Assembly: GCA_002305795.1 (NCBI GenBank)
Contig: DBRF01000006.1
Span: 3,409-67,408 of the forward strand
Direction: 5' to 3'
DNA from: Ruminococcaceae bacterium UBA1375
Lineage (GTDB): Bacteria; Bacillota; Clostridia; Oscillospirales; Ruminococcaceae
DNA length: 64,000 nt
Shown here: in pieces, positions 1 through 64,000 of the stretch
Position numbering within the stretch: position 1 is the first letter of the stretch
How the letters are laid out: each line of letters opens with the position of its first letter
The notes under the pieces: model-generated
The model's database searches: none
The model's input: the letters and a program-made list of their open reading frames with translations, nothing else
Told to the model about the DNA's origin: nothing
Made by a program: the position numbers and the translations under genes

Positions 1-180
1 CGCCGGGGGTTTGCCCTGCGGGGCGGGCTCCACTGCGCCCCCTCCGCCCACGCCCAGCTGGGTACCTTGGAGGAAGGTGCGGTGCGGTGCAGCCTCGGCG
101 CCTTCAACACCGCCGCCGAGGTGGAACGGCTGATTGGGGCGGTGGGGGAGATGGCGAAGGGATATAGAAGTGAATCGTGA
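1..180 (+). CDS. C-terminal end of a class V aminotransferase-fold PLP enzyme (cysteine desulfurase / selenocysteine lyase-like); 5' part outside window
   Basis: Frame 1 is open from base 1 to TGA at 178-180. The translation ...RGGLHCAPSAHAQLGTLEEGAVRCSLGAFNTAAEVERLIGAVGEMAKGYRSES fits the conserved GLHCAP..LGT..VR.S.G.FNT..E C-terminal block of that family (recalled, not searched). Confidence 0.6.
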   Translation, partial: RRGFALRGGLHCAPSAHAQLGTLEEGAVRCSLGAFNTAAEVERLIGAVGEMAKGYRSES

Positions 181-250
181 AGGAAGGAAGAATGAATAGT
201 GAATCATTCAGGAGGATTCTCCCGTTGGTCGAATCTTCTATTAAAAGGGA
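165..250 (+). repeat. GAATGAA-heptad + hairpin intergenic element, copy a
   Basis: Sequence gaagtgaatcgTGAaggaaggaagaatgaatagtgaatcattcaggAGGATTCtcccgttggtcGAATCTTct. It is a purine-rich GAA/GAATGAA run followed by a 7-bp-stem hairpin. The same element occurs in reverse orientation at 8013-8095 and 20972-21048, and the heptad part at 7797-7845. It begins on the stop codon of the upstream CDS. Confidence 0.7.
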
Positions 251-257
251 AAAGAGC

Positions 258-303
258 GCTTTGCCCAAACTGCGGCCGTCCGGCGAAACAGTTTGGGCAA
301 AGC
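258..303. other. 15-bp perfect inverted repeat (stem-loop), no T-tract
   Basis: gctttgcccaaactg (258-272) pairs perfectly with cagtttgggcaaagc (289-303) around a 16-nt loop. It could be a 3' stabiliser or terminator-like hairpin for the upstream gene. Confidence 0.6.
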
Positions 304-503
304 CTTCCCTTTGATGAGAAGGCGGGATGAAGGATGAGAGTTCTTCCGCTGAATATAGAATTGACAGAAATGTCGTCTTTTGGTAAAATAAAGACACGGC
401 TTTTGCCTACTCCAAATTGGGGGGCAGAAGGATGGAGTTATAAAACGGTAAGCGGTTTCATCCCCTAAATTCGAGGATTTTACTTGAAAGGAGGGGATGT
501 GGT

Positions 504-581
504 GTGACGTGGGAACAATTTTTCATGGTCATCCAGACAGTTTTGTCGGCCCTTCTTGTGTATTATTCACGGAAGAAGTAA
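504..581 (+). CDS. small hydrophobic peptide, putative type I toxin (holin-like toxin type), module A
   Basis: GTG at 504 lies 7 nt after the SD aaaGGAGGGG (487-496). The 25 codons give VTWEQFFMVIQTVLSALLVYYSRKK. The same frame is conserved in copies B (11588) and D (46538) with synonymous third-base changes (acg/aca, tcg/tct, gcc/gct/gcg, ctt/ctg). Promoter: TTGACA 361-366, 17 nt, TAAAAT 384-389. Confidence 0.7.
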   Translation: MTWEQFFMVIQTVLSALLVYYSRKK

Positions 582-587
582 AAAAGA

Positions 588-698
588 CAAAATAAGGCAG
601 CCGCTCAAACGAAGTCCCTGAGCGGCTGCTTTTGCACCTAAAGGGGACGAGCCGTTTTCGATGGGTTGCTTCCGACAATCCCACAGCTCAATCCTTCT
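588..698 (-). ncRNA. putative antitoxin sRNA convergent to toxin A
   Basis: Minus-strand promoter TTGACA (733-728), 17 nt, TATAAT (710-705). The predicted transcript begins near 698 with AGCAGAAGGAT and ends at the shared hairpin 598-630 plus a T-rich tail on the minus strand (cttattttgtctttt). It has no SD-preceded ORF. Confidence 0.5.
597..635. terminator. bidirectional intrinsic terminator shared by toxin A mRNA and the convergent sRNA
   Basis: gcagccgctca / tgagcggctgc stem around an 11-nt loop. It is followed by tttt on the + strand and preceded by an A-rich tract (a T-tract on the - strand). Confidence 0.75.
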
Positions 699-879
699 GC
701 TATTATTATACCCATTTTCCGCCCTGCTGTCAAGGGAAGCGCTGCCCGGCGGAATGGAGTTTTGTAGGGAAAAACCCTAGGAAGCAAAATAATCCGAACA
801 AAATGACCCATTTCCCTTTCCAATGCAACGCTCACCGGAGGGTTTTCCTTCCTTTTTTCTTCACTCAAGGAAAAACCGG

Positions 880-908
880 TTGACAAACCCCTTCCCATCT
901 GGTACAAT
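880..908 (+). promoter_or_regulatory. sigma-A type promoter of the leu operon
   Basis: TTGACA 880-885, 17-nt spacer, TACAAT 903-908, directly upstream of the T-box leader. Confidence 0.75.
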
Positions 909-914
909 AGAATC

Positions 915-1213
915 CACAATAGTAAAAAAGCGATGATAAGAGAAAAGAACAGGTGCTCTGTGGGCAGAGAACCGCCGTTTGGTGCAAGGCGGAGACGGGG
1001 GCTTGTTTGGCTGGCTCTTTAGCTGTCCGCTGAACGGGGAGTCCCCTCAGTAGGTGGGAACGGAACGCCCCTCCGTTATCGGGGGTCGGGATTCGCAGAG
1101 TTTCTGCCGATCTTCGGTTGAGTGGACACGAAATCGTGTCAAGAAGAGTGGTACCACGGAGTTTAGCCTTCGTCTCTTTGCAGTTTTGGCTGCAATTAGA
1201 TGAAGGTTTTTTT
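915..1213 (+). promoter_or_regulatory. T-box riboswitch leader (tRNA-Leu inferred) controlling leuACDB
   Basis: There is a GA-motif region agcgatgatAAGAGAaaag near the 5' end and a Stem I distal-loop-like ggtgcaa. The conserved T-box sequence gaGTGGTACCACGGag lies at ~1145-1160. A terminator hairpin follows (ccttcgtc...gatgaagg, then ttttttt, 1166-1213) that can compete with an antiterminator. Amino-acid specificity is inferred from the downstream operon; the specifier codon was not resolved by eye. Confidence 0.85.
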
Positions 1214-1310
1214 GTACCGAAAACCCCCTCTTTTTTGGTTGAACCCGCCCATCCAAAGAGTCCTGATTTGGTTTTGCTGAATAGACAGCGAGGAAAGGTG
1301 AGTGTACCAA

Positions 1311-2969
1311 ATGAAAAACGCAGACAAGTATCAAAAGGGATTTTTCCTCCCCCCGGAACCCTGCTACGACTGGGTGAAAAAGGACGCCGTGGACAAGGCT
1401 CCCATCTGGTGCAGCGTGGATTTGCGGGACGGCAACCAGGCTTTGGTGGTGCCTATGAGCCTGGAAGAGAAGCTGGACTTCTTCCAGTATCTGGTGCAGC
1501 TTGGCTTTAAGGAAATCGAAGTGGGATTTCCCGCCGCCAGCGAAACGGAATTTGAATTTTTGCGCACCCTGATTGAAAAGGACATGATTCCCGACGACGT
1601 CACCATCCAGGTGCTGACCCAGTCCCGGGAGCACATCATCAAGCGCACCTTTGAAGCCTTAAAGGGCTGCAAGCACGCCATCGTCCACCTGTACAACTCC
1701 ACCAGTGTGGCCCAGCGGGAGCAGGTGTTCAAGAAGGACAAAGAGGCCATCATCGACATCGCCGTTACCGGGGCGGAGCTGTTTAACCAGTATGTGAAGG
1801 GCTACGAGGACCACTACCGCTTTGAGTACTCCCCGGAATCCTTCACCGGCACCGAGCCGGAGTTTGCGCTGGAAATCTGCAACCGGGTCATCGACATCTG
1901 GAAGCCCACCAAGGAACGGCCGGTAATCATCAACCTGCCGGTGACGGTGGAGATGAGCTCTCCCCACGTCTACGCCTGCCAGGTGGAGTACATGAGCAAG
2001 CACCTCCACGACCGGGAAAACGTACTCATCTCCCTCCACCCCCACAACGACCGGGGCTGCGCCGTGGCGGACACCGAACTGGGCCTGCTGGCGGGAGCCG
2101 ACCGGGTGGAAGGCACCCTCTTCGGCAACGGGGAACGCACCGGCAATGTGGACATCGTCACTCTGGCCATGAACCTGTTCAGCCACGGCATCGACCCCAA
2201 GCTGGACTTCTCCAACATGAACGAGACGGTGACCGCCTATGAAAAGGCCACCAAAATGCCGGTAGGAGACCGTCAGCCCTATGCGGGCAAGCTGGTGTTT
2301 GCCGCCTTCTCCGGCTCCCATCAGGACGCCATCGCCAAGGGCATGGATTGGCGCAAGGAAAAGAACCTCCACCAGTGGACGGTGCCCTATCTGCCCATCG
2401 ACCCCAAGGACGTGGGCCGGGAATACGAGAAGGACGTCATCCGAATCAACTCCCAGTCCGGCAAGGGGGGCATCGGCTATCTGCTGGAGCAGAAGTTCGG
2501 CTACCACCTGCCGCCGAAAATGCGGGAGCACTTCGGGTACCGGGTCAAGAGTGTCTCCGACCACGCCCACAAGGAGCTGAGCGCCGACGAGGTGTTCTCC
2601 ATCTTCCGCAAGGCGTACTGTCATGTGGAAGGGGCGGTAACCTTGGCGGATTACCACTTCCGCCGCCATGGGGAGGACATCACCGTGGATTTGACCTTGG
2701 AGGACAAAGGGGTGCGCCGCACTGCCACCGCGTCCGGCAACGGGCGGTTGGATGCGGTGAGCAACGCCGCCAAGGAGATTCTGGGGATGAACTACACCAT
2801 TGTAGCCTACACCGAGCACGCCTTGACCCAGTCCAGCAAGAGCCAGGCCGTGGCTTATGTGGGCATTGAGTACCAGGGGACGGTGTACTGGGGCGTCGGG
2901 GAGCATAGTGATATTATCGCCGCTTCCATTTTTGCCTTGGTCAGCGCCATCAACCAGGTGCGGAAATAA
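1311..2969 (+). CDS. leuA: 2-isopropylmalate synthase (long form)
   Basis: 552 aa from ATG 1311 (SD aggaaaggtgag at 1290-1301; the ORF opens at GTG 1302). Motifs: WCSVDLRDGNQAL, HPHNDRG, and a C-terminal LeuA dimerisation/regulatory region. It is first in the leuACDB cluster behind the T-box. Confidence 0.95.
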   Translation: MKNADKYQKGFFLPPEPCYDWVKKDAVDKAPIWCSVDLRDGNQALVVPMSLEEKLDFFQYLVQLGFKEIEVGFPAASETEFEFLRTLIEKDMIPDDVTIQVLTQSREHIIKRTFEALKGCKHAIVHLYNSTSVAQREQVFKKDKEAIIDIAVTGAELFNQYVKGYEDHYRFEYSPESFTGTEPEFALEICNRVIDIWKPTKERPVIINLPVTVEMSSPHVYACQVEYMSKHLHDRENVLISLHPHNDRGCAVADTELGLLAGADRVEGTLFGNGERTGNVDIVTLAMNLFSHGIDPKLDFSNMNETVTAYEKATKMPVGDRQPYAGKLVFAAFSGSHQDAIAKGMDWRKEKNLHQWTVPYLPIDPKDVGREYEKDVIRINSQSGKGGIGYLLEQKFGYHLPPKMREHFGYRVKSVSDHAHKELSADEVFSIFRKAYCHVEGAVTLADYHFRRHGEDITVDLTLEDKGVRRTATASGNGRLDAVSNAAKEILGMNYTIVAYTEHALTQSSKSQAVAYVGIEYQGTVYWGVGEHSDIIAASIFALVSAINQVRK

Positions 2970-3461
2970 CTTAAAGTTTTTTGGTGAAGCTTTTTTTCAA
3001 AAAAGCTTCTCAGGGTGTGGGGCAGACGCCCCACAAAGACTTCTTTTTTCTTTTCCATCCTGATTCCACCCAGGCAACTTGCCTCTGCTTTCTGGGAGCA
3101 GCTGCCATGATAATGGTGGAAATGCTGACCGGGCCAGTCGGGAACGGGCGGACAAAAAACAAGCCTGCCCCTGCGCAGAGCAGGCGGGCAGGTCGAGGGT
3201 TTGACCATGTTAAACGATTGCCCCCTCCCTCTGCCTACGGCAGTCGTCCGGGGCCGGTTTTAAAAGCCGGGTACCACGACTCGCACGGCTTCGGCCTCCC
3301 CCATTATGATTTACTTTGCACTCGATTCGCTGAGGTAAGCTGCCTGGTGCGAAATAAGATTCAAAAGATATTTTTGCAGGGGCTTTGCCCCTTGCATCCC
3401 CACAAGCCTTTTGAAAAAGGCTTGACCGAAAACTTCCAGTTTTGATACTATCCAACTTCCA
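2970..3461. repeat. mosaic intergenic element (LE family) filling the leuA-leuC spacer
   Basis: It is about 180 nt nearly identical to 4906-5067. Both ends are shared with 4752-5266. The 3'-proximal part (aaataagat...tgcaggggctttgccccttgca.ccccacaagcctttt.aaaaaggcttgacc) is the reverse complement of the start of the element at 18231-18330. The ORFs in it (2981..3445 and others) are not conserved as protein. Confidence 0.8.
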
Positions 3462-3479
3462 GTGAAAGGACTGATTCTC

Positions 3480-4751
3480 ATGGGTATGACCATGACCCAA
3501 AAAATCCTGGCCGCCCACGCCGGTTTGGATTCCGTTGTTCCCGGCCAACTCATCCGTGCCAACCTGGACATGGTGTTGGGCAACGACATCACCTCCCCGG
3601 TGGCCATCAATGAATTTGAAAAGGCGGGCTTCGACCACGTCTTCCACAAAAGCAAAATCTCCCTGGTGATGGACCACTTCACCCCCAACAAGGACATTAA
3701 GGCCGCTCAGCAGTGTAAGCAGGTGCGTACCTTTGCCCGGAAGTACGACATCGACAACTACTTCGATGTGGGGCAGATGGGCATTGAGCACGCACTCCTT
3801 CCGGAGCAGGGCATTGTGGCCCCCGGCGACTGCATCATCGGCGCCGACAGCCATACCTGCACCTACGGTGCCGTGGGTGCCTTCTCCACCGGGGTGGGTT
3901 CCACCGATATGGCCGCCGGCATGGCTACCGGCCAGGCCTGGTTCAAGGTACCCAGCGCCATTAAGTTTGTCCTCACCGGTGCATTGCAGGGCTGGGTGTC
4001 CGGCAAGGACGTGATTCTGCACATCATCGGCATGATTGGGGTGGACGGCGCTTTGTACAAATCCATGGAGTTCACCGGCCCCGGCCTGAAGAGCCTGTCC
4101 ATGGACGACCGCCTCTGCATGGCCAACATGGCCATTGAAGCCGGAGCGAAAAACGGCATCTTCGAGGTGGACGACATCACCCTGGCCTACGTCAACCAGC
4201 GGGTGAAGCGGGAGTACAAGGTGTACAAAGCCGACGAGGATGCCCAGTACGAGCAGGTCATTGAGATTGATCTGAGCAAGGTGCAGTCCACCGTCTCCTT
4301 CCCCCATCTGCCGGACAACACCCGCACCTTCGACCAGATTCCCGACATCGCCATCGACCAGGTGGTCATCGGCTCCTGCACCAACGGGCGGCTGAGCGAT
4401 TTGGAAGCGGCCTACAAGATTCTCAAGGGCCGGAAGGTGGCCAAGGACGTGCGGGCCATCATCATCCCCGGCACCCAGGCCATTTATTTGGAAGCCCTGA
4501 AGCGTGGGTGGCTGGAAGCCTTTATCGAGGCGGGCTGCATCGTTTCCACCCCCACCTGCGGTCCCTGCTTAGGCGGTCACATGGGTATTTTGGCGGAAGG
4601 GGAGAAAGCGGTGAGCACCACCAACCGGAACTTTGTGGGCCGGATGGGGCACATCACCAGCGAAGTCTACCTGGCCAGCCCGGCGGTGGCGGCGGCAAGC
4701 GCCGTGACCGGCAAGATTACTGACCCGGCGACGATTATGGCGGCGGAATAA
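3480..4751 (+). CDS. leuC: 3-isopropylmalate dehydratase large subunit
   Basis: 423 aa from ATG 3480 (SD gaaagga; the ORF opens at 3462). It has the aconitase-family motifs [17 protein letters not shown] and [10 protein letters not shown]. Confidence 0.95.
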
Positions 4752-5266
4752 AACTTAAAAGTTTTTTGGTGAAGCTTTTTTCAAAAAAGCTTCTCAGGGT
4801 GTGGGGTGAAACGACAGGTCTTTGACCTGCCCAAGTCCCACCTTAGCGGCCAAAAAGGCCGGCCGCTATTTTGCTTCGCAAAAGCCGGTGGAACTTGCCC
4901 CACAAAGGTTTCTTTTCCATCCTGATTCCGCTCAGGCAACTTGCCTCTGCTTTTTGGAAACAACTGCAATGATAATGGTGGAAAGGCTGACCGGGCCAGT
5001 AGAGAACGGGCGGACAAAAAACAGGCCTGCCCCTGCGCAGAGCAGGCGGGCAGGTCGAGGGTTTGACCGTTAGAGCCCGGCAAACGGTTGACGGCCCCCG
5101 TTTCACATCGGGCCGCTGGTTTTAAATTCCGCCTTCCTCACCCCGGCTACAGGATTTAACTGCCACGGACCCCTACAAAAGGACTCCGATTTGTTTGCAG
5201 GGCGCTGCCCTGCACCCGCCAGCCTTTGAAAAGGCTGGACCTAAACTTCAAGACCTCCAACTTCCA
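4752..5266. repeat. mosaic intergenic element (LE family) filling the leuC-leuD spacer
   Basis: It is a paralogue of 2970-3461 with a ~100-nt extra block (4807-4905). 5161-5250 (ctgccacggacccctacaaaaggactccg...gctggacctaaactt) also matches 61961-62095. Confidence 0.8.
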
Positions 5267-5284
5267 GTGAAAGGACTGATCCTC

Positions 5285-5767
5285 ATGATCGCACAAGGCA
5301 CCGTCCATAAATACGGCGACAATGTGGATACCGACGTGATTATCCCCGCCCGGTATCTGAATACCTCCGACGCCAAAGAATTGGCCAGCCACTGCATGGT
5401 GGACATCGACCCTGACTTCGTGACCCGGGTGAAGCCCGGAGACATTATGGTGGCGGATTACAACTTCGGCTGCGGTTCCTCCCGGGAACACGCCCCCTTG
5501 GCCATCAAGACCGCCGGTATCTCCTGCGTCATTGCCAAGACCTTTGCCCGGATTTTCTACCGCAACGCCATCAACATCGGCCTGGCTATTCTGGAATGCC
5601 CCGAAGCCGCCGACCACATCTCCGCCGGGGATGAGGTGAAGGTGGACTTCGACACCGGGGTCATCACCGATTTGACCACCGGCCAGTCTTTCCAGGCTCA
5701 GCCCTTCCCGGACTTTATCAAGGACATCATCGCCAAGGGCGGTTTGATGAATTCCATCAAAGGGTAA
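5285..5767 (+). CDS. leuD: 3-isopropylmalate dehydratase small subunit
   Basis: 160 aa from ATG 5285 (the ORF opens at 5195). Motifs: [15 protein letters not shown] and [12 protein letters not shown]. Confidence 0.95.
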
Positions 5768-5780
5768 GGAGGACTGTGCT

Positions 5781-6863
5781 ATGGAAAAGAAGATTGCGCT
5801 GATTAAGGGCGACGGCATCGGCCCGGAAATCGTGGATCAGGCGGTGCGGGTGCTGGACAAAATCTGTGAAAAGTACGGCCACACCTTCCACTACCAGCGA
5901 GTGCTCATGGGGGGCGAATCCATCGACGCCACCGGCGTTCCCCTCACCGACCAGGCTCTGGCCGACGCCAAGGCCAGCGATGCGGTGTTGCTGGGCAGCG
6001 TGGGCGGCCCCAAGTGGGACAGCCAGCCCGGACACCTCCGCCCGGAAAAGGGACTGCTCCAAATCCGCAAGGGATTAGGATTGTTTGCCAACCTCCGTCC
6101 CGCCTACCTGTACCCTCAGTTGAAGGAAGCCTGCCCGTTGCGGGAGGACATCATTGGGGACGGCTTTGATATGATCGTGGTCCGGGAGCTCACCGGAGGG
6201 TTGTACTTCGGCACCCACGAAACCAACGAGGAAAACGGGGAGCTGGTGGCCCACGACGATTTGCGGTACAGCGAAAGCGAGATCCGCCGGATTGCCGTCA
6301 AGGGCTTTGAGATTGCCAAGAAGCGCCGCTGCCACGTCACCAGCGTGGAGAAGTCCAACGTGCTGGATTCTTCCCGGCTGTGGAAGAAGATTGTCCACGA
6401 AGTGGCAGAAAGCTACCCGGAAGTGGAGCTCACCGATATGCTGGTGGACAACTGCGCCATGCAGCTGGTGAAGGACCCAAAGCAGTTTGACGTAATCCTC
6501 ACCGAGAATATGTTCGGGGACATCCTCTCCGACGAAGCCAGCATGGTTACCGGTTCCATCGGGATGCTGTCCAGCGCCAGCCTGAACGAGACCAAGTTCG
6601 GCCTGTACGAGCCCAGCCACGGCTCCGCCCCGGACATTGCCGGGAAGGATCTGGCCAACCCCATCGCCACCATCCTTTCCGCCGCCATGATGCTGCGGTA
6701 CTCCTTCGACATGGACAAGGAAGCGGACGACATCGAAGCCGCCGTCCGGAAGGTGTTGGAGCAGGGCTACCGCACCCCCGACATCCGCAGCCGGATTTCT
6801 CCGGAAGGGGAGATTGCCGTGGGCTGCAAGGGCATGGGAGACGCCATTGTGGCTGCGCTGTAA
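5781..6863 (+). CDS. leuB: 3-isopropylmalate dehydrogenase
   Basis: 360 aa. It carries the isocitrate/isopropylmalate dehydrogenase signature [21 protein letters not shown] and the N-terminal [13 protein letters not shown]. Confidence 0.95.
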
Positions 6864-6995
6864 ACCGGCTGAAACAAAAACATCCCCTTGATCTGGGTTG
6901 ACAAAGGGGACGTTTTGGAGTCGCAATCAAGGCCAGGGTGTTCTGTCCCGTACTGACCGAAACGGCTCCGCTCCACAAAAACAAGACAAATAAGA

Positions 6996-7035
6996 AAGCA
7001 ACCGTCTGACGAACACTTGGACGGTTGCTTTTTTG
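6996..7035. terminator. bidirectional intrinsic terminator between leuB (+) and the phosphoesterase gene (-)
   Basis: aagcaaccgtc / gacggttgctt stem, tttt on the + side and a T-rich run on the - side. Confidence 0.8.
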
Positions 7036-7049
7036 CAATGAAAGACGTT

Positions 7050-7736
7050 TTATGATTTTTTTGAAACCTGCACCGGCACCACATCCTTAAACATAGCCCG
7101 GTACCGGGGCGGGATGGCTTTGTCCTTGTGGTAGCGGCCGAAGAACCACATCTTAAAATCCACCAGCTCGCTGATGCGCTGCAAAAACTGATGGAGAAAT
7201 CCCAAGGCGGTGTCGTTCTCGTTGAGGTTCATAAACTGCTTGATTTTCCCCGGGGCGTCGTGGGTGAGGATCACATCCACCTGATCCCCGTTGAGCCCCA
7301 GCCGGTTTAAGGCTTTGTCGGTCTGCTCCAGCACCGGAAGCCGCAGGGCGTGGGCCTTTTCCTGGGTCATCTCCTCTAAATCCTCCACCGGATCGCCTCC
7401 GCCGAAGGCAAAGATAGTGGTGTCCTCGATGGTGAAGATTTCCCCCCGGCAGAGGTGGCGGATGTTGGGAGCGATGGTGTGAACCATGCCGCCGCAGTAT
7501 TCCTCGGTGGGGTACTCCTCCAGCCGGTCGAAGTTTTCGTTTAACCCCTCCACAAAGAGGATGTTGTACTTCAGCTTGCTGAGATATTTTAAGGCGGCCT
7601 TTTCCTGTTTGCTGCCGTCCCAGATAAACCCGAAGTCCCCGCAGACCAGCAGGGTGTCCCCGGGCTTTAACTGCTTCATGTTCTTTTCCTTGAACCGTTC
7701 CAGATCTCCGTGGAGATCCCCGGTGATGTAGATCAT
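7050..7736 (-). CDS. metallophosphoesterase (calcineurin-like phosphoesterase family)
   Basis: 228 aa. It has MIYITGDLHGD, VCGDFGF and LTHDAPG metal-binding motifs. Confidence 0.8.
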   Translation of the reverse strand: MIYITGDLHGDLERFKEKNMKQLKPGDTLLVCGDFGFIWDGSKQEKAALKYLSKLKYNILFVEGLNENFDRLEEYPTEEYCGGMVHTIAPNIRHLCRGEIFTIEDTTIFAFGGGDPVEDLEEMTQEKAHALRLPVLEQTDKALNRLGLNGDQVDVILTHDAPGKIKQFMNLNENDTALGFLHQFLQRISELVDFKMWFFGRYHKDKAIPPRYRAMFKDVVPVQVSKKS

Positions 7737-7796
7737 GTTGATTCCCTCCCCGTACCATGCTATTGTAGCATATTTTCTGCTGTTTTCCTAGGGGGG

Positions 7797-7845
7797 GAAT
7801 TTGAAGAAATAATGAAGAATGAATAGTGAATAATGAATAATTTTG
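7797..7845 (+). repeat. GAATGAA-heptad repeat, copy b
   Basis: Sequence gaagaaataatgaagaatgaatagtgaataatgaataat. GAAGAATGAATAGT (7814-7827) is the perfect inverted partner of ACTATTCATTCTTC (8051-8064). Confidence 0.7.
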
Positions 7846-8012
7846 GTTGAGACCTGCGCTGCGCTTGGTCTCTTCCATTAAAAAAGAAATTGGAACGCAG
7901 TTGCAATCAGAAAAGTTATGCAAAATAGGAAAATTATTCCGATAAAATAAGAAATTTACGGCTTTTATTTCAACTGGCCAAACCACATCCCATCCACAAT
8001 TTTCCTTCTTTT

Positions 8013-8095
8013 CCCAATGGAAGATTCGACCGCAGGGAGAATCAACCTGAACTATTCATTCTTCATTCTTCACTCTTCATTTCTCCTTCTCCTCC
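8013..8095 (-). repeat. GAATGAA-heptad + hairpin element, copy c
   Basis: The reverse complement reads ggagaaaTGAagagtgaagaatgaagaatgaatagttcaggttGATTCtccctgcggtcGAATCttccat. This is the same layout as copy a and again starts on the stop codon (of rarA). Confidence 0.7.
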
Positions 8096-9408
8096 CTGTG
8101 CCGCCGCTTCCATTCCTTAATCTGCTCCAGCCTGTCTTTAAACTTCCCTTCCACTCCCTGCCGGGTGGGGCGGTAGTATTCCCGGCCCGCCAGGGAATCC
8201 GGCAGGCACTGCATGGTGGTGAGCTTGTCCTGGGTGTGGTGGGCGTACTGGTAGCCCTCTCCGTAGTGAAGCTCCTTCATCAGCCTGGTGGGGGCGTTGC
8301 GGATCACCAGAGGCACCGGCTCCGCCAGCTGGGTCAGGGCGTCCTGTTTGGCGTACTGGTAGGCCACGTCCAGGGCGTTGGACTTGGGGGCCAGGGAGAG
8401 GTACACCACCGCCTGGGTGAGATTTAAGTTGCACTCCGGCATCCCGATGTAGTGGCTGGCCTGGTAGGCAGCCACCGCCATCTCCAGCGCCCGGGGGTCC
8501 GCCAGCCCCACATCCTCGCTGGCAAACCGAATCAGCCGCCGGGCAACGTACAAAGGGTCTTCCCCCGCCTCCAGCATCCGGGCCAGCCAGTACACTGCCG
8601 CATCCGGGTCGGAGTTGCGCATGGACTTGTGGAGGGCGGAAATCAGGTTGTAGTGCTCCTCCCCCTGCTTGTCGTAGAGCAGGGTCTTTTTGGAGGTGCA
8701 CTGCTCCAAAATTTCCGGGGTGACGGTGACGGTATCCCCCTCCGTCTGCCCGTTGAGCACCACCATCTCCAGGGTGGACAGGGCAGTGCGGGCGTCCCCG
8801 TTGGCGAAGTTGGCGATGGCGGTGAGCAGCTGCGGGGCGATGTTCACCTTCTGCCCCCCGAAGCCGCGAGGGTCGGTGAGGGCCCGGCGGAGCAGGGCGG
8901 TCAAATCCTGGGCGGAAAGGCTTTGGAGAACAAACACCTTGCACCGGCTCAGCAGCGCCCCGTTGACCTCAAAGGAGGGGTTTTCGGTGGTGGCGCCGAT
9001 GAGGATGATGCTCCCCTTTTCCACAAAGGGCAAAAAGGCGTCCTGCTGGGCCTTGTTGAACCGGTGGATTTCGTCCACAAACACAATGGTCCGGGAACCG
9101 AACCGGCGGTTGTCCTCCGCCTGCTGCATCACCCCCCGGATTTCCTTAATCCCGCTGGTGACGGCGGAAAAATCCAGGAATGCCGCCTGGGTGCGGTGGG
9201 CGATGACCCGGGCCAGGGTGGTTTTGCCCACCCCCGGCGGCCCCCAGAAAATCATGGAGGAGATACGGTCGCTTTCGATGAGGCGGCGCAGCACCTTCCC
9301 CGGCCCCAGCAGGTGCTGCTGTCCCACAATCTCATCCAGGGTTTGGGGACGCAGCCGGGCGGCCAGGGGGGCGTCGTCGGGGTGCTGAAAAAGGGTCTGC
9401 TGTTCCAT
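8077..9408 (-). CDS. rarA: replication-associated recombination protein A (AAA+ ATPase RarA/MgsA)
   Basis: 443 aa with Walker A GPPGVGKTT, Walker B VFVDEIHRFNK and the MgsA C-terminal domain. Confidence 0.9.
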   Translation of the reverse strand: MEQQTLFQHPDDAPLAARLRPQTLDEIVGQQHLLGPGKVLRRLIESDRISSMIFWGPPGVGKTTLARVIAHRTQAAFLDFSAVTSGIKEIRGVMQQAEDNRRFGSRTIVFVDEIHRFNKAQQDAFLPFVEKGSIILIGATTENPSFEVNGALLSRCKVFVLQSLSAQDLTALLRRALTDPRGFGGQKVNIAPQLLTAIANFANGDARTALSTLEMVVLNGQTEGDTVTVTPEILEQCTSKKTLLYDKQGEEHYNLISALHKSMRNSDPDAAVYWLARMLEAGEDPLYVARRLIRFASEDVGLADPRALEMAVAAYQASHYIGMPECNLNLTQAVVYLSLAPKSNALDVAYQYAKQDALTQLAEPVPLVIRNAPTRLMKELHYGEGYQYAHHTQDKLTTMQCLPDSLAGREYYRPTRQGVEGKFKDRLEQIKEWKRRHREEKEK

Positions 9409-9643
9409 AAGGGACGCCTCCAGTCCGGTTGGTTTCTATGTTTATTATAGGGCATTTGCGCCGGAAATCAAGGGGCGGGAGAAAGAGCTGGCGTTGGGAA
9501 TCATAATCTTTTCTTAAGACGGGGATTTTCTTTTGAAATTTCATAATCCTGTCACAGTTTTGGGGTATTCTAAAAAAGAATCCTCCTTGCCAAGGGTTGA
9601 CCGGTGTGGTATCATGAAATGCAGACCCCCCTTGGGCGGGGAT

Positions 9644-11074
9644 ATGACCTTGAGAATACCGAAAAGGATTGTGAATAGATTGAACTGGAAAAAACCTTTT
9701 ACCGCAGCCCTGGCGGCGCTGGCCAGCGTGGTGCTGCTGATTACTCCCTTGAGCACCTCCGCTCTGACCTATACCCCCGACACCTTTGAAGTCCACAGTG
9801 AATCCGCCATTTTGGTGAACACCGACACCGGCACCGTGGTGTACGAGAAAAATGCGGACCAGCAGATGCTCCCCGCTTCTTTGGTGAAGATCATGACCTT
9901 TATCATCGCCGTGGAGACCTGGTCGGATTTGGACGGCACCACTATCACCATGTCCCGGGCGGTGCAGGACGAGCTTTACGGCCGGGACGCCTCCAACGCC
10001 GGTATTTTGGTGGGGGAAACGGTGACCCTGCGCAACCTCCTCTACGCCTTGATGCTCAACTCCGCCTGTGAAGCCGCCAGCATGATTGCCGAGTATTACG
10101 GGAACGGAGACCAGCAGCCCTTTATCGACGCCATGAACGCCAAGGCCCAGGAGATTGGCTGTACCAACACCCACTTCACCAACGCCCATGGCCTGGACGA
10201 CCCCAATCAGTATTCCACCGCTCGGGATATGTACCTGATTACCCAGTACGCCTACAATATGCCCATCTACGACGACCGGCCCCTGGATGCGGACAGCAAG
10301 GCCCAGTCCCAGCAGATTTTCGACGTGATTTCCTCCACCGACAACTATTATATTTCCCCCACCAATCTGCGGGACAAGCAGGTGGTGGTACACACCAACG
10401 CTATGGTGCGGGAAGGCAACGAGTATTACTACGAATACAGCCGGGGAGTGAAAACCGGCACCACCGACCAAAACACCAAAAATCTGGTGACGGCGGGGAG
10501 CAAGGACGGCTTCAACTACATCTGCGTGGTGATGGGAGCCCAGAATTTGGATGACGCCGGAAACGCCACCAACTACACCTACATCGACACCATCAACCTC
10601 TACGACTGGGCCTTCGACACCTTCGCCACCCGCACGGTGGTCACCACCGGGGACTATATCGAGGAAGCCAACGTCCAGCTGGCCAGCGGCAAGAACTATG
10701 TGCTGCTTTCCCCCGCCCAGGACGTCATCTGCCTGATTCCCAACGAGGATTTGCTGGACCTGTCCACCATCCAGAAGGTGGCCACCGTCAACGATGAGAT
10801 TCTGGCCCCGGTGCACAAGGGGGATGTGCTGGGCAGCCTGGAGCTGCGGCTTCAGGACGAGACCCTGGCCACGGTGGATTTGGTGGCCACCGAGGACGTA
10901 GAGGTGAGCTGGGTCAGCTGGACCTTCTATCAGATCGGGCAGTTTTTCACCAACATCTGGGTGATTCTGGCTCTTGTGGTCATTGTGGTGCTGGTGGTGA
11001 TTCTGATTCTGGTGCGGCCCAAACGGAAAAAGAAGGGCAGAGGCGGCAAGACCAAGTACCGGCATCTGCGGTGA
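9644..11074 (+). CDS. D-alanyl-D-alanine carboxypeptidase (serine-type, PBP5/DacB-like) with C-terminal membrane anchor
   Basis: The ORF opens at 9533. The likely start is ATG 9644 (MTLRIPKR..., signal/anchor AALAALASVVLLI). SxxK is present (ASLVKIMT) and KTG is present (GVKTGTT). The C-terminal TM segment is followed by a Lys/Arg tail. Confidence 0.85.
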   Translation: MTLRIPKRIVNRLNWKKPFTAALAALASVVLLITPLSTSALTYTPDTFEVHSESAILVNTDTGTVVYEKNADQQMLPASLVKIMTFIIAVETWSDLDGTTITMSRAVQDELYGRDASNAGILVGETVTLRNLLYALMLNSACEAASMIAEYYGNGDQQPFIDAMNAKAQEIGCTNTHFTNAHGLDDPNQYSTARDMYLITQYAYNMPIYDDRPLDADSKAQSQQIFDVISSTDNYYISPTNLRDKQVVVHTNAMVREGNEYYYEYSRGVKTGTTDQNTKNLVTAGSKDGFNYICVVMGAQNLDDAGNATNYTYIDTINLYDWAFDTFATRTVVTTGDYIEEANVQLASGKNYVLLSPAQDVICLIPNEDLLDLSTIQKVATVNDEILAPVHKGDVLGSLELRLQDETLATVDLVATEDVEVSWVSWTFYQIGQFFTNIWVILALVVIVVLVVILILVRPKRKKKGRGGKTKYRHLR

Positions 11075-11092
11075 GAAGCAGTGAGAAAGGAA

Positions 11093-11128
11093 AAACAACC
11101 GCTCCTTAGATGGGCGGTTGTTTCAGTT
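11093..11128 (+). terminator. intrinsic terminator after the carboxypeptidase gene
   Basis: acaaccgc / gcggttgt stem followed by a T-rich run. Confidence 0.65.
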
Positions 11129-11587
11129 TGTCGAAAAAATATTTGCAATCTCCTTGGCAGCTTTTACGCAAATCCCTCACGGATTGCCTGTAATCAGCCT
11201 TCAATAGGGGATGGAAAAGGAATGCCGGGACAAAGGCTTCCCCCAGGGGGGAAGCTGCCGCCGCAGGCGGCTGATGAGGGGGAAAGGGGAATTTTTCACC
11301 GGCAAAAACCGTGACGTACCGCAAAAATTGTCTGCTAAATTTCCCTGAGATGAAATGGGTTCACCCATGCCGCACCTCATCCTTGGCCGCACCGGTTTGC
11401 AGAAAAGCCAAACAGAAGTTAGCCCCATTGCCTTATGGGGAAATTGACAGGAATGTCATTTTTTGCTATAATCAGGCTACGGCGAAAGCCCACCTGCTTC
11501 GGCGGGGGAAGGATAAGGCATTTCAAACGGGAGTGGTTGATCCCCTGTACATCCGTCAAGTTATTTTGCTTGAAGGGAGGGGGTGAG

Positions 11588-11677
11588 ATGACATGGGAAG
11601 ATTTTTTCCTGTTCATCCAGACAGTTTTGTCTGCTCTTCTGGCATATTTTGCTTGGAAGAACAATCGGACAAAATGA
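11588..11677 (+). CDS. small hydrophobic peptide, putative type I toxin, module B
   Basis: ATG 11588 follows the SD gaaGGGAGGGGGtgag. The 29 codons give MTWEDFFLFIQTVLSALLAYFAWKNNRTK. Promoter: TTGACA 11444-11449, 17 nt, TATAAT 11467-11472. Confidence 0.7.
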   Translation: MTWEDFFLFIQTVLSALLAYFAWKNNRTK

Positions 11678-11764
11678 AAACAGCCGCTCGATTTGGCGCT
11701 TGAGCGGCTGTTTTCTTAACAGCTAAATCAAAGGGTCAACCGTTTCCGGTCTTATCCTTTTTCT
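11672..11764 (-). ncRNA. putative antitoxin sRNA convergent to toxin B
   Basis: Minus promoter TTGACA (11799-11794), 17 nt, TATAAT (11776-11771). The transcript reads ..AGAAAAAGGATAAGACCGGAAACGGTTGACCCTTTGA.. and ends at hairpin 11681-11710 (cagccgctcg...cgagcggctg in minus sense) plus ttttcatttt. It overlaps the toxin stop codon. Confidence 0.5.
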
Positions 11765-11855
11765 ATTTCCATTATACTGTTTTTTGGCCCCTCTGTCAAC
11801 CCGGGCAGGGATCTTTTCCAAACCCGGCAGAACCCCGCTCGGATAGCTGTACCCA

Positions 11856-12605
11856 TCATTTCTCTTTCTTAAACCGGTACTGCTGATAGGTCAGGTGTTC
11901 CCGCAGCAGATTCTTCAGGGCGTAGACTGCGGTTTTGGGGGTCTCCCGCTTGGGGAAGATAATCTGGAACCGGTTCTGCTTGCAGGTGAGGAAGTAGTGG
12001 CGCTTGGTCTCAATCACCGACTTAATCTGGGGGTACTTCACCTGGCTGGTTTTGCCGGTTTGGTGGCTGTACACTAAAAAGCCGATTTCGTCGTTGCCGA
12101 TGAGGTCGAACACCCGGGCTTTCACATAGGTCTTCTTGCAGTACCGGCCGAACCGGATGCGGTTAATCAGCAGCATGGCAAAGGGGTAGAGCAGGCAGAT
12201 GGCCGCCACCAGATAGGAACCCCAGAACAGGGTGCCTACCCCCACCAAAAACACCAGAATCGCCAAGGCGGTGTTGTACCAGCCGTTGACGTAGTAGTTA
12301 AACAGCATGGAGGCGAGATAATCTTGGGCCACCAAATGGACGGTGATTCGGAACCGCTCCCCCTCTTCCACCGGGGGCGGCTGGTCGCTGACTTCATCTT
12401 CGTCCTCGTCATCCTCGTCCACTTCGGTCTGATCTTCCTCCTCCGCGTCTTCTTCCGGGGCAGGGTCGTCCTCCCGGACCGGGGCATTCATATCGCTTTC
12501 CAGCCGGAGAAGGTCTTCTTCCTCTCCGGGCGGGATGGGTGCTTCCGGAAGAGGGGTGGACAGTTTCTCCTCCAATGGGGATTGGGTTGGGGTTTTTTCC
12601 TCCAT
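11856..12605 (-). CDS. membrane protein with YcxB-like C-terminal domain and acidic disordered N-terminus
   Basis: The ORF opens at 12722. The likely start is ATG 12605 (SD aAGGAGGccgaaacc). The N-terminal ~95 aa are rich in E/D/P. Two TM helices follow (ALAILVFLVGVGTLFW / YLVAAICLLYPFAMLLI), then a YcxB-type tail (recalled family). Confidence 0.6.
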   Translation of the reverse strand: MEEKTPTQSPLEEKLSTPLPEAPIPPGEEEDLLRLESDMNAPVREDDPAPEEDAEEEDQTEVDEDDEDEDEVSDQPPPVEEGERFRITVHLVAQDYLASMLFNYYVNGWYNTALAILVFLVGVGTLFWGSYLVAAICLLYPFAMLLINRIRFGRYCKKTYVKARVFDLIGNDEIGFLVYSHQTGKTSQVKYPQIKSVIETKRHYFLTCKQNRFQIIFPKRETPKTAVYALKNLLREHLTYQQYRFKKEK

Positions 12606-12794
12606 GGTTTCGGCCTCCTTCGCCAGGCTGCTCCCAGGGCAGTGGATTGGGCCAAACCGGCCAAACCGCAGCATCCGTGCAGCTGACTTTGTTATTTTAT
12701 CATATTTTTTTCCCCGGCACAACCGTTTTCGGCCTGGGATTGGGAGAGGGATGGTTTGTTAAAACATAATTTACAAAATATCCGAATCCTGTAC

Positions 12795-12823
12795 TTGACT
12801 TGTCTGGCCCTTGGTGGTACAGT
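12795..12823 (+). promoter_or_regulatory. promoter of the hrcA-grpE-dnaK-dnaJ operon
   Basis: TTGACT 12795-12800, 17 nt, TACAGT 12818-12823. Confidence 0.7.
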
Positions 12824-12827
12824 AGGT

Positions 12828-12854
12828 TTAGCACTCAGGAAAGAGGAGTGCTAA
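12828..12854 (+). promoter_or_regulatory. CIRCE operator (HrcA binding site)
   Basis: TTAGCACTC-aggaaagag-GAGTGCTAA is a perfect match to the TTAGCACTC-N9-GAGTGCTAA consensus. It lies immediately downstream of the -10 box. Confidence 0.95.
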
Positions 12855-12931
12855 AGAAAACAGGTAACATGAAAAAGGTTCCCCATCCTGTTTTTTCAGC
12901 ACCATTTCGGGAACAATCGAGGTGAAAGGCC

Positions 12932-13987
12932 ATGGGATTGGCAGGGCGCAAACAGATTGTGCTGGCTGCCGTTGTAGAGCATTATCTCCGCACCGGGGAG
13001 CCGGTGGGGAGCAAGGCGGTGTTGGAGCACGGGTCCTTAAACGTCTCCAGCGCCACCATCCGAAACGACATGGCTGCCTTGGAACGGGAAGGGTATCTGG
13101 AACAGCCCCACACCTCCGCCGGGCGGATTCCCACGGTGGCCGGGTGCCGGTACTATATCGAACACCTGATGCAGCCCTATGTGCTCTCTCCCCGGGAACG
13201 GGAGGAGATCGACTGCCGCCTGGACCAGGGGGACGGCGCCAACGCTGAGACGGTGGTGCAAAACGCTGCGGACGCCTTGAGCGAGATCACCCAGCTTGCG
13301 GTGGTCAACGCCAGCAACCTGCCCCGGTTCACGGTGATCAGCCAGGTAGAGGTGATTCCCGCCGGGAAACGGCTGTACGCTTTGCTGATGATTACCTCTT
13401 CGGGGGACATCAAAAACCGAATGTGCCGGCTCAGCGTGGATTTGACTCAGGAGCAGCTCACCTTCTTTGAAAATTTTCTCAGGGAAAATCTGGTGGGCCA
13501 GTCTCCCAGGGACTTGAACCCCGCCCAGCGGCAGAAGCTGGCGGTGGCCATGGGAAGCTACATGCTTTCTTTAAGCCCCCTGCTCCATGCGGTGTACGAG
13601 CTCAGCGAGCAGTTTTACCGGCAGAACATCAACATCAGCGGGGAAGGGAAGCTCCTCCTCCGCCCCGGGTTTGACAGCAGCGGCCTGGTGCGGTTCTTGG
13701 AAGAAAAGAATCAGCTGGCTCAGTTGCTGGGCGGGGCCTTCGGCGGGGTGCAGGTGATCTTCGGCAAAGAGGATTCCCCCTTTGCGGTGAGCAATTCCTC
13801 CCTGCTTTTGGCGCCCTATCAAATGGGCAGCCACCCCGGGGGGAGCTTGGGAATCATCGGTCCGGTGCGGCTGGATTATCGAAAGCTCATCCCCTACACC
13901 GAATATTTCTCCCAGAGCTTATCCCGGCAGTTAGGACAATTCGTGGAAGAAGAACATAAGGAAGGGCGATCTGATGACGGAGAATGA
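12932..13987 (+). CDS. hrcA: heat-inducible transcription repressor HrcA
   Basis: 351 aa with the N-terminal winged-helix block RKQIVLAAVVEHYLRTGEPVGSKAV. It is first in the dnaK operon behind CIRCE. Confidence 0.95.
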   Translation: MGLAGRKQIVLAAVVEHYLRTGEPVGSKAVLEHGSLNVSSATIRNDMAALEREGYLEQPHTSAGRIPTVAGCRYYIEHLMQPYVLSPREREEIDCRLDQGDGANAETVVQNAADALSEITQLAVVNASNLPRFTVISQVEVIPAGKRLYALLMITSSGDIKNRMCRLSVDLTQEQLTFFENFLRENLVGQSPRDLNPAQRQKLAVAMGSYMLSLSPLLHAVYELSEQFYRQNINISGEGKLLLRPGFDSSGLVRFLEEKNQLAQLLGGAFGGVQVIFGKEDSPFAVSNSSLLLAPYQMGSHPGGSLGIIGPVRLDYRKLIPYTEYFSQSLSRQLGQFVEEEHKEGRSDDGE

Positions 13988-14558
13988 AATGAAAAAAGCC
14001 AAAAAAGGCAAGCCGGAACAGCAGCCGGAAGCCAACCCGGCCCAGCCGGAACAAGAAGCCAAAAAGCCGGAAGACCAACCGGAAGAAAGCAAAGAGCAGC
14101 CCAGCCCGGCAGAGGATTCTGAGGTGAAAAAGCTCACCGAGGAAAACGCCCAGCTCAAGGACCAGCTTCTGCGCAAGATTGCGGAGTTTGACAATTTCCG
14201 CAAGCGCACCGTGCGGGAGAAGGAGGAGCTGGCGGCCCATGTGAAGGCAGGGTGCGCCGAGCCCATCATTTCCTTAATCGACAACTTCGAGCGGGCGCTG
14301 AGCTGTCCCTGCTCCGACACCGAGTTTTACAAGGGCATCCAGATGCTCTCCACCCAGTTTTCGGATATGCTGAAAAACCTGGGCATTGAGGAGATCGAAG
14401 CCCTGGGCAAGCCCTTTGACCCCAATCTGCACAATGCGGTGAATCAGGTGCAGGACGACCAGTACCCCGAGAACACCGTTTGCCAGGTGTTCCAGAAGGG
14501 GTATAAGATGGGGGATAAGGTGGTAAGGCACGCCATGGTGGTGGTGGCCAACCCATAA
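13974..14558 (+). CDS. grpE: nucleotide exchange factor GrpE
   Basis: 194 aa. It has a charged N-terminus, then LRKIAEFDNFRKRT and the C-terminal beta-domain FDPNLHNAV. It overlaps the hrcA stop by 14 nt. Confidence 0.95.
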   Translation: MTENEMKKAKKGKPEQQPEANPAQPEQEAKKPEDQPEESKEQPSPAEDSEVKKLTEENAQLKDQLLRKIAEFDNFRKRTVREKEELAAHVKAGCAEPIISLIDNFERALSCPCSDTEFYKGIQMLSTQFSDMLKNLGIEEIEALGKPFDPNLHNAVNQVQDDQYPENTVCQVFQKGYKMGDKVVRHAMVVVANP

Positions 14559-15014
14559 GTCATAGAAAATGACTTATGAAATCCCTCACTTGCCAGGCCA
14601 GATGTCCGGCCTGCCATCCGGCTTCGCCGGAACCGTTCGGGACTGCGGGTGGCTCCCCTGAGGGGAGCGGTTGGAAACTGCGGATACCGCCCACCGTCCT
14701 TGAGCGGACAAAGCTTTCCTCTCAAGGGGAAGTCCAGCTTGTCGAAAAAGGTCGCTAGCGGCCTTGGCCCCCTTTGACGAGGGGGCTGTCAGCGAAGCTG
14801 ACTGGGGGAGAGAAAGCGAGAAAGATCACTCTATCTTAGGAAGTGCAAAACAGGCTGTTTTCTCTCCCTCCGCCCATGCCGATGGCATGGACACCTCCCT
14901 CATCAGAGGGAGGCAAGACGCTAGACTTGTTTCCTAGCATTTCATTTAATTTAAGCGAACCCTTTAGATTTATGATAGAAATTTATAATTCACAATTTTT
15001 GGAGGTAGTATACT

Positions 15015-16877
15015 ATGGGAAAGATTATTGGTATTGACTTGGGCACCACCAACTCCTGCGTGGCCGTGATGGAAAACGGCGAACCGGTGGTCATCCCCAA
15101 CAGCGAAGGCGCTCGGACCACCCCCTCTGTGGTGGCATTCGGCAAAAACGGCGAGCGGATGGTAGGCCAGGTGGCAAAGCGTCAGGCAGTCACCAACCAT
15201 GACCGCACCATCTCCTCCATCAAGCGCCACATGGGCAGCGACTACCGTGTGACCATTGACGGCAAGGCCTATTCTCCCCAGGAAATCAGCGCCATGATTC
15301 TGCAAAAGCTGAAGGCAGACGCGGAAGCCTACCTGGGCGAAACCGTCACCGAAGCGGTGATTACCGTCCCCGCTTACTTCACCGACAGCCAGCGCCAGGC
15401 CACCAAGGACGCCGGTAAAATCGCCGGACTGGACGTAAAGCGGATTATCAACGAGCCCACCGCCGCCGCGTTGGCTTACGGTGTGGATAAGGAACAGGAA
15501 CAGAAGATCATGGTCTACGACCTGGGCGGCGGCACTTTCGACGTGTCCATCATTGAGATGGGCGACGGGGTGCAGGAAGTGCTGGCCACCGCCGGCAACA
15601 ACAAGCTGGGCGGCGACGACTTCGACCAGCGGATCATCGACTGGATGGTTTCCTCCTTTAAGCAGGAACAGGGCGTGGACCTGTCCAATGACAACATGGC
15701 CATGCAGCGGTTAAAGGAAGCGGCGGAAAAGGCCAAGATCGAGCTGAGTAACGTCACCACCAGCCAGATCAACCTGCCCTTCATCACCGCCGACGCCAAC
15801 GGCCCCAAGCACCTGGACATGACCCTCACCCGGGCCAAGTTCAATGAGCTCACCGCCGATTTGGTGGAAAAGACCATGGGCCCGGTGCGCCAGGCTCTCA
15901 GCGACTCCGGTTTGAGCCCCAACGATTTGAACAAGATTCTGCTGGTAGGCGGTTCTTCCCGGATTCCCGCCGTGCAGGAAGCGGTAAAGAACATCATGGG
16001 CAAGGAAGGCTTCAAGGGCATCAACCCCGATGAATGCGTGGCTATCGGCGCTTCCATCCAGGGCGGCGTGCTGGGCGGCGAGGTCAAGGGCCTGCTGCTG
16101 CTGGACGTCACTCCCCTGAGCCTGGGCATTGAAACCCTGGGCGGCGTCTGCACCAAGATGATTGAGCGGAACACCACCATCCCCACCAAGAAGAGCCAGA
16201 TTTACTCCACCGCCGCCGACGGCCAGACCAGTGTGGAAATCCACATTCTCCAGGGCGAACGGGAATTTGCCAAGGACAACAAGAGCCTGGGTATGTTCCA
16301 TCTGGACGGCATTGCCCCCGCTCCCCGTGGGGTGCCTCAGATCGAAGTGACCTTCGACATCGACGCCAACGGCATTGTCCACGTTTCCGCCAAGGATTTG
16401 GGCACCGGCAAGGAGCAGCAGATCACCATTACCTCCTCCACCAATATGTCCAAGGAAGACATTGATAAAGCGGTGAAGGAAGCCCAGGCCTACGCTGCCG
16501 AGGATAAGAAGCGCAAGGAAGAGGTGGACACCCGCAACGGCGCCGACCAGCTGATTTTCCAGTGCGAGAAGGCCATGAGCGACGCCGGGGATAAGATCAC
16601 CCAGGCGGATAAGGATACCGTCCAGCCCAAGATCGACGCCTTGAAGGAAGCCCTGAAGGGAACCAACATCGACGACATCAAGGCAAAGCAGGAGGAACTG
16701 CAAAAGGCCTTCTACGCCATCAGCGAAAAGATGTACCAGCAGGCGGCGGCTCAGCAGCAGGCAGCCCAGGGTCAGGCCGGTCCCAACAACATGGGCGGCA
16801 ACCCCGGCGGCCAGAACAACAATAACAACGGCGGCGACGACGGCTATGTGGACGCCGACTTCACTGAAGTGAAATAA
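15015..16877 (+). CDS. dnaK: molecular chaperone DnaK (Hsp70)
   Basis: 620 aa with [25 protein letters not shown] and [14 protein letters not shown]. Confidence 0.98.
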
Positions 16878-17064
16878 TCAAAACGTCTGGCGACGTTTTG
16901 CTGAGGATCGTTGTTGGGCGAGGGTTTCTTCCGGTGCTTTAGCGCCGCAGAAACCGTTGCAATAACCACATAAGAGAAAAACAGTCAGCGGATAGCATTC
17001 CAGACCCGGCCCGGGGAATACTGGGTCTGAGTCTGGAATCTGTCCCGTTTGAGGGGGAACAACC

Positions 17065-18222
17065 GTGGCGGATAAGAGAGATTATTACGAGGTGCTGGGG
17101 GTGCAAAAAGGCGCCGGGCAGGACGAAATTAAAAAAGCCTACCACAAGCTGGCCAAGCAGTACCACCCCGACCTGCACCCTGGGGACAAAGAAGCAGAAC
17201 AAAAATTCAAAGAGGTCAACGAAGCCTACGAGGTGCTCAGCGATGAGCAGAAGCGGGCCAAGTACGACCGGTTCGGCCACGCCGGGGTGGACCCCAACTA
17301 CGGGGCAGGCGGTCCGGGAGGGGCCGGGGGATTTGGCGGTTTCTCCGATTTAGGGGACATCTTCGAGAGCTTCTTCGGAGGCGGTTTCGGGGGCAGCACC
17401 CGCCGTGCCAACCCCAACGCACCCCGCCGGGGCAGCGACATCCGCACCAGCATTGTGCTGGACTTTATGGAAGCCTGCCACGGCTGTACCAAAACCGTAA
17501 CCATCAACCGGCAGGAAAACTGTTCCGCCTGCCACGGCACCGGCTGCGCTGCGGGGAAAAGCCCCCAGACCTGTCCGGACTGCCATGGCACCGGCCAGGT
17601 GCAGTACGTTCAGCGCACGCCTCTGGGCAGCATGAGCACCTCCCGGCCCTGTCCCAAGTGCGGGGGCAAGGGACAGATCATCAACGACCCCTGCGCCAAG
17701 TGCGGCGGAACGGGGCGGGAAAATGTCCGCAAGACCATCCAGGTCAACGTCCCTGCCGGCATCGACGACGGCCAGACCTTAGCGGTCCGGGGCCAGGGCA
17801 ATGCCGGATCCAACGGCGGCCCTGCCGGGGACTTGGGGGTTGCGGTGACGGTGCGGCCTGACCCGGTGTTTGAGCGGGACGGCTACGACATCCATTGCGA
17901 CTTCCCGGTGAGCTTCTACCAGGCGGTGGCGGGGTGCGAGCTGAAGGTGCCCACCATCGACGGGGAAGTGAAGTACACCATGCCCGCCGGCACTCAGCCC
18001 GGCACGGTGTTCCGGCTGCGGGGCCGGGGGGTCACCGCCCTCAACGGCCGGGGCCGGGGGGACCAGTACGTCCACATTGTGGTGGAGGTGCCCAAAAACG
18101 TCCGGGGCGAGAGCTTGGCAAAACTCAAAGAGTTTGAAAACACCTTAAACGAAAAAAATTACGCCAAGCAAAAAAGTTTCTTTGACAAATTGAAACAGCG
18201 GTTCGGAACGTCAGGAAACTGA
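17065..18222 (+). CDS. dnaJ: molecular chaperone DnaJ
   Basis: 385 aa with a GTG start. It has a J domain (YYEVLGV..HPD), a G/F region and four CxxCxGxG zinc-finger repeats. The stop codon lies inside hairpin 18205-18228. Confidence 0.95.
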
Positions 18223-18230
18223 CGTTCCTC

Positions 18231-18453
18231 AGACTGTAGAAAAAGTAAAATTTAGGTCAAGCCTTTTTAAAGGCTTGTGGGGTTGCAAGGGGCAAAGCCC
18301 CTGCAATGGAAATTATTTGTCCTAAAAATTCTTATTTCTGTCTTATTCTTGCAAAAAAGTTGTGGAAGTGACGAACTTGAATCCGCCCGCCCAACGGCGT
18401 AGAGCCGAGGGCGGGTCAATCTGGAAACATCCGAACCCTTTTTCGACAAGCTG
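18231..18453 (+). repeat. LE-family mosaic element (copy LE-1) in the dnaJ 3' region
   Basis: It starts AGACTGTAGAAAAAGTAAAATTTAGGTCAAGCC and ends CTTTTTCGACAAGCTG. It is collinear with 46023-46292 and flanked by two copies of the hairpin ggaacgtcagg(a/t)aactgacgttcc (18205-18228 and 18455-18478). Confidence 0.8.
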
Positions 18454-18630
18454 CGGAACGTCAGGTAACTGACGTTCCTGAGTCCGCCCTTTGCGGCCAA
18501 AAGTCGGGCCGCAATTTCGCCCGAGGGCGAAAACCGGGTGAACTTTTGTTGAAAGAAACGGAAAACCATATTTTTGGTTTGTTGGAAACAATCCACGGGA
18601 ATCGAACCGGTTCGCCGTCGGATACTAAGG

Positions 18631-18662
18631 TCGAGGCCGGTTGGCTTCGGCCTTTTTTGTTT
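18631..18662 (+). terminator. intrinsic terminator, first T-tailed hairpin downstream of dnaJ
   Basis: ggccg-gttggctt-cggcc followed by ttttttg. Confidence 0.6.
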
Positions 18663-18952
18663 GGACAGAAAGCGGCGTGGCGCAAACAGTTTCCCTTTAT
18701 AAAACATTCCGGTATCATTTGACAAAAGAGGACTGCATCGGTATAATAAATTTACGGCGCAAGCCTACTCGGGGAAATTCCCCGGGGGAGGATAGAACCT
18801 TGGATTGATGTTCCAATCCATCTGCAACGGCAGCGGTTGACGCCCCTGATTCTCGATTCGCCTTCCGCCGTTTGGCGAGATGAGAAAAGGGGGTGGATAA
18901 TTTCTTGTGATGTCGAAAGAAATACTTCCCTCTTTGGAAAGGGGGAAGTGGT

Positions 18953-19048
18953 ATGAATTACGTTACTTGGCCGGATTTGTTCACATTTTTATTGTTGGCA
19001 ATCACCGCTTTGGACGTGTTTTACAATATTTGGACAAAAAGAAAGTAA
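18953..19048 (+). CDS. small hydrophobic peptide, putative type I toxin, module C (divergent)
   Basis: ATG 18953 follows the SD gaaaGGGGGAAGtggt. The 31 codons give MNYVTWPDLFTFLLLAITALDVFYNIWTKRK. Promoter: TTGACA 18719-18724, 17 nt, TATAAT 18742-18747. The leader is ~200 nt. Confidence 0.6.
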   Translation: MNYVTWPDLFTFLLLAITALDVFYNIWTKRK

Positions 19049-19125
19049 CCGCTCAAACTAGGCCCTTGAACGGTTACTTCATGTAATCCAATGCAGGGAC
19101 GAACCGTTGTCGGTTCTATCCTTCT
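19033..19125 (-). ncRNA. putative antitoxin sRNA convergent to toxin C
   Basis: Minus promoter TTGACA (19160-19155), 17 nt, TATAAT (19137-19132). The transcript reads AAAAGCAGAAGGATAGAACCGACAACGGTTCGTCCCTGCATTGG.. and ends at hairpin 19045-19077 plus tttctttttg. It overlaps the last toxin codons. Confidence 0.5.
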
Positions 19126-19517
19126 GCTTTTATTATACTCGGATTTTTCTACCTTGTCAAGATTTTAAAAAGCCGATTTGCTTTTAAAAGGGAGGCCGGC
19201 AGCGAAGCCAACCGGAAAAAATCCCTAAGAACTGCCGAAAGAAAAGCCCGTTTTGATGTATTCCGTCAGAACCGTGTTGGATTTCTTGACAAAAAGGAAA
19301 AAATGATGTATGGTTTCGGTAAGGAAAGAATCCGAAGCAGGAAAAGAGAAATCTTGGCTGGAAGCTCTTTCCTTTTTTGAACAGATGTGTTATACTACTT
19401 AAGATAAAGAATTTTCCGGGCGGGACGGCTTTCCGTTTCGCCGTTTTGATAAGACAGGCGCATCTGCGCCGCTGCGCAAACGTCCGTTTCCTTTCAACAG
19501 AAAAGGGGAGATTCCGT

Positions 19518-20804
19518 TTGGAGAAGTATGTGATTCATGGGGGCCACCCCCTTCAGGGCAAGGTGACCATCAGCGGGGCGAAAAACGCCGCTGTGGGGAT
19601 TCTGCCTGCCACCATTTTGGCCGAAGGGCCTTGCGTCATTGAAAACGTACCCAACATCAGCGATGTGGGGATTATTTTAGAGATTCTCCGGGAGATGGGG
19701 GCTCAGGTGAAGTACCTGAACCGCTCCACCGTGGAGATTGATACCGCCAGTATTTCGGTGCCGGAAGTACCCTATGAGCTGGCCAAGCATATGCGGGCTT
19801 CCTACTACTTTTTGGGAGCGCTGCTGGGCCGGTTCCATCAGGCCAAGGTCAGCCTGCCCGGAGGATGCAACTTTGGAGTGCGGCCCATCGACCAGCACCT
19901 GAAGGGATTCCAAACCCTGGGGGCGGATTACAGCCTGGAATACGGCATGATTGATGTGAGGGCGGACCAGCTCACCGGGGCTCGGATATACTTCGATGTG
20001 GTGACGGTAGGAGCTACCATCAACGTCATGCTGGCGGCGGTGAAAGCCAAGGGTATGACCATCATCGAAAACGCCGCCAAGGAACCCCATATTGTGGACC
20101 TGGCCAACTTCCTCAACTCCATGGGCGCCAACATCATGGGGGCGGGGACCGACGTAATAAAAATCCGGGGGGTAGACCACCTGTTTGGGGCGGAATACTC
20201 CATCATCCCCGACCAGATTGAGGCGGGGACCTATATGGTGGCGGCAGTGGCCACCAAGGGGGACGTGCTGGTGCAGAACGTCATCCCCAAGCATCTGGAA
20301 AGCATCACTGCCAAGCTGCAAAAGATCGGGGCGGAGGTTACGGAATTTGACGACGCCGTGCGGGTGCGGTATGTGGGCCCTCTGCAAAAGACCAACATCA
20401 AGACCCGTCCCCATCCCGGCTTCCCCACCGATATGCAGCCCCAGATCGTCACCCTGCTGTGCCTGGCACAGGGCACCAGCCTGGTCACCGAAGGGGTGTG
20501 GGAGAACCGGTTTAAGTATGTGGACGAGCTGCGCCGGATGGGCGCAGACATTGCGGTGGAAGGCCGGGTCGCCATCATCGAAGGCATCGACCACTTCACC
20601 GCTGCCCCGGTGCGGGCCACCGACCTTCGTGCCGGAGCCGCCATGGTGATTGCCGCTTTGACCTGCGACGGGGTCACCGAAATCGAGGACATCTACCACA
20701 TCGAGCGGGGCTATGAAGAGATTGTGGAAAAAATCCGGGGTCTGGGGGGCGACATGAAAAAAATCGTCATGCCCGACCCGGCGGCGTTAAGACAAGCAAA
20801 CTGA
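19518..20804 (+). CDS. murA: UDP-N-acetylglucosamine 1-carboxyvinyltransferase
   Basis: The ORF opens at 19377. The likely start is TTG 19518 (SD aaaGGGGAG), giving MEKYVIHGGHPLQGKVTISGAKNAA... (428 aa). EPSP synthase/MurA fold motifs run throughout. Confidence 0.92.
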   Translation: MEKYVIHGGHPLQGKVTISGAKNAAVGILPATILAEGPCVIENVPNISDVGIILEILREMGAQVKYLNRSTVEIDTASISVPEVPYELAKHMRASYYFLGALLGRFHQAKVSLPGGCNFGVRPIDQHLKGFQTLGADYSLEYGMIDVRADQLTGARIYFDVVTVGATINVMLAAVKAKGMTIIENAAKEPHIVDLANFLNSMGANIMGAGTDVIKIRGVDHLFGAEYSIIPDQIEAGTYMVAAVATKGDVLVQNVIPKHLESITAKLQKIGAEVTEFDDAVRVRYVGPLQKTNIKTRPHPGFPTDMQPQIVTLLCLAQGTSLVTEGVWENRFKYVDELRRMGADIAVEGRVAIIEGIDHFTAAPVRATDLRAGAAMVIAALTCDGVTEIEDIYHIERGYEEIVEKIRGLGGDMKKIVMPDPAALRQAN

Positions 20805-20971
20805 GAGACCGGAGATGAAAAGCGAGCGGGTCAGCTATGATTTGTTGACCCCTGCTTTTCAAGTAAAACGACGCACCAATTCCAACAAGGCTTCCCCTTG
20901 AGGGGGTGGCTTTGCTGGTTGGCTTTTCCTCCTGCAAAATTGCTTTGCAAGAGCGTCCCGTTCGCCTTTGT

Positions 20972-21048
20972 CCAATGGAAGATATTTTCCAAAGGAAAAT
21001 ATCAACTATAATTATTCACTATTCATTCTTCATTCTTCACTATTTTAT
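20972..21048 (-). repeat. GAATGAA-heptad + hairpin element, copy d
   Basis: ccaatggaagatattttccaaaggaaaatatcaactataattattcactattcattcttcattcttcact is collinear with 8013-8080. The hairpin arm is replaced by gaagatattttcc/ggaaaatatc. Confidence 0.7.
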
Positions 21049-21114
21049 CAATCCCCGCCCCGTTGACCGGGGCGTTTTTCTCAGATTCCACCCCGGAAAG
21101 GATGTTTCAAATTT

Positions 21115-21933
21115 ATGTCCCTGCTTTACTCCCTTTGCAGTTCCTCCAAGGGCAACTGCCACTTTGTGGGCACCCCCCAGTCCGGACTGCTCATCGACGG
21201 CGGCATCGGTATCCGCAACTATGCCGCCCAGCTGGCTCTGGCAGGGATTTCCCTTTCCGCACCCCAGGCGGTGCTGGTGACCCACGAGCATTCCGACCAC
21301 GTCAGCGGCCTGCAAAAGATTGCCCTGCGCCATCACCTGCCGGTGTACGGCACCCCCGGCACTCTGGATGCTTTGGTGCAGAAGGGAATTTTGGACTACT
21401 CTTTGGATTTGCGGGTCATTCAGCCGGGGGAGACGGTGAGCCTGGGCAGCCAGTCCTTCATCGCTATCCCCACCCCCCACGACAGCGCCCAAAGCTGCTG
21501 CTACCGGGTGGAGCAGGGGGACCAGACCGTGATGGTCTGCACCGATCTGGGGCAGATGACCCCGGAGATACATCATGCCCTTTCCGGCTGCGACACGGTG
21601 CTGCTGGAAAGCAACTACGACGAAGAGCTGATGGCTCACAGCCCCTATCCCTACTTCCTCCGCCGGCGGATTGTGGGCAGCCGGGGACATTTGTCCAACA
21701 CCGACTGCGCCAACGAGCTGGTGGAGCTGGCCAAAACGGGGGTGAAGCGGTTTGTGCTGGGGCATCTCAGCCAGGAAAACAACCGCCCGGAGCTGGCCTA
21801 CCAAAACGCCCTGTCCGCCCTGCTGGGGGCCGGGGCGGTGCCGGGGGAAGACTTTTCCCTGTGGGTAGCCCCCCGGATCAACAACGGCCGGATTGTGTCC
21901 ACGGAGGAAGCGGCATGTACCGAGTGTGGCTGA
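21115..21933 (+). CDS. MBL-fold metallo-hydrolase (YycJ/WalJ-like)
   Basis: 272 aa with the HxHxDH motif VTHEHSDHVSG and the N-terminal LCSSSKGNC. Confidence 0.85.
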   Translation: MSLLYSLCSSSKGNCHFVGTPQSGLLIDGGIGIRNYAAQLALAGISLSAPQAVLVTHEHSDHVSGLQKIALRHHLPVYGTPGTLDALVQKGILDYSLDLRVIQPGETVSLGSQSFIAIPTPHDSAQSCCYRVEQGDQTVMVCTDLGQMTPEIHHALSGCDTVLLESNYDEELMAHSPYPYFLRRRIVGSRGHLSNTDCANELVELAKTGVKRFVLGHLSQENNRPELAYQNALSALLGAGAVPGEDFSLWVAPRINNGRIVSTEEAACTECG

Positions 21934-22397
21934 TCTGCGTGGGCAGCTGTAAGGAAAAATATTGGCGGGAAGCGGTGGCGGAGTATCAGAAGCGGCTTTC
22001 CGGTTTTTGCAAGTTTACCCTGGTAGAAGTGCCGGAATACCGGCTGCCCGGCGACCCTTCCCCCGCCCAGATTCAAAAAGGACTGGAGGAGGAGGGCAAG
22101 GCCCTGCTGGCCAAATGTCCCGCCGGAGCGGTGAAGATTCCCCTGTGCATTGAGGGAAAAGAGATGAGCAGCGAAAAGCTGGCTTCCTACCTGCAAACCC
22201 AGGGGGTGGGGGGCAGCGGCAGCTTTGCCCTGTTCATCGGAGGCAGCTACGGGCTGTGGGAGGAGCTGAAAAACCAGGGGCAGCTGAAGCTGTCCATCTC
22301 CCCCATGACCTTTCCCCACCAGCTGGCCAGGGTGATGGTGATGGAGCAGCTGTACCGGTGCTTCTGCATCCTGGCGGGGAAGACATATCATAAATAA
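21915..22397 (+). CDS. rlmH: 23S rRNA (pseudouridine1915-N3)-methyltransferase RlmH
   Basis: 160 aa from ATG 21915, the last third of the long 21063..22397 frame. The sequence MYRVWLICVGSCKEKYWREAVAEYQKRL...GGSYGL...SPMTFPHQLARVMVMEQLYR is typical SPOUT RlmH. It overlaps the upstream gene by 19 nt. Confidence 0.9.
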   Translation: MYRVWLICVGSCKEKYWREAVAEYQKRLSGFCKFTLVEVPEYRLPGDPSPAQIQKGLEEEGKALLAKCPAGAVKIPLCIEGKEMSSEKLASYLQTQGVGGSGSFALFIGGSYGLWEELKNQGQLKLSISPMTFPHQLARVMVMEQLYRCFCILAGKTYHK

Positions 22398-22552
22398 ACG
22401 GATCTTTAGTACATATACGGCTGTCGGGCTGGTTCCGGCGGCTGTTTTTTGTGTGTCGGAACAAGAACAATAGTTTGACATTTTTTGTGTGCTTGTTATA
22501 ATAGAAGTATCATTTGCCCTTTGGAAAAAGGCATCGCAAGGAGGTGTACCCC

Positions 22553-24763
22553 ATGGCCTTTCGCAAACAGGAGCTGGACCAGCTTTCCGGCACGGTGGAA
22601 GAGGTAGTCTTCGCCAATCCGGACACCGGCTTTGCCGTCGTCGACCTGGACGCTGAAGGCACCTTAATCAGCGCTGTGGGGGAGATGCCGGGGATTTCCC
22701 AGGGGGAGGAAGTGACTCTCCGGGGGAGGTTTACCCAACACCCGGTGTACGGGGAGCAGTTCAAGGTGGAGCTTTGCACCCGCACCCTCCCTTCCACCTC
22801 CAAGGCCATTGAAAAGTATCTGGCCGGCGGGGTCATCAAAGGCATCGGCCCGAAATTGGCCCGCCAGCTGGTGGAGCATTTCGGGGACGACACCCTGCTG
22901 GTGATGGATCAAGAGCCCCAGCGCCTTCTGGAGATCAAGGGCATTTCCCAGCAGAAGCTGGACGGGTTTTTGGAGCAGTTCCGCCAGGTGTTCGGGGTGC
23001 AGAGTTTGCTGCTGCTCCTCACCCCCTACGGGGTGGGGTCGGCCCAGGCGGTGAGCCTGTTTAAGGCCTACGGGGAGATGGCGGTGACCCTGTTAAAGAA
23101 AAACCCCTACCTGGCCTGCGACCCCCGGTTCGGGGTACCCTTTCCCACCTGCGACGCCATGGCCAAAGCCTTTGGCCTTCCCCCGGACGGGAAGGAGCGG
23201 CTGACGGCGGGGCTGAAGTACACCCTGTCCCACAATCTGCAAAACGGCCACACCGCCCTGCCCAAAGATCGGCTGGTGGCCACCGCCGCCAAGCTGCTGG
23301 ACCAGCCCCCGGATACCGTGGAGCAGGCCCTGGACGCCGCTTTGGAGGAGGAGCAGCTCTGCCGCTGCGATTTGGGCAGGGAGACCATCTCCCTGCCGGA
23401 GTACTTTTTGGCGGAGCAGTACATTGCCGCCCGGATTGCCGGGATGCTGCGGGTGGAGCTGGAGCCTCCCAGGGGTTTGGAGCAGGCGGTGGACGCCTGG
23501 GAAGAAGCTCACGGCATCCGGTACGAAGCCTTGCAGCGCCGGGCTATTTTGGACTGCTTTTCCTGGGGAGTGCTGATTCTCACCGGGGGCCCCGGCACCG
23601 GCAAAACCACCACCCTCAACGGCATGCTGGACCTGCTGGAGGAGCAGGGCTATGCCCTGGCCCTCTGCGCCCCCACCGGCCGGGCGGCCAAGCGGATGAG
23701 CGAAATCACCCATCGGGACGCCAAAACCGTCCACCGGCTGCTGGAGGTGGACTACGACGGGGAGCTGCTCTCCTTCCGCCGCAACGAGAAAAATCCCCTG
23801 AAGGCGGACGTAGTGGTGGTGGACGAGGTGTCCATGGTGGACACCCTGCTGATGGAGGCCCTGCTGCGGGGAATCAAGCCCAATGGGCGGCTGATTCTGG
23901 TGGGGGACTACCACCAGCTCCCCAGCGTGGGGGCGGGGAATGTGCTGTGGGACTTATTGCAGCAGCAAGCCATCCCCACGGTGCGGCTGACCCAGGTGTT
24001 CCGCCAGGCGGCCAAAAGCCGGATCATCACCAACGCCCACGCCGTGGTGGCGGGGGAAATGCCGGACCTGTCCCGGCAGGGGGCGGAGGATTTCTTTTTC
24101 CTCAAGCAGTTAAACCAGCCCCTGGCGGCCCAGCTGGTGGCGGATTTGGCGGCACGGCGGCTGCCCAGGGCTTACGATTTGGATGCCATGGAGCAGGTGC
24201 AGGTGCTCTGTCCCCAGCGCAAAGGCACGGTGGGCACCGCCCAGCTGAACACCATGCTGCAAAATCTGCTCAACCCCCCGGACCCCTCCAAAGGGGAGTT
24301 CCAGAGCATGGGCTACCTGTACCGGGAACGGGACAAGGTGATGCAGACCAAAAACAACTACAACATCCCCTGGAAGCGGGGACAGGAGGACGGGGAAGGG
24401 ATTTTCAACGGGGATATCGGCATTATAAGGATGATTGACCCCGGCAGCAAAACCGCCGCCATTGACTTTGACGGCCGCATCGCCTACTACACCTTTCAGA
24501 TGGCCGCCGAGCTGGAGCTGGCCTACGCCATCACTGTCCACAAAAGCCAGGGCAGCGAGTTCGACGCCGTGGTCATGCCCATTTTAGGGGGGTACGACAA
24601 GCTGTACTACCGCAACCTGCTGTACACCGCCATGACCCGTGCCAAGCGCCTGCTGGTGTTGGTGGGGGACCCGGGCCGTTTGCGGTTCATGGTGGAGAAC
24701 AACCGCAAAAGCGTGCGGTTCACCAACCTGGGACGGCTGCTGGGGGCGTATTTGGAGAGTTGA
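22553..24763 (+). CDS. recD2: SF1B ATP-dependent RecD-like DNA helicase (RecD2)
   Basis: 736 aa from ATG 22553 (SD AAGGAGG; the ORF opens at 22514). It has an OB/HhH N-terminus, Walker A GGPGTGKTT, VVVDEVSMVD, and the C-terminal AITVHKSQGSEF. Confidence 0.92.
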   Translation: MAFRKQELDQLSGTVEEVVFANPDTGFAVVDLDAEGTLISAVGEMPGISQGEEVTLRGRFTQHPVYGEQFKVELCTRTLPSTSKAIEKYLAGGVIKGIGPKLARQLVEHFGDDTLLVMDQEPQRLLEIKGISQQKLDGFLEQFRQVFGVQSLLLLLTPYGVGSAQAVSLFKAYGEMAVTLLKKNPYLACDPRFGVPFPTCDAMAKAFGLPPDGKERLTAGLKYTLSHNLQNGHTALPKDRLVATAAKLLDQPPDTVEQALDAALEEEQLCRCDLGRETISLPEYFLAEQYIAARIAGMLRVELEPPRGLEQAVDAWEEAHGIRYEALQRRAILDCFSWGVLILTGGPGTGKTTTLNGMLDLLEEQGYALALCAPTGRAAKRMSEITHRDAKTVHRLLEVDYDGELLSFRRNEKNPLKADVVVVDEVSMVDTLLMEALLRGIKPNGRLILVGDYHQLPSVGAGNVLWDLLQQQAIPTVRLTQVFRQAAKSRIITNAHAVVAGEMPDLSRQGAEDFFFLKQLNQPLAAQLVADLAARRLPRAYDLDAMEQVQVLCPQRKGTVGTAQLNTMLQNLLNPPDPSKGEFQSMGYLYRERDKVMQTKNNYNIPWKRGQEDGEGIFNGDIGIIRMIDPGSKTAAIDFDGRIAYYTFQMAAELELAYAITVHKSQGSEFDAVVMPILGGYDKLYYRNLLYTAMTRAKRLLVLVGDPGRLRFMVENNRKSVRFTNLGRLLGAYLES

Positions 24764-24807
24764 CGGGGCGGCGAGAAATATGCTACAATGGATGAAATAG
24801 GAGAATC

Positions 24808-24960
24808 TTAAAGTTTTCGGTCTGAAACAAGTCTTTGGCTAGTTTTGAACAAACCGAAGATTGGGTTCGTTTTTCTTCCCAAGGCTGGCGGGCGAATCCC
24901 ACGCAGTGGATTCGAATCCCACGCTGTGGATTCTATCCCCTGCATAGAAATGATTTTATT
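24808..24960 (+). repeat. LE-family fragment with tandemly duplicated T-arm-like 20-mer
   Basis: It starts cttaaagttttcgg (compare 2970 and 4754) and contains cGAATCCCACGCAGTGGATTcGAATCCCACGCTGTGGATTc (24893-24933). Confidence 0.65.
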
Positions 24961-24995
24961 CTGTTTTGCCATTTCAAAGAAAGGAAGCAGTTTCC

Positions 24996-26009
24996 ATGGC
25001 TTCATTTGACATCGGTATCGACTTAGGTACCACCAAGATTATGATCTGCCGCAGCGACAAGGGCGTGGTGCTCAACGAGCCCAGCATTGTGGCCTACAAC
25101 AAAAAAACCGAAGAAGTGGTGGCGGTGGGCAAAAAGGCCTACGATATGCTGGGCAAAACCCCGGAATACATCGTGGCAGAAAAGCCGTTGAAAGACGGGG
25201 TCATCAGCAACCATAAGCTCACCGAACTGATGATTAAGGAGTTTATCAAGCAGGTCTGCGGCAATTTCGTCATCAAACCCCGGATTGTCATCTGCATTCC
25301 CAGCGTCACCACCGACGTGGAGCGCCGGGCGGTGGTGGAGACGGCTCTGGCGGCAGGGGCACGGAAGGTGTACCTCATCGAAGAGCCCATTGCGGCGGCG
25401 TTGGGCGCCGGCATCGACATTTTGGAGCCCAAGGGCAACCTGCTGGTGGACATCGGCGGCGGCACCACCGACGTGGCGGTGATCAGCTTAAACGGCATTG
25501 TGCTCAGTCAGTCCTTGAAGGTGGCGGGCAACAGCTTTGACGAAGAAATCATCCGGTTTTTCCTCAACCGCTACAAGCTGTCCATCGGCCAGCGGATGGC
25601 GGAGAACGTGAAAAAACAGGTGGGCTGCGTCTATCATCCCGATCCCTCCAACACCTGCACCGTCAAGGGCAGGAACCTGTTGACGGTGTACCCCCAGGCC
25701 ATCCAGGTGGACGAAGCCACCCTCTGCGAAGTGCTGCGGCCCTTGGCGGACAAGATTGTGGAGAAAATTAAGCAGGTGCTGGAACAGACCCCGCCGGAGC
25801 TGGTGGGGGACATCTACACCAGCGGCATCCACATGACCGGCGGCGGCAGCCTGATCCGGGGCCTGTCCGATTTGATCCGGGACGAGATTAAAATCCCGGT
25901 GGAAGTGGTGGAGGACCCCGTCGGCGCAGTGAGCCGGGGAACGGGGTTGAGCTTCAAGTATTTGGAATCCTTCCAGGAAGGGTTTACCGACGCAGATACT
26001 TATCATTGA
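24996..26009 (+). CDS. mreB: rod shape-determining protein MreB (actin-like ATPase)
   Basis: 337 aa from ATG 24996 (the ORF opens at 24966). Motifs: [42 protein letters not shown]. Confidence 0.9.
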   Translation: MASFDIGIDLGTTKIMICRSDKGVVLNEPSIVAYNKKTEEVVAVGKKAYDMLGKTPEYIVAEKPLKDGVISNHKLTELMIKEFIKQVCGNFVIKPRIVICIPSVTTDVERRAVVETALAAGARKVYLIEEPIAAALGAGIDILEPKGNLLVDIGGGTTDVAVISLNGIVLSQSLKVAGNSFDEEIIRFFLNRYKLSIGQRMAENVKKQVGCVYHPDPSNTCTVKGRNLLTVYPQAIQVDEATLCEVLRPLADKIVEKIKQVLEQTPPELVGDIYTSGIHMTGGGSLIRGLSDLIRDEIKIPVEVVEDPVGAVSRGTGLSFKYLESFQEGFTDADTYH

Positions 26010-26078
26010 TGACTGGTTTCCCCCGCAGGACTGCGGTGCGGCCTTGACAGAACTTCAATAAATGGGTAAAATAAAAAC

Positions 26079-26163
26079 AGAAGGACAAAGCAAAACAGCT
26101 TGTCCCCTGCTATGGTATTAAGTGACCGCTAGCCTGGTACGCAGAGCGGTCACTTCTTTTTTG
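26079..26163 (+). ncRNA. putative antitoxin sRNA convergent to toxin F
   Basis: Promoter TTGACA 26044-26049, 17 nt, TAAAAT 26067-26072. The transcript reads AAAAACAGAAGGACAAAGCAAAACAGCTTGTCCCCTGCTATGG.. and ends at hairpin 26121-26154 (agtgaccgct...agcggtcact) plus tctttttt. Confidence 0.5.
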
Positions 26164-26239
26164 TCATTGACCAGACTAAGCCAACAATGCTCACCAACAG
26201 TAAGCAAAATTGAATCAAATCAGACCAACTGACTTCCAC
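26150..26239 (-). CDS. small hydrophobic peptide, putative type I toxin, module F (divergent)
   Basis: GTG at 26239 follows the SD aGAGGGGAGGGGatacc. The 29 codons give (M)EVSWSDLIQFCLLLVSIVGLVWSMTKKK. The leader carries the family motifs GCATTTGCCTAC and GGGGCAGAAGGAT. The promoter has an extended -10 (cTGcTATCAT, 26373-26368) and a weak -35. Confidence 0.55.
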   Translation of the reverse strand: MEVSWSDLIQFCLLLVSIVGLVWSMTKKK

Positions 26240-26497
26240 GGTATCCCCTCCCCTCTTTCCGTTCGTGTCCTGTGGACCAAGAAAACGGATGTGGGGGCAA
26301 GCCGCCGCTGTTAATTTACTTTATCCTTCTGCCCCGGCAAAAACCGGTAGGCAAATGCTATAGGATAATGATAGCAGAAGATGTTGCTTTTTATTGAGAA
26401 ATAACGTTTGTTACAATAAACTAGCGCAGCAAAAAGCCCACACGGCTTTCGGATTCCGTGTGGGCTTTGCTTTATCTGTTTGTTTTTGGGAGAGGAA

Positions 26498-27976
26498 TTA
26501 CCCCTGGGCTCCCGCCGCCGCTTCCAGCCGGGCGATGCCGTCCTTCATCCGGGCGATGGTTTCCTTCTTGCCTAAAATCTCCGCCAGGTCGATGCCGCCG
26601 CCGGGGGTAAACTGCTTGCCGGAGATGGCGGTGCGCAGCGGCCACAGCACCACTCCGTTTTTCACCCCCAGCTTGCCGATGACCTCAAAGCAGACTTCGT
26701 GAATCTTTTCCAGGTTCCAATCCCCTTCGTCCACGGCGTCCAGGGCGGGGAGCAGTTCCTTTAAGCTCACCAGGGAGTTTTCCGGGTTGGTCTTCATTTT
26801 CTTGTGCCGGTACATCTCCACATCGTAGTCCGGCAGGGCGTCGATGAAGTCCACCTGATCGGGGATGTCGGTGAACAGCTCGGTGCGGGGCTGGAGCATC
26901 TGGGCCAGCAGCTTCAGGTCGATGTCCTCCCGCTTGCAGGTCTGGCGGATGTAGGGCAGGGCCTTTTCCAAAAATTCCTCCACCGAGAGCTTGCGAATGT
27001 AGGCGCCGTTGATGGCTTTCAGCTTCTGGGTGTCGAAGATGGCGGGGGACTTGCTGATGCCCGCCACGTCAAACTCTTGGGCCAGCTCTTCCAGGGTGAA
27101 GATTTCGTTTTCTCCCTTGGGAGCCCAGCCAAGCAGGGCGATGTAGTTCACCACCGCTTCGGTGAGGTAGCCCTTGGCAATCAAATCTTCAAAGGAAGCG
27201 TCCCCGTTGCGCTTAGAGAGCTTGTGGGTGGCGTCCTTCATCACCGGGGGGCAGTGGATGTACACCGGGATGTCCCAGCCGAAGGCCTGATACAGCAGGT
27301 TGTACTTGGGGGTGGAGGAAAGGTACTCGTTGCCCCGGATGACATGGGTGATGCCCATGGTGTGGTCGTCCACCACGTTGGCGAAGTTGTAGGTGGGCAT
27401 GCCGTCGGTCTTAATTAAAATCTGGTCGTCCAGGGTGGAGTTGTCCACGGTGATGGTGCCGAAGACGGCGTCCTCAAAGGAGGTGGTGCCTTCCCGGGGG
27501 CACTTCTGCCGGATCACATAGGGGATGCCGGCGTCCAGCTTTTCCTGCACCTCTTCCTTGGACAGGTTGCGGCAGTGGCCGTCGTACATGGGCGGAATGC
27601 CGCTGGCCTGCTGGATCTCCCGCAGCTCGGTGAGCCGGTCTTTGTCGCAGAAGCAGTAGTAGGCGTGGCCGCTTTCCACCAGCTGTTCGGCGTACTTCTT
27701 AAACATCCCCATGCGCTCACTCTGGATGTAGGGACCCACCGGGCCGCCCACGTCGGGGCCTTCGTCCCAGTTCAGGCCGGCCTGGCGAAGGGTGTTGTAG
27801 ATGATGTCCACCGCCCCTTCCACATACCGTTCCTGGTCGGTGTCCTCAATGCGGAGGATGAAGGAGCCGTGGTTCTTTTTCGCCAGCAGATAGGCGTATA
27901 ACGCAGTGCGCAGATTGCCAACGTGCATGTACCCGGTGGGGCTGGGGGCAAATCTGGTGCGGACCGTATTGGACAT
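26498..27976 (-). CDS. gltX: glutamate--tRNA ligase
   Basis: 492 aa with [20 protein letters not shown] (HIGH-type) and the KMSKS-type LSKRNG. Promoter TTGACA-17-TACAAT lies at about 28050-28022. Confidence 0.95.
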
Positions 27977-28066
27977 AGAAAAATTCCCTCTCTTTTTATC
28001 TGGATACTTAGACTTATTGTAGCAGTATCCGCCGGGTTTGTCAATCCAAAGTCCGGCCGTTTCCCC

Positions 28067-29224
28067 TTATTCCCCCTGGACATTGTAATAGACATCCCCC
28101 TGCACCGATTCCGCCAGGGCAACCAGTTCTTCCTGGGTCAAAGGGGCGGTGCTGCGGAGTTGCAGGGTGCAGCAGCCGTCAATCCAGGCGATTTCCGATA
28201 CTTCCTCGTTGATGTGGACAAAGGCGGGGTTGCCGTTGACTGTGGCGTCCTGGACCGAGCTTTGGTCCTCCAGCTCCGCCCAGCCCATTCCGCCGGTAAA
28301 TGGGAGGTAGAAATGGGTGGTGCCGGTTTCGACTTCAAACAGGGTGGCCGGTCCGGTGGTGGAGAGCAGGGCCAGCACCTCCCCGTCCTGGTTTTGGTAT
28401 TTTTCCAGGGTTTTCCCCACCTGGACGGTGTCCCCACCCAGCAGGGTCCAGCCTTCCGGGGCCTGGGGGAAGGTGTAGGAGGGGACGCTTTCCGGAATTT
28501 CCGGATTGCCTTCGCTGCGGTAGTATTCCATCTCGTATAGGGTGAAGCCGTCTTCCCCTGTTTCTTGGGTGGTGCCGCCCCGCACCAGCTCCAAGGGCCG
28601 GATGGGCGGGGGCTCATAGGCCAGCATTCGGGGGTTTTCATAGCTCACCAGGGAGACCCATTCCAGCATCTGGTTAACGTCCAAATCCTGGTAGCACCTC
28701 AGGGAAAAGAGGTTTTGCGCTTCCACCCAGTAGACCTGGGTGGTGGTGCGGGAGACCTGCTGGGCCCCGTCCCAGGCGGTGGTGGTAGTTTGGCTGTAAA
28801 TCACCTGGTTGTCCCCAAACTGCACTTCCTGGATGGTGGCGGGGTCCAGGCTGTTCAGGTCCAGCACGGCGCTGTGGCCCTGGGAGAAGGACATTTCCAC
28901 CCCTTCCTGGGACTGGAACACATCCGGGCTGGCTTCCCCGCCGGCGGGATAACGGATTCTGGCTTCTTCGGTCTGGGTCCAGCCTTGGGGCGGGGTCAGG
29001 GTGTAGTAAGGCTGGGGGGTGCTGCCGTCCCCGGCGGCCTCCACCGCCCCTTCCCGGAGCTGGCAGTCCACGATATTTCCGGTGGTCTGGCTGCGGAGAA
29101 TCTCAAAGGGTTTTTCCGGCTCCGGCTGCCCCAGCAGCAGCCAGATCAGCAGGGCGGCGATGGCGAGGACGGCCATGGGGATGGCAATCCAGAGGATTCG
29201 CTTTCCTTTTTTGCTTATGGCCAT
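28067..29224 (-). CDS. membrane-anchored protein with two DUF4367-like extracellular domains
   Basis: The ORF opens at 29269. The likely start is ATG 29224 (MAISKKGKRILWIAIPMAVLAIAALLIWLLL). There is a single N-terminal TM. Two similar halves each end in a ...W.....L.....L...E.L motif (QVYWVEAQNLFSLRCYQDLDVNQMLEWVSLV / EIAWIDGCCTLQLRSTAPLTQEELVALAESV), as recalled for DUF4367. Confidence 0.55.
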   Translation of the reverse strand: MAISKKGKRILWIAIPMAVLAIAALLIWLLLGQPEPEKPFEILRSQTTGNIVDCQLREGAVEAAGDGSTPQPYYTLTPPQGWTQTEEARIRYPAGGEASPDVFQSQEGVEMSFSQGHSAVLDLNSLDPATIQEVQFGDNQVIYSQTTTTAWDGAQQVSRTTTQVYWVEAQNLFSLRCYQDLDVNQMLEWVSLVSYENPRMLAYEPPPIRPLELVRGGTTQETGEDGFTLYEMEYYRSEGNPEIPESVPSYTFPQAPEGWTLLGGDTVQVGKTLEKYQNQDGEVLALLSTTGPATLFEVETGTTHFYLPFTGGMGWAELEDQSSVQDATVNGNPAFVHINEEVSEIAWIDGCCTLQLRSTAPLTQEELVALAESVQGDVYYNVQGE

Positions 29225-29443
29225 TGGGCACACATCCTTTCCAGAGAGAAATTTTTCAGGCCGGAACATATTCTAATTTCAGTATAACATACGGGGGATT
29301 CTTTTACAATCCAAAATGCAGGGGGAGTTTTTGTGCAAAAATCCTACAATTCTTGCGAAAATCTCCCCTTTCCCTTCATTGACAACCGCCTGCGGATTTG
29401 CTACACTAAAGGATAATAAATTGAAAAAAGGAGTGTACCTTCC

Positions 29444-30940
29444 GTGGACCCATCGTCGGTACTATTGATTGTATTCTTACTCATCTGCATTGCCCTTTCC
29501 GCCTTTTTTTCCGGTTCGGAAACGGCCTACACCACCGCCAATAAGCTGCGGCTGAAAAACATGGGGGAAACCAGCAAAAAGGCCCGCCGGGCCTATAAAA
29601 TCGCCGAGGACTACGACCGCACCATTTCTACCGTATTGGTGGGCAACAACATCGTCAACCTCTCTGCCTCCTCCATCGGCACCGTGCTGTTCACCACCTG
29701 GTTCGGGGCCAGCGGCGCCGTGCTCTCCACGGCGGTGATTACCGTGGTGGTGCTGATTTTCGGGGAGGTGCTTCCCAAGACCTTGGCCAAGGTCAACCCC
29801 GACGGCTTCGCCCAGTCGGTCAGCGGCATTATTCGGTTCTTGACGGTGCTGTTCACTCCGGTAACGGTGGTGCTCATGGGCATCCAGAAGCTGGCCAAAA
29901 AGGCAGTACCCGGCCCCGCCAACGAGCCCAAGGTCACCGAGGAAGAGCTGAAGTACATCATTGAGGAAAGTGAAAGCGAAGGGGTGCTGGAAAAACAGGA
30001 AAGTGATTTGGTGCAGTCCGCTTTGGATTTTGACGAAACTACCGTGGAGGACATTCTCACCCCTCGGGTGGACGTGATCGGGGCGGAGGAAACCGACTCC
30101 AACGAAGAAATCGAGAAGCTGTTCTTCCAGTATGGCTACTCCCGGCTGCCCATCTACCGGGACAGCATCGACGACATCATCGGCATCCTGTATTTCAAGG
30201 ACTTTTTCCGGGCTTACCGGGGCCGGGCCAATGTGGACATCCATTCTTTGATGCAGCAGCCCCTGTTCGTACCCCCCACCAAGCGCATCAGTGAGCTGCT
30301 GCGGGAAATCCAGCACACCAAAAAGCATCTGGTGGTGGTCACCGACCAGTACGGCGGCACCCTGGGCATTGTCACCCTGGAGGATATGCTGGAAGAGCTG
30401 GTGGGGGACATCTGGGACGAAAGCGACGTGGTGGAGCACCAGTGCATCCAACTGGAGGACAACCTCTACCAGGTTAGCGGGGATATGGCCCCGGAGGACT
30501 TCTTTGAGCTGGCGGGGCTGGACGCCAAGGAAATCGGCTTCACCTGCGAAGCCGCCAGCATGGGGGGCTGGGCCCTGGAGGAGCTGGAGCGGATTCCCGC
30601 CAACGGGGACACCTTCACCGCCTGCCGGATGGAAGTGACCATTTCCCAAATCAAGAGCCAGCGGATTGAAAAGATGCTGGTGGCGGTGCTGCCTGAGCCC
30701 CCCAAGGAAGAGGAAGAAAAGTCCCTGGCGGGCAAAGCTCTGGATTTGCTCACCGGGGAGGACCGGGACAAGAAGGCGGAAAAGGAAAAAGCCAAGGAAG
30801 CCAAAGAGAAAGAAAAGCAGGAAAAGGAAAAGACCAGGGAACGGGAAAAACAGGAGAAGGCCAAAGAAAAAGCGGGGGAGGACCGGGCTCAGGATTCGGA
30901 TGCTTCCCCGGCGGAAGAAAAGGAGAAGGAGCAGGTATGA
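29444..30940 (+). CDS. CNNM/hemolysin-family membrane protein (DUF21-CBS pair-CorC/HlyC) with Lys/Glu-rich C-terminal extension
   Basis: 498 aa with a GTG start. Motifs: FFSGSETAYT in DUF21, a CBS pair, and the CorC_HlyC block. The last ~85 aa are low-complexity KEKEKQEKEK. Confidence 0.85.
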   Translation: MDPSSVLLIVFLLICIALSAFFSGSETAYTTANKLRLKNMGETSKKARRAYKIAEDYDRTISTVLVGNNIVNLSASSIGTVLFTTWFGASGAVLSTAVITVVVLIFGEVLPKTLAKVNPDGFAQSVSGIIRFLTVLFTPVTVVLMGIQKLAKKAVPGPANEPKVTEEELKYIIEESESEGVLEKQESDLVQSALDFDETTVEDILTPRVDVIGAEETDSNEEIEKLFFQYGYSRLPIYRDSIDDIIGILYFKDFFRAYRGRANVDIHSLMQQPLFVPPTKRISELLREIQHTKKHLVVVTDQYGGTLGIVTLEDMLEELVGDIWDESDVVEHQCIQLEDNLYQVSGDMAPEDFFELAGLDAKEIGFTCEAASMGGWALEELERIPANGDTFTACRMEVTISQIKSQRIEKMLVAVLPEPPKEEEEKSLAGKALDLLTGEDRDKKAEKEKAKEAKEKEKQEKEKTREREKQEKAKEKAGEDRAQDSDASPAEEKEKEQV

Positions 30941-31647
30941 GAGACGTAGGGGTGATTTTGGCGGCGGCAGGCAGCGGCAGCCGTATGGGACGGGACAAGC
31001 TGTTGTTAAAGCTGGGGGAGTACACCGTCCTTCAGCGCAGCGCCCTGGCCTTTGCCTCCTGCCCGGATATCTGCGGCATGGCGGCGGTGACCCGTTCCGA
31101 TCTGCTGGACACCGTCCGGCAGCAGCTGGAAGCCCTGTCCCTGCCCTTTCCAGTGTGGGTGGTTCCCGGCGGGGCTACTCGGCAGCAGTCGGTGGCGGCG
31201 GGGGTGAAGGCCATGCCGGCCCAGGCCATGTACTACGCCATCCACGACGCCGCCCGGCCCTTGGTCACTCCCCAGGAGATTGCCCGCTGCCTGGCGGATG
31301 CCAAGCGGTACGGAGGGGCCTGCCTGTCCGCCCCGGTGAAGGACACCATCCAGCAGGCGGACGCCAAGGGCTTTTTGGAAGCCACCCCGCCCCGGAACCG
31401 GCTGCGCAGCGCCCAGACCCCCCAGATCTTCGACGCCGCCTGGTACCGGGCGGGGATGGCGGAAGCGGTGCGCCGGGGGCTGGACTTTACCGACGACTGC
31501 CAGGTGTTCCGCCTGTCCGGCGGAGTGGTGTACCTCACCCCCGGCAGCTACGCCAACCTGAAGATCACCACCCCGGAAGACCTGCCCGCCGCAGAGGAAA
31601 TCCTGGCCAAGCGGGAAGGGGAAGCCCGGGATGGGGAAAAGGAATAA
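30937..31647 (+). CDS. ispD: 2-C-methyl-D-erythritol 4-phosphate cytidylyltransferase
   Basis: 236 aa with VILAAAGSGSRMG.DK and IHDAARP. The start overlaps the upstream stop (ATGA). Confidence 0.92.
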   Translation: MRDVGVILAAAGSGSRMGRDKLLLKLGEYTVLQRSALAFASCPDICGMAAVTRSDLLDTVRQQLEALSLPFPVWVVPGGATRQQSVAAGVKAMPAQAMYYAIHDAARPLVTPQEIARCLADAKRYGGACLSAPVKDTIQQADAKGFLEATPPRNRLRSAQTPQIFDAAWYRAGMAEAVRRGLDFTDDCQVFRLSGGVVYLTPGSYANLKITTPEDLPAAEEILAKREGEARDGEKE

Positions 31648-31658
31648 CAGCAAGCAAG

Positions 31659-31689
31659 AGACGTGTTCGGAAAGGGACACGTCTTTTTT
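31659..31689 (+). terminator. intrinsic terminator after ispD
   Basis: agacgtgt / acacgtct stem followed by ttttt. Confidence 0.8.
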
Positions 31690-31808
31690 GCGGGGGAAAT
31701 TGCGCCGTTGGTGGGGCAGATTCCGGATAGCTGTTTCTATCACTTTATTTCAAATCTGTTTTTAATTCTGTCTAAATATAGAAATTTACATTATAATTTC
31801 GATACAGA

Positions 31809-31924
31809 GACTTTGCCCCTTAGAATCCACTGCGTGGGATTCGACCCCACCATGCCTTCGAAAAACGATCTTCGATCTTATTTTCTAAAAGGCTTGACCT
31901 AAACTTTACTTTTTCAACACTCTA
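31809..31924 (-). repeat. LE-family fragment (5' half, reverse orientation) with T-arm-like submotif
   Basis: The reverse complement reads ctAGAGTGTTGAAAAAGTAAAGTTTAGGTCAAGCCTTTTAG...CGAAGGCATGGTGGGGTCGAATCCCACGCAGTGGATTCTAAGGGGCAAAG, collinear with 46023-46135. Confidence 0.75.
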
Positions 31925-31925
31925 G

Positions 31926-31951
31926 CGGCCTGCTTCCCGGCAGGCCGTTTT
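31926..31951 (+). terminator. intrinsic terminator-like hairpin abutting the LE fragment
   Basis: cggcctgc / gcaggccg stem followed by tttt. Confidence 0.6.
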
Positions 31952-32044
31952 GCTTTGCCGGAAAGAATTTTTTGCTTTCCGGCCTGGTTTCTGTTATAAT
32001 GAAAGCACCTATGGAAAATCAAACCTTTTTGGGAGGTCAAATTT

Positions 32045-33475
32045 ATGTACGAAAATTATGTCAGCCCCTTTTCCACCCGGTATGCGTCCAAGGAGATGCA
32101 GTATATCTTTTCCGCCGAAAAGAAGTTCACCACCTGGCGCAAGTTGTGGGTGGCTTTGGCCCGGGCGGAGCACAAGCTGGGCCTGCCGGTGAGCCAGGAA
32201 CAGGTGGAGGAACTGGAGGCCCACGTCAATGACATCAACTTCGCCGTGGCGGAAGCCCGGGAGAAGGAAGTCCGCCACGACGTGATGAGCCACGTCTACG
32301 CCTACGGCCAGCAGTGCCCCAATGCAGCGGGCATCATCCACCTGGGGGCCACCAGCTGCTATGTGGGGGACAACACCGACGTTATCCTCATGCGGGAAGC
32401 CTTGCAGGTGGTCCACCGCAAGCTGGTCAACGTCATCGACCTGCTGGGGAAATTTGCGGAAGAATACAAGGCTCTGCCTTGTTTGGCCTACACCCACCTG
32501 CAGCCCGCCCAGCCCACCACCGTAGGCAAGCGGGCCACCCTGTGGTGCAACGAGCTGTTGATGGATTTGGAAGAGGTGGAGTACCGGATCAAGAATCTGA
32601 AGCTGCTGGGCAGCAAGGGCACCACCGGCACCCAGGCCAGCTTTTTGGAGCTGTTTGAAGGGGACGAGGACAAGATCAAAAAGCTGGAGCAGTACATCTG
32701 CGAAGAGATGGGCTTTGACGGAGTGGTGCCGGTGTCCGGCCAGACCTACTCCCGGAAGATGGACTCCCAGGTAGTCTGCACCCTGGCCGGCATCGCCCAG
32801 AGCTGCTCCAAGTTCAGCAACGACCTGCGGATTCTGCAAAACTTCAAGGAGATGGAAGAACCCTTTGAAGCCCACCAGATCGGCTCCTCCGCCATGCCCT
32901 ACAAGCGCAACCCCATGCGCAGCGAGCGGATCACCAGCCTGGCCCGGTACGTCATGTGCGACAGCTTAAACCCCATGTTCACCAGCGCCACCCAGTGGTT
33001 CGAGCGCACCCTGGACGACTCCGCCAACAAGCGGATTTCGGTGGCGGAAGGGTTCTTGGCGGTAGACTCCATCCTGAACATTATGCTCAACGTCTGCGAC
33101 GGCTTGGTGGTGTACCCCAAGGTGATTGCCCAGCGGCTGAACCGGGAATTGCCCTTTATGGCCACCGAGAACATTATGATGCAGGCGGTGAAGAAGGGCG
33201 GCAACCGCCAGCAGCTCCACGAACGGCTGCGGGAGCACTCCATGGCCGCCGCCAAGGTAGTCAAGGAAGAGGGGAAGGAAAACGACCTCATCGACCGCAT
33301 CGTGGGCGACCCCGCCTTCCAGCTCACCCGGGAGGAAATCGAAAAGGTGCTGGTGCCCAGCAATTTCGTGGGCCGCAGCGTCCATCAGGTGGAGGAATTT
33401 ATCGCCGACTACGTCCAGCCCATCCGGGACGCCAATAAGGATGTGCTGAATGAAAAGGCGCAGCTGAGTGTGTAA
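32045..33475 (+). CDS. purB: adenylosuccinate lyase
   Basis: 476 aa with the fumarate-lyase signature SSAMPYKRNP and the N-terminal YENYVSPFSTRYASKEM. Confidence 0.95.
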   Translation: MYENYVSPFSTRYASKEMQYIFSAEKKFTTWRKLWVALARAEHKLGLPVSQEQVEELEAHVNDINFAVAEAREKEVRHDVMSHVYAYGQQCPNAAGIIHLGATSCYVGDNTDVILMREALQVVHRKLVNVIDLLGKFAEEYKALPCLAYTHLQPAQPTTVGKRATLWCNELLMDLEEVEYRIKNLKLLGSKGTTGTQASFLELFEGDEDKIKKLEQYICEEMGFDGVVPVSGQTYSRKMDSQVVCTLAGIAQSCSKFSNDLRILQNFKEMEEPFEAHQIGSSAMPYKRNPMRSERITSLARYVMCDSLNPMFTSATQWFERTLDDSANKRISVAEGFLAVDSILNIMLNVCDGLVVYPKVIAQRLNRELPFMATENIMMQAVKKGGNRQQLHERLREHSMAAAKVVKEEGKENDLIDRIVGDPAFQLTREEIEKVLVPSNFVGRSVHQVEEFIADYVQPIRDANKDVLNEKAQLSV

Positions 33476-33512
33476 AAGGCACTGCGGCGTCAAAAATGGA
33501 ATCTGTTTCACG

Positions 33513-33537
33513 CCCCCGGCTTGGCCGGGGGTTTTTG
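33513..33537 (+). terminator. intrinsic terminator after purB
   Basis: cccccggc / gccggggg stem followed by ttttt. Confidence 0.8.
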
Positions 33538-33754
33538 TGTCACTGTGTCGATTTTGAGCGGCAGAATAAACAAAGGGAGAGGGGCGTTTTTGGGCAGTAT
33601 TTTGCAAGACAAGGTTTTGTGAATATGTTATAATGTAAATACCGGATGGAAGAACTTTTGCTTTTCCAGGGAAAAAGAAAAGCAAAAAACATCGGATTTA
33701 CTGTTTCTGCGTTTGCAGCATCAGGAAAGAAAACATAATTTTAGGAGGGCCTTT

Positions 33755-34285
33755 ATGGAATCTGCAATTTGGTGTGCCCACCTCAAAGACAATCGAAATC
33801 GGGAAACCTATCCGGACAAAACAGCGGAAAAAGCGGAACACTGCCTGGCTCATTGCATCATTGCCATTGGCTGGGCAGACGGGGAAGATGGGGCAGACTG
33901 GGAAACTTTTCGCAGAAATGCAGAAGACCATTATGCCGATTTTCCGAACTCGCTCTCTGGTTTTCGGGCGGCGGCAAATGCGTTGGAGAGGATGAATCCC
34001 GGAGATTTGGTTTGGGTGATTGTCCCGGATTCCCACCGGCGGTACCTGTACCAGGTGACGGAGCCGGGCCAGCCGAAGGCGGACCAAACATTAAAGGACA
34101 TAGATATTGGAGCTTACCGGCAATGCCGGCAGATCGCCTGCTGCACGGTCGAAAGCCAGCCGGAGCCGCTGAAAACGTATCCCGCCAGACGCACTCTCTT
34201 TGAAATCCAGAAGCCGGACTGTGTTCAGGCGGTAAAAAAGCTGTATGAAGATTGTTGCGGAAAGGAACCGGAAAAGGAGGGCTGA
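33755..34285 (+). CDS. hypothetical cytoplasmic protein, no family recognised
   Basis: 176 aa from ATG 33755 (SD tAGGAGGgccttt; the ORF opens at 33713). It has lower third-position G+C than its neighbours. The sequence MESAIWCAHLKDNRNRE...HCIIAIGWADGED...GDLVWVIVPDSHRRYLYQV gives no confident motif match. Confidence 0.6.
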   Translation: MESAIWCAHLKDNRNRETYPDKTAEKAEHCLAHCIIAIGWADGEDGADWETFRRNAEDHYADFPNSLSGFRAAANALERMNPGDLVWVIVPDSHRRYLYQVTEPGQPKADQTLKDIDIGAYRQCRQIACCTVESQPEPLKTYPARRTLFEIQKPDCVQAVKKLYEDCCGKEPEKEG

Positions 34286-34288
34286 AAC

Positions 34289-35626
34289 ATGAGCCGAAGA
34301 AAAAGCGGTTGGAAAAAGCTGTTGAGCGGGATACTATGCTTGTGTGTCCTGCTGTCCTTGTGGGCGGGAACCCCCGTCACCGCACAAACGGAGCAGGAAG
34401 ATCTGTTTTACTCCTATCCCTCCAACTCCTGTTTTGACAGCCTTTGGGTGGGGGATATTGTGGTGTTTCCTGGGCAAGGAGGAATGGATACGGGAGGAGA
34501 CCTCGCTCCCGGCAATGGGTACACGGTACTCAGTGGAAACGGTATAGAGATTGTAGATGTACAGGTGGAAGCTGGTGCATGGTATAAGGGCTTAAAATTT
34601 ACCCAGCCGGGAACGGCGGAGGTTCTGGTCTCGGTGGCAGACCCCGACACCGGGGCGTCCGCCGAAAAGGCCTTTTCCTTTACCGTCTCTCCCCGGCCGG
34701 CGGAGGTCACCGTCACCCATAATTTCCCTGCTTCCATCACCCTGAAAATTGGCGATAACACCGCAGAGCTTAGAGACTACGATGTTTCCATGCAAAATTT
34801 GAACTATGGACCGGCTCCAAAGCGGGCAAGAGTTCCAAATGGCGGCGGAATTGAAATCTCCGGCACAGCCAAAAGGATCTATCGCGGAGGCTGGGGCGGC
34901 GCAAGCTGGGGGTTCGTAAACGATCAAAGGACAGAGGAAGAAGCGGGGATGTTGGATTTAATGAACTTTGATCTTGGTGATTACGCCTGCGGCCCCGGCA
35001 CCCTGACCCTTCAGCCGGTGTACCAATCCCAAAAGATTGGAGGCCCTATCTGCACCGTCACGGTGGAAGAACCGGAAATCACCACCAACGCCCCCGCCGC
35101 CGTTTGGGCGGGGGACACCCTTTCCCTGGAAACGGCCTTGACCAATACCGCCCTGACCAATCTGAAGGTTTCGGAATACACCGAAAATATCGCAGAGAAT
35201 GGCTATTATAGTGGTTCGGAAAATCCCGTGGCTTATCAGCCCTCCGTCACCATTCTGGAAGGGCAGGACTGTGTGGCCCAAAGCGATCAGGACTACACCA
35301 ACACCCTGACTACCAGCGAAACCCTCGCCTTCCAAAAGCCGGGCACCGTGAAATTAAAGGTGACCTATACCCAGATCAACACACACGACTACGGTCAAGA
35401 ATACTTTGATGAACGTGCCTACAACCCCGAAACCATCCTCACCATCCGGGTGCAGGACCCCAGCCAAGACCTGGACGGCGACGGCGCCATCGACCTGGGC
35501 GACGTCATGACCTTAGCCCGGGCCGTGGTGAACGCTTCCACCACCCCCACCATGGACTTCAACGCCGACGGCCTGGTGGACGTGCTGGACGTCATGACTT
35601 TAGCCCGGGTTGTAGTGGACCAATAA
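34289..35626 (+). CDS. secreted protein with C-terminal dockerin-type double EF-hand repeat
   Basis: 445 aa with a signal peptide (KKLLSGILCLCVLLSLWAGTPVTAQ). The C-terminus DLDGDGAIDLGDVMTLARAVV ... DFNADGLVDVLDVMTLARVVV is two dockerin type I-like Ca-binding repeats. No catalytic motif was recognised. Confidence 0.75.
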   Translation: MSRRKSGWKKLLSGILCLCVLLSLWAGTPVTAQTEQEDLFYSYPSNSCFDSLWVGDIVVFPGQGGMDTGGDLAPGNGYTVLSGNGIEIVDVQVEAGAWYKGLKFTQPGTAEVLVSVADPDTGASAEKAFSFTVSPRPAEVTVTHNFPASITLKIGDNTAELRDYDVSMQNLNYGPAPKRARVPNGGGIEISGTAKRIYRGGWGGASWGFVNDQRTEEEAGMLDLMNFDLGDYACGPGTLTLQPVYQSQKIGGPICTVTVEEPEITTNAPAAVWAGDTLSLETALTNTALTNLKVSEYTENIAENGYYSGSENPVAYQPSVTILEGQDCVAQSDQDYTNTLTTSETLAFQKPGTVKLKVTYTQINTHDYGQEYFDERAYNPETILTIRVQDPSQDLDGDGAIDLGDVMTLARAVVNASTTPTMDFNADGLVDVLDVMTLARVVVDQ

Positions 35627-35645
35627 AATCCCCAAAAACCCCAAA

Positions 35646-35680
35646 AACAGGACCTCTCAGCCGGGGTCCTGTTACTTTTT
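35646..35680 (+). terminator. intrinsic terminator after the dockerin-protein gene
   Basis: aacaggacc / ggtcctgtt stem followed by acttttt. Confidence 0.75.
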
Positions 35681-35801
35681 ACAAAAATATCAACCCCCTT
35701 TCCTTGACAAAAAGGGCGGTTTGACCTATAATTTCAAACAGATTGTGCCGCTTTGTTTTTCTACAGGGCGGCACGGGTTTGAAAACATTGGAGGAATCAC
35801 A

Positions 35802-37205
35802 ATGAAGAAGACAGGGAAACCTGTGTTTTTCATAGTAGCCATTATCACCATTGTGTTCACCATTCTGAGCATCACGGGGATTTCCAGCTACTATGGAGAC
35901 ATTCAATCGGTGTACATCAAAGGCGGAGACCAAATCCGCTGGGGCATCGACATCCGGGGCGGGGTGGAGGTCACCTTCGTGCCTGCCCAGGACGGCGCCG
36001 ACCCCACCAACGAAGAGCTGGACGGCGCTGCGGAAGTGATGCGCCAGCGGCTGGTGGCCCAGGGCATCAACGACTATTCGGTGTACAGCGACTACAACAG
36101 CGACCGCATCGTGGTCCAGTTCCCTTGGGCGGAGGACGAAGAAACCTTCGACCCGGAAACCGCTATTTCCGAACTGGGCGCCACCGCACAGCTTCAGTTT
36201 ATTGAAGGCACCGACACCGACGAGGAAGGCAACCCCACCGGGGAGGTCATCCTGGACGGTTCCATGGTGGACAGCGCCCAGGCGGCCTATGTGGCCACCG
36301 ACAGTCAGGGCAGCAACTACCAGTGGGTGGTGCAGCTGGACTTGAACGAGGATGGTGCGGCGGCCTTTTCCACCGCCACCAGCGAGCTGGCTTCCAGCAA
36401 CGGCCAGATCGCCATCTGGATGGACGATCAGATGATCAGCGCCCCGGCCGTGGAAGAAGCCATCACCAATGGCCAGGCCATGATTTCCGGGGACTTCGAC
36501 AGCGAAACCGCCACCACCCTGGCCAACCAGATCAACGGCGGCTCCCTGCCCTTCAGCCTGGAAACCGCCTCTTACTCCACCATCGACCCCACCATGGGGG
36601 AAGGCGCCCGTGACGCTATGATTCTGGCGGCGGTGATTGCCTTTGTGCTGATCTGCATCTTTATGCTGGCGGTGTACCGGCTCCCCGGGGTGGTGGCCGT
36701 CATCGCCCTGATGGGACAGGTGGCACTGATGATCGCCGCCTTGACCGGCTTCTTCCCGGGCATCAGCTCTTCCACCCTGACCCTGCCGGGTATCGCCGGT
36801 ATGATCCTTTCCATTGGCATGGGTGTGGACGCCAACATCATCACCGCCGAGCGGATTCGGGAAGAAATCAACGCCGGCAAGAGCATCGACGGCGCCATCC
36901 ATCTGGGCTACCACCGTGCCTTTACCGCCATTCTGGACGGCAACATCACCACCCTGATTGTGGCCATTATCCTCATGGGCACCTTCGGCGCACCGGGCAG
37001 CTTCTTCAACACCATCCTGCAGCCCATCCTGTTTATGTTCCCTGCCTCCACCGAAGGCACCATCTACTCCTTCGGCTTTACCCTGATGGTGGGCATCATC
37101 GGCAACTTCGTTTTCGGCGTGTTCGCTTCCCGGCTGATGACCCAGTCTCTGTCCCGGTTCAAGTGCTTCCGCAAACCCAAGTTCTATGGAGGTGAACGGG
37201 CATGA
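35802..37205 (+). CDS. secD: protein translocase subunit SecD
   Basis: 467 aa from ATG 35802 (SD GGAGGaatcaca; the ORF opens at 35721). It has an N-terminal TM, a periplasmic-type domain and the C-terminal 5-TM block GLTLPGIAGMILSIGMGVDANI. Confidence 0.93.
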   Translation: MKKTGKPVFFIVAIITIVFTILSITGISSYYGDIQSVYIKGGDQIRWGIDIRGGVEVTFVPAQDGADPTNEELDGAAEVMRQRLVAQGINDYSVYSDYNSDRIVVQFPWAEDEETFDPETAISELGATAQLQFIEGTDTDEEGNPTGEVILDGSMVDSAQAAYVATDSQGSNYQWVVQLDLNEDGAAAFSTATSELASSNGQIAIWMDDQMISAPAVEEAITNGQAMISGDFDSETATTLANQINGGSLPFSLETASYSTIDPTMGEGARDAMILAAVIAFVLICIFMLAVYRLPGVVAVIALMGQVALMIAALTGFFPGISSSTLTLPGIAGMILSIGMGVDANIITAERIREEINAGKSIDGAIHLGYHRAFTAILDGNITTLIVAIILMGTFGAPGSFFNTILQPILFMFPASTEGTIYSFGFTLMVGIIGNFVFGVFASRLMTQSLSRFKCFRKPKFYGGERA

Positions 37206-38179
37206 AACTGCTGCACAGAGATTTTCACATCGACTTTATGGGGAAGAAAAAAATCTTCTTCATTATCTCCGCCGCCTGCATGGTGATCATTGCCCTGTGG
37301 GGCGTGATCTTCGGGGTGGATTTGGACATCAGCTTTAAGGGCGGCACCATCTTCACCTACACCTACTCCGACGCCAATGCCGAGCTGGACCAAGGGGCTT
37401 TGGCTTCCGCCGCCCAGGAAGTGCTGGGGGAAGAGGTGGAGGTAGAGCCTAAGCAGGATTTGGCCAGCAACACCCCCACCCTGGACATCTCCATGACCAG
37501 CGCCGTCACCATGGAGGAGAGCTCCATTGACGAGCTCACCGCTGCGCTGCAGGAGGCCGCCCCGGATTTGGGGCTGGAGTACTCCACCATCACTTCCGTC
37601 AACCCCTCCATCGGCATGGACTTCTTCGGCAAGTGCCTGGTGGCGGTAGGCGTGGGCATCATCATCATGATTATCTACCTGGGCATCCGGTTCCGGCTGA
37701 TTAACGGCTGGAAGGCGGCCATCACCGCCGTGCTGGCCCTGGTTCACGACATGGTGTTTGTCTACGGCGCCTTTGTGATCTGTGGATTCCCTCTGGACAG
37801 CAACTTCATTGCGGTGATGCTGACCATTTTGGGTTACTCCGCCAACAACACCGTGATCATCTACGACCGGATCCGGGAAAATACCAAGCTGTTCGGTAAA
37901 AAGACCAGCCGTGCTCAGATCGTCAACGACTCCATCAACCAGACCCTGTCCCGTTCCATTGGCACCAGCTTCTGCACCTTGCTGGCCATGGTGGTGGTCT
38001 GCGTGGTGGCCGGTATCTTCGGGGTGATGGACATCTTCACCTTTGCCCTGCCTATGATTGTGGGTCTGCTGGCCGGTACCTACTCCTCCATCTGCATTGC
38101 CAGTGAGCTGTGGGTGGTGTGGCAGAACCGCGCTGACCGCAAGAAAAAGGCCAAGGGCAGAGTCCGGGCCAAGGCGTAA
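37202..38179 (+). CDS. secF: protein translocase subunit SecF
   Basis: 325 aa with IDFMGKKKIFFIIS and the SecF TM core. The start overlaps the secD stop (ATGA). Confidence 0.93.
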   Translation: MKLLHRDFHIDFMGKKKIFFIISAACMVIIALWGVIFGVDLDISFKGGTIFTYTYSDANAELDQGALASAAQEVLGEEVEVEPKQDLASNTPTLDISMTSAVTMEESSIDELTAALQEAAPDLGLEYSTITSVNPSIGMDFFGKCLVAVGVGIIIMIIYLGIRFRLINGWKAAITAVLALVHDMVFVYGAFVICGFPLDSNFIAVMLTILGYSANNTVIIYDRIRENTKLFGKKTSRAQIVNDSINQTLSRSIGTSFCTLLAMVVVCVVAGIFGVMDIFTFALPMIVGLLAGTYSSICIASELWVVWQNRADRKKKAKGRVRAKA

Positions 38180-38204
38180 GCCTGATCGAAAGCAAACTAA
38201 TTTA

Positions 38205-38237
38205 CTCCTCAACCGGAAACGGCTGAGGAGTTTTTTT
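38205..38237 (+). terminator. intrinsic terminator after secF
   Basis: ctcctca..ccggaaacgg..tgaggag followed by ttttttt. Confidence 0.85.
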
Positions 38238-38511
38238 GCAGGCAGGAGCTTTTTTAAAATGGGATAGAAGGGGAAAATTCATTTTATTTTGTGAAATTGC
38301 ACAAAATTTAGGGGAAAAATTCTATTTTACATAAACGTCGAATTGTAGTATAATAACTACTAAAAACAGTCATTACGGTTCCCCTCTTGACCGGCCTAAT
38401 GTCCGGCCGTCCATTTTGCTTCGCAAAAACCGAGGGAAACCCAATGGATGTTTCAAGGTATAAAGTTGAAAAATAGTTGGCCCGTGGCCGGCCGGAAAGG
38501 ACGTAACCCCC

Positions 38512-39369
38512 ATGACCAAGGCAAAATCCAAAACCAAAAGAATCCTCCTCCTGGTGGTTGCCGCTCTGGCGGCAGCGGCGCTGATTGGGGTTGGCCTGTA
38601 CCTTTTCCTGCCGGGGTCCTGGCGCTCCCTGGATTCCTTCTCCCAGTATGAAGGTCTGTTGGATGCACCCCTGACGGAAATCACCATCAGCCGGGGCATG
38701 GAGGAAATCACCTTTTCCGACGAGGATCTGTTAAGGCAGTGGGAAGAGGGGCTGGGGCAGCTTCAGCTGAAAAAGGAAGAGGTGGTGTGGTACAAGATCT
38801 TCCCCGTTGCGGTGTCCGGCACCCAGAATCACATCACCCTGCGCACCGAGACCGGGGAGTACACCCTGGTCACCACTTATTCGGTGCCGGACCCCAAGGT
38901 GTACCTGTCGGTGTTCCGCTATGGGGTCAACGACCCGGACTGCCTGCCCATCGAAAGCACCTTTGCCCAGGCCGCCCAGCGGCAGGGGGAATCTTCCTAC
39001 TTTTCCAGCGGCACCTGGCTGCGGCTGAGAGCCGTTTCGGGGTACCGGGCCATGTTTTCCGCCCCCTGGACTGCCGTCACGGTGTCCGACGGCGCCGGGG
39101 GAACCGTCTCTTCCTCTGAGGATGCCCTTTCGGCTTGGCGGGACTACCTGGACCAGCTTTTGGTGTGGGAGTTGTGGTGGTACGACACCGCGGCCCAGTC
39201 ACAGATTCCGGACGGAACCCTGTATGAACTCACGGTGCAGACCCAAGAGGGAAGCTATTCCCTGTCCCTGCGGCAGATCGGGGCGGGGGAGTATTGGCTG
39301 GAAACTGCCGAGGCGACGTACGCCATCCGCAGCGATGGGGAGTGCCCCTTGGAAGGGATGGGGGGCTGA
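38512..39369 (+). CDS. membrane-anchored protein of unknown function (two internal repeats; paralogue of 39442..40110)
   Basis: 285 aa with an N-terminal TM (RILLLVVAALAAAALIGVGLYLFL). It shares YEGLLDAPLTEITI, TFSDEDLL, GLGQLQL, TETGEYTL and ESTFAQAAQRQG with the next gene. The second half repeats the pattern (TVSDGAGG..SSEDALSAWRDYLDQLLVWE..TQEGSYSL). Confidence 0.7.
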   Translation: MTKAKSKTKRILLLVVAALAAAALIGVGLYLFLPGSWRSLDSFSQYEGLLDAPLTEITISRGMEEITFSDEDLLRQWEEGLGQLQLKKEEVVWYKIFPVAVSGTQNHITLRTETGEYTLVTTYSVPDPKVYLSVFRYGVNDPDCLPIESTFAQAAQRQGESSYFSSGTWLRLRAVSGYRAMFSAPWTAVTVSDGAGGTVSSSEDALSAWRDYLDQLLVWELWWYDTAAQSQIPDGTLYELTVQTQEGSYSLSLRQIGAGEYWLETAEATYAIRSDGECPLEGMGG

Positions 39370-39441
39370 ACCGGGAAGCGGTGAGAACCAAAAGTCCGGC
39401 TCACCCCAAAAGATGATTAAAACGAAAGGAGACTGCCAACC

Positions 39442-40110
39442 ATGAAAAAAGCGAAAAAGCGCATCTCCCTCCTGCTTTTGACTGCTGCTGCGACGGTGGT
39501 GCTGGCGGGATGTTCAGCGTCTGAGGAATCCGCCCAGACCTCCTCTTCCCCGGAGGCGTCCCCGTCCTCTCAGATTTCTTCTTCGTCTCAGACTTCCGCT
39601 TCGTCTCAGACTTCTTCCACGACTTCGCAGCTGGAACCTCTTTCCCAGGAGTGGAAAAGCATCAATGAGGTAGGGGAGTACCAGGGAATGCTGGATTCCC
39701 CCATCACAGAAATCACCCTGTACGGTCAGGCCGGTAATCCTTACGCTCAAGTCACCTTTTCCGATACGGATTTGCTCCAGATTTGGAACCACTATCTGAC
39801 TGGATTGCAGTTGCAGGAATACTACCGGTATTCCCAGGAGGACCAGAACCAGCTGGTGGGAAGTCTCCCGCCCACGGTGACGGTGACTACCGAAACCGGG
39901 GAGTACACCCTGTATTTCACCCTGGGGATCACGGAAATCATCCACACTGAAGTGCAGGGGGAAGAAACCCTGGAAAGCCGGCAGTGGGAGGACGGAAACT
40001 ACCGTCTGCAAAGCCAGGGGCTGATCTACACCCTTTCCGATCCGGAAAACTTTCCCTTTGAGACAACCTATGAGACCGCCGCCCAGCGGCACGGGACCAC
40101 CGGACCGTAA
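39442..40110 (+). CDS. lipoprotein of unknown function (paralogue of 38512..39369)
   Basis: 222 aa with lipobox LLTAAATVVLAGC|S and a Ser-rich linker. It then has YQGMLDSPITEITL, TFSDTDLL, LTGLQLQ, TETGEYTL and ETTYETAAQRHG. Confidence 0.7.
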   Translation: MKKAKKRISLLLLTAAATVVLAGCSASEESAQTSSSPEASPSSQISSSSQTSASSQTSSTTSQLEPLSQEWKSINEVGEYQGMLDSPITEITLYGQAGNPYAQVTFSDTDLLQIWNHYLTGLQLQEYYRYSQEDQNQLVGSLPPTVTVTTETGEYTLYFTLGITEIIHTEVQGEETLESRQWEDGNYRLQSQGLIYTLSDPENFPFETTYETAAQRHGTTGP

Positions 40111-40219
40111 GAAGAATGATTTTCCAAAATCTTACCCAAATCCCGCAATTTCCCCTTGCATTTTGCCGCCGGGTGTGCTACAATACCGTAGGTTACCATA
40201 AAAACAGGGAGGCAACTTC

Positions 40220-40471
40220 ATGTCAGTCATCGAAATCATCAGCGGCATTTTGCTGCTGGTATCCTGCGTGGTCATTATTTTCACGATTATGCTTCAGGAA
40301 AGCAAGCAGGCAAACGGCCTGAGTGCTTTGGATGGCGGCGCTTCCGAAACCTATGTCAGCCGTTATGGCGCAAAGACCAAGGAAAAATTCTACGCAAAGC
40401 TCACCAAGATTTTGGCTGTGATCTTTTTTGTGGTCAGCCTGATTGTGGACCTGGTGATCAAATTTTTCTAA
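40220..40471 (+). CDS. secG: preprotein translocase subunit SecG
   Basis: 83 aa with two TM segments and the typical QESKQANGLSALDGG loop. Confidence 0.85.
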   Translation: MSVIEIISGILLLVSCVVIIFTIMLQESKQANGLSALDGGASETYVSRYGAKTKEKFYAKLTKILAVIFFVVSLIVDLVIKFF

Positions 40472-40511
40472 GGTTGGGTTTCCCAGCGTCCGGCATTACA
40501 GCAGCAAGCAG

Positions 40512-40550
40512 ATCCCTGCCTGGAACTTTTTTCCGGCAGGGATTTTCTTT
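40512..40550 (+). terminator. intrinsic terminator after secG
   Basis: atccctgcc / ggcagggat stem followed by tttctttgggttt. Confidence 0.7.
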
Positions 40551-40596
40551 GGGTTTCTCACAAAATGAAATGAGACAGAATTGCATTTGAAAGGGA

Positions 40597-42735
40597 ATGA
40601 GTATGGAACAACAACAGGAATATTGGCGGGAGAAGGTCGTCCGGTACCTGAAAAACCGCAAAGAGGGAGCCGCTTACCGGGAACTGTTCTTTAAGTGCGG
40701 TGGCAAGGACAAGGATAGAACCGCCTTTTCCACCGCCCTGGACGGTTTGGTGCGGGAAGGCGTAATTTACGAGCGCAACGCCCGGTTTTTCGACCCGGCG
40801 GCCATCGGGATGTTTACCGCCACGGTGGTGAAGGTGAACCGCACCTTCGGCTTCGTCCGGGAGACGTTGGAGGACGGCACCACCCAGGACTACTTCGTCC
40901 CCGGCCGCTTTTTCTTAGGGGCACTGCCGGGGGACACGGTGCTTTGCCGGAAACTCCCCGGCCGTGGGGAATCCCCGGAAGGGCAGATTGACCGAATTCT
41001 GGCTCAGGGCAGCAGTGAGTTCACCGGCGCCCTGATCCGCAAAGACGGAAGGTGGTTTATCCACCCGGACAAGCTGATGAAGGACGACCTGCCCATGGCC
41101 AACGTCCAGGTGCAGGGCTACCATGAGGGGGACAAGGTGCTGGCCCGGATCACCCACCGGGGCCACCGGCACAGCGAACACCGGGCGGAGATTGTGGCTG
41201 GCTTCGGCAGCGCCGACACCGCCAAGGCCTGCGCCGACAGCCTGCTGGCTTTGCAGGGCATTGAAAAAACCTTCTCACCCCAGGTGTCTGCCCAGGCACA
41301 GGCCATTTCCCAGCGGGGCATTCAGCCGGAAGATCTGGAAGGCCGGGCGGATCTGCGGGAAGAGGTCATCTTCACCATCGACGGGGCGGACTCCTTGGAT
41401 TTGGACGACGCCGTCAGTCTCCATCCTCTCCAAGAGGGGGGCTGGCAGCTGGGGGTACACATCGCCGATGTGTCCCACTATGTCACTCCCGGCACCGTCT
41501 TGGACAACGAAGCCTTCCATCGGGGCACCAGCATCTACTACGCCGACCAGGTGATTCCCATGCTGCCCAAAGAGCTGAGCAACGGCATCTGCTCTTTGAA
41601 CCCCGGGGAGGACCGGCTGGCCTTTTCCGCTATCCTGACCTTGGATGAGCATGGAGAGCTCACCGACTACTTCTTCCAAAAGTCGGTGATCCGCAGCCGG
41701 GTCAAGGGGGTGTACAGCGAGGTCAACGACATCCTGGAAAACACCGCTTCCCCGGAAATTTTGGAGAAGTACAAGGACGTGATCCCCACTCTGGAGATGA
41801 TGCACCAGGTGGCGAAGCTGCGGGAAAAGATCAAGCGCCGCCGGGGGGCCCCGGAAATCGAGACCCACGAAGGCAAGCTGATTCTGGACGAAAACGGCAA
41901 GTGCGTGGACGTGAAGCTGTACCAAACCGGCATCAGCCAGGGAATGATCGAGGAATTTATGCTTCTGGCCAACGAGGCCTGCGCCGCCACCGGCCGGAAG
42001 CTGGAATTGCCCTTTGTGTACCGCATCCACCAGCCCCCCACGGCGGATAAGCTGGAGGATTTGAACATGGTGCTGAAATCCTTGCAGGTGCCGGGGCACA
42101 ACCTGAAGCCGGGAGTGCCTCCGGGAGCCCTGGCGGAGATTCTCCGCAGCGTCAAGGATAAGCCGGTGTTCCCCATTGTGAACATCCAGCTGCTGAGGAG
42201 TATGTCCAAGGCCTGCTACGACACCAATCCCGTGGGCCACTACGGCTTGGCGCTGAAGGACTACGCCCACTTCACCTCCCCCATCCGCCGGTACCCGGAT
42301 TTGGCGGTGCACCGGATTCTTTCCAAGGCACTGGCAGGGGAGGACCGCCACCACCTGCGGGACGAGTTTTACACCTTCACCCAGCAGGCCGCTTCCCACT
42401 CCTCGGCGGCGGAAGTCACCGCCATGCGGCTGGAACGGGACTGCGACGACTTTTACAAGGCGGAGTATATGACCGGCCATCTGGGGGAAACCTTTGACGG
42501 CATTATCTCCGGCGCCGCCCCCTACGGCATCTATGTGGAACTGCCCAACACCGTGGAAGGACTGGTGCGGGTGGAGGATTTGATCCCGGAAGGGGAATAC
42601 CGCTACGACGGTATGTTCACCTACACCGAGGTTCACGGCCGGGGCCAGTACCGGGTGGGAGACCCCATCCGGGTGCAGTGCGCCAAGGCCGAGGTCAGCA
42701 GCGGGAACGTGGACTTTAAGCCGGTGAAGAAGTAA
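40597..42735 (+). CDS. rnr: ribonuclease R
   Basis: 712 aa with cold-shock/OB N-terminal domains, an RNB catalytic domain (IDGADSLDLDDA, YYADQVIPMLP, HFTSPIRRYPDL) and a C-terminal S1 domain. Confidence 0.93.
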   Translation: MSMEQQQEYWREKVVRYLKNRKEGAAYRELFFKCGGKDKDRTAFSTALDGLVREGVIYERNARFFDPAAIGMFTATVVKVNRTFGFVRETLEDGTTQDYFVPGRFFLGALPGDTVLCRKLPGRGESPEGQIDRILAQGSSEFTGALIRKDGRWFIHPDKLMKDDLPMANVQVQGYHEGDKVLARITHRGHRHSEHRAEIVAGFGSADTAKACADSLLALQGIEKTFSPQVSAQAQAISQRGIQPEDLEGRADLREEVIFTIDGADSLDLDDAVSLHPLQEGGWQLGVHIADVSHYVTPGTVLDNEAFHRGTSIYYADQVIPMLPKELSNGICSLNPGEDRLAFSAILTLDEHGELTDYFFQKSVIRSRVKGVYSEVNDILENTASPEILEKYKDVIPTLEMMHQVAKLREKIKRRRGAPEIETHEGKLILDENGKCVDVKLYQTGISQGMIEEFMLLANEACAATGRKLELPFVYRIHQPPTADKLEDLNMVLKSLQVPGHNLKPGVPPGALAEILRSVKDKPVFPIVNIQLLRSMSKACYDTNPVGHYGLALKDYAHFTSPIRRYPDLAVHRILSKALAGEDRHHLRDEFYTFTQQAASHSSAAEVTAMRLERDCDDFYKAEYMTGHLGETFDGIISGAAPYGIYVELPNTVEGLVRVEDLIPEGEYRYDGMFTYTEVHGRGQYRVGDPIRVQCAKAEVSSGNVDFKPVKK

Positions 42736-42858
42736 GGGCGCCGCCCTCCCTTTCCCGGCACAAGGATATCCCCCGGAGTCTTGAAGCCTTTCCGCTTCGT
42801 AGATTCCGGGGGTTTTTATACTTATCGTAATTAAAATTTCCACAAGGAGATGGAAAAC

Positions 42859-44208
42859 ATGAGCCAAAAAAGCCTCACCCAAGGCCCGGTGATGAAGACC
42901 ATGCTGTTGTTTGCCCTGCCCTTGGTGCTGGGGGATTTGCTGCAGCAGTGCTACAACATTGCCGACACCCTGGTGGTGAGCCGGGCCATCGGCCCCGACG
43001 CCCTGGCTGCTGTGGGCAGCGCCTTCACCCTGATGACCTTTCTCACCTCCATTTTGCTGGGGCTGTGTTTGGGCAGCGGGGCGGTGTTTTCCATGCGGTT
43101 CGGGGAGCAGGACTTTTCCGGCCTGCGCCGGGCGGTGACCTCCTCCTTCGTCCTCATCGGGGCCTTGGCTCTGGGACTGACGGCGCTGGTGTTCGGGGGG
43201 ATGGAGGTGATCCTCTGGATCATGCAGGTGCCGGATTCCCTCACCGGCATGATGAAGGACTACCTGTACGCCATTTTCTGGGGCATCCCCGCCACCTTCC
43301 TTTACAACTACGCCGCTTCCCTGCTCCGGGGGGTGGGCAATTCGGTGGTGCCCCTGGTGTTTCTGGCCTTTTCGGCGGTGTTAAATGTGGCTTTGGACTT
43401 GTGGTTTGTGCTGGGCTTTGGCTGGGGCATTGCCGGGGCGGCCTGGGCCACGGTGATTTCCCAGTACCTTTCCGGGCTGGGGCTTTGTGGGTACACCCTT
43501 TGGAAGTACCCCTGGCTGCTGCCCAGAGGGGAGGAGCGCCGGGTCACCCAAAAGGGCATCCGGGAGATTGCCGGGTACTCCCTGCTCACCTGCGTCCAGC
43601 AGTCGGTGATGAACTTCGGCATTTTGATGGTCCAGGGGCTGGTGAACAGCTTCGGCCCCACGGTGATGGCGGCCTTTGCGGCGGCGGTGAAGATCGACGC
43701 CTTCGCTTACCTGCCGGTGCAGGATTTCGGCAACGCCTTTTCCACCTTTGCCGCCCAGAACTACGGGGCGGGGCAGACCCGCCGGCTGAAGCAGGGTTTT
43801 CGTGGAGCGGTGCTGGCTTCCCTGGGGTTTGGGCTTCTCACCTCTGTTTTGGTGTGGGTGTTTGCCGGACCGTTGATGGGCCTGTTTGTGGACCCGGCCC
43901 AAATCGAAATCGTGGCCCAGGGAGTGGACTACCTGCGCATTGAAGGGGCCTTTTACTGGGGCATCGGCTGGCTGTTTTTGTGGTACGGGCTGTACCGTGG
44001 GGTAGGCAAGCCGGGGATGTCGGTGGTGTTGACGGTGATTTCCCTGGGCAGCCGGGTGGCGCTGGCCTACGCCCTCTGCCCGGATTGGCTGCTGGGGGTT
44101 TCCGGTATCTGGTGGGCGGTGCCCATCGGCTGGTTTCTGGCGGACGCCGTGGGGCTGGCGTATTATTGGAGGAAGCGCAAAGGGTTGTTTGTGCGCACGG
44201 CGGGGTGA
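42859..44208 (+). CDS. MATE family efflux transporter
   Basis: 449 aa from ATG 42859 (SD AAGGAG at 42845-42850; the alternative ATG 42850 has no spacer). It has 12 TM segments and LPLVLGDLLQQCYNIADTLVVSRAIG. Confidence 0.88.
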   Translation: MSQKSLTQGPVMKTMLLFALPLVLGDLLQQCYNIADTLVVSRAIGPDALAAVGSAFTLMTFLTSILLGLCLGSGAVFSMRFGEQDFSGLRRAVTSSFVLIGALALGLTALVFGGMEVILWIMQVPDSLTGMMKDYLYAIFWGIPATFLYNYAASLLRGVGNSVVPLVFLAFSAVLNVALDLWFVLGFGWGIAGAAWATVISQYLSGLGLCGYTLWKYPWLLPRGEERRVTQKGIREIAGYSLLTCVQQSVMNFGILMVQGLVNSFGPTVMAAFAAAVKIDAFAYLPVQDFGNAFSTFAAQNYGAGQTRRLKQGFRGAVLASLGFGLLTSVLVWVFAGPLMGLFVDPAQIEIVAQGVDYLRIEGAFYWGIGWLFLWYGLYRGVGKPGMSVVLTVISLGSRVALAYALCPDWLLGVSGIWWAVPIGWFLADAVGLAYYWRKRKGLFVRTAG

Positions 44209-44453
44209 AAGAGCCGGGAAGATGGGAGCGGCTCGTTTGGGCTTTTCTCGTCTTTCCGGTTGCCTTTTCCTACTTTTTGTTGTATAATAACTCTGTTGTA
44301 TTGCCCAATCCTCCATTTCTCTCTGCCGCCTGGACAGCACAGGCGGCCATGTTGCGGATTGGGGAGAACCTCAGGGAATGGAACCCCATGAATTAGAACA
44401 CTTGCGGGCGGATGGCTGCCCGGTACTTCCATTTGGGAAAAAGGAGCATGACC

Positions 44454-45347
44454 ATGGAACCCACAGGATTCAAAACCGCCTTGTTCGGCTTTCACAAAGC
44501 CGACGTACTGCAGTTTATTGCCGATTCCAACCGGGAATACCAGCAGCAGCTGGAAGAAGAACAGCAGCAGACTCAGGCGGTGCAAACACAGCTGGAGCAG
44601 GCCAAAAAGCAGCTGGAAGAAGCACGCCGGCAGCTGGCCCGTCAGCAGGAACGGGCGGACAAAATGGACGGGCTGATCAAACAGCAAAACGCCGACAACG
44701 AGCGCTTAAAGCAGTCCGGCATTGCCATGGAAAAGTCCATGCTGGAGCTGCGCAACGAGAACAGCCGCCTGACCAGCCAGGTGGCGGAGCAGAAAAAGAA
44801 GTCCCAGGCGCTGGAAAAGGCGGGGTACGACGCCAACACCCTGCTGGAAGAAGCCAAAAAGCGGGCGGACCACCTGGTCAGCCAGGCCAAGGAGCAGGCG
44901 GCTCAGGTTTTGGAACAGGCCAAGGAGCAGGCCCAGCAGGGCCTCACCGCCGCCAAGGAAAAGGCCGCTCAGCTGGAAGAGCAGGGAAGGCAGGCCGCTC
45001 AGAAACTCCAGGAAGAAGCTATGCAGAAGGCCGCTCAGGTGAGCCAGCAGCTGCTGGAGCAGCAGGAACAGCAGGCCACCGGCCAGATTATCCAGGACGC
45101 CCAGCAGGAGGTCCAGCGGATTTTAAGCGGGGTGCAGTCCCGCTCCGCCCAGGCCAACCGCCGGTTTGACGCCTTTTACCAGGAGATGGAGCAGTCCATT
45201 ACCAAGGTCATGGGGCAGTTGGAGGAGATGGAGCAGCGGATGCGCTCCCTGGACCAGACCATGGCCAAGGCGGAACAGCCCAAAGAAACTTCGGATGCTT
45301 CCCAGGAGGAGGACAGCTTAAACCGTTTCCTCTCCCACCTGTTTTAA
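44454..45347 (+). CDS. coiled-coil protein with DivIVA-like N-terminal motif
   Basis: 297 aa from ATG 44454 (SD aAAGGAGcatgacc). FKTALFGFHKADVLQFIAD resembles the F..a.rGY..eeVd.Fl motif of DivIVA-domain proteins. The rest is Q/E/A/K-rich coiled coil. Confidence 0.6.
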   Translation: MEPTGFKTALFGFHKADVLQFIADSNREYQQQLEEEQQQTQAVQTQLEQAKKQLEEARRQLARQQERADKMDGLIKQQNADNERLKQSGIAMEKSMLELRNENSRLTSQVAEQKKKSQALEKAGYDANTLLEEAKKRADHLVSQAKEQAAQVLEQAKEQAQQGLTAAKEKAAQLEEQGRQAAQKLQEEAMQKAAQVSQQLLEQQEQQATGQIIQDAQQEVQRILSGVQSRSAQANRRFDAFYQEMEQSITKVMGQLEEMEQRMRSLDQTMAKAEQPKETSDASQEEDSLNRFLSHLF

Positions 45348-45381
45348 GTGATTTTTTACCTCGAAAGGAGCCGACCACATC

Positions 45382-45954
45382 GTGGCAACCTATCATCTCA
45401 CCACCCGGCAGCTGCCGGAATTTGCACCCAAACTTCGCATTTTGGACCGGGTGTTTTTGTCCGGCACGGTATACACCTCCCGGGACGCCGCCCACAAGCG
45501 GATCTTCGCCCTGTTGGAGGAGGGAAAGGAACCGCCTTTTCCATTAAAGGGCAGCGTGGTGTACTACGCCGGTCCCACCCCGGAACCGGAAGGGCTGCCC
45601 ATCGGTTCCTGCGGCCCCACCACCTCCGGCCGGATGGACCCCTACGCCCCCAAGCTGCTGGACCTTGGGATGTGCGCCATGGTGGGTAAAGGGGAACGTG
45701 CCCAGCCGGTGAAGGATGCCATTGTCCGCAACGGCGGGGTGTACTTCTGCGCCATCGGGGGCGCCGGTGCGCTGGCCTGCCGGTGCATCAAGAGCTGCGA
45801 AGTGATTGCTTTTGAGGACTTGGGCTGCGAGTCAGTGAAAAAGCTGGAGTTTGAGGAGTTTCCCCTGATTGTGGCCATCGACGCCGCCGGGGGGGACATC
45901 TTTGAGCAAGGGCCTAAGGCGTATTTGGAGCAGAAAAAGGCTGGCGGGGCGTGA
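45382..45954 (+). CDS. Fe-S hydro-lyase beta subunit (class I fumarate hydratase / L(+)-tartrate dehydratase beta type)
   Basis: 190 aa with a GTG start. Motifs: LSGTVYTSRDAAHKRI, GPTTSGRMDPYAPKLL and MVGKGERA. Confidence 0.85.
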   Translation: MATYHLTTRQLPEFAPKLRILDRVFLSGTVYTSRDAAHKRIFALLEEGKEPPFPLKGSVVYYAGPTPEPEGLPIGSCGPTTSGRMDPYAPKLLDLGMCAMVGKGERAQPVKDAIVRNGGVYFCAIGGAGALACRCIKSCEVIAFEDLGCESVKKLEFEEFPLIVAIDAAGGDIFEQGPKAYLEQKKAGGA

Positions 45955-46022
45955 ACAAGCTCACTGCTGCTGTTTTGAAATCGCATCTGGAAAGGAAAAA
46001 GGACGCTGGGAGGCGTCCTTTT

Positions 46023-46292
46023 AGACTGTAGAAAAAGTAAAGTTTAGGTCCAGCCTTTTAGGAAATAAAATCGAAGATTTTTTTCCGAAGGCATGGTGGG
46101 GGCGAATCCCACGCAGTGGATTCTAGGGGGCAAAGCCCCTGCAATGGAGATTGTTTTATCCAAAAACTCTTTCTTCTGCCTTATTGTTTGAAAAAAGTTG
46201 TGGAAACAACAAATCGGAATCCGCCCGCCCAACGGCGTAGAGCCGAGGGCGGGTCAATGCGGAAACATCCGAACACTTTTTCGACAAGCTGA
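46023..46292 (+). repeat. LE-family mosaic element (copy LE-2) in the 3' region of the hydro-lyase gene
   Basis: It starts AGACTGTAGAAAAAGTAAAGTTTAGGTCCAGCC and ends CTTTTTCGACAAGCTG. It contains the T-arm-like submotif (46085-46123). It is flanked by two copies of the hairpin aaggacgctgggagg(c/t)gtcctt (45999-46020 and 46293-46314). Confidence 0.8.
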
Positions 46293-46537
46293 AAGGACGC
46301 TGGGAGGTGTCCTTTGAGTTTTGTTTGTTTTGATATTGTTGAATATTTGTTTGAAAAGCCCGGTAAACAGTCCGTGGATTGACATGAAATCTCATTTTTT
46401 GTTATAATACCATCATGGCTTTTGCCTACTGGTATTTACCGGGGCAGAAGGATGAAGCCAATCGATCAATGATCTATAACGGTAGCGGTTTGCCCCTTAC
46501 ATCCGTCAAGTGATTTTGCTTGAAGGGAGGGGGTGGT

Positions 46538-46618
46538 ATGACATGGGAAGAATTTTTCATGTTAGTACAGGCGATTTTGTCTGCGATTCTGGTTTATTAT
46601 GCCCGGAAGAACAAGTAA
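46538..46618 (+). CDS. small hydrophobic peptide, putative type I toxin, module D
   Basis: ATG 46538 follows the SD gaaGGGAGGGGGtggt. The 26 codons give MTWEEFFMLVQAILSAILVYYARKNK. Promoter: TTGACA 46379-46384, 18 nt, TATAAT 46403-46408. Confidence 0.7.
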   Translation: MTWEEFFMLVQAILSAILVYYARKNK

Positions 46619-46710
46619 GACAAAATAGAAGTAACCGCTCAATCGGCACTTAGAGCGGTTACTCGATAACATAGACTCTAGGGGCTAGCCGTTTCCGGCT
46701 TCGTCCTTCT
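46618..46710 (-). ncRNA. putative antitoxin sRNA convergent to toxin D
   Basis: Minus promoter TTGACA (46744-46739), 16 nt, TATAAT (46722-46717). The transcript reads AAAAACAGAAGGACGAAGCCGGAAACGGCTAGCCCCTAGAG.. and ends at hairpin 46631-46662 plus ttctattttg. Confidence 0.5.
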
Positions 46711-46912
46711 GTTTTTATTATACCCATTTTTCCGCATTTGTCAAGGCCGGCTTTTGTCCGGGGAAATCTTAAAATTGCCTTTTTATCCTTGTAAAAGTTC
46801 CCCCAAACCATCTTGCAAAATTTTCCCCTATGCCTTACAATAAGGGTATCATTTGGGGAAGGGGCGCATAGGTAAGCTACCTCTTCCTGCATAACAGGAG
46901 GGAAATCCCGGT

Positions 46913-47791
46913 ATGTCCACCGATTTATTGGGAGAATTAAAACAACGCTACAACCAGTTTTCCAAAAGTCAGCGCCGCATCGCTGACTACATTTTGGAGC
47001 ATTACAGCAAAGCCGCCTACCTCACCGCTGCCCGGCTGGGGCAGCAGGCCCAGGTCAGCGAATCCACCGTGGTACGGTTCGCCTTTGAGCTGGGGTTTGA
47101 CGGCTACCCTGCGCTCCAGGCCGCTTTGCAGGAGACGGTGCGCAGCAAGCTCACCAGCCTCCAGCGGATGGAGGTGGCGGGGGACCGGCAGGAAGAAGGG
47201 GAACCGGTGCTGGACCAGGTGCTGAATAAGGACGTGGAGCAGATTTACCGCACCCTGGAACAGACCGACCGGGCCGCCTTTGCCGGGGCGGTGGAGTCCA
47301 TCCACCAGGCCAAAACCGTCTACCTGCTGGCCAGCGGCAGCGCCGCTTTTCTGGCCGGGTTTCTCAACTTCTACTTCCGGCTGGTGCTGCCCAACGTGCG
47401 CCTGATTCAAAGCGCCTCCGCCTCGGAGCTGTTTGAGCAAATCCTCCGGGTGGGGAAGGGGGACATTGTCATCGGCATTTCCTTCCCCCGGTACTCCAAA
47501 AAGACGGTAAACGCTCTGCGCTACGCCCGGAAAAACGGCGCTCAGGTGGTGGCCATCACCGACAGCGAGTTTTCTCCCCTGGCGGCCCAGGCGGACTACC
47601 TGCTTTTGGCCCGCAGCGACATGGTGTCCTTTGCGGACAGCCTGGTGGCGCCCCTGAGTTTGATCAACGCCCTGATTGCGGCGGTGGGACAACGCCGGCA
47701 GGAGGAGACCCGCCGGGTGTTCGACCGGCTGGAGGAAATCTGGGCGGAGTACGACGTCTACGCCAAGGCGGAGGAAGCAGATGGAATATGA
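46913..47791 (+). CDS. MurR/RpiR family transcriptional regulator (HTH + SIS domain)
   Basis: 292 aa with an N-terminal HTH_6 block (SKSQRRIADYILEH..AARLGQQAQVSESTVVRF) and a C-terminal SIS domain. Confidence 0.85.
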   Translation: MSTDLLGELKQRYNQFSKSQRRIADYILEHYSKAAYLTAARLGQQAQVSESTVVRFAFELGFDGYPALQAALQETVRSKLTSLQRMEVAGDRQEEGEPVLDQVLNKDVEQIYRTLEQTDRAAFAGAVESIHQAKTVYLLASGSAAFLAGFLNFYFRLVLPNVRLIQSASASELFEQILRVGKGDIVIGISFPRYSKKTVNALRYARKNGAQVVAITDSEFSPLAAQADYLLLARSDMVSFADSLVAPLSLINALIAAVGQRRQEETRRVFDRLEEIWAEYDVYAKAEEADGI

Positions 47792-49034
47792 TGTGATTGT
47801 GGTGGGGGCAGGCCCGGCGGGGATGCTGGCCGCCGCCACCGCCGCCCGGTACGGCAGGCAGGTGCTGCTGTTGGAGCACAAGGACCGCCCCGGCCGGAAG
47901 CTGGGAATCACCGGCAAAGGGCGGTGCAACCTCACCAACCACTGCGGCATGGACCAGATTGTGGCCGCCTTTCCCCGGGGAGGACGGTTCCTTTACAGCG
48001 CCCTTAGCCGGTTTACTCCCGAAGATGTGATGGAGCTGCTGGAAGGGCTGGGAGTGCCTCTGAAAACCGAACGGGGCAACCGGGTCTTCCCCCAAAGCGA
48101 CAAAGCCAGGGATGTGGTGGACGCTTTAGTGAGCTACGTCAAGGACAGCGGGGTGAAGCTGCTCTGCGGCGCCCACGTCCACAAACTGCTGCTGGAAAAC
48201 GGGGCGGTCACCGGAGTGGCGTGCCGCACCCAGCAGGGGGAGGAGACCTTTCTCGCTCCCAAGGTGCTGCTGGCCGGGGGAGGGCTTTCCTATCCCGGCA
48301 CCGGCAGCGATGGCAGCTGTTACACCTTAGCCAAACAGGCGGGCCACGCCATTACCCCGCCGGTGGCCAGCCTGGTACCCATTGTCACCGTGGAGGACTG
48401 GCCCAAACAGGCCCAGGGATTGAGCTTAAAAAACGTCTCCCTCACCGTCACCGATAAAACTACCGGAAAACAGGTCTTTGCCAAACAAGGGGAGATGCTG
48501 TTCACCCACTTTGGGGTGTCCGGGCCATTGGTGCTGTCCGCCTCGGTGTGGATGCGGCCCATGGAGCCGGGACGGTACGCCCTTTCCATCGACCTGAAGC
48601 CCGCCCTGACCCCGGAGCAGCTGGATGTAAGGCTGGTGCGGGACTTTGAGGAAAATTCCAACCGGGACTTCTGCAACGCCCTGGACGGCCTGCTGCCCAA
48701 AAAGCTCATCGACCCGGTGGTGGCCCTCTCCGGCATCCCGGCCCACCAAAAGGTGAACGCTCTCACCAAGGTTCAGCGGCAGGAGCTGGGCAGGCTGCTC
48801 AAGCACCTGACCCTTACCGCCAAGGAGTTCCGACCCATTGCGGAAGCCATCGTCACCGGGGGCGGGGTGTCCTTAAAGGAAGTCTCCCCCAAAACCATGG
48901 AAAGCAAGCAGACCAAGGGGCTGTACTTTGCCGGGGAGCTGCTGGACGTGGACGGCTACACTGGGGGCTTTCACCTGCAAATGGCCTTTTCCACCGGCTA
49001 TGCCGCCGGGGAAGCCATGGGAAGCTGGGGGTGA
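47781..49034 (+). CDS. NAD(P)/FAD-dependent oxidoreductase (BaiN / HI0933-like flavoprotein)
   Basis: 417 aa from ATG 47781 (the ORF opens at 47676). Motifs: DVIVVGAGPAGM and the C-terminal GLYFAGELLDVDGYTGGF. It overlaps the upstream stop by 11 nt. Confidence 0.85.
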   Translation: MEYDVIVVGAGPAGMLAAATAARYGRQVLLLEHKDRPGRKLGITGKGRCNLTNHCGMDQIVAAFPRGGRFLYSALSRFTPEDVMELLEGLGVPLKTERGNRVFPQSDKARDVVDALVSYVKDSGVKLLCGAHVHKLLLENGAVTGVACRTQQGEETFLAPKVLLAGGGLSYPGTGSDGSCYTLAKQAGHAITPPVASLVPIVTVEDWPKQAQGLSLKNVSLTVTDKTTGKQVFAKQGEMLFTHFGVSGPLVLSASVWMRPMEPGRYALSIDLKPALTPEQLDVRLVRDFEENSNRDFCNALDGLLPKKLIDPVVALSGIPAHQKVNALTKVQRQELGRLLKHLTLTAKEFRPIAEAIVTGGGVSLKEVSPKTMESKQTKGLYFAGELLDVDGYTGGFHLQMAFSTGYAAGEAMGSWG

Positions 49035-49095
49035 GCATCGGGTGCAAGGTATGAGACAATGGATGAGGCTGTAAGACCGAAAGGAGAACGATAAT

Positions 49096-49491
49096 ATGAA
49101 ACGTTATTTGAATGCGGCTTGGTTTGCGTTGGTGCTGGTTTTGCTGGGAATTACCTGGCTGCTGCCGGAGGAATTGCTCTGGCTGGCGGTGAAAACGGTG
49201 CTGCTGGTGCTGGTGATTGTGCTGCTGGTTTGGCGGATCGTCGCCGGTCGGAATCGCCGAGTTCGGCAGGAGCAGCCGACGCCCCGGGTGTACACCTGGC
49301 AGTATAAGCTCTACCGGGTGCTGTCTATTTTGTCGGCGATACTCTACCTGGTGGGCGGGCTGATTACCATTGTCTCCGGTTTCCTGTTCCTGAACGCCGG
49401 CTGGTGCATTTGGCTGTTTGCAGCGGGACTGGTGCTGGGCGTGTTCTCTCTGGTGCTGTCTGTCTGGGACGAAACCATTGATCCGGCGTAA
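49096..49491 (+). CDS. small integral membrane protein (4 predicted TM), unknown function
   Basis: 131 aa with SD aAAGGAGaacgataat. It is strongly hydrophobic and has a layout similar to the next gene. Confidence 0.6.
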   Translation: MKRYLNAAWFALVLVLLGITWLLPEELLWLAVKTVLLVLVIVLLVWRIVAGRNRRVRQEQPTPRVYTWQYKLYRVLSILSAILYLVGGLITIVSGFLFLNAGWCIWLFAAGLVLGVFSLVLSVWDETIDPA

Positions 49492-49508
49492 CAAGAAGGA
49501 GCTGCAAT

Positions 49509-49889
49509 ATGAAAAAACACTTTAATGAAGATTTGTATTATCCCCTAGTCACCTTGCTCATGGGGGTGGTGCGGCTGCTGCCGGATTCCGGCACCTGGTG
49601 GTGGGTGGTGGAACTGGTGGTGGACCTGGCCCTGCTGCTGATGGTGGGGCTGAGCTTGTTTTTGCTGCTGAAGAAGCGGGAAGAGCCCTTCCACACCAAG
49701 CCCGCTGCCTTTGTGCTGATTTCCTTAGCCCTTTTGGATTACAGCGTCTTTACCGTGCTGCAAATTGCCGGGGTAGAAACCGAAAACTGGAACACCGTAG
49801 GGGCCATTGCCGGAATGGTGCTGGGAGCCGTCTCCCTGGTGCTGACCATCGTTTATCTGGCTCAGAAAAAGTCCGGGCAGTCCAAATAA
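49509..49889 (+). CDS. small integral membrane protein (4 predicted TM), unknown function
   Basis: 126 aa with SD AAGGAGctgcaat. It shares RLLPD/LLPEE..W and G.VSLVL motifs with 49096..49491. Confidence 0.6.
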   Translation: MKKHFNEDLYYPLVTLLMGVVRLLPDSGTWWWVVELVVDLALLLMVGLSLFLLLKKREEPFHTKPAAFVLISLALLDYSVFTVLQIAGVETENWNTVGAIAGMVLGAVSLVLTIVYLAQKKSGQSK

Positions 49890-49902
49890 AAGGGGAACAC
49901 CC

Positions 49903-50127
49903 ATGAGCAACTGGGAAAGCTACTGCACCTGTACCGATTTGGCCTGTCCCTGTCACCCCTCCCGGCACCAGCTGGGCTGCACTCCTTGTGTGCGGAAAAA
50001 CTTAAAGCAGGGGGAGATCCCTTCCTGCTTTTTCAAGAAGGTGGACGATACCGGCAAGCCGGAAGCCTATTTCTTTGAAAACTTTGCCGATTGGGTGAAG
50101 GAGCATGGGGAAAAAGGCCGGGGTTGA
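49903..50127 (+). CDS. small cysteine-rich protein (7 Cys, 2 His in the first 45 aa), unknown function
   Basis: 74 aa: MSNWESYCTCTDLACPCHPSRHQLGCTPCVRKNLKQGEIPSCFF... The CxC-x4-CxC...GCxxC...C pattern resembles small DUF-type metal-binding proteins of Clostridia (recalled, uncertain). Confidence 0.55.
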   Translation: MSNWESYCTCTDLACPCHPSRHQLGCTPCVRKNLKQGEIPSCFFKKVDDTGKPEAYFFENFADWVKEHGEKGRG

Positions 50128-50238
50128 CAAATCCGCCAAAACCCGGTATTCTAGAATCACAAATCAGACAGCCGCCTTTTTTGCATCCAGCGGCTGTTTT
50201 CTTTTTCTGCCAATCTTATCAACGGAAGGTGAAACCCC

Positions 50239-50904
50239 ATGCGTATGCGCAACAAACCCTGGGCCAAAGGGGAGCTGGAGGCCTGCCCCTACTACCTGGC
50301 CGACCCCTTTCCAATCCGGGAACACCTGCACTCCCTCTTCCCCAAATCCCAGCCGGTACACCTGGAGCTGGGCTGCGGCAAGGGGGTGTTTCTGGCCAGC
50401 TTGGCGGTGGAACACCCACAAATCAACTATCTGGGCATCGACATCAAAAGTCTGGTGCTGGCCAGCGCCATCCGCAACATCAACGCCGCCTATGAAAAGG
50501 CAGACCGCCCGGTGGACAATGTGCTGCTGACCCCCTACGACATCAGCCGCATCACCAACATTCTTTCCCCCGCCGATACCGTGGAGCGGATTTACATCAA
50601 TTTCTGCAACCCCTGGGACCATCCCAAACAGTTCAAAAAGCGGCTGACCCACCCCCGGCAGCTGGCTCAGTACGCCACCTTTTTCCCCAAGGGGGAAATC
50701 TGGTTTAAGACCGACGACACCATGCTGTTTGAACACAGCCTGCGCTACTTTGAAGAAGCGGGGTATACCTTAAAAGCGGTGGAGCGGGATTTGTACCACT
50801 CCCCCTGGCTGGCCCAGAACCACCCCACCGAACACGAACTGCGGTTTGTGGAGCAGGGGCTGCCCATTTACTTCTGCATCGCCACGAAAGGTCAGCAAGG
50901 CTGA
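50239..50904 (+). CDS. trmB: tRNA (guanine(46)-N7)-methyltransferase
   Basis: 221 aa with MRMRNKPWA, the SAM motif LELGCGKGVFL and FCNPWDHPKQFKKRL. Confidence 0.92.
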   Translation: MRMRNKPWAKGELEACPYYLADPFPIREHLHSLFPKSQPVHLELGCGKGVFLASLAVEHPQINYLGIDIKSLVLASAIRNINAAYEKADRPVDNVLLTPYDISRITNILSPADTVERIYINFCNPWDHPKQFKKRLTHPRQLAQYATFFPKGEIWFKTDDTMLFEHSLRYFEEAGYTLKAVERDLYHSPWLAQNHPTEHELRFVEQGLPIYFCIATKGQQG

Positions 50905-50971
50905 CCTTTCTCATCCAAACCGCCTTTTCCGAAGGGAACGAAGGTTTTTCACAAACCAGACAAAAAGCAAA

Positions 50972-51009
50972 GACCTGCCCCGGCGTTTGTGCCGGACAGG
51001 TCCTTTTTG
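50972..51009. terminator. bidirectional terminator between trmB (+) and the 79-aa membrane protein gene (-)
   Basis: gacctgccccggc / gccggacaggtc stem with T-runs on both strands. Confidence 0.7.
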
Positions 51010-51011
51010 CG

Positions 51012-51251
51012 TTACTTGCCGTTGGGGGCAGGCTGGGACGGGGTGACGCCTTCTAAGCCGGACTGTTTGGCGGCTTGCTTTTTGGCCTTGTCCGGGGAGG
51101 GGATGACAATGGCGCTGATTAACGCAGCCACCGCTACGACCAGTCCCCCGCCCAGTACCGGGGTGCGGGCGGCGGTGGGTACCAGAAACCAGCCGGTGAG
51201 CATCACCAGCACCGCTGCCGCCAGCAATAGGTAGGTGAGATATTTTTTCAT
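51012..51251 (-). CDS. small membrane protein (2 TM) with Lys-rich C-terminal tail
   Basis: 79 aa with SD aGGAGaatcccc. Promoter TTGACC-17-TATAAT lies on the minus strand at about 51338-51310. Confidence 0.6.
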   Translation of the reverse strand: MKKYLTYLLLAAAVLVMLTGWFLVPTAARTPVLGGGLVVAVAALISAIVIPSPDKAKKQAAKQSGLEGVTPSQPAPNGK

Positions 51252-51677
51252 GGGGATTCTCCTCGTTTCATGGCTGCCGGGAACAGGGCCTTCCCGAACA
51301 TTCTGAAGGCATTATAACATTTTTTTGCTTTTTGGTCAAGAATGAGAGGATTGACTTGAAAAAATATCGTAGGAAATAATTCGACAAAAACCACTGAATT
51401 ATGTTGCTGTTGGAGACGGCCGGATTTGCGGAAAAAAGAACGGAAAGCCGTTTTTTCTCACAGCTTGTTTTCTTTGCAATTTGGCTGAGAAAGGCGTTCT
51501 CCCTTCCCAGCCGGTTGCCGAAACCGTTCTTCTGTGATACAATGGTTGCCAAGGGCAACCATTGCGGTTCCCGCTTTGCTGCCCAAAAAGCAGGTGCGGC
51601 AGTTCGCCGGAGGGCAACCCCTATCCTGTTGCCGCAACATCACAAAAGCACATTTTACCCAAAAAGGGGCGTTTTTT

Positions 51678-52622
51678 ATGATTACCATTCTGCTGGCCTG
51701 TTATAACGGCAAGGAGTACCTTCCCGCCCAGCTGGATTCCATTCTGGCCCAAAACACTCAGGCAGCCTTTTCGGTGCTGATCCGGGACGACGGCTCCACC
51801 GACGGCAGCTGGGAGGTGCTGGAGGACTACGCAGGCCGGTACCCGGAGCGGATTACCCTGCTGCCCAAAACCCAGCCTACCGGCAGCGCCAAGGGCAACT
51901 TTTTCGCCCTGCTGGACGCCGTGGGGGAGAAGGGACTCTGCCGGCCGGGAGACTATCTCATGTTTTCCGACCAGGACGACGTGTGGCTGCCGGACAAGGT
52001 GGAGCGCACCCTGGCCTTGATGGAGCAGACCCAAGGGAGCCCCGCCGTCCCCGCTTTGGTCCACGGCAACTTGAAGGTGGTAGACAAGGATTTGAAGGTA
52101 TTAAACCCCTCCTTCTTCGCCTTCCAGGGCATCAGCCCGGAAAGGTGCAGTCTCACCAACCTGCTGGTGCAAAACTGCATCACCGGCTGCACCATGATGA
52201 TCAACCAGCCCCTGTTTGCCCTGGCGGACAAAACCCCGCCTGAGTGCGCTATGCACGACTGGTGGCTGGGGCTGCTGGCGGCCTGTTTCGGAAAGATTGG
52301 ATACACTATAGAGCCGCTGATGCTCTACCGCCAGCACGGGGACAACTCCGTGGGGGCCAAGGACATCCGGGACCTGTCCTTTTACACCCACAAGCTCTCC
52401 CAAAAGGAGCAGATTCAGAAGAATTACCGGGAAATGTTCGCCCAGGCGGAGTTTCTCTGCCGGGAATATGAGGACAAGCTCAGCGATCAGCAGAAGGAGA
52501 TCCTTCAGGCCTGGTACACCATCCCCAAGCTGGGGCGGTTTGGGAAAGCCCGGCGAATTCTCCAGTACGGCTTTACCAAAAACACCTGGCTGCGCACCCT
52601 GGGGCAGTTTTTCAGCATCTGA
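51678..52622 (+). CDS. family 2 glycosyltransferase
   Basis: 314 aa from ATG 51678 (the ORF opens at 51534). Motifs: ITILLACYNGKEYLPAQLDSILAQ, RDDGSTDGS and the DxD motif SDQDDVW. Confidence 0.85.
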   Translation: MITILLACYNGKEYLPAQLDSILAQNTQAAFSVLIRDDGSTDGSWEVLEDYAGRYPERITLLPKTQPTGSAKGNFFALLDAVGEKGLCRPGDYLMFSDQDDVWLPDKVERTLALMEQTQGSPAVPALVHGNLKVVDKDLKVLNPSFFAFQGISPERCSLTNLLVQNCITGCTMMINQPLFALADKTPPECAMHDWWLGLLAACFGKIGYTIEPLMLYRQHGDNSVGAKDIRDLSFYTHKLSQKEQIQKNYREMFAQAEFLCREYEDKLSDQQKEILQAWYTIPKLGRFGKARRILQYGFTKNTWLRTLGQFFSI

Positions 52623-52842
52623 CCCACAGGCGGCGTTTTTTCCCGATTTTCTGCTTTTTCGTTCGCTCTCTCACCGGGAGGAGGAAATCTCTCTCTGTTT
52701 TCCACACCCGGCTTTGTCTCTGCCCGAAGAAATCTGGTAAAATCAGAAAACTTGTCCTTTCAGCAGTACCATAATTGGGGAAAATCCGGTATACTTTTCA
52801 TAATACCACCACCTATCTCATCCTATTTAAGGAGGTCACACC

Positions 52843-54672
52843 ATGTGCGGTTTTGTTGGCTTTGCCGACCACATTCACAATAAACGGGACGTTCTCACCA
52901 ACATGATGAACGCCATCATCCACCGTGGCCCGGACAGCGCAGGCACCTATATCGACGACCAGGTTGCCCTTGGCTTCCGGCGGCTTTCCATCATCGACTT
53001 GGGGGGCGGCGACCAGCCCCTGTACAACGAGGACAACTCCATCGTCCTGGTGTTCAACGGAGAGATCTACAACTACCAGGAACTGCGCCCGGATCTGATT
53101 GAGCAGGGCCACCGGTTCCGCACCGAAAGCGACTCGGAAGTGCTGATCCACCTCTACGAGCAGTACGGCACCGATATGCTCAACAAGCTGCGGGGAATGT
53201 TCGCCTTTGTGCTGTGGGACCAGAACAAGGAACTGCTGTTTATGGCTCACGACTACTTCGGCATCAAGCCGCTGTACTACGCCCAGATGGGAAACAGCTT
53301 CCTGTTTGCCAGCGAAATCAAGGCCTTTCTGCACCACCCCAACTTCAAGAAGGAATTGAACCTCCCCATTTTGGAGCAGTACCTCTCCTTCCAGTATTCT
53401 CCCTGCGAAGAGACCTTCTTTAAGAATGTGTACAAACTTCCCCCCGCCCACTACCTCACCTGCTACAAAGGCAAGATTGAAGTGAAGCGGTACTGGGAGC
53501 CCAAATTCCAGGGCGACAACAGCAAGAATCTGGATCAGTGGGTGGAGGAAATCACCAAGGTGATGAAGGACTCCATTGCCCACCACAAAATCGCCGACGT
53601 GGAGGTAGGCTCCTTCCTGTCCAGCGGGGTGGACTCCTCCTATGTGGCCTGCCTGGCCAAGGTGGACAAAACCTTTACCGTGGGCTTCGGGGAGGATGAG
53701 CGGTACAACGAAATCGGCTGGGCCAAAGAGTTTAGCCAATACATCAACGTCCAGAACATCAACCACATCATCACCCCCGACGAATACTGGGACAATCTGG
53801 GCAAAATCCAGTACCACATGGACGAGCCTTTGGCGGACCCGGCGGCGGTGGCCCTGTACTTCGTCAGCCGGGAAGCGGCCAAGCATGTGAAGGTGGCCCT
53901 GTCCGGGGAAGGGGCGGACGAGTTCTTCGGTGGCTACAACATCTACCGGGAACCCCTGGAACACCGTGGCTTTGACATCATCCCCCTGCCCATCCGCCGG
54001 GCTTTGGGCTGGGCGGCGGATCGCCTGCCCCATGTCCGGGGATTGAACTTCATCATCCGCCACTCCAAACCCCTCCAGGAGCGGTACATCGGCAACGCCT
54101 TTATCTTTGACGAGGTGGAAAAGAAGAAGCTGCTCAAGCGCCGGGTGGCCACCTTCGGCACCCAGGACATCACCCGTCCTTTCTTCGACAAAGTTCAGGA
54201 CAAGGACCCGGTGACTCAGATGCAGTATCTGGACATTCACCTTTGGATGGCCTACGACATCCTGCTGAAAGCGGATAAAATGAGCATGGCCAACTCCCTG
54301 GAAGTCCGGGTGCCCTTCCTGGATCGGAAGGTGCTGGAGCTGGCCCAGACCATCCCTCAGCGCTACCGGGTGCAGGGCACCACCACCAAGCTGGCTATGC
54401 GGAAAGCCGCCGAGCAGGTGATTCCCCAGAAAACCGCCGACAAGAAGAAGCTGGGCTTCCCGGTGCCCATCCGGGTATGGCTGAAGCAGGACAAATACTA
54501 CAACCTGGTAAAGGGGTACTTCACCTCCGCCACCGCCAGCGAGTTTTTCAACAGCGAATATCTGGTGCAGCTGTTGGACCAGCACCGTGCCGGCAGCTTC
54601 GACAACAGCCGGAAAATCTGGACGGTGTTTATGTTCCTGAAGTGGTATGAGGAGTTCTTTATTAAGCGGTAA
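52843..54672 (+). CDS. asnB: asparagine synthase (glutamine-hydrolysing)
   Basis: 609 aa with the N-terminal nucleophile MCGF and the PP-loop SFLSSGVDSS. Confidence 0.93.
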   Translation: MCGFVGFADHIHNKRDVLTNMMNAIIHRGPDSAGTYIDDQVALGFRRLSIIDLGGGDQPLYNEDNSIVLVFNGEIYNYQELRPDLIEQGHRFRTESDSEVLIHLYEQYGTDMLNKLRGMFAFVLWDQNKELLFMAHDYFGIKPLYYAQMGNSFLFASEIKAFLHHPNFKKELNLPILEQYLSFQYSPCEETFFKNVYKLPPAHYLTCYKGKIEVKRYWEPKFQGDNSKNLDQWVEEITKVMKDSIAHHKIADVEVGSFLSSGVDSSYVACLAKVDKTFTVGFGEDERYNEIGWAKEFSQYINVQNINHIITPDEYWDNLGKIQYHMDEPLADPAAVALYFVSREAAKHVKVALSGEGADEFFGGYNIYREPLEHRGFDIIPLPIRRALGWAADRLPHVRGLNFIIRHSKPLQERYIGNAFIFDEVEKKKLLKRRVATFGTQDITRPFFDKVQDKDPVTQMQYLDIHLWMAYDILLKADKMSMANSLEVRVPFLDRKVLELAQTIPQRYRVQGTTTKLAMRKAAEQVIPQKTADKKKLGFPVPIRVWLKQDKYYNLVKGYFTSATASEFFNSEYLVQLLDQHRAGSFDNSRKIWTVFMFLKWYEEFFIKR

Positions 54673-54739
54673 CTTCCTCTTTCCTGCTTTTACTTTCGGT
54701 ATCCTTGACAAAACAGCAGAAAAAGGATATAATAAAAGA

Positions 54740-54823
54740 AAAGGACGAAACCGGAAACGGTTGGCCCTTGGAAACAGTTTTTAAGTAACCGCTTCTGTGG
54801 CTGGGAGCGGTTACTTCTTTTTA
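54740..54823 (+). ncRNA. putative antitoxin sRNA convergent to toxin E
   Basis: Promoter TTGACA 54705-54710, 17 nt, TATAAT 54728-54733. The transcript reads AAAAGAAAAGGACGAAACCGGAAACGGTTGGCCCTTGGAAAC.. and ends at hairpin 54783-54816 (aagtaaccgc...gcggttactt) plus cttttt. Confidence 0.5.
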
Positions 54824-54909
54824 TGAGTTAGAATTTCGTAGAGAAATTTTGCAATGGATACAACTACTGCCAACAGGGCAATCAGATGCTCCCATGTAAA
54901 AGGTCCCAA
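54811..54909 (-). CDS. small hydrophobic peptide, putative type I toxin, module E (divergent)
   Basis: TTG at 54909 follows the SD gaaaGGGGGAAGaaaa. The 32 codons give (M)GPFTWEHLIALLAVVVSIAKFLYEILTHKKK. Minus promoter: TTGACA (55122-55117), 17 nt, TACAAT (55099-55094). Confidence 0.55.
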   Translation of the reverse strand: MGPFTWEHLIALLAVVVSIAKFLYEILTHKKK

Positions 54910-55279
54910 TTTTCTTCCCCCTTTCCAAAAGAGGGAAAACATCCATTCATAATTAGAAGTTGCTCACCTCTTTCCAAAAACTTGCGTTAAAACGCAGCAT
55001 AAATTTGGGTAAATGAGAAGAGCCAACCGCTTACCGTTTTGTTTCGTCCTTCCCCTGAAGAAATATCTTCAAGTAGACTTGCGTCGTGGCTTTATTGTAG
55101 CATGGTTCCTGTTTTCTGTCAATTTGAATTTGAAAGTAAAAAAGGATGCCTTCTCTTTACCTCCCTTTTACCCCGAAAAAACCATGATTTTCCTTGCGTC
55201 TCACCCTCTGCAGTGTTATAATGGTACAGTGAACGATTGTTGATTTTTGCCATACAAACGGGAGAGAGGAGAATCACAG

Positions 55280-55951
55280 GTGATTGCTATCGCCATCGAC
55301 GGTCCCGCCGGGGCCGGAAAGAGCACCATCGCCCGTCTCACCGCCAAAAAGCTGGGGTACCTCTATGTGGATACCGGGGCTTTGTATCGCACGGTGGGAT
55401 ATGCCGCCAAGCTGCGGGGGATTGACCCCGCCGACGAACCGCAGGTAGCCGCCATGCTGCCGGACATTGCCGTGGATTTGAGCTTTGATAAGGACGGGGT
55501 GCAGCAGACCCTGCTCAACGGACAGGACGTGTCCGGCCAGATCCGCAGCCCGGAAATGAGCCGTTACGCTTCCCAGGTTTCCGCCCACAAGGCAGTGCGG
55601 GAGTACCTGCTGTGGTTGCAGCGGAAGCTGGCCAAGGAGCACAATGTGATTATGGACGGCCGGGACATCGGCACCACCGTGCTGCCCCACGCCGATCTGA
55701 AGATCTACCTCACCGCCACCCCCGAGGACCGGGCCCGGCGGCGGTTTGACGAGTACCTCTCCAAAGGGGTATCGGTGGATTATGATAAATTGTTAAACGA
55801 CATCAAGCAGCGGGACTACGACGATTCCCACCGGGAAATCTCCCCCCTGCGCCGGGCCGAGGACGCAAAGCTGGTGGACACCTCCGGCAACACTCTGGAG
55901 GAATCCCTGGAGTTGATGGAGGCCATGATCCGCCGGCATCTGGGAATTTGA
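55280..55951 (+). CDS. cmk: (d)CMP kinase
   Basis: 223 aa from GTG 55280 (SD gagAGGAGaatcacag; the ORF opens at 55247). It has the P-loop IAIDGPAGAGKST. Confidence 0.9.
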   Translation: MIAIAIDGPAGAGKSTIARLTAKKLGYLYVDTGALYRTVGYAAKLRGIDPADEPQVAAMLPDIAVDLSFDKDGVQQTLLNGQDVSGQIRSPEMSRYASQVSAHKAVREYLLWLQRKLAKEHNVIMDGRDIGTTVLPHADLKIYLTATPEDRARRRFDEYLSKGVSVDYDKLLNDIKQRDYDDSHREISPLRRAEDAKLVDTSGNTLEESLELMEAMIRRHLGI

Positions 55952-55967
55952 GAGAGGAGCTGCCTTT

Positions 55968-56588
55968 ATGAGTTTACGGTTTTACCGCTTCGCCAAAGTG
56001 GTCTGCAATGTGGTGTGCAAGCTGTGGTTTAAGCTGGAGTATTACGGCATGGAAAATCTGCCCAAGGACCGGGGCTATATCCTGGTGGGCAACCACCAGT
56101 CCTATTGGGACCCGGTGATGATGGGCCTGAAGCTGGACACCACCCTGACTTTTATGGCCAATGAAAAATTGTTCCACAAACCGGTGCTGGCGCCGGTGAT
56201 CCGGGGGCTGGGAGCCTTTCCGGTGAACCTGAAAAAGCCGGACATGACCGCCATCCGCACCGCCAAAAAGGTGGTGAAGGACGGCAAGGTGCTGGCCCTG
56301 TTCCCCGAAGGCACCCGCAGCCACGACGGCAAGCTGCTGAAGTTCAAGGGCGGGGTGATTTACATCGCTTCGGTCACCGGGGAAGACGTGGTGCCGGTGT
56401 GCATCACCTACCAAAACGGGGGCAAGTTCCGCAGCCGGATTTTGATCCGCTACGGAGAGGTGATTCCCAACCGGGAAATCCTGGAAGGGAAAAAGAAGGA
56501 CACCGAATCCATGCGCCAGGCGGCCGCCAAGTTCCAGGCTGTGGTGCAGCGGCTCCAGGATGAAAACTTGGCGGTGATTGGGAAATGA
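55968..56588 (+). CDS. plsC: 1-acyl-sn-glycerol-3-phosphate acyltransferase
   Basis: 206 aa with the HX4D motif NHQSYWDP and FPEGTRS. Confidence 0.9.
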   Translation: MSLRFYRFAKVVCNVVCKLWFKLEYYGMENLPKDRGYILVGNHQSYWDPVMMGLKLDTTLTFMANEKLFHKPVLAPVIRGLGAFPVNLKKPDMTAIRTAKKVVKDGKVLALFPEGTRSHDGKLLKFKGGVIYIASVTGEDVVPVCITYQNGGKFRSRILIRYGEVIPNREILEGKKKDTESMRQAAAKFQAVVQRLQDENLAVIGK

Positions 56589-58552
56589 CCATCCGTTTGG
56601 CCAAAAGCGCTGGCTTCTGCTTTGGGGTGAACCGGGCGGTGAATTTGGTGTACGACCTGATTCCCACCGGCGGCTGCATCAAGACCCTGGGTCCCATTAT
56701 CCACAACCCCCAGGTGGTGGAGGATCTGGCTCAAAAAGGGGTGGAAATCCTGGACTCCCCGGAGCAGGCCAAGGCGGGGGACAAAGTGGTGATCCGCTCC
56801 CACGGGGTGGACGCTGCCACCGAAGAGGCCCTGCGGCAAACCGGGGCAGAGGTGGTGGACGCCACCTGCCCCTTCGTGGCAAAAATTCACCGAATCGTCC
56901 GCACCGCATCCCAAGAGGGCAAAACCGTGCTCATTGCAGGGAACCCGGACCATCCCGAAGTCCAGGGCATTGTGGGGCACTGCCAAGGGGAATGTTATGT
57001 GGCCCAATCCCTCCAGGAATTGGAAAAGATTCTAAAGGAAACCGGGGCGGGCAGTGTCAAAAATGCAATATTGGTGGCCCAAACCACCTTCAATACTGAA
57101 ATTTGGGAAAATTTCATAAATTCGGCAAAAAAACTATGTACAAAACTTGAGTTTTTTGATACAATATGTAATGCGACAAACCAGCGCCAGAAGGAAGCCA
57201 TCCGGCTGGCGCAGGAAAGTGACAGAATGATCGTCATCGGGGGGCGGCACAGTTCCAACACCCACAAGCTCTACGAGGTGTGCAGCCGGTATTGCCCCAC
57301 CGTTTTGGTGGAAACCGCTGGGGAACTGGGTACGGTCGATCTGTCCGGCGCCGAACGCATCGGCGTCACTGCCGGGGCGTCCACCCCGGCGCACATAATC
57401 AAGGAGGTTCTACAAACCATGAGTGAAATCACTAGCAACGAAAACTTTGCGGAAATGCTGGAGCAAAACCTGAGCGACGATGCCAAGCTGTACACGGGCA
57501 AACGGGTCAAGGGTGTGGTCATTGACATCCGTCCCAATGAAGTTGTGGTGGATCTGGGCGCAAAACAGACCGGCTTTGTGGCCAAAGATGAAATGACCGA
57601 CAACTCTGACCAGAGCTTGGATCAGGTGGTCAGCAAAGGCGACGAGATCAATCTGATCGTTTTGAAGGTCAACGATCAGGAGGGAACGGTAGCTTGTTCC
57701 AAGAAGCGTTGCGATGCACAGGCCGGTTACGAAGAAATCAAGAAAGCCTTTGAGGAAGGCGCCGTACTGGAAGGCGTGATCACCAACGTGGTTAAGGGCG
57801 GCGTACTGGTGCTGTCCCATAATACAAAGGTGTTCATTCCCGCTTCCCAGGTGTCCGATCACCGGGTGGAAGACTTGAACACCATGCTCAAGAAGGAAGT
57901 CCGCTTTAAGATTCTGGAGATCAACGAACGCCGTGGCCGTGCTCTGGGCTCCATCCGTGCCGTGCTCAACGAAGAGAGAAAGGCTAAGGAAGAAGAGTTC
58001 TGGAACAACGTGGAAGTGGGCAAGAAGTACACCGGCGAAGTGAAGAGCCTGACCAGCTACGGCGCATTCGTAGACCTGGGCGGCGTGGACGGCATGATCC
58101 ACATCACCGAGCTGAGCTGGGGCAAGCTGAAGCACCCCTCCGAAGTGGTCAACGTAGGCGACGTGGTGGAAGTGTACGTCAAGGATCTGGATCCCGAACG
58201 CCGCCGCATCTCCCTGGGCTACAAGAAGAGCGAAGACAACCCCTGGAACATCTTTATGAGCAAGTACCAGATCGGCGATGTGGTGAAGGTGAAGATTGTT
58301 TCCTTTACCAACTACGGGGCTTTTGCCACCATCATCCCCGGCATCGACGGCTTGATCCACATTTCCCAGATCGCCAACCAGAGAGTGGAAAAGATCTCCG
58401 ACATCCTGACTCTGGGCGAAGAGGTGGATGTGAAGATCATCGACATCAACCCCGAAAACAAGCGGGTCAGCCTCTCTATGCGGGCTCTGCTGCCGGAAAC
58501 CGATCAGAAGATCGTCCGCAGCAGCGACGATGAGGACGAGGGCGAAGAATAA
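56585..58552 (+). CDS. ispH: bifunctional 4-hydroxy-3-methylbut-2-enyl diphosphate reductase / ribosomal protein S1-like (IspH fused to four S1 domains)
   Basis: 655 aa. The N-terminal ~280 aa are IspH ([20 protein letters not shown]). The C-terminal part has repeated S1 RNA-binding domains. The cmk-plsC-ispH/S1 order is common in Clostridia. Confidence 0.92.
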
Positions 58553-58599
58553 GAAACGCACAACCAGATCGTTTTATGAAGCACTCCCGCTAAAGAATC

Positions 58600-58639
58600 G
58601 GAGCAGGCAGGAGGACATCATCTTGCCTGCTCCTTTTTT
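58600..58639 (+). terminator. intrinsic terminator after ispH/S1
   Basis: ggagcaggca / tgcctgctcc stem followed by tttttt. Confidence 0.85.
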
Positions 58640-58660
58640 ATGGTGAAAGAGGAGGTTGCT

Positions 58661-59257
58661 ATGGCGGAAAAAACCAAAAAACAGGGCGCCAAGCGCTCTG
58701 CCCAGGTGGAATTCTGGGCGTACACCGTCCTTTACTTTGTACTGGGACTGCTGTTTTTGATTTTCAATCAGCAGCTTACCCTGATCATCTGTTATATTTT
58801 GGGTGCGGCCCTGCTGCTGGGCGGGGTGGTGCAGGTGGTGTCCTTTCTGGTCAACCGGGCGGAAACCACCTTGGCCGACCGGTTCGCCCTCTGTCTTGGG
58901 GTGCTGATCGGCATCGGCGGCGGGGTGATTTTGGCCATGCCGGGACTGCTCAGCGGGGTCATCAACTGGCTGTTCGGCATTGTGCTGATTGTGGACGGCA
59001 TCATTAAGCTGAAAACCGCTTTGGAAGCCAAACAGAGCAGCACCGGCTGGTGGCTGAGTTTAATCTTTGCCCTGGCTGCCTTCCTGCTGGGAGTGGTGCT
59101 GATGTTTATGCCGGTGGAACAGTCGGTGCTCACCATCTTTACCGGCATCTTCTTGATGGTGGTGGCGGTGCTCAACGGGGTGTCCTACGTTTATATCCGC
59201 AGGACGGTCAAAAAGGTGGAACAGGCCATCACCGAAGTGCAGTTTCCGCAAAACTGA
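58661..59257 (+). CDS. HdeD/DUF308-type membrane protein
   Basis: 198 aa from ATG 58661 (SD AGAGGAGGttgct). It has six hydrophobic segments with repeated G..L...G...I patterns typical of DUF308 (recalled). Confidence 0.6.
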   Translation: MAEKTKKQGAKRSAQVEFWAYTVLYFVLGLLFLIFNQQLTLIICYILGAALLLGGVVQVVSFLVNRAETTLADRFALCLGVLIGIGGGVILAMPGLLSGVINWLFGIVLIVDGIIKLKTALEAKQSSTGWWLSLIFALAAFLLGVVLMFMPVEQSVLTIFTGIFLMVVAVLNGVSYVYIRRTVKKVEQAITEVQFPQN

Positions 59258-59287
59258 CCCCATTGTAGGGAAAGGAGGAAACTGTGC

Positions 59288-60040
59288 ATGAAACCCAGCC
59301 GTTCCCCGGAACATTCTGCACCGAAAAAATCCCCGTGGAAAAAAAGCGGCACCGGCCTGATTCTAGGGCTGTCCCTGGGGGTGGGTATACTGCTGCTGGC
59401 CCTGCGGATTGCCCTGTGGGCGGCCTTTTTGATGGGAAGCGCCCTTCCTCTGGCCCAGCCGGAACTCCCCTCCCTCCCGTCCTGGGAGGAAAGCACCCCG
59501 CCTGATGACAACCAGCAGGAGGAACTGGAAGTACAGGCAGGCTGTGCGGTCTCGGGAGGGACCTACCGTTTGACCTGTGAGGAATATGTGGACGCTTTGG
59601 AAGAGGTGCTCTCCCGGTTTTACACCCAGGAAGTCGCTTTCCAGGAGGATGCTAGCCGCTGCTACCGGCTGTACCTGGACGGGGAAGAGACCCAGCTTCT
59701 GCTCCTCTTTTACCAAGGGGATTGGCAGGTGGGGGGAATCGAGCCCTTCCATACGGTGGAGGTGGTTTCCGCAGATGAGATGGCAGTCAATTCTGTGGGT
59801 TGCTATACCTGTGCGTCGGCCCTCTATCTGGTGGACTCCACTATGGACAGCCATCTGACGGCGCTGCAATTCATGGTGGATTGGGTGGAGTCTTGGCAGG
59901 AGTATCCCTTCTACTACAGCGGTTCAGGTGCTTTGCTCAGCCAGCTCACCCAGGACGATATTGTGGTAGAGGCTAATTTTAATTCCCAAGGATGGCCCCA
60001 CTCCTTGCGGTTTATGGACCGCACCGACTCCGGTTATTGA
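59288..60040 (+). CDS. membrane-anchored protein of unknown function (paralogous ectodomain to 60145..61719)
   Basis: 250 aa with SD aAAGGAGGaaactgtgc and one TM (GLILGLSLGVGILLLALRIALWAAFL). The ectodomain motifs TYRLTCEEYV...LLLFYQGDWQVGGIEPFHTV recur in the next gene. Confidence 0.65.
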   Translation: MKPSRSPEHSAPKKSPWKKSGTGLILGLSLGVGILLLALRIALWAAFLMGSALPLAQPELPSLPSWEESTPPDDNQQEELEVQAGCAVSGGTYRLTCEEYVDALEEVLSRFYTQEVAFQEDASRCYRLYLDGEETQLLLLFYQGDWQVGGIEPFHTVEVVSADEMAVNSVGCYTCASALYLVDSTMDSHLTALQFMVDWVESWQEYPFYYSGSGALLSQLTQDDIVVEANFNSQGWPHSLRFMDRTDSGY

Positions 60041-60144
60041 CGGAGCTGCTTTGGAATTCGTCTAACCGGAAAGAGAAACCAATCGTTCCCCATCGACCCC
60101 GCTCCGGAACGGAGCAACCCGTACTTATGGAAAAGGAGTTACCA

Positions 60145-61719
60145 ATGGAATCTATGGAAAAAAAGTGTCCGGTTTGCGGCAATGTGTTAAAACCGGAAGA
60201 AAAATTCTGCCCCAACTGCGGCACCCATTATCAGCCCCCTGCGGCCCCGGCGGCGGACCAGCCTACCCAGGTGTTGAGCCAGGAAGAAACTGCTTCGCCG
60301 GTCTATGACCAGCCCACCCAAGTGCTGAGCCAGGAAGAACCGGCCCAGACTTATCAGCCGGTGCAGCCCAATGTGCCCCCGGCTCAGCCGCAACAGCCGG
60401 CTCAGGCTTACCAGCCCGCTCAGGCCAATGTGCCTCCGGCCCAGTCAAACACTCCTCCTTACCAGCCCGTTCAACCGGCTCAGCAGCCTTATCCGGGACA
60501 GGGGGCAGGGTACATTCCCCAGTCCGGCCCGGTAGGGGCTAATCCCGCCCAGCCCGGCTATCCCGGCGGCTACATCCCCACTCCGGTAAACGGCATGAAC
60601 CCCGCCATGAACCAGGGCGCTACCCAGCCTCAGTTTGTTCCCCAGCCCCCGCCGAAGAAAAAGCACACCGGCCTGATTGTGGGACTGTCTGTGGGCGGCG
60701 GCGTGGTGCTGCTGGCCATCATTGCCCTGGTGCTGTGGTTCTTTGTGCTGGGAGGCAGCGGCGCTACCGGCGGCGGTGGAAGTACAGGCGGTCTTCGTCC
60801 CGGCAGCGTGATGAGCAGCAGCGACACCTACACTACCACCTGCGACGAATACATCCAGCAGTATGAATCCGCCCTCTCCTCCTTTACCGGAAGCACCATC
60901 ACCGTGGAGCAGTACGACAGCGAATCCAGCACCTATGCCATGGACTATGTAGTCCTGGAAAACGGAGTGGAAACCGATGTGCGGCTCTGCTTCTACGGAG
61001 ATGACTACCAGGTCATGGGCAGTGAAAGTTTCGACACCGTGATGATCGACTCCTGGGAAATCACCAACGAAATGAGCGATCTGGTGGTGGATTCCTGCGC
61101 CGCCGCTATGCTGCTGGCAGACGACCAGTGCAGCGATGCAAACACCGCCCGGGAGCAGATCCGTCAATGGGACCAAGACAGCGGCGGGGAAGACTGTGTG
61201 GAAACCCTCAACGGCATCACCTACGAATTCAGCTATCTCGACAGCGGGGAGTTCTCCTCTTTGTTTGTAGCGGACAGCGATGGAGAAGCGTATCTTTCCG
61301 GCAGCACCGGCGGTTCCGGCAGTTCCGGTGGTTCCGGCAGCTCCGGTGGTTACGGCTACACTTCTCCTTTGGGGGAATATGTGCCCAGTGAAGTGTACAC
61401 CAGTACCGGGGGAAGCCTTACCTACCGGGAGTACCTGGAACAGTTGGTGGAACAAAACGGAATGGACCTCAGCAGTACCGAAGCCCAGACCGCTATTGAA
61501 CAGGGTATGGACACCAGTTTCTACTTCCATTCCGACGGCACTGTGGATGTGGTGTTGAACGGAGGAGCTTCTCAGGAGGGCAGCTTTGTGATGTCCGGCA
61601 ACTGGGCGGAAGTGACCCTGGATGGTGTCACCGAATCCATGGAATACGACGGCAGCACCGACGTTTTGACCTTGGAAGATAACGGCGTGTACCTGGTGTT
61701 GGAGTACAACGGAATGTAA
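60145..61719 (+). CDS. zinc-ribbon domain protein with Pro/Gln-rich linker, one TM and a large extracellular domain
   Basis: 524 aa from ATG 60145 (SD aAAAGGAGttacca; the ORF opens at 59992). It has CPVCG..x..CPNCG, tandem QPTQVLSQEE and PAQ repeats, a TM (GLIVGLSVGGGVVLLAIIALVLWFFVL) and GGSGSSGG linkers. Confidence 0.75.
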   Translation: MESMEKKCPVCGNVLKPEEKFCPNCGTHYQPPAAPAADQPTQVLSQEETASPVYDQPTQVLSQEEPAQTYQPVQPNVPPAQPQQPAQAYQPAQANVPPAQSNTPPYQPVQPAQQPYPGQGAGYIPQSGPVGANPAQPGYPGGYIPTPVNGMNPAMNQGATQPQFVPQPPPKKKHTGLIVGLSVGGGVVLLAIIALVLWFFVLGGSGATGGGGSTGGLRPGSVMSSSDTYTTTCDEYIQQYESALSSFTGSTITVEQYDSESSTYAMDYVVLENGVETDVRLCFYGDDYQVMGSESFDTVMIDSWEITNEMSDLVVDSCAAAMLLADDQCSDANTAREQIRQWDQDSGGEDCVETLNGITYEFSYLDSGEFSSLFVADSDGEAYLSGSTGGSGSSGGSGSSGGYGYTSPLGEYVPSEVYTSTGGSLTYREYLEQLVEQNGMDLSSTEAQTAIEQGMDTSFYFHSDGTVDVVLNGGASQEGSFVMSGNWAEVTLDGVTESMEYDGSTDVLTLEDNGVYLVLEYNGM

Positions 61720-61753
61720 GAGATTTCGTTGAGGAAAAATAGGAAACAGAATC

Positions 61754-61789
61754 AGCCCGTTTCCGGTTTTGCCGGAGACGGGCTTTTTG
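61754..61789 (+). terminator. intrinsic terminator after the zinc-ribbon protein gene
   Basis: agcccgt / acgggct stem (with inner ccgg..ccgg pairing) followed by ttttt. Confidence 0.8.
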
Positions 61790-61792
61790 CGG

Positions 61793-61824
61793 CAAAAAAA
61801 TGCCGCCCGGAGATTCCGGGCGGC
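61793..61824 (-). terminator. intrinsic terminator for rfbD plus the LE-3 3' UTR
   Basis: The minus strand reads gccgcccggaatctccgggcggc followed by attttttt. Confidence 0.8.
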
Positions 61825-62106
61825 GGAGGTTGTGGAAAAAGGATTCGGTATGTTCGAAACAAGCCTTCGGCATGTTTCCGGATTGACCTGCCCTTGGCTT
61901 TACGCCATTGGGCAGGCGGATTCCGTTATACTATGCCACTTACTATGCTACATGGATGCACTGCCACGGACCCTTATAATAGACTCCGTATTGTTTGCGG
62001 GGCTTTGCCCCAGAATCCACTGTGTGGGATTCGACCCCACCATGCCTTCGGAAAAAAAGATTTTCAATCTTGTTTTCCTAAAAGGCTGGACCTAAACTTT
62101 ACGTTT
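61825..62106 (-). repeat. LE-family mosaic element (copy LE-3) between the rfbD stop codon and its terminator
   Basis: The minus strand reads gagCTGTAAaaacGTAAAGTTTAGGTCCAGCCTTTTAGG...CCGAAGGCATGGTGGGGTCGAATCCCACACAGTGGATTC...GGAATCCGCCTGCCCAATGGCGTAAAGCCAAGGGCAGGTCAATCCGGAAACAT...CTTTTTCCACAACCTC. It is collinear with LE-2. Confidence 0.8.
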
Positions 62107-62976
62107 TTACAGCTCTACCGGGTGATATTCCCCTACGTTTTTCAAGAACCGGGTCAGGGCGTCCTGCCAGGCAGGCAGGCGGTGGAATCCGGCCTGTTCC
62201 AGCTTGTCCTTGCTCATCCGGGAGTTTTTGGGGCGCACCGCCTTGGAAGCGCCGTACTCCTCGCTGGTCACCGGCTTGACGGTGACCTTTTTCCCGGCCT
62301 GGCGGAAGATCTCCACCGCAAAGTCGTACCAGCTGCACAGACCTTCGTTGGTGACGTGGTAGGTGCCGTACTGCTCGGTGCGGATCATCTCACACACCAG
62401 CTTGGCCACGTCGGGGCAGTAGGTGGGGGAACCAATCTGGTCGTTGACCACCGTTAAGGTGTCGTGGGTTTCACTCAGCCGCAGCATGGTGCGGATAAAG
62501 TTGTGGCCGTGGTCGGCAAACACCCAGCTGATCCGCAGGGTGAAGTACTTGGTAAGCAGCTCCTTCACTGCCTGTTCCCCTTCCAGCTTGGTAAGGCCGT
62601 AGAAGTTGCTGGGGCCGGTGGCGTCATCCTCCACATAGGGGGTGGTGCCGGTGCCGGGGAAGACGTAGTCGGTGGAGAAGTACATGAACTTGGCGTCCAG
62701 CTCTTTGGCGCACTGGGCCATGTTCCGGGTGCCCTCCACGTTTACTTTCCGGCAAACCTCCCGGCCTTCGTCCTCCGCCTTGTCCACGGCGGTGTAGGCG
62801 GCGCAGTGGACGATGACGTCCGGGGCATAGCCCAGCACTGCCTGTCGCACCGCTTTTTCATCGGTGAGGTCGAAGTCGTCGATGTCTACTCCCCAACAGG
62901 GGACGTTTTGTGCTTCCAGACAGGCGACCACATCGCCGCCCAGCTGTCCTTTCACGCCGGTGACTAATACTTTCAT
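62107..62976 (-). CDS. rfbD: dTDP-4-dehydrorhamnose reductase
   Basis: 289 aa with MKVLVTGVKGQLG and YGLTKLEGE (YxxxK). Confidence 0.92.
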   Translation of the reverse strand: MKVLVTGVKGQLGGDVVACLEAQNVPCWGVDIDDFDLTDEKAVRQAVLGYAPDVIVHCAAYTAVDKAEDEGREVCRKVNVEGTRNMAQCAKELDAKFMYFSTDYVFPGTGTTPYVEDDATGPSNFYGLTKLEGEQAVKELLTKYFTLRISWVFADHGHNFIRTMLRLSETHDTLTVVNDQIGSPTYCPDVAKLVCEMIRTEQYGTYHVTNEGLCSWYDFAVEIFRQAGKKVTVKPVTSEEYGASKAVRPKNSRMSKDKLEQAGFHRLPAWQDALTRFLKNVGEYHPVEL

Positions 62977-62984
62977 GGGAAATT

Positions 62985-63170
62985 ATCCTCCTAAACTTAA
63001 AAGTTTTTGGTCAGAAACACGCCGAAGGCTTGTTTCGCTTTTCTACAAAAAGCTGCTGGTGTCCATAACAAAAAGGGGAACCCACCGGTTCCCCTTAACT
63101 TGCTGCGAAACCGAAACGGTGTTCGTCTTGTTTTTGTAAAACGACGGTATCGTCGATACGTCAGCTTCGC
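62985..63170. repeat. LE-related hairpin-module fragment in the rfbB-rfbD spacer
   Basis: aacttaaaagtttttgg is shared with 2970 and 4754. gtcagcttcgctg is the reverse complement of cagcgaagctgac at ~14791. Confidence 0.4.
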
Positions 63171-63174
63171 TGGC

Positions 63175-64000
63175 TCAGCGATTGCCGTACATCTTCTCGT
63201 AATAGTTCTGATAATCCCCGTTGATGATGTTCTGCCACCACTGTTTGTGGGTCAGATACCAGTCAATGGTCTGCTTGATGCCCACATCGAAGGTGGTGGT
63301 GGGGCTCCAGCCCAGCTCGGTCTCGATCTTGGTGGGGTCGATGGCGTAGCGGCGGTCGTGGCCCTTCCGGTCGGTGACGAAGGTAATCAGGCTTTCCGGC
63401 TTGCCCAGCTCCTTGAGGATGGTCTTGACCACCTGGAGGTTGGTGCGTTCATTGTGGCCGCCCACGTTGTACACTTCCCCTTCCCGGCCGTTGTGGATCA
63501 CTTTGTCGATGGCGGCGCAGTGGTCCTTCACATACAGCCAGTCCCGGACGTTTTCCCCGGTGCCGTACACCGGCAGGGACTCGTCTGCCAGCGCCCGGGA
63601 GATGATCAGGGGGATCAGCTTTTCCGGGAAGTGGTAGGGGCCGTAGTTGTTGGAGCAGCGGGTGATGGTCACCGGCAAGCCGTAGGTGCGGTGGTAGGCC
63701 AGCACCAGCAGGTCGGCTCCCGCCTTGGAGGAGGAGTAGGGGGAAGAGGTGTGGATGGGGGTCTCTTCGGTGAAGAACAGGTCGGGGCGGTCCAGAGGCA
63801 GGTCGCCGTAAACTTCATCGGTGGAAACCTGGTGGTAGCGCTGAATGCCGTACTTGCGGCAGGCGTCCATCAGCACGGAAGTGCCCAAAATGTTGGTCTT
63901 CAGGAAAATTTCCGGGTTGACGATGGAGCGGTCCACATGGCTTTCCGCAGCAAAGTTCACCACGATGTCGAACTTTTCCTTCTCAAACAGGTCGTAGACG
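63175..64000 (-). CDS. rfbB: dTDP-glucose 4,6-dehydratase (N-terminus outside window)
   Basis: The frame is open to the window edge. Motifs: [21 protein letters not shown] and YSSSKAGAD (YxxxK). Confidence 0.92.

Follow-up and report, generated by a model that had tools for sequence, protein, structure and literature searches.

The window, a stretch of 64,000 nucleotides, carries six dispersed copies of a compact module in which a small-peptide ORF is opposed by a convergent antisense promoter and a GC-rich hairpin at the stop codon. A profile search with nhmmer recovered six full copies and no more (E 1e-71 to 1e-95), and comparison of all six showed that they can be aligned end to end. As whole units, delimited in module A by the mRNA −35 and the sRNA −35, they occupy positions 361–733 (A, + strand, E 7e-87), 11444–11799 (B, +, E 3e-89), 18719–19160 (C, +), 46379–46744 (D, +, E 7e-95), 54705–55122 (E, −) and 26044–26397 (F, −). 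The first-pass annotation had described these modules as sharing the same parts, and the ORFs, eleven near-consensus promoters and the stop-codon hairpins all lie at the positions it gave. For module F its start at 26044 holds but its end at 26373 does not: the unit reaches about 26397, since the mRNA promoter is an extended −10 only, with a −35-like element at 26392–26397. A 22-base DNA pattern from the sRNA side matched four of the six modules, where shuffled sequences predict none. This pattern also picks up ordinary promoter-SD-ATGAACGG gene starts, and all seven of its matches in viruses, as well as several of 72 in genomes, were false positives of this kind. Other intergenic repeats are abundant in the same genome.

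Promoters were scored by the number of matches, out of 12, to TTGACA-N16-18-TATAAT. A score of 12/12 was reached by the antisense promoter of module A (TTGACA 733–728, TATAAT 710–705, − strand), both promoters of modules B, C and D, and the antisense promoter of module E (54705–54733, +). The mRNA promoters of A (TTGACA 361–366, TAAAAT 384–389, +) and E (55122–55094, −) and the antisense promoter of F (26044–26072, +) scored 11/12. The scans thus recovered the convergent near-consensus promoters claimed earlier, the mRNA promoter of F being, as had been said, an extended −10 (TGCTATCAT, 26368–26376, −). Eight of the ten perfect promoters found in the 60 kb scanned fall inside modules. The leaders, previously put at 100–200 nt, measure 108–199 nt and are followed by the strong, G-rich Shine-Dalgarno sequences (SD) already described, of the GGAGGGG or GGGGG types (GGAGGGG at 488–499, +, in module A). 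Predicted mRNA folds place the SD inside a CCCC-loop-GGGG hairpin, where it would be sequestered.

The six ORFs yield translations identical to those reported in the first pass. They encode peptides of 25 aa in module A (504–581, +, GTG start; MTWEQFFMVIQTVLSALLVYYSRKK), 29 aa in B (11588–11677, +; MTWEDFFLFIQTVLSALLAYFAWKNNRTK), 31 aa in C (18953–19048, +; MNYVTWPDLFTFLLLAITALDVFYNIWTKRK), 29 aa in F (26150–26239, −, GTG start; MEVSWSDLIQFCLLLVSIVGLVWSMTKKK), 26 aa in D (46538–46618, +; MTWEEFFMLVQAILSAILVYYARKNK) and 32 aa in E (54811–54909, −, TTG start; MGPFTWEHLIALLAVVVSIAKFLYEILTHKKK). Codon comparison upheld the synonymous third-base differences noticed among A, B and D. Across the modules, dN/dS was about 0.1 (0.04–0.4; 0.04–0.16 for the module A peptide against its paralogues), and the third codon position was the most variable, with 132, 87 and 29 differences at positions 3, 1 and 2, respectively. 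The six small ORFs therefore evolve as coding sequence under purifying selection. All six peptides have the traits of type I toxins, being shorter than 60 aa and hydrophobic, with one predicted transmembrane (TM) helix, a charged C-terminus and coding evolution. We infer that they are toxic and that the antisense RNA represses them.

A resemblance to the Hol_Tox family (PF16935) had also been proposed; it is sub-threshold only, the Pfam gathering cut-off being 23.3 bits. Among the six window peptides F alone produced a Hol_Tox match, which was its best in Pfam and stayed below the cut-off at 17.6 bits. Seven relatives were scanned: Hol_Tox was the top-scoring family for six of them, with scores of 14.5–22.4 bits, and one (VVTYAELFQ...) had no match at all. 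In the family as a whole, 2 of 27 members matched Hol_Tox, with a best E of 0.0028. The positive controls BsrG and TxpA scored 34.5 and 31.3 bits, respectively. Comparison of the family profile with BsrG by hhalign was insignificant (probability 1%), and a TxpA query returned three proteins, too few for a Hol_Tox profile–profile comparison. A concatenated query of all six window peptides retrieved nothing from a library of 5.8 billion proteins. Of 1.84 billion representatives, the family profile matched 18 only, and in many of these the gene call had added a false N-terminal extension; the protein library also holds a close relative of the module E peptide (P0006). The prediction that standard gene calling would miss these ORFs agrees with the strain contigs L001–L004, which cover the B and C modules and carry no gene call at either. 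The modules are thus invisible to standard annotation.

In NCBIfam, peptide F showed a weak match to ComI, a competence inhibitor. This match bears on the alternative that the module encodes a non-toxic small membrane protein, such as an accessory subunit or a regulator, with a cis-antisense RNA adjusting its synthesis and with no role in addiction or killing. In its favour, small proteins with one helix are often harmless, the modules are found between housekeeping operons of the core genome, and YhzE-2, one predicted candidate of the kind seen here, was not toxic (Fozo et al. 2010). On the other side, toxin mRNAs typically have both a consensus promoter and a buried SD, and the distribution of the modules, described below, also speaks against this alternative, which we consider unlikely.

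The GC-rich hairpin adjoins or overlaps the stop codon in each of the six modules, as the first reading of the sequence had it (A, 596–630; B, 11677–11714; C, 19043–19079, overlapping the stop codon; D, 46631–46662; E, 54783–54816; F, 26120–26155). Its T-tract serves the antisense direction, again as described, with 5–6 T in the first 8 nt against 1–3 in the mRNA direction; a U-tract is present in the antisense direction only. The antisense U-tract coincides with the Lys codons of the peptide. Judged by these features, the shared hairpin is a proper terminator for the antisense RNA only, and compensatory changes were found at 10 of its 12 pairs. The predicted sRNAs span 567–698 in module A (−, from a start near 698 to the U-tract in the Lys codons; z −3.2), 11663–11764 in B (−, z −5.5), 19034–19125 in C (−, z −4.3), 46604–46710 in D (−, z −2.7), 54740–54825 in E (+, z −2.8) and 26079–26164 in F (+, z −3.6). 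All six (z −2.7 to −5.5) fold into a first stem-loop (SL1), a linker and the terminator. RNAalifold applied to a MAFFT alignment of the sRNAs recovered the terminator only; the register of the conserved AACGG differs between subfamilies, which left SL1 misaligned. On sequence grounds, each module contains an antisense RNA gene able to pair with the putative toxin mRNA. Complementarity across the six sRNAs does not exceed 14 nt, and they are apparently orthogonal to one another.

Comparison of the two transcribed ends of each module indicates that every mRNA leader repeats the 5′ domain of the sRNA predicted for the same module, in the same sense and in a version particular to that copy. At seven variable positions, leader/sRNA identity was 4.74 for cognate and 2.24 for non-cognate combinations, and none of 50,000 permutations scored as high. 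The leader is consequently complementary to its own 3′UTR, with which it could form a long 5′–3′ helix (P1). The 5′ strand of P1, the leader X box, lies at 421–440 in A (+, complementary to 653–698), 11504–11521 in B (+), 18784–18800 in C (+), 46441–46460 in D (+, with 19 consecutive bp to 46690–46710), 55039–55055 in E (−) and 26316–26335 in F (−). P1 appeared in the MFE fold of all 12 modelled full-length mRNAs, and the leader/3′UTR duplex energy averaged −50.7 kcal/mol for cognate versus −37.9 kcal/mol for non-cognate pairs. With the register fixed by anchoring on an invariant GGA, 85% of the cells of a 13-bp X helix pair, compared with 67% in shuffles, and 49 cells are changed on both sides versus 14.4 in shuffles, a value matched by none of 500; slid registers score at most 0.15. 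P1 is thus supported by covariation, its presence depending on the predicted reach of the mRNA into the 3′UTR. Gene conversion between the inverted repeats could in principle maintain the leader/sRNA likeness as an alternative to selection for pairing. The likeness had escaped the first-pass annotation.

These features suggest that each module is probably a type I toxin–antitoxin (TA)-like gene pair of the bsrG/SR4 design. From the strong forward promoter, an mRNA of ~300–385 nt would be made, encoding the peptide of 25–32 residues with its single TM helix and Lys/Arg tail. The convergent, equally strong promoter would yield an antisense sRNA of ~85–130 nt that ends at the hairpin just past the stop codon, its U-tract formed by the Lys codons. 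As the shared hairpin should be a poor terminator for the mRNA, transcription probably continues through the sRNA gene; the mRNA would end close to the sRNA −10, where a second hairpin precedes a U-rich tract. The U-tract of this distal hairpin is interrupted, and a simple terminator scan flagged the hairpin in one copy only. In the free mRNA, the 3′UTR would pair with the leader (X box AGAAGGA..., Y box AACGG..CGGTT, CCCC) to form P1 as a closing helix, and the SD would be held in the CCCC-loop-GGGG hairpin. With its full complementarity to the 3′ strand of P1, the sRNA is a same-sense mimic of the leader. By analogy with SR4, it would displace the leader from the 3′UTR, the freed leader C-tract would strengthen sequestration of the SD, and the long sRNA:mRNA duplex would be a target of RNase III. 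Loss of the sRNA would then allow the peptide to be made and the membrane to be damaged.

The SR4 analogy rests on a close correspondence of parts. In bsrG mRNA, nucleotides 1–35 pair with nucleotides 232–262, and SR4 binds the 3′ strand of this helix, freeing the 5′ nucleotides and extending the SD helix from 4 to 8 bp (PMC3834814). In the sequence of the bsrG locus itself, the SD likewise lies in a CCCC-loop-GGGG hairpin, and Lys codons supply the U-tract of the antitoxin terminator. The modules thus share with bsrG/SR4 a convergent antisense sRNA on the 3′ side, an antitoxin terminator directly past the stop codon with a U-tract from the C-terminal Lys codons, an SD within a CCCC-loop-GGGG hairpin whose helix is G+C, and a helix between the mRNA 5′ end and the 3′UTR whose 3′ strand is the antitoxin target, the mRNA here being inferred to reach that far. 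The peptides, too, are alike in being short and single-helix, with a K-rich tail and, at the N-terminus, a T-aromatic-acidic motif. The type I TA interpretation of the first-pass annotation is supported: of the architectures it had invoked, bsrG/SR4 matches point by point, while fst/RNAII does not, the repeats here being inverted rather than direct. The two systems nevertheless differ in several respects. The peptides fall short of the Pfam cut-off, hhalign gives them no significant similarity to BsrG, and searches with module and sRNA profiles (nhmmer --max) found no nucleotide homology in the SPbeta locus. SR4 lacks complementarity to bsrG mRNA over its first 57 nt, whereas here it is precisely the 5′ domain of the sRNA to which the P1 3′ strand is antisense, and the mRNA must accordingly cross the whole sRNA gene. 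Finally, bsrG/SR4 is prophage-borne in Bacillus, whereas the window copies are chromosomal, multi-copy and located between housekeeping genes of a gut member of the Clostridia.

The translational half of this design was evaluated by masking the 3′UTR in the mRNA folds. Predicted SD accessibility fell from 0.29 to 0.14 in B, from 0.31 to 0.13 in D and from 0.25 to 0.05 in L063, and was unchanged in C, E, A and F, so that the SR4-like translational half is supported in some copies only.

Should the mRNA instead end at the shared hairpin, the overlap would be short and the C-rich 5′ domain of the sRNA could pair with the SD and start region in trans, in the manner of par or SprA1. Fst/RNAII (par) and SprA1/SprA1AS likewise combine convergent genes, a common terminator region and a small hydrophobic toxin, and these families interact outside the overlap (PMC8594479), at 5′ regions formed by direct repeats in par and by an anti-RBS domain in SprA1AS. 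The hairpin is indeed common to both RNAs, with some T in both directions in A and B, and the CCCC element of the sRNA resembles the leader's cis anti-SD. Nevertheless, the predicted duplex of the sRNA 5′ domain with the initiation region was as stable for cognate (−17.5) as for non-cognate pairs (−17.0) and shuffles (about −16), and action on the RBS in trans like that of SprA1AS was not supported by these energies. In the sRNA fold, moreover, the CCCC is buried in SL1, and a short overlap leaves the copy-specific leader/sRNA identity unexplained. Membership in the fst/RNAII (par) group was rejected, no direct repeats giving complementary 5′ regions being present; the repeats are inverted, which makes leader and sRNA alike rather than complementary. 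A short overlap thus appears improbable, and we retain the bsrG/SR4 design with its long overlap.

Other known systems share parts of this design. The txpA/RatA pair (B. subtilis skin element; E. faecalis) likewise sequesters the SD, encodes a toxin of the Hol_Tox type and has a 3′-overlapping convergent sRNA whose pairing ends in a complete duplex, although TxpA has 59 aa and a Hol_Tox score of 31.3 bits and the window peptides reach at most 17.6 bits. No module matched any Rfam family on either strand, at gathering score or at E up to 10, including the covariance models of RatA, par RNAII, SprA1AS and other antitoxin families; nothing therefore supports RNA homology of the RatA type. In hok/sok, 5′–3′ pairing of the full-length toxin mRNA similarly provides an inert storage form. 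That system differs in being Gram-negative and unrelated in sequence, in its activation by 3′ trimming, and in that Sok targets the mok/hok translation initiation region at the 5′ end, while the antisense RNA of the window would target the 3′ strand of the closing helix. The module family lies outside curated families and is of a known kind, yet undescribed.

Related modules, in many cases arranged in tandem, were found in Oscillospiraceae, other Clostridia and Erysipelotrichaceae. Related species carry modules at different loci, other genomes contain tandem arrays, and one locus has decayed to an orphan sRNA. Between strains 97–98% identical, copies have been gained, lost or cut to an orphan sRNA; module C, for instance, is missing from strain L004 together with about 80 nt to its right. 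Tandem arrays, orphan sRNAs and strain-level gain and loss are typical of type I TA systems. Together with the six diverged, mutually orthogonal paralogues in 64 kb, which fit selfish or expendable TA-like elements, this behaviour argues against the non-toxic membrane protein considered above.

The same turnover between strains and change of locus between species could reflect a mobile, MITE-like element, in which the inverted promoter and 5′-domain ends would serve as terminal inverted repeats for transposition and the RNA features would be secondary. The module ends are inverted repeats of about 60–85 bp, and the genome's richness in other intergenic repeats would be in keeping with such an origin. 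However, the two ends resemble each other in their promoter hexamers and transcribed domain only and differ in the promoter spacers, and the module C indel has asymmetric boundaries, 21 unrelated nt in the module's place and no target-site duplication. Purifying selection on the ORF also conflicts with a MITE-like element, as do the lack of an associated transposase, the lack of module copies on plasmids and the single putative scaffold recovered from phage records. We therefore consider this explanation very improbable and favour a TA-like gene pair.

A broader proposal, which we advance tentatively and hold to be somewhat doubtful as a whole, is that the modules represent an undescribed, fast-turnover type I TA superfamily of gut Clostridia and Erysipelotrichia whose antitoxin, a replica of the leader, acts purely by strand displacement. 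The sRNA would compete with the leader for the 3′UTR of the mRNA and flip the closing helix to an SD-locking fold. Co-evolution of leader, 3′UTR and sRNA as a three-way lock would explain how six orthogonal copies coexist in 64 kb.

Reviews note that, for most Clostridial species, searches by homology have not turned up type I toxins (PMC6563280), and our combined literature search on type I TA systems in gut taxa gave unrelated microbiome papers only. The module family would fill part of this gap in abundant gut commensals, namely Oscillospiraceae, Christensenella, Ruminiclostridium-like MAGs and Massilimicrobiota. With their divergence, apparent orthogonality and three co-varying RNA segments, the six copies form a natural test set for studying what governs antisense specificity, and they could also find use as portable RNA switches. 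Their presence or absence between near-identical strains could, in addition, act as a strain marker.

Searched with a profile of the modules, the window yields six full copies and no more (E 1e-71 to 1e-95), the number counted in the first-pass annotation, and an end-to-end alignment was obtained for all six units. The six claimed peptide translations were reproduced exactly, from ORFs on the forward strand at 504–581 (A, GTG start), 11588–11677 (B), 18953–19048 (C) and 46538–46618 (D), and on the reverse strand at 54811–54909 (E, TTG start) and 26150–26239 (F, GTG start). The near-consensus promoters described there were likewise recovered: scored against TTGACA-N16–18-TATAAT over 12 positions, A and E match at 12/12 on the antisense side and 11/12 on the mRNA side, B, C and D at 12/12 on both, and F at 11/12 on the antisense side. 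The F mRNA promoter is, as claimed, an extended −10 only (26368–26376), so that this module extends to about 26397. The 60 kb scanned contain ten perfect promoters, of which eight are module promoters; the other two sigma-A-type sequences lie outside modules, at 22475–22502 (+), upstream of a recD2-like gene and at the site of an extra module in the sister-strain contig L001, and at 35704–35732 (+). A 22-base pattern taken from the sRNA side matches four of the six modules, against none expected. No module has an Rfam match, whether the gathering score or a limit of E 10 is applied.

The small ORFs are coding: paralogue and orthologue pairs give dN of 0.01–0.38 against dS of 0.2–2.2, and differences at codon positions 3, 1 and 2 number 132:87:29. 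The peptides have in common an N-terminal T/S-W/Y-x-D/E-L/F motif, a single hydrophobic helix and a Lys/Arg tail. Searching 1.84 billion representatives exhaustively with a profile gave only 18 relatives (consensus xVTWxDLxQFCxxxVSIxxLVYQMTKKK), none of them named and about half mis-called, with long false extensions at the N terminus. The window peptides had no match in a 5.8-billion-protein library, and modules B and C have no gene call in the strain contigs covering them.

The hairpin at the stop codon displays compensatory changes in 10 of 12 pairs. The T-tract attributed to it for the antisense direction is present, with 5–6 T in the following 8 nt, the complement of the Lys codons, against only 1–3 T in the mRNA direction. 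This one-sided T run argues that the hairpin is the putative sRNA terminator and would terminate the mRNA poorly. All six predicted sRNAs have a common fold, in which a 5′ hairpin (SL1, with AAGG/CCUU closing and a GAAA or ACAA loop on top) is followed by a linker of ~15 nt and the terminator (z-scores −2.7 to −5.5). They are 49–68% identical to one another, and cross-complementarity among them does not exceed 14 nt, compared with 86–132 nt to the cognate mRNA. Two ordinary gene terminators of the window, at 6989–7041 (−) and 11090–11130, have stems resembling the module hairpin (AACCGC...GCGGTT) and are picked up weakly by the sRNA profile.

Each leader contains a same-sense copy of the 5′ domain of its own sRNA, comprising an X box (AGAAGGA+N), a Y box (AACGG..CGGTT) and then CCCC, and is therefore complementary to the distal 3′UTR of its own mRNA strand. 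The leader/3′UTR duplex averages −50.7 kcal/mol for cognate and −37.9 kcal/mol for non-cognate pairs, and a leader–3′UTR helix of 14–38 bp occurs in the MFE fold of all 12 modelled full-length mRNAs. Of the seven variable positions that follow the invariant GGA, cognate leaders and sRNAs have 4.74 in common and non-cognate pairs 2.24; the cognate value was reached in 0 of 50,000 permutations. Pairing in the X helix (13 bp) holds for 85% of cells, compared with 67% in shuffles; two-sided changes occur in 8 pairs and 49 cells, where shuffles give 14.4 cells (0/500 as high), and slid registers give at most 0.15 against the observed 0.51. This clean three-way co-variation of leader, 3′UTR and sRNA is a notable trait of the family, as are its strain-level flux and its dense occurrence, at six copies in 64 kb. 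The upstream C-run is predicted to sequester the Shine-Dalgarno sequence (SD) in a CCCC-loop-GGGG hairpin in every subfamily.

The closest precedent for the module mechanism is bsrG/SR4. In bsrG mRNA, helix P1 pairs nt 1–35 with nt 232–262; when SR4 binds the 3′ strand of this helix, 5′ nucleotides are freed to single strand, the SD helix lengthens from 4 bp to 8 bp, and the duplex undergoes RNase III degradation (PMC3834814). Read directly, the SPbeta locus contains the CCCC-loop-GGGG SD hairpin, a feature in common with the modules; also as in the modules, the antitoxin (SR4) terminator adjoins the stop codon, and Lys codons (QKKK) form the U-tract. There is no nucleotide similarity between the two. 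From this precedent and this reading we propose the same logic for the modules: the mRNA, with transcript ends as we infer them, would run across the sRNA gene and close on itself via P1, here the predicted helix of the leader with its own 3′UTR; the sRNA, a mimic of the leader, would then displace it, and its binding would mark the mRNA for cleavage. Masking the 3′UTR lowers predicted SD accessibility in B, D and a modelled relative (L063); in A, C, E and F it does not, a separate local hairpin at the SD being already dominant in the prediction, suggesting that the translational arm may be copy-specific. An SprA1AS-like action of the sRNA in trans against the SD was unsupported, duplex means being −17.5 (cognate), −17.0 (non-cognate) and about −16 kcal/mol (shuffles).

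Against the Pfam Hol_Tox model (PF16935; cut-off 23.3 bits), the resemblance to holin-like toxins proposed in the first-pass annotation stays below threshold: F scores 17.6 bits and A–E have no match, while BsrG (34.5 bits) and TxpA (31.3 bits), run as positive controls, exceed it. Of seven relatives scanned, six have Hol_Tox as their best-scoring family, four of them as the sole one, with all scores (14.5–22.4 bits) below the cut-off; the seventh has no family match whatever. Comparison of the family profile with BsrG by hhalign was insignificant, and Massilimicrobiota peptides start MTSYEMVMIVLGI, reminiscent of BsrG and TxpA. Given the sub-threshold scores, the hhalign result and the lack of nucleotide similarity, the modules are not assignable to bsrG/SR4 or any curated family. 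By analogy, they would thus work like bsrG/SR4 yet stand outside it and every curated family. They are a real, undescribed family, type I toxin–antitoxin-like, with presumed toxicity, transcript ends and displacement.

A genome scan returned 72 loci, from which false positives were removed. Real modules, defined by peptide, hairpin and both promoters, occur in the Oscillospiraceae MAG CASDQY01 (the closest relative, flanking genes at 87–92% nucleotide identity), Candidatus Egerieicola, Clostridia MAG bin.88, a Ruminiclostridium-labelled MAG (in tandem arrays), Christensenella, Vescimonas and Oscillibacter, and Massilimicrobiota and other Erysipelotrichaceae. A compact subfamily (L016, L023, L030, L073 (Vescimonas/Oscillibacter), L057 and L065) has 50-nt leaders, tandem copies and peptides ending in RNRH(S/P)xK/R, the tail being encoded within the terminator stem. 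No copy was found in a plasmid collection, no genuine match to the 22-base pattern in viral contigs, and no blastn match to module D in phage records. A complete module with peptide MNVTWSELFQFCTFVVAVIDLILLVNNKKR lies on an unverified human faecal scaffold recorded as 'Bacteriophage sp.' (L090; MT838072.1, 5116–5749), and the leader/sRNA match is present there too.

Four metagenomic sister strains, 97–98% identical to the window, differ from it in module content. L004 is without module C and ~80 nt to its right, with 21 unrelated nt instead. L001 carries an extra module (18283–18732, peptide MTWEQFFVVIQTILSALLVYYSRKNK) between a SPOUT methyltransferase gene and recD2, absent from the matching window site (22398–22537); a REP-like element interrupts its leader, and the SD is lost. 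Between leuB and a metallophosphatase gene, the related species has a full module, L001–L003 retain the final toxin codons and an orphan sRNA, and the window has neither module nor sRNA (L001:1550–1682, L002:1641–1775 and L013:1828–2216, against window 6870–7066), which looks like a decay series from full module to orphan sRNA to nothing.

Intergenic repeats of REP- or MITE-like type, in several families, are also present in the window. Five listed pairs are 84–94% identical: 18280–18453 and 46118–46291, 3047–3206 and 4909–5068, 2968–3022 and 4752–4806, and, inverted, 31805–31941 with 46005–46141 and 46078–46128 with 62008–62058. Four 48-nt copies (starts 3409, 5223, 31881 and 62074) are only 63–83% identical to the reference. 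Modules C and D each have a member of one family immediately upstream, and a related element is the one inserted in the leader of the L001 extra module. Further repeated segments fall within protein-coding ORFs at 59.3–61.7 kb (59331–59401/60647–60717 and 60239–60340). Just downstream of module A, a T-box leader (924–1180 (+), Rfam RF00230, 93.5 bits) precedes a 555-aa ORF (1302–2969) that probably encodes an aminoacyl-tRNA synthetase.

Follow-up and report, generated by a model that had tools for sequence, protein, structure and literature searches.

The window, the whole 64 kb stretch of DNA analysed here, holds six modules (A–F), each with a toxin-like open reading frame (ORF) and a convergent small RNA (sRNA), the putative antitoxin. 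On sequence evidence, the 5′ hairpin of the sRNA is a true paralogue, in the same sense, of a hairpin in the toxin leader. The most likely reading of the predicted folds and duplexes, to which we give a probability of roughly one half, is that the sRNA acts through its 3′ overlap with a toxin mRNA that sequesters its own Shine–Dalgarno (SD) sequence. Homologues of the modules are found on more than 20 other contigs from Oscillospiraceae/Clostridia (covariance model R1, E about 1e-7 or lower), and the chances appear even that together they form a new type I toxin–antitoxin-like family from Oscillospiraceae and related Clostridia. Within the Oscillospiraceae, relatives of HRGM_Genome_3609 and ‘Ca. 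Merdivicinus’ carry such modules. With six copies in 64 kb, the family is dense in this uncultured gut member of the Oscillospiraceae, and covariance models R1 and R2 are now available to find it. Architecture, conservation, paralogy, co-variation and the predicted folds and duplexes are computed results.

Layout of the modules

Module B (11444–11799) runs from promoter to promoter and consists of a leader, a 29-codon ORF, a hairpin terminator and the convergent sRNA. Its parts are as follows.

11444..11472, + strand: toxin mRNA promoter; TTGACA, 17 nt, TATAAT, with TG before the −10 element; 12/12 sigma-70 consensus
11481..11506, + strand: leader hairpins hp1 (GGC-GAAA-GCC) and hp2 (CCUGC-UUCG-GCGGG), from sequence and folds
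11505..11548, + strand: leader copy of the shared hairpin, from same-sense alignment to the sRNA
11575..11583, + strand: Shine–Dalgarno sequence GGGAGGGGG, 4 nt before the ATG at 11588
11588..11677, + strand: toxin-like ORF MTWEDFFLFIQTVLSALLAYFAWKNNRTK; 29 aa, one hydrophobic helix, basic C-terminus
11676..11715, both strands: shared hairpin terminator; 14-bp perfect stem, 12-nt loop
11670..11763, − strand: convergent sRNA (putative antitoxin), ~94 nt; 5′ hairpin, spacer, terminator
11728..11763, − strand: sRNA 5′ hairpin; 36.5 bits with R2, minimum free energy (MFE) fold, pair counts
11799..11771, − strand: sRNA promoter; TTGACA, 17 nt, TATAAT; 12/12 consensus

The other modules in the window are:

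361..733, + strand: module A; layout as in B; toxin MTWEQFFMVIQTVLSALLVYYSRKK, its GTG start read as M; expanded sRNA hairpin loop
18719..19160, + strand: module C; leader of ~200 nt; extra SD-like box and local anti-SD hairpin
26044..26400, − strand: module F; toxin promoter weak or uncertain (TGcTATCAT, no clear −35)
46379..46744, + strand: module D; inverted repeats, ORF, R1 and R2 matches
54705..55122, − strand: module E; long leader

Promoters homologous to the toxin promoter of module B also precede modules A, C, D and E. Hairpins hp1 and hp2 are altered in sequence and kept in pairing in other modules, for example GAC-GCAA-GUC in E and GAUACAA...UUGUAUC in the homologous locus L109. The terminator arms of module B (11676–11689 and 11702–11715) are 100% complementary, with a U-run on both strands and the stop codon of the ORF at the 5′ foot. 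The module B sRNA matches R1 with 69.7 bits (E = 6e-15). Just past its promoter lies a terminator-like hairpin (11791–11810), of which no equivalent was seen on reading the other modules.

The ORFs of the family encode 25–32 aa, are hydrophobic (15-aa Kyte–Doolittle mean of 2.0–2.75) and have a basic C-terminus, mostly a Lys run. Between orthologous ORF pairs, 28 codon changes are synonymous and 32 non-synonymous, which is a synonymous excess. Small, hydrophobic, with a basic end and this excess, the ORFs look like toxin genes, and we infer that their products would be toxic. The general features of type I systems are found here: a small hydrophobic ORF with its own promoter and SD and, by prediction, a separately driven RNA with extended complementarity (12/12 promoter, R1 matches, 48–52 bp duplex). 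The RNAs of the family are more conserved than the peptides.

With 15 family peptides as queries, Pfam gave only Hol_Tox (two peptides) and Asp-B-Hydro_N (one) at E up to 0.1, and the six window peptides gave the same two families at E up to 10; no Fst-family match appeared in either search. Hol_Tox (PF16935) membership was rejected: the best score, 17.6 bits for peptide F (E = 0.0036), lies below the gathering threshold of 23.3 bits and indicates a resemblance only. Pfam and NCBIfam hold no family for the toxin-like peptides, the sub-threshold Hol_Tox matches being the only ones to a named toxin family. An exact look-up found two of eight peptides, both without functional names. Annotation pipelines miss the modules, and the peptides are almost never called. 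In Rfam, at gathering thresholds, a T-box is the sole match in the whole 64 kb, with no antitoxin or leader family, and positions 11400–11850 gave nothing relevant at E up to 10. BLAST against plasmids and phages gave no match. In sRNA pattern scans, all matches in viral contigs and most of the 93 matches in genomes were attributed to chance, the latter in AT-rich genomes. No described family with a leader-copy antitoxin was found in Rfam or the literature searched, which is absence of evidence only.

The sRNA and the leader carry paralogous hairpins

The shared hairpin consists of a GAAGGA box, a short stem and a C-run, around a loop that is larger in the toxin leader than in the sRNA. In the leader of module B the order is the GAAGGAUAAG box (11508–11517), AACGGGAGUGGUUGA and the C-run (11542–11545); in its sRNA an AAAGG/CCUUU stem surrounds ACCG-GAAA-CGGU, with the C-run at 11733–11735. 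The leader string and capped hairpins quoted in an earlier note on this DNA are present (ACCG-GAAA-CGGU in B and E, GCCG-GAAA-CGGC in D, GAACCG-ACAA-CGGUUC in C and AAGC-AAAACA-GCUU in F). That note had described the sRNA as sharing sequence with the leader in the same sense, which alignment, permutations and R2 all back, and as lacking the 5′ part of the leader, which agrees with the absence of hp1 and hp2 from the sRNA in the window modules. It had also included the promoter in the inverted repeat; the repeat itself is found, but the promoter spacers lie outside it and just the two hexamers match. The inverted repeats between leader and sRNA gene are:

Module A: 14 nt, 93% complementarity
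Module B (11528–11543 / 11733–11748): 16 nt, 75% complementarity
Module D, first: 15 nt, 93% complementarity
Module D, second: 18 nt, 78% complementarity
Module E: 25 nt, 80% complementarity
Module F: 17 nt, 88% complementarity

Same-sense local alignment of the 5′ 45 nt of each sRNA to its own leader gives z = 2–6 against shuffles. The mean score is 36 for the own leader, compared to 27.7 for non-cognate leaders and 23 for an antisense control. The resemblance is module-specific, with cognate above non-cognate pairs (0/20000 permutations, 19 modules), and this preference is also seen among the six window modules (exact p = 0.0028) and within one subfamily (p = 0.0015). R2, trained on sRNA 5′ hairpins only, matches the toxin-strand leaders of A (424–468, E = 0.002) and F (26332–26290, E = 0.003) and more weakly those of D, B and E, with E = 1.7 for module B. 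Gaps in the full sRNA alignment kept RNAalifold from finding the 5′ hairpin; the structure was therefore set by hand and checked by pair counts.

Predicted sequestration of the SD in the leader

The predicted folds of 22 leaders leave the SD core mostly paired: P(unpaired) never exceeds 0.40 and is no higher than 0.07 in 12 of these leaders; the value for module B is 0.19. The earlier note had let the leader C-tract pair with either the upstream GGGG run or the SD. Pairing with the SD agrees with the folds of short-leader modules (probability 0.33–0.52 in A, D and F, and 0.41–0.91 in the homologues L055_5699, L081 and L096) but not with those of B, C and E. In the ensemble of module B, the SD pairs with the hp2 region and not with the C-run, which pairs with the upstream G-run at a probability of 0.78. 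Where the leader is long, as in C and E, a local anti-SD holds the real SD, and the partner of the shared C-run is an SD-like box further upstream. The distance from C-run to SD, previously given as 40–120 nt, is 23–28 nt in A and B.

Two other roles for leader elements were considered and rejected. The leader motif AGCGGUU is the same as the 3′ arm of the terminator, but the idea that it is an anti-terminator was dropped because, in the sequences read, its changes from module to module do not follow those of the terminator. The ACAGAAGGAU box resembles what we take to be a CsrA site, and such a reading would leave the module-specific co-variation without explanation.

The 3′ overlap as the probable antisense contact

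Perfect complementarity of the sRNA and the mRNA across the shared terminator, as had been claimed, is confirmed by co-folding. The six pairs form 3′ duplexes of 48–52 bp with ddG of −44 to −57 kcal/mol (52 intermolecular bp and −43.7 kcal/mol in module B), and in the co-fold MFE structures this is the only favourable contact between the two RNAs. The overlap was further said to reach the last codons in B, C, D and E; it does so in B, C and E and also in F, is marginal in D and does not in A. Covariation is seen in the terminator stem, where 7 of 11 pairs are changed on both sides among 13 sRNAs. In the sRNA direction the terminator of all six window modules has a U-run (5–6 T in 8 nt), and in the toxin direction the U-run is present in A and B only and missing in C, D, E and F.

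In the 3′-overlap reading, a strong promoter would give a toxin mRNA of ~240 nt, its 5′ end capped by two small hairpins. A C-rich/G-rich helix within this mRNA would hold the SD and so keep translation off by default. The sRNA, of ~90 nt, would come from a strong promoter facing the first and would end at the same hairpin terminator. Since both RNAs would end there, they would be perfectly complementary over roughly 35–52 nt. This stretch would take in the terminator stem with its module-specific loop and, for most modules, would extend into the stop codon and the final Lys codons. The overlap would be the working antisense contact, with loop–loop contact leading to an extended duplex, after which the toxin mRNA would be cleaved or would decay; its fold might change as well. 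Binding of SR4 at the 3′ end of bsrG also changes the fold around the bsrG SD. The antitoxin function, the transcript ends and this order of pairing are what we infer, and the thermodynamic predictions leave out co-transcriptional folding, proteins and processing.

Antisense RNAs of Gram-positive type I systems normally lie on the 3′ side and partly overlap the mRNA (PMC8594479). In Clostridioides difficile, duplexes of overlapping convergent transcripts are cut by RNase III, and the overlaps span 131–283 nt (PMC5961336). The overlap here is short beside those of characterised 3′-overlap systems, which counts against the 3′-overlap reading, as does the missing toxin-direction U-run in C, D, E and F, since the extent of the overlap depends on where the mRNA ends. 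Read-through of the hairpin by the toxin mRNAs of C–F would make the sRNA a classical antisense RNA overlapped along its full length. In par and SprA1/SprA2, the terminator overlaps are short and the decisive contact lies outside them (PMC7472228, PMC6393315, PMC8594479), which makes a role for the 5′ domain plausible here too. The 3′-overlap reading gives no function to the module-specific identity of the hairpins. If it is true, the modules are one more 3′-overlap type I family.

Origin of the module-specific hairpin identity

The shared hairpin probably arose by inverted duplication of the transcribed promoter-proximal segment. Candidates for what keeps the two copies of a module alike are patchy concerted evolution at the DNA level together with cassette recombination at the conserved box, or a constraint at the RNA level. 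In the strictest DNA-level explanation the inverted repeat would have no RNA–RNA role and would result from template switching or gene conversion, or mark the ends of a recombining cassette or, rarely, of an invertible segment that swaps the toxin promoter. We regard this as rather unlikely. Module D and L125, and likewise module A and L118_7529, share flanks, both promoters and the CAGAAGGAYGAA box around inner cassettes that are unlike in stem, ORF, terminator and sRNA body, and L115 and L117 share ORF and sRNA and differ in the 5′ parts of their leaders, all of which would fit cassette exchange. Concordant positions include unpaired nucleotides in the alignments read, and pairing energies show no specificity. 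The identity tracts, however, are only ~8–15 nt long and are broken by leader-specific insertions that were never homogenised, and the promoter spacers differ. No target-site duplication was seen by eye at the module ends. The invertible segment was rejected, since none of ~35 loci found via the sRNA promoter and box has a flipped inner segment. If the co-variation does arise at the DNA level, concerted evolution and cassette exchange are documented in toxin–antitoxin modules.

The earlier note had proposed that the sRNA C-run, as a copy of the leader anti-SD, is free to occlude the SD of the toxin mRNA in trans. Such an action, whether it followed 3′ pairing or replaced it, would resemble that of SprA1AS/SprA2AS; we consider it unlikely, and the computations do not support it. 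Complementarity of 7–9 bp between C-run and SD occurs in A, L081 and F, with duplexes of −21.6, −19.2 and −18.1 kcal/mol, module B carries the CCCUUUGA/UUGAAGGG match quoted in that note, and, apart from the overlap, the strongest predicted duplexes of A, D and F include some at the SD region. The homologous C-run of the leader is a predicted cis anti-SD in short-leader modules, and cis-encoded antitoxins that act via a non-overlapping 5′ end are known (PMC6393315). A run of at least three C stands in 23 of 31 distinct sRNA 5′ domains, which agrees with the proposal.

Against this, the MFE folds of all six sRNAs show the C-tract not free but bound to the GG of the GAAGGA box in the same sRNA. 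Pair columns 7–34 of the sRNA hairpin are G:C in 20/20 sRNAs and columns 8–33 in 18/20, the remaining two sRNAs keeping a standard pair. Other sequences take the place of the C-run in L096 (UCCUU) and L118b (CCUCCUC), and in the sequences read these too are able to pair with the box. The main role of the sRNA C-run is probably to close its own hairpin against the GAAGGA box rather than to serve as a free anti-SD. Co-folding had been set beforehand as a refutation test of trans action, and the six MFE structures contain only the 48–52 bp 3′ duplex and no sRNA–SD pairs. G:C-rich complementarity of 5–9 bp between sRNA and SD exists in some modules, with unfavourable net energy: after the costs of opening, even the best sRNA–SD duplexes come to +7 to +17 kcal/mol. 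These duplexes show no cognate preference (−13.1 vs −13.2 kcal/mol, p = 0.57) and are weak (−6 to −9) in the five homologues L096, L123, L115, L108 and L109. The SD is already sequestered in cis, and in long-leader modules the shared C-run does not address the real SD. Nor does trans blocking account for the co-variation, between leader and sRNA, of the stem adjoining the C-run.

It seems improbable, on the modelled pairings, that the antitoxin is a co-evolving mimic of the leader switch hairpin that neutralises not (only) by antisense pairing but by competing with, or standing in for, a cis-acting element of the leader, taking the G-rich arm of the leader or the SD, with the module-specific stem providing a private antitoxin for each of the many paralogous modules of a genome. 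If true, type I logic would here work by sequence identity and not by complementarity, and co-variation at the RNA level would be a new route to antitoxin RNA specificity. One explicit form, which we think very unlikely, has the 3′ arm of the sRNA hairpin compete with the leader anti-SD arm for the G-rich 5′ arm (GGGG/GAAGGA and stem), pushing the cis C-run onto the SD, or has the two hairpins exchange strands, the stems giving specificity among six paralogues. It agrees with the concordance of both arms, module by module, with paired changes in the sequences read (UAGAACC to YGAAACC in both RNAs between C and L115; GCUUG to GUUUG in both between F and L123) and with the ensemble pairing of the module B C-run to its upstream G-run (0.78). 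That promoter spacers and loops are not homogenised also argues against simple gene conversion. The cross-arm duplexes, however, have no cognate advantage (−11.9 vs −11.5, p = 0.23; −10.6 vs −11.0), the intermolecular helices are isoenergetic with the two hairpins that they would replace, much of the concordant sequence is at unpaired positions in the alignments read, and the SD is predicted to be off unaided.

Comparison with known type I systems

In txpA/RatA, bsrG/SR4, bsrE/SR5 and yonT/SR6 of Bacillus subtilis and CD2517.1/RCd8 and CD2907.1/RCd9 of C. difficile, convergent transcripts overlap at their 3′ ends as in our modules, the antisense RNA is believed to act via the overlap and RNase-mediated decay, and the toxin is likewise a short membrane peptide whose end is rich in Lys (PMC8594479, PMC5961336, PMC5848175). 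Unlike these systems, our modules overlap by ~35–52 nt if the mRNA stops at the hairpin, compared to 131–283 nt in C. difficile. They share no sequence or covariance-model similarity with them, and none of these systems is described with a leader-copying antitoxin.

SprA1/SprA1AS and SprA2/SprA2AS of Staphylococcus aureus also have a cis-encoded antitoxin on the 3′ side with a short overlap (PMC6393315, PMC8594479). There a non-overlapping 5′ domain blocks initiation in trans, which is the mechanism that the earlier note proposed (PMC6393315, PMC8594479). In our modules, by contrast, no favourable or module-specific pairing between 5′ domain and SD is predicted, and the 5′ domain repeats the leader in the same sense instead of complementing it.

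Like hok/sok (tac/fbi, mok), the modules have a toxin mRNA predicted to be off by default with a sequestered SD, and the long-leader modules have an upstream SD-like box, some of them with a short overlapping upstream ORF that recalls mok in the sequences read. Transcription past the terminator would give the mRNA a 3′ UTR complementary to the hairpin in its own leader, as in hok/sok. Such a fold-back gets no support: substitutions show no G:U bias (12 G:U-tolerant vs 14 of the opposite class), and leader/3′-end duplexes, for predicted 3′ ends, have no significant cognate advantage (−18.8 vs −17.8, p = 0.08). In contrast to hok/sok, the antisense RNA lies on the 3′ and not on the 5′ side.

The par system (Fst/RNA I–RNA II) of Enterococcus and other Firmicutes has convergent promoters, a shared terminator and complementary stem-loops that make the RNA–RNA contact (PMC7472228). 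Convergent promoters and a shared bidirectional terminator are likewise found here, the toxin-side U-run in A and B only. In par, as predicted for our modules, the toxin SD is sequestered intramolecularly and a 5′ helix is present on the toxin mRNA, and the toxin is small and hydrophobic with a charged C-terminus and occurs in multiple, chromosomal copies (PMC7472228). The modules differ from par in having no Fst-family match among the Pfam families reported and no Rfam match. The direct repeats of par DNA (DRa, DRb) make the 5′ ends of its RNAs complementary, whereas the repeats here are inverted and both RNAs therefore carry the same sequence. Complementarity of the par kind was rejected, since the sRNA 5′ domain, aligned to the leader in antisense, scores no better than background (23.3 cognate vs 21.8 non-cognate). 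The paralogy of leader and putative antitoxin, with its module-specific co-variation, is the mirror image of the par design, built from inverted and not direct repeats, and poses a testable puzzle.

Module architecture and homologues

Module B combines a toxin-like ORF with a convergent small RNA (sRNA) gene between two perfect sigma-70 promoters, located by a consensus-signal scan. This architecture was found five further times in the window (modules A and C–F). Transcript ends of all modules are predicted.

Features of module B (11444-11799) and positions of the other modules in the window
11444-11472, + strand: toxin-side promoter, 12/12 sigma-70 match
about 109 nt, between the two promoters: leader
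11575-11583: Shine–Dalgarno sequence (SD), G-rich, GGGAGGGGG
11588-11677: toxin-like ORF, 29 codons, product MTWEDFFLFIQTVLSALLAYFAWKNNRTK
11676-11689 and 11702-11715: arms of a perfect 14-bp hairpin
11763-11670, - strand: predicted sRNA, about 94 nt, with this same hairpin at its 3' end
11799-11771, - strand: sRNA promoter, 12/12 sigma-70 match
361-733, toxin strand +: module A
18719-19160, toxin strand +: module C
26044-~26400, toxin strand -: module F
46379-46744, toxin strand +: module D
54705-55122, toxin strand -: module E

The -35 element of the module B sRNA promoter is overlapped, on the toxin strand (11791-11820, +), by a hairpin that has a U-run and looks like a terminator. This hairpin would halt toxin transcripts reading through the shared hairpin; no counterpart was seen on reading the other modules.

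The ORFs look coding, as judged from the hydrophobicity of their products, their basic C-terminus (mostly a Lys run) and the codon changes in orthologous pairs (28 synonymous versus 32 non-synonymous). In all modules the C-terminal Lys codons and stop (AAAAAGAAGTAA) lie at the terminator foot, e.g. at 19037-19048, 26150-26161 and 54811-54822. Read directly, the U-run of the sRNA terminator is the antisense of these Lys codons, which ties the basic tail of the peptide to the sRNA termination signal; the Lys/stop stretch is thus a single sequence with two functions. The toxin-side terminator has no U-run in modules C–F.

Scanning genomes and metagenomes for a pattern, and then searching with covariance models, yielded more than 20 further modules outside the window. 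They come from Oscillospiraceae, Acutalibacteraceae, 'Ca. Merdivicinus', one Lachnospiraceae MAG and gut metagenome contigs; one of the metagenome contigs, PPYE01432584.1, has exactly the window's sequence across module D. Because these homologous loci (L-numbers) were collected via the sRNA promoter and the GAAGGA-type box, conservation of the box is an ascertainment effect. The module has no match in Rfam and none to a plasmid or phage; apart from a sub-threshold likeness to Hol_Tox, the peptides have no counterpart in Pfam or NCBIfam, and gene calls for them are almost absent from public data.

Orphan sRNA genes with intact promoter, 5' hairpin and terminator occur at L055 (2511-2608, directly adjoining a tRNA gene cluster), L074/L095 and L118 (1016-1109), where the facing toxin ORF is truncated or lost; here the antitoxin-like RNA outlives the toxin. 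In the window, at 50125-50207 (+), a promoter-like TTGACA is followed after about 45 nt by a hairpin terminator (CAGCCGCC...GCGGCTGTTTTCTTTTTC). This stretch looks like the 3' half of the sRNA (20.8 bits with the sRNA covariance model) but lacks the 5' hairpin and a facing ORF; it could be either a decayed module or a small transcript of unrelated origin.

Several other elements lie near the modules. A repeat of about 295 bp just upstream of module D (45998-46318; relatives at 18231-18453, 24890-24935, 31805-31941 and 61872-62121) has a duplicated terminator hairpin, AAAGGACGCTGGGAGGYGTCCTTT, on either side; in a different sample, L125, this locus has a single hairpin and lacks the insert. The repeat, which has no Rfam match, looks like a MITE-like element inserting at a terminator. 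Module A is followed after about 190 nt by a T-box leader (Rfam RF00230, 93.5 bits) at 924-1180 (+). AT-rich repeats, made of GAATGAATAGTGAAT-like units and present in both orientations, lie at 183-242, 7791-7850, 8016-8093 and 21001-21061; one of them precedes module A by about 120 nt.

Leader and sRNA resemble each other module by module

All hairpins and motifs quoted in the earlier note were found in the sequence, as was the same-sense sharing that it described between toxin leader and sRNA, which follows from leader and sRNA gene being imperfect DNA inverted repeats (14-25 nt, 75-93%). The promoter had been counted as part of the repeat, but its spacer lies outside. The description of the sRNA as a 5'-truncated leader copy fits window-type modules only: leaders of the L081, L055, L114 subfamily lack the extension with two small 5' hairpins (hp1/hp2), and leader and sRNA begin with identical sequence.

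The first 45 nt of the sRNAs align to their own leader with z = 2-6 over shuffles, and the mean alignment score is 36 for the own leader, 27.7 for leaders of other modules and 23 for the antisense control. A covariance model trained on 20 sRNA 5' hairpins only, run unfiltered over the whole window, ranked the toxin leaders next after the sRNAs themselves, with hits on the toxin strand (A, E-value 0.002; F, 0.003; those of D, B and E more weakly), aligned over the same two stems with a larger loop insert between them.

This resemblance is module-specific: when leaders were reassigned among the sRNAs of 19 non-redundant modules, the observed total was reached in 0 of 20000 permutations, and the signal survives removal of the universally conserved CAGAAGGA box. 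Restricting the test to the six window modules still gives an exact p = 0.0028, and restricting it to a single subfamily gives p = 0.0015. By reading, UAGAACC in C versus YGAAACC in L115, GCUUG in F versus GUUUG in L123, and GCAGCC versus GCGGCC in the L081 group are concordant in both RNAs. Since the two copies split before the modules diverged, simple descent predicts no cognate excess, and either concerted evolution or co-selection is indicated. The co-varying leader/antitoxin paralogy is an unusual and statistically solid feature; its module specificity is a stronger result than the earlier statement.

Four candidate causes were tested, one of them cassette recombination at conserved boxes. 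D and L125, like A and L118_7529, have flanking genes, two promoters, hp1/hp2 and the CAGAAGGAYGAA box in common and differ inside, in hairpin stem, ORF, terminator and sRNA body; L115 and L117 have a common ORF and sRNA and differ in the leader 5' part. These cases indicate that paralogous modules have exchanged cassettes, the boxes serving as junctions, but such exchange alone does not make two module ends alike, and none of about 35 loci had its inner cassette flipped. A hok-like fold-back, in which read-through mRNA carries the antisense of the sRNA gene and so complements its own leader, would suit the U-run-less terminators of C–F, but substitutions have no G:U-tolerant bias (12 versus 14) and cognate pairing of leader and 3' end is not significant (p = 0.08). 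Simple gene conversion between the copies is disfavored by identity tracts of just 8-15 nt and by promoter spacers and leader-specific loop inserts that are not homogenized. For models in which one hairpin mimics the other or the two swap strands, cross-arm duplex energies give no cognate advantage.

Predicted sequestration of the toxin SD

The earlier note proposed that the C-tract of the sRNA is free to occlude the toxin SD in trans. In the minimum free energy folds of 6/6 sRNAs, however, it pairs with the GG in the GAAGGA box of the same molecule. Of the two G:C pairs involved, one is invariant across 20/20 aligned sRNAs; the second is kept in 18, with standard pairs in the remaining two; where the C-tract is lost (L096, AAGGA/UCCUU; L118b), the substitute reads as still box-complementary. 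Co-folding gave no sRNA–SD contact, each sRNA–mRNA pair forming only a 48-52 bp 3' duplex (ddG -44 to -57 kcal/mol). In modules A, D and F, the 5' domain of the sRNA has one of its better duplex sites in the SD region; net energies are positive once the opening costs of both RNAs are counted. These duplexes have no cognate preference (-13.1 versus -13.2 kcal/mol, p = 0.57, 18 modules) and are weak in five homologues (-6 to -9 kcal/mol), in energy models that leave out kinetics, proteins and RNA processing. An on/off switch within the leader, also proposed, is plausible for some modules; the predictions leave a possible trans role of the sRNA C-tract unsupported.

The toxin SD is predicted to be sequestered in cis in essentially every leader. 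In short leaders (A, D, F, L081 and L096 types) its predicted partner is the leader's shared C-tract, as the earlier note had it. The module B ensemble differs: there the SD is paired to the hp2 region, and the partner of the C-tract is the G-run upstream. For long leaders (C, E, L115 and others), a local anti-SD of its own is predicted to hold the real SD, and the shared C-tract to pair with an SD-like box further upstream, AAGGGGGUG. Modules with this box are C (18880-18955), E (54907-54990), L115, L125, L020, L108 and L109; a separate local hairpin, CUUCCCUCUUU/AAAGGGGGAAG, holds the real SD. Some long-leader modules also have a short ORF upstream that runs over the toxin start in a different frame, recalling mok of hok/sok.

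Comparison with known systems

The best reading of these predictions is that the modules are a new type I toxin–antitoxin-like family on the usual Gram-positive plan, with an antisense RNA on the 3' side of the toxin gene and partial overlap (PMC8594479). The toxin SD would be sequestered in cis, and the 3' overlap, whose loop is the most module-specific segment, would provide the sole strongly favorable RNA–RNA contact. Convergent promoters, a common terminator and a 5' stem-loop over the SD are shared with par (PMC7472228), in which the repeats are direct, whereas here they are inverted. The trans mechanism of the 5' domain in SprA1AS/SprA2AS (PMC6393315) is the one that the earlier note proposed and that our predictions do not back. 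Compared with the 3'-overlap systems of C. difficile and B. subtilis (PMC5961336, PMC5848175), the overlap here is much shorter.

Follow-up and report, generated by a model that had tools for sequence, protein, structure and literature searches.

Insertion sequences of the IS1182 family are recorded in ISfinder with direct repeats of 0–60 bp. Two members from staphylococci, IS1272 and TnSha1, insert into hairpins of varied sequence, often just downstream of genes, and remove the hairpin wholly or partly, with no duplication (PMC4923244, PMC5678879); Siguier 2015, as quoted in both of these papers, states that some members of the family target palindromes. Duplication of a whole stem-loop is predicted for the case where joining takes place at its 5′ feet (pathway b, Figure 13 of PMC5678879). 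Such an outcome is attributed to IS1630 of Mycoplasma fermentans, an IS30-family element that duplicates terminators according to a title cited in PMC3317919; a passage of PMC2853133 puts the duplication at 19–26 bp, and one of PMC3317919 gives flanks of 16–26 bp. Long target duplications are also a feature of the IS1202 group, where their length is fixed for each element (16–17 or 27–28 bp; range 16–28 bp) and the ends are TGT...ACA (PMC10132070).

Here we consider LE-1, an element of 224 bp without an open reading frame that lies between two copies of a hairpin at the end of a dnaJ gene, in a stretch of 64,000 nucleotides (the window) from a 1.5-Mb assembly of 23 contigs that is 83% complete. 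LE-1 is very probably a MITE derived from an insertion sequence of the IS1182 family and moved in trans by the DDE transposase of that family, which would read a stem-loop. Its relatives resemble IS1272 and TnSha1 in the family of the transposase and in their targets, which comprise stem-loops or terminators of various sizes and are chosen without regard to primary sequence. The two differ in outcome, since IS1272 and TnSha1 delete the hairpin whereas at LE-1 the whole hairpin has been duplicated, matching pathway b, and LE-1 is a non-autonomous derivative. LE-1 adds a new MITE to a family for which the targeting of hairpins has already been described, with a duplication outcome known from IS1630. 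The features of the locus are as follows.

17065..18222, plus strand: dnaJ coding sequence, from the ORF list and the sequence; its last codons and its TGA (18220–18222) lie inside the target hairpin, the TGA in the 3′ arm.
18204..18229, no strand: left copy of the target-site duplication of LE-1, 26 nt, CGGAACGTCAGGAAACTGACGTTCCT, holding the hairpin 18205–18228 with a 10-bp stem and a 4-nt loop.
18230..18453, plus strand: LE-1, a non-coding MITE of very probable IS1182-family origin, 224 bp, CAGACTGTAG to CGACAAGCTG.
18230..18245, plus strand: terminal inverted repeat of LE-1, CAGACTGTAGAAAAAG, the TGTA variant, which autonomous relatives have downstream of the transposase gene.
18438..18453, minus strand: terminal inverted repeat of LE-1, CAGCTTGTCGAAAAAG, the TGTC variant, which autonomous relatives have upstream of the transposase gene.
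18454..18479, no strand: right copy of the target-site duplication of LE-1, 26 nt, differing from the left copy by one A-to-T change in its loop; host sequence continues with GAGTCC...

A first-pass annotation of this DNA had noticed that the 24-nt hairpin containing the dnaJ stop codon recurs with one change at 18455–18478, and this holds on the sequence, the left copy reading GGAACGTCAGGAAACTGACGTTCC and the right one GGAACGTCAGGTAACTGACGTTCC, with a single change in the loop. When the window was searched with up to three mismatches allowed, the hairpin was found at these two sites only, compared to an expectation of 0.00 from 100 shuffles. The duplicated unit is 26 nt long, as it extends one base past the stem of the 24-nt hairpin in either direction, and the left copy folds as.((((((((((....)))))))))). 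with −11.4 kcal/mol (DNA parameters). The insert does lie exactly between the copies as had been described, with a size of 224 bp (18230–18453) and not 223. The match that had been seen to continue into the flanks (c/g-ag) is not part of the duplication, as the CAG at the left boundary already belongs to the element, forming its first three bases, and the GAG at the right is host sequence that a congener also has at its empty site. LE-1 starts with CAGACTGTAGAAAAAG and ends with CTTTTTCGACAAGCTG, and these ends are imperfect inverted repeats with the consensus CAGNYTGTMGAAAAAG. The only open reading frames over it are long spurious ones on the minus strand that extend far past the element, and no Rfam family matched LE-1 in a search of the window, the one match there being a T-box leader (RF00230, 924–1180, 93.5 bits). 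The left hairpin copy leaves the C-terminus and stop codon of dnaJ intact. No T run follows the dnaJ hairpin, and therefore the target need not be a terminator.

The resemblance noted earlier between the element end TTTTTCGACAAGCTG and the dnaJ codons TTCTTTGACAAATTG just upstream of the hairpin is real (11 of 15 positions), and we attribute it to chance: 2.3% of random 40-mers from the genome reach 11/15 against TTTTTCGACAAGCTG, and the codons in question are conserved coding sequence in congeners without the element. The other 17 flanks from nine insertion sites (two flanks each) reach only 7–10 of 15.

Two further repeats were noticed in the window. The block immediately after the right hairpin (18480–18545; GAGTCCGCCC...CGGGTGAACT) contains two inner hairpins between inverted ends of its own, GAGTYCACCC; as it is also found in congeners, it looks like a second small repeat family. 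A separate module present four times in the window (367–600, 11450–11690, 18725–19050 and 46386–46620) combines promoter-like TTGACA/TATAAT motifs with a leader and a short ORF of hydrophobic character (MTWEEFF...), with two of its copies just downstream of LE elements.

The host and its four congeners are represented by metagenome-type draft assemblies (82–86% complete), and three of the congeners, G002, G003 and G004, could be aligned over the 3′ end of dnaJ at 86–91% identity. In G002 the gene ends in a single hairpin followed directly by TGAGTCC, with no element, so that the site equals the window sequence minus the element and minus one hairpin copy, exactly. A similar picture emerges for a second member of the family in the window, LE-2, where G004 has one hairpin and no element. 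These single-hairpin sites show that LE-1 and LE-2 are insertions, that the duplication was made at insertion and that the hairpin is host sequence. The first-pass annotation had named two outcomes that would refute its reading, hairpins already doubled where the element is absent and hairpins belonging to the element consensus; both were looked for, and neither occurred. The flanking hairpins could in principle belong to the element, or both could have been there beforehand. A palindrome at either end does look like an extended terminal inverted repeat, and an aligner treated a Listeria copy of a related element in just that way, yet the flanking duplications differ at every locus and the empty sites hold only one hairpin, leaving this reading with a practically negligible probability.

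Other arrangements were seen in the congeners. G003 lacks both the 18480–18545 block and the dnaJ hairpin, and its dnaJ ends in KFGN*. The LE-2 hairpin of G003 (G003:C136, L088; the site homologous to window positions 45998–46315) is occupied by an element that is related to LE-2 but different from it; CAGCTTGTCGAGAAACCCCGCACCGCAAAAATGCAG is present there twice in direct orientation, which recalls the tandem left-end duplication reported for IS1272 (PMC5678879). In G004 (C71, L002; reverse complement, about 1200–1585) the dnaJ hairpin takes part in a tandem duplication of about 110 nt, of which the unit is the hairpin and a downstream block of 85 nt, GAGTCC...GGGTGAACT, the copies being 19–20 nt apart (CCATCCCAAAAATTACAGTA); either a very long target duplication whose insert has mostly been lost or an unrelated event could account for this.

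We collected further MITE copies in the genome by BLAST and pattern searches. About 17 two-ended copies were found, along with further fragments, with members ranging from 168 to 277 bp. Those in the window, with their flanks, are given below.

45998..46021, no strand: left duplication copy of LE-2, 24 nt, AAAGGACGCTGGGAGGCGTCCTTT.
46022..46291, plus strand: LE-2, same MITE family, 270 bp; single-hairpin empty site in G004.
46292..46315, no strand: right duplication copy of LE-2, 24 nt, with one C-to-T change.
61826..62117, minus strand: LE-3, a diverged member, 292 bp; its right end abuts a hairpin (61801–61825) and T run.
31700..31924 (lower coordinate approximate), minus strand: LE-4, truncated at its right end; its left end abuts the hairpin GGCCTGCCGGGAAGCAGGCC (31927–31946).
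14735..14750, plus strand: solitary end of the TGTC type, CAGCTTGTCGAAAAAG; the partner end was not found.
11124..11139, plus strand: solitary end CAGTTTGTCGAAAAAA, directly abutting the hairpin AACAACCGC...GCGGTTGTT.

LE-2 is flanked by a hairpin of a different sequence from that of LE-1, AAAGGACGCTGGGAGG(C/T)GTCCTTT. On the other side of LE-3 no hairpin copy is left, and the stop codon of the upstream gene falls within the element end. Across the genome, abutting duplications of 20–32 nt are present at 10 of the 17 two-ended copies, each of a different local sequence, and all nine that we tabulated fold as hairpins. Alignment scores for the ten range from 14.5 to 29.5, compared to a mean of 6.4, a 99th percentile of 10.25 and a maximum of 15.5 when flanks were paired across different copies. 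The remaining seven copies have no clear long duplication, being decayed, nested or truncated, and one of these shows just a 7-nt duplication (AAGTTTT) that is not a hairpin. Some copies with perfect duplications look recent. Cataloguing the copies, as had been suggested, therefore places the hairpins outside the element consensus and, together with the congener sites, supports the idea of hairpin-directed insertion.

The same annotation had allowed for template switching, and replication slippage or switching at a hairpin, with no transposition, would have the attraction that hairpins stall replication and that the duplicated unit is a hairpin. We found no evidence for it: the same element with defined ends sits exactly between differing duplications at at least ten loci and in several other genera, full-length relatives encoding a transposase behave alike, and precise CAG...CTG boundaries every time are not expected from such a process, which we consider extremely improbable.

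What is duplicated can be described more generally from 18 insertion events tabulated in four genomes. In all 18 the unit is one complete stem-loop of 12–39 nt with 0–1 nt unpaired at each end, the stems being 4–17 bp, the loops 3–9 nt and the energies −2 to −20 kcal/mol, and the 18 target sequences are unrelated. Since every unit is a complete stem-loop despite this range of lengths, a ruler of fixed distance does not fit, and the cuts appear from these sequences to be set by the structure of the target, with the joints following the feet of the stem. The IS1202 group was considered as a source and rejected, as the elements here have CAG...CTG ends and duplications of 12–39 nt compared to TGT...ACA and a fixed length. 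LE-1 shares with that group an unusually long target duplication, 16–28 bp in IS1202 elements (PMC10132070), and differs in that the latter have a TnsB-like transposase and no known structural target.

LE-1 has what is expected of a MITE, in that it is short and has no transposase gene, its ends are common to an autonomous element, and the family shows target duplication, dispersed copies and presence/absence polymorphism. Autonomous elements were found in a survey of 401 genomes from 166 genera of the bacterial family, where the end motif occurs in 112 genomes and 72 genera (the reversed pattern, used as a control, gives 0–2 matches per genome). Sites inspected in other genera are mostly MITEs of 160–250 bp between perfect duplicated terminator hairpins of 25–30 nt. 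One genome, G046, contains an element of 1562 bp with the ends CAGCCTGTCGAAAAAG and CAGCTTGTAGAAAAAC and a single ORF of 482 residues (P0001), which scores 389 bits against the IS1182-family model NF033551 of NCBIfam (cut-off 270) and has the Pfam domains DUF772, DDE_Tnp_1 and DDE_Tnp_1_6. A terminator hairpin of 39 nt is perfectly duplicated on either side of this element, and four more full-length copies from four other genera have hairpin duplications of 26, 31, 28 and 31 nt. The LE-1 ends CAGACTGTAGAAAAAG and CAGCTTGTCGAAAAAG match those of 1.5-kb elements in five genomes (G046, G334, G140, G039 and G219), and the MITE keeps the asymmetry of the autonomous elements, which have the TGTC end upstream of the transposase gene and TGTA at the other end. 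Homologues of the IS1182-family transposase are present in 41 of the 401 genomes. The DDE transposase match belongs to the autonomous relatives only; palindrome or hairpin targets without sequence specificity, as reported for IS1272, TnSha1 and some members of the family, are seen in all 18 tabulated events. Two full-length copies elsewhere in the bacterial family (G304:C56, L075, and G051:C8, L078) have a different hairpin on each side, as expected if two copies recombined.

Similar examples are found in public records outside the bacterial family. ISEfa7 (Enterococcus faecium), whose end is CAGACTGTAGACAAA, lies between two copies of one hairpin, and the Listeria plasmid pLIS32 carries an IS1182-family copy with a hairpin duplication of 21 nt. 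Both are like the MITE in their nearly identical ends (CAGACTGTAGACAAA; the ISEfa7 end CAGACTGTAGACAAAA matches LE-1 CAGACTGTAGAAAAAG at 14 of 16 positions) and duplicated hairpin flanks, and unlike it in being full-length autonomous elements in Bacilli. Their transposases are 47–49% identical to the Oscillospiraceae one (47% for ISEfa7), and the plasmid-borne relatives closest to the transposase come from Oscillospiraceae. We found no published description of these flanks, which were read from the records, and our literature search found no paper on whole-hairpin or terminator duplication by members of the IS1182 family or by their derivative MITEs.

In the host genome and its four congeners, drafts that are 82–86% complete, no gene for an IS1182-family transposase was found; a search of five MITE-rich genomes with PF01609 gave no match, and no long element bounded by MITE ends was found in the host genome. 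Partners of other kinds were also considered. A transposase of the IS30 family, of the IS1630 type, could be thought to move the MITE. The sequence TGTAGA inside the MITE end resembles what we take to be the start of the IS30 inverted repeat, and the same behaviour has been published, with duplicated terminator inverted repeats of 19–26 bp according to a cited title and a passage of text (PMC3317919, PMC2853133). Against this, the IS1630 transposase is of the rve type, unlike that of the LE-1 relatives, the host genome has no IS30-family gene, and the autonomous elements with exactly the ends of the MITE encode IS1182-family transposases. We searched the host genome and 150 genomes of the bacterial family for such a partner and rejected it, as the IS30-family elements found have other ends and no hairpin duplications; we regard this origin as very unlikely.

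The first-pass annotation had named IS200/IS605 TnpA, RAYT and reverse transcriptases as candidate mobilising enzymes. Movement by a single-strand HUH enzyme of the first two kinds would draw on the central place of hairpins in their mechanism, and the 5′ part of a gene for an IS200-type Y1 transposase does lie at a contig end (G000:C11:128053–128232), about 140 nt after another MITE copy. The two are separated by a scaffold gap of Ns, however, and the flanking hairpins of the MITE are host sequence and not part of the element. IS200/IS605 elements are known to have neither terminal inverted repeats nor target duplication, and the element has both, as do its autonomous relatives with an IS1182-family DDE transposase; a HUH enzyme thus has little to recommend it, and we give it a very low probability. 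A 606-residue open frame with an RVT_1 match (89.5 bits) at G000:C16:78026–78847 is probably a group II intron protein; none of the enzymes named earlier is the best fit. Genes with an rve domain in the genus were also examined and rejected: an IS3-family copy in G004 merely adjoins a MITE end, IS481-like fragments are unrelated, and the match in the host genome is an IS3-family transposase fragment (...YDNALAENFF...) cut by the contig end (G000:C4:53739–54287).

For an IS1182-family transposase acting in trans on the MITE, the hairpin duplications can be accommodated as follows. The enzyme would recognise a DNA stem-loop and not a target sequence, and the two 3′-OH ends would attack both strands where the 5′ feet of this stem-loop lie; when the single-stranded gap on either side is repaired, the entire hairpin would be copied, leaving the element between two copies. 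The target would probably be duplex DNA in which the palindrome is extruded as a cruciform, where the two feet would be neighbours at the four-way junction and cuts staggered by the usual short distance in space would lie far apart in sequence. The same element and transposase might instead use a hairpin on single-stranded DNA, on the lagging-strand template or in a transcription bubble. The hairpins are short (4–17 bp stems, −2 to −20 kcal/mol), so that strong negative supercoiling would be needed to extrude them as cruciforms, and many of the targets are terminators in transcribed DNA at the ends of genes. However, a two-sided duplication calls for cuts in both strands, at opposite feet, for which duplex DNA is the simplest substrate, and no orientation bias was evident on inspecting a few sites (uncounted), so we think a single-stranded target rather unlikely, if worth keeping in mind. 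Going beyond LE-1, we tentatively suggest that in this clade of the IS1182 family the secondary structure of the target may set both strand-transfer sites, which would be the 5′ feet of an extruded cruciform, that the length of the duplication may be read off the target instead of being dictated by the transposase complex, and that the staphylococcal relatives that delete hairpins may differ only in the foot that is attacked.

These findings reveal no new kind of system, and the long hairpin duplication that had been considered unusual is indeed long and less unprecedented than supposed, as hairpin targeting is already known from the IS1182 family (PMC4923244, PMC5678879) and duplication by IS1630 is indicated by a title and passages in PMC3317919 and PMC2853133. 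For annotation, a class of repeats in a small gut-bacterial genome and its relatives can be described as transposon derivatives that land on the hairpins at gene ends, and the LE family helps to explain the long non-coding gaps seen here. Duplication of the hairpin leaves the upstream gene with its own end, at dnaJ the stop codon, and insertion would thus be harmless; where the target is a terminator, each side retains a copy. The insertions and their empty sites document the duplication of a whole hairpin, an outcome that for IS1272 had been drawn only as a possibility. If the tentative proposal regarding the 5′ feet were true, both outcomes, hairpin duplication and hairpin deletion, would occur within a single family, and the MITEs that abound in these gut bacteria would serve as natural reporters of how it works.

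Follow-up and report, generated by a model that had tools for sequence, protein, structure and literature searches.

LE-2 and related short elements with IS1182-type ends appear to duplicate the hairpins at which they insert

Downstream of a hydro-lyase beta subunit gene of Ruminococcaceae bacterium UBA1375, a 22-nt hairpin at positions 45999-46020 occurs again at 46293-46314, and a 270-bp element, LE-2, fills the gap between the two copies exactly (Table 1; positions are those of the window, the whole 64,000-nt stretch of DNA that was analysed). How a small element came to lie between two copies of a hairpin belonging to its neighbor is the question raised by this locus. The original prediction had described the repeat, with its single C-to-T change, and the exact fit of LE-2, and both are confirmed here; the full extent of the duplication is 24 nt, with one extra A·T pair on each side of the 22-nt hairpin. 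We propose, at a probability of roughly 85%, that LE-2 is a non-autonomous MITE with IS1182-family ends, and that the hairpin copy is a target duplication that follows the shape of the stem-loop.

The hairpin has the properties of an intrinsic terminator, with a GC-rich stem-loop and a T-rich tail located 44 nt past the stop of the Fumerase_C gene, and is the predicted terminator of the hydro-lyase beta gene. The proximal copy lacks its own T-tract, a T and then AGACTG coming next, whereas the distal copy runs into a T-rich tail at 46316-46334. Only the distal copy passed a terminator scan (stem, then GAGTTTTGTT), in agreement with the earlier claim that a T-rich tract stands behind this copy alone. 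The C-to-T change in the distal copy keeps the pairing, as G-U/G-T. When the hairpin pattern was searched with up to three mismatches, exactly two sites were found in the 64-kb window and none in 100 shuffles.

Table 1. Features of the LE-2 locus and other LE copies in the window.
Feature	Position	Strand	Remarks
Hydro-lyase beta subunit ORF (Fe-S, fumarase/tartrate dehydratase type)	45382-45954	+	Pfam Fumerase_C, E=1.6e-53
Proximal (left) hairpin copy AAAGGACGCTGGGAGGCGTCCTTT	45998-46021	+	10-bp stem, 4-nt loop; fold -14.5 kcal/mol
LE-2, 270 bp, non-coding, probable MITE of IS1182 type, long form (modules A, B, C)	46022-46291	+	
LE-2 left terminal inverted repeat TAGACTGTAGAAAAAG (consensus CAGACTGTAGAAAAAG)	46022-46037	+	IRR type (..TGTAGAAAAA..) of full-length IS
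GC-rich core GGAATCCGCCCGCCCAACGGCGTAGAGCCGAGGGCGGGTCAAT, 43 nt, 8-bp stem around smaller hairpin	46216-46258	+	alignment and pair counts
LE-2 right terminal inverted repeat CTTTTTCGACAAGCTG	46276-46291	+	IRL type (..TGTCGAAAAAG)
Distal (right) hairpin copy AAAGGACGCTGGGAGGTGTCCTTT	46292-46315	+	one C>T relative to proximal copy
Third, partial hairpin copy: 3' arm CGTCCTT and CTGTTTTT (also given as CTGTTTTTATT)	46702-46716	+	alignment to relative G004
LE-1, 224-bp short form (18230-18453), 3' end of dnaJ	18204-18479	+	between two copies of 26-nt hairpin CGGAACGTCAGGWAACTGACGTTCCT
LE copy, G000:C11:35111-35332	31703-31924	-	left end and modules A, B kept; right part decayed
LE copy, G000:C11:65234-65535	61826-62127	-	diverged (75% identity); flank duplication unrecognisable

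Genomes of the same genus provide a view of such loci without the element. LE is present elsewhere in the genomes of four relatives, and at three loci (LE-2, LE-1/dnaJ and C5:41044) relatives carry one hairpin and no LE. Two of these are clean empty sites: at dnaJ, the single hairpin of G002 is followed by the sequence found behind the distal copy in the window, and at the C5:41044 locus of the UBA1375 genome (G000), G001 has a single hairpin with identical downstream sequence. At the LE-2 locus, G004 (L034, G004:C54) has one hairpin (AAGGACGCTGTGAGGCGTCCTT) directly followed by CCGTTTTTATT, while G003 has one hairpin (…CTGCGAGG…) and then a different element of ~300 bp beginning CAGCTTGTCGAGAAAC, which weakens its reading as an empty site. 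The original prediction had named relatives with two hairpin copies and no LE as the observation that would speak against it; the relatives at all three loci have the single hairpin instead, bearing out the idea that LE was placed between a stem and T-rich sequence while the stem was copied. The single-hairpin state of G004 could possibly be the outcome of a deletion between hairpin copies, and this genome is also without the small toxin-antitoxin-like module that follows LE-2 in the window.

The history of the T-tract at this locus may be more involved. The CCGTTTTTATT sequence that directly follows the hairpin of G004 aligns to the window downstream of the toxin-antitoxin-like module, at the third, partial hairpin copy (46702-46716), and this alignment suggests that the T-tract there is probably the ancestral U-tract of the hairpin. 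The T-rich tract behind the distal copy may not be the ancestral one. The module (module D, in the region 46316-46716) also sits between the hairpin and the apparent ancestral T-tract, and may have been either inserted at the window locus or deleted in G004.

Two other rearrangements were seen at hairpins of these relatives. The element on the G003 hairpin (L033, G003:C136; orthologous to ~45990-46380 of the window) has an IS1182-like end, CAGCTTGTCGAGAAAC, and the hairpin is not duplicated; on the right side of the element, 35 nt of its left end recur as a direct repeat, which resembles the tandem duplications of the left end that are reported for IS1272. Use of the same hairpin by a second element with IS1182-like ends, in another species, fits hairpin targeting. 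The dnaJ terminator of G004 (L044, G004:C71:4000-4400; orthologous to ~18150-18560) carries a tandem duplication of ~95 nt without LE, comprising the hairpin and ~70 nt downstream, with an 18-nt filler (atcccaaaaattacagta) between the copies; it may be a footprint left by excision, or else a long duplication whose extent was set by structure.

A BLAST search with LE-2 against its own genome (1.5 Mb in 23 contigs, 83% complete) returned 52 segments at ~40 loci, and the LE family accounts for roughly 0.6% of the genome. The elements are small (220-275 bp), non-coding and multicopy, and the ORFs within LE-2 are all shorter than 80 aa. Three modules can be distinguished, A (positions 1-39), B (~59-124) and C (105-272); the commonest type is a short form of ~222 bp consisting of A and C, and further subfamilies combine the same ends with different interiors. 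The terminal inverted repeats are imperfect and 16 bp long, (C)AGACTGTAGAAAAAG on the left and CTTTTTCGACAAGCTG on the right (reverse complement CAGCTTGTCGAAAAAG), and the consensus ends CAGACTGTAGAAAAAG...CTTTTTCGACAAGCTG match as inverted repeats at 13 of 16 positions. Pairs of LE ends separated by 1-4 kb were also sought in this genome, and the pairs found were MITE-sized only.

Further variation was observed within and around LE. Module B holds a GAATCCCACGCAGTGGAT unit that is tandemly repeated in some copies; the 20-nt unit GATACGAATCCCACGCAGTG occurs as two to three tandem copies in the elements at G000:C4:51146-51252, G000:C11:98486-98616 and G000:C18:2957-3257, and some copies carry an additional hairpin block as an insert (GGCAACGAAACGTCCTAGGACGTTTC). 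Outside the window, at G000:C11:103230-103700, a MITE with LE-type ends lies within a ~95-nt unit (GTTGGGTTTCCCTCGGCTTTTGCGAAG…AATGATTGCTTTTAGCAATCATT) belonging to a repeat family of its own, present dozens of times in the genus, and a similar hairpin, AATGATTGCCATAGGCAATCATT, is the target at G000:C12:23820.

The duplication seen at LE-2 is common among LE copies. We aligned 45 nt from either side of the 17 copies that have both ends, taking a score of at least 30 as a clear repeat. Twelve of them are flanked, at 0-2 nt from the element, by a duplicated whole stem-loop specific to the locus, with repeat lengths of 19, 20, 22, 22, 23, 24, 25, 26, 25/28, 30, 31/32 and 32 nt, while this score is reached at only 9 of 2997 positions drawn at random from that genome (0.3%). 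From two loci with the same geometry and different hairpins, the original prediction had argued that coincidence was unlikely, and this comparison strengthens the argument. Three repeat pairs are perfect, five have one base difference and four are more diverged. The layout is constant: a stem-loop, a C (sometimes with one more base), AGACTGTAG...CAAGCTG, and the stem-loop again, with each repeat spanning the maximal stem from foot to foot within 1-2 nt. The hairpin copy is, then, a structure-defined target-site duplication. Of the five remaining copies, one shows a repeat in decay, another has a 7-bp repeat (AAGTTTT) where there is no hairpin, and three lack any repeat, these last three counting against our reading.

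The differences between hairpin copies follow no simple rule. At C5, LE-2 and C12:23820 a C on the left corresponds to a T on the right, the T improving the stem in one case and weakening it in the others; at other loci the copies differ in loop positions. The notion that the C-to-T change is directional was dropped.

Elements sharing the ends of LE were sought in 60 genomes of the same family with the degenerate pattern CAGNYTGTNGAAAAAG, which matched 20 times in the UBA1375 genome, 50 times in G053 and 8 times in G080, and rarely in a control with the reversed pattern. A Pfam DDE_Tnp_1_6 search located ORFs ~1 kb from single matches in G043 and G050, each belonging to a full-length insertion sequence. 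That of G043 (G043:C21; L074 467-1975) is 1509 bp long with a 463-aa ORF and is flanked on both sides by a 28-nt hairpin duplication, AAACCGCTTGACATATTTG(T/C)CAAGCGGT; that of G050 (G050:C5; L075 645-2206) is 1562 bp long with a 482-aa ORF and is flanked on both sides by a perfect 39-nt hairpin, AAAGGCTGCTGCATTTCCGAAAGAAATGCAGCAGCCTTT. A third, in G055, has a broken ORF and hairpins that differ on the two sides, and the whole hairpin is duplicated at two of the three full-length elements. The 463- and 482-aa proteins match the NCBIfam IS1182 family transposase model NF033551 at 397 and 389 bits (cut-off 270), and have the Pfam domains DUF772, DDE_Tnp_1_6 and DDE_Tnp_1.

The terminal repeats of these insertion sequences, CAGNCTGTCGAAAAAG / CAGNYTGTAGAAAAAC, are common with LE over 16 bp. 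The LE ends CAGACTGTAGAAAAAG / CAGCTTGTCGAAAAAG match the IRR / IRL of the elements in G043, G050 and G055, which represent three genera, including an end-specific A/C at position 9. The asymmetry of the ends is also kept: upstream of the transposase gene the end reads …TGTCGAAAAAG, at the opposite side …TGTAGAAAAAC, and in LE the right end is of the TGTCGAAAAAG type and the left of the TGTAGAAAAA type. Because the terminal repeats and the hairpin duplications are common to LE and the full-length elements, we interpret LE as a MITE of IS1182 type, a step beyond the original prediction, which had missed the terminal inverted repeats. The resemblance is confined to the 16-bp ends, a point against this interpretation: LE is 220-275 bp long and has no ORF, and a BLAST comparison of LE with the full-length elements found no similarity outside the ends. 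With unrelated interiors, LE does not look like an insertion sequence shortened by internal deletion. An interior unlike that of the parent element is common among MITEs, and is not demanded by most definitions.

Other MITEs in the family were found with the same pattern. G080 has one of 160 bp with a perfect 30-nt palindrome duplicated as a hairpin on either side. The 50 matches in G053 were considered as a possible multicopy insertion sequence, which was rejected: most lie 37-55 nt from contig ends, and the readable copies are ~400-bp MITEs with long perfect terminal repeats. This family numbers about 25 copies, has 55-nt perfect terminal repeats and accounts for many contig breaks; one truncated copy abuts a 5'-truncated cas5-like ORF rather than a transposase (L064, G053:C67:1600-5600), with cas8c and cas7 next, in what we take, by eye, to be a type I-C cas operon.

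From these features we infer the following route for LE. An IS1182-family DDE transposase, supplied in trans, would bind the two 16-bp terminal inverted repeats and recognize its target by shape rather than sequence, as a DNA stem-loop, typically the palindrome of an intrinsic terminator, that is either extruded into a cruciform or accessible in hairpin form. Staggers of 19-39 bp would be hard for a rigid transposase complex to make on B-form DNA, whereas cruciform extrusion of a palindrome, or its folding in single-stranded DNA, would bring the two feet next to each other. The two 3' ends of the element could then be joined to the two strands at the stem's 5' feet; the joints would be staggered by the whole palindrome, and gap repair would copy the complete stem-loop to either side of the element. 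The length of the duplication would track that of the hairpin (19-39 nt), and the downstream T-tract would stay behind the distal copy only.

Part of the element itself is strongly conserved, and raises the possibility of a role beyond transposition. Across 21 copies (LE-2 and 20 paralogues) the 43-nt GC-rich core hardly varies, while the rest of LE diverges by 15-25%, the A/T-rich part strongly; the core may be a subterminal site bound by a transposase, or else an RNA element. LE-2 and LE-1 are both, by their geometry, in sense orientation to the upstream gene, and since the proximal hairpin lacks a T-tract and the distal copy has a T-rich tail, the hydro-lyase transcript probably runs past the proximal copy and through LE-2, ending at the distal copy. 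LE could in principle be a 3'-UTR or small-RNA module under host selection, for example a stable processed RNA or an insulator of terminators, kept or spread by recombination for the sake of what its transcript does, with the hairpin duplication as a by-product of copying into terminators. The near-invariant core, the sense orientation at these two loci and a read-through RNA that folds far better than shuffles (z = -6.5) are consistent with such a module. However, a strong fold is expected because the element has inverted ends and stands within a duplicated palindrome, and the core could equally be bound by a transposase. Over 45000-47500, an Rfam search at E<=1 matched no family, ruling out a known riboswitch, small RNA or group II intron at the locus, and a promoter scan detected no promoter-like site within LE-2. 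No compensatory changes were found in the internal hairpins of the 21 copies, a comparison to which the invariant core is uninformative.

The orientation of other copies also argues against a host module. On crude ORF calls, 8 are only in sense and ~5 only in antisense to their neighbors, ~9 have convergent genes on their two sides and 7 have divergent ones. The original prediction had placed LE inside the 3' UTR of the upstream gene in the sense orientation; this holds for LE-2 by its geometry and fails as a rule for the family, in which orientations are mixed. Transposition already explains the terminal repeats, the duplications and the empty sites, and we therefore consider a host-selected module improbable, though the least improbable of the alternatives to a MITE of IS1182 type.

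How does this compare with what is known of the family? Direct repeats of IS1182 elements reportedly measure 0-60 bp in the ISfinder/Siguier family table, with palindromic targets for some members, a statement on palindromes quoted from Siguier et al. by both Wan 2017 (PMC5678879) and Furi 2016 (PMC4923244). In staphylococci, the IS1182-family elements IS1272 and TnSha1 target hairpins, many of them terminators confirmed by RNA-seq, without specificity for primary sequence (PMC5678879, PMC4923244); they insert in both orientations (PMC4923244) and repeatedly at one hairpin. The model of Wan et al. for IS1272 includes a pathway (pathway b) in which joining at the 5' feet results in the entire stem-loop being duplicated (PMC5678879), whereas the outcome observed is loss of the stem-loop without duplication, for IS1272 (PMC5678879) as for TnSha1 (Furi et al., PMC4923244). 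LE and its full-length relatives thus share the use of hairpins with IS1272 and TnSha1 and differ in the result, the stem-loop being kept and duplicated at LE where it is deleted or replaced by the staphylococcal elements. That the best-studied member of the family deletes its target (PMC5678879) is a point to be set against our reading.

An independent precedent for the duplicating outcome, according to the papers citing it (PMC2853133, PMC3317919), is IS1630 of Mycoplasma fermentans, an IS30-family element described by Calcutt, Lavrrar & Wise (1999, J Bacteriol 181:7597), which duplicates target inverted repeats of 19-26 bp. In these accounts it differs from LE in its transposase family, its 27-bp ends and in being an autonomous insertion sequence of 1.2-1.4 kb rather than a MITE. 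One could imagine from this example that the enzyme moving LE comes from a different transposase family, one with the habit of duplicating inverted repeats, IS30-type for instance, and that the match of LE to IS1182 ends is coincidental; searches with PF13751 and with the G043 transposase found no IS1182-type transposase in the five genomes of the genus (G000-G004). All five are incomplete draft bins (82-86% complete), so that absence from the genus does not follow. Multicopy insertion sequences are frequently lost from fragmented assemblies. Against such a coincidence, the 16-bp LE ends, with their IRL/IRR-specific base, recur in three genera, bounding three independent IS1182-family elements on both sides, and IS1182 elements with these ends show the same hairpin duplication, making a transposase of another family very improbable.

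Least probable of all, and only barely credible to us, is that the flanking repeats represent the attachment-site cores used by a site-specific (tyrosine or serine) recombinase, or that they arose without a transposase, when replication slipped or switched template at hairpins. Insertion by an integrase typically yields direct repeats of 20-30 bp, and the ~95-nt tandem duplication at dnaJ in G004 includes a hairpin and no LE. From one locus to the next, however, the repeats at LE are entirely different in sequence and length and are always the local palindrome; LE also ends in inverted repeats, and DDE transposases are encoded by its relatives. A site-specific recombinase would require one common core, and site-specific recombination was rejected because the duplicated sequences have none.

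Other systems share parts of this behavior. Class C group II introns home just after the stem-loops of intrinsic terminators, recognizing structure; they use a ribozyme and a reverse transcriptase, have no inverted-repeat ends and produce no target duplication. Terminator stem-loops as sites are the feature they have in common with LE, whose locus has no intron match in Rfam. In spacer integration by Cas1-Cas2, and in casposons, staggered joining at the borders of a palindromic repeat duplicates the repeat, an analogy to LE only, as the enzyme is unrelated, the repeat length fixed and the target sequence-specific. The BOX and RUP elements of pneumococcus (PMC3049150), Correia, ERIC and REP/BIME resemble LE in being small, intergenic, often modular and highly folded, LE itself being modular with a tandemly variable 20-nt unit in module B; these elements make short fixed duplications (e.g., TA) or none, and none of them copies a whole host hairpin.

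LE is a new and abundant MITE family of an uncultured genus of gut Oscillospiraceae, and the principle by which it inserts is already known: duplication of hairpins by LE is an insertion habit of IS1182-family transposons. This accounts for the LE repeats in the genome and for their location at gene ends. It is doubtful, if somewhat less so than a host-selected module taken as the whole explanation, that LE is more than a parasite, its core serving as a functional module (a site for hijacking a phage- or plasmid-borne transposase, or a structured 3'-UTR or small RNA) with termination rewired at dozens of genes; if true, by splitting terminator stems from their U-tracts LE would systematically rewire termination and read-through in a gut bacterium with a small genome. 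In annotation, such elements make twin hairpins, displace U-tracts and break assemblies, as in G053, and may be mistaken for regulatory RNAs or attachment sites. In the IS1272 model, duplication of a whole stem-loop was only a predicted pathway, and LE and its relatives add many clean natural cases in which it is directed by shape, with empty sites and with both full-length insertion sequences and MITEs. We see the value of these elements as catalogue entries and as a resource for studying how structure-specific DDE transposases work.
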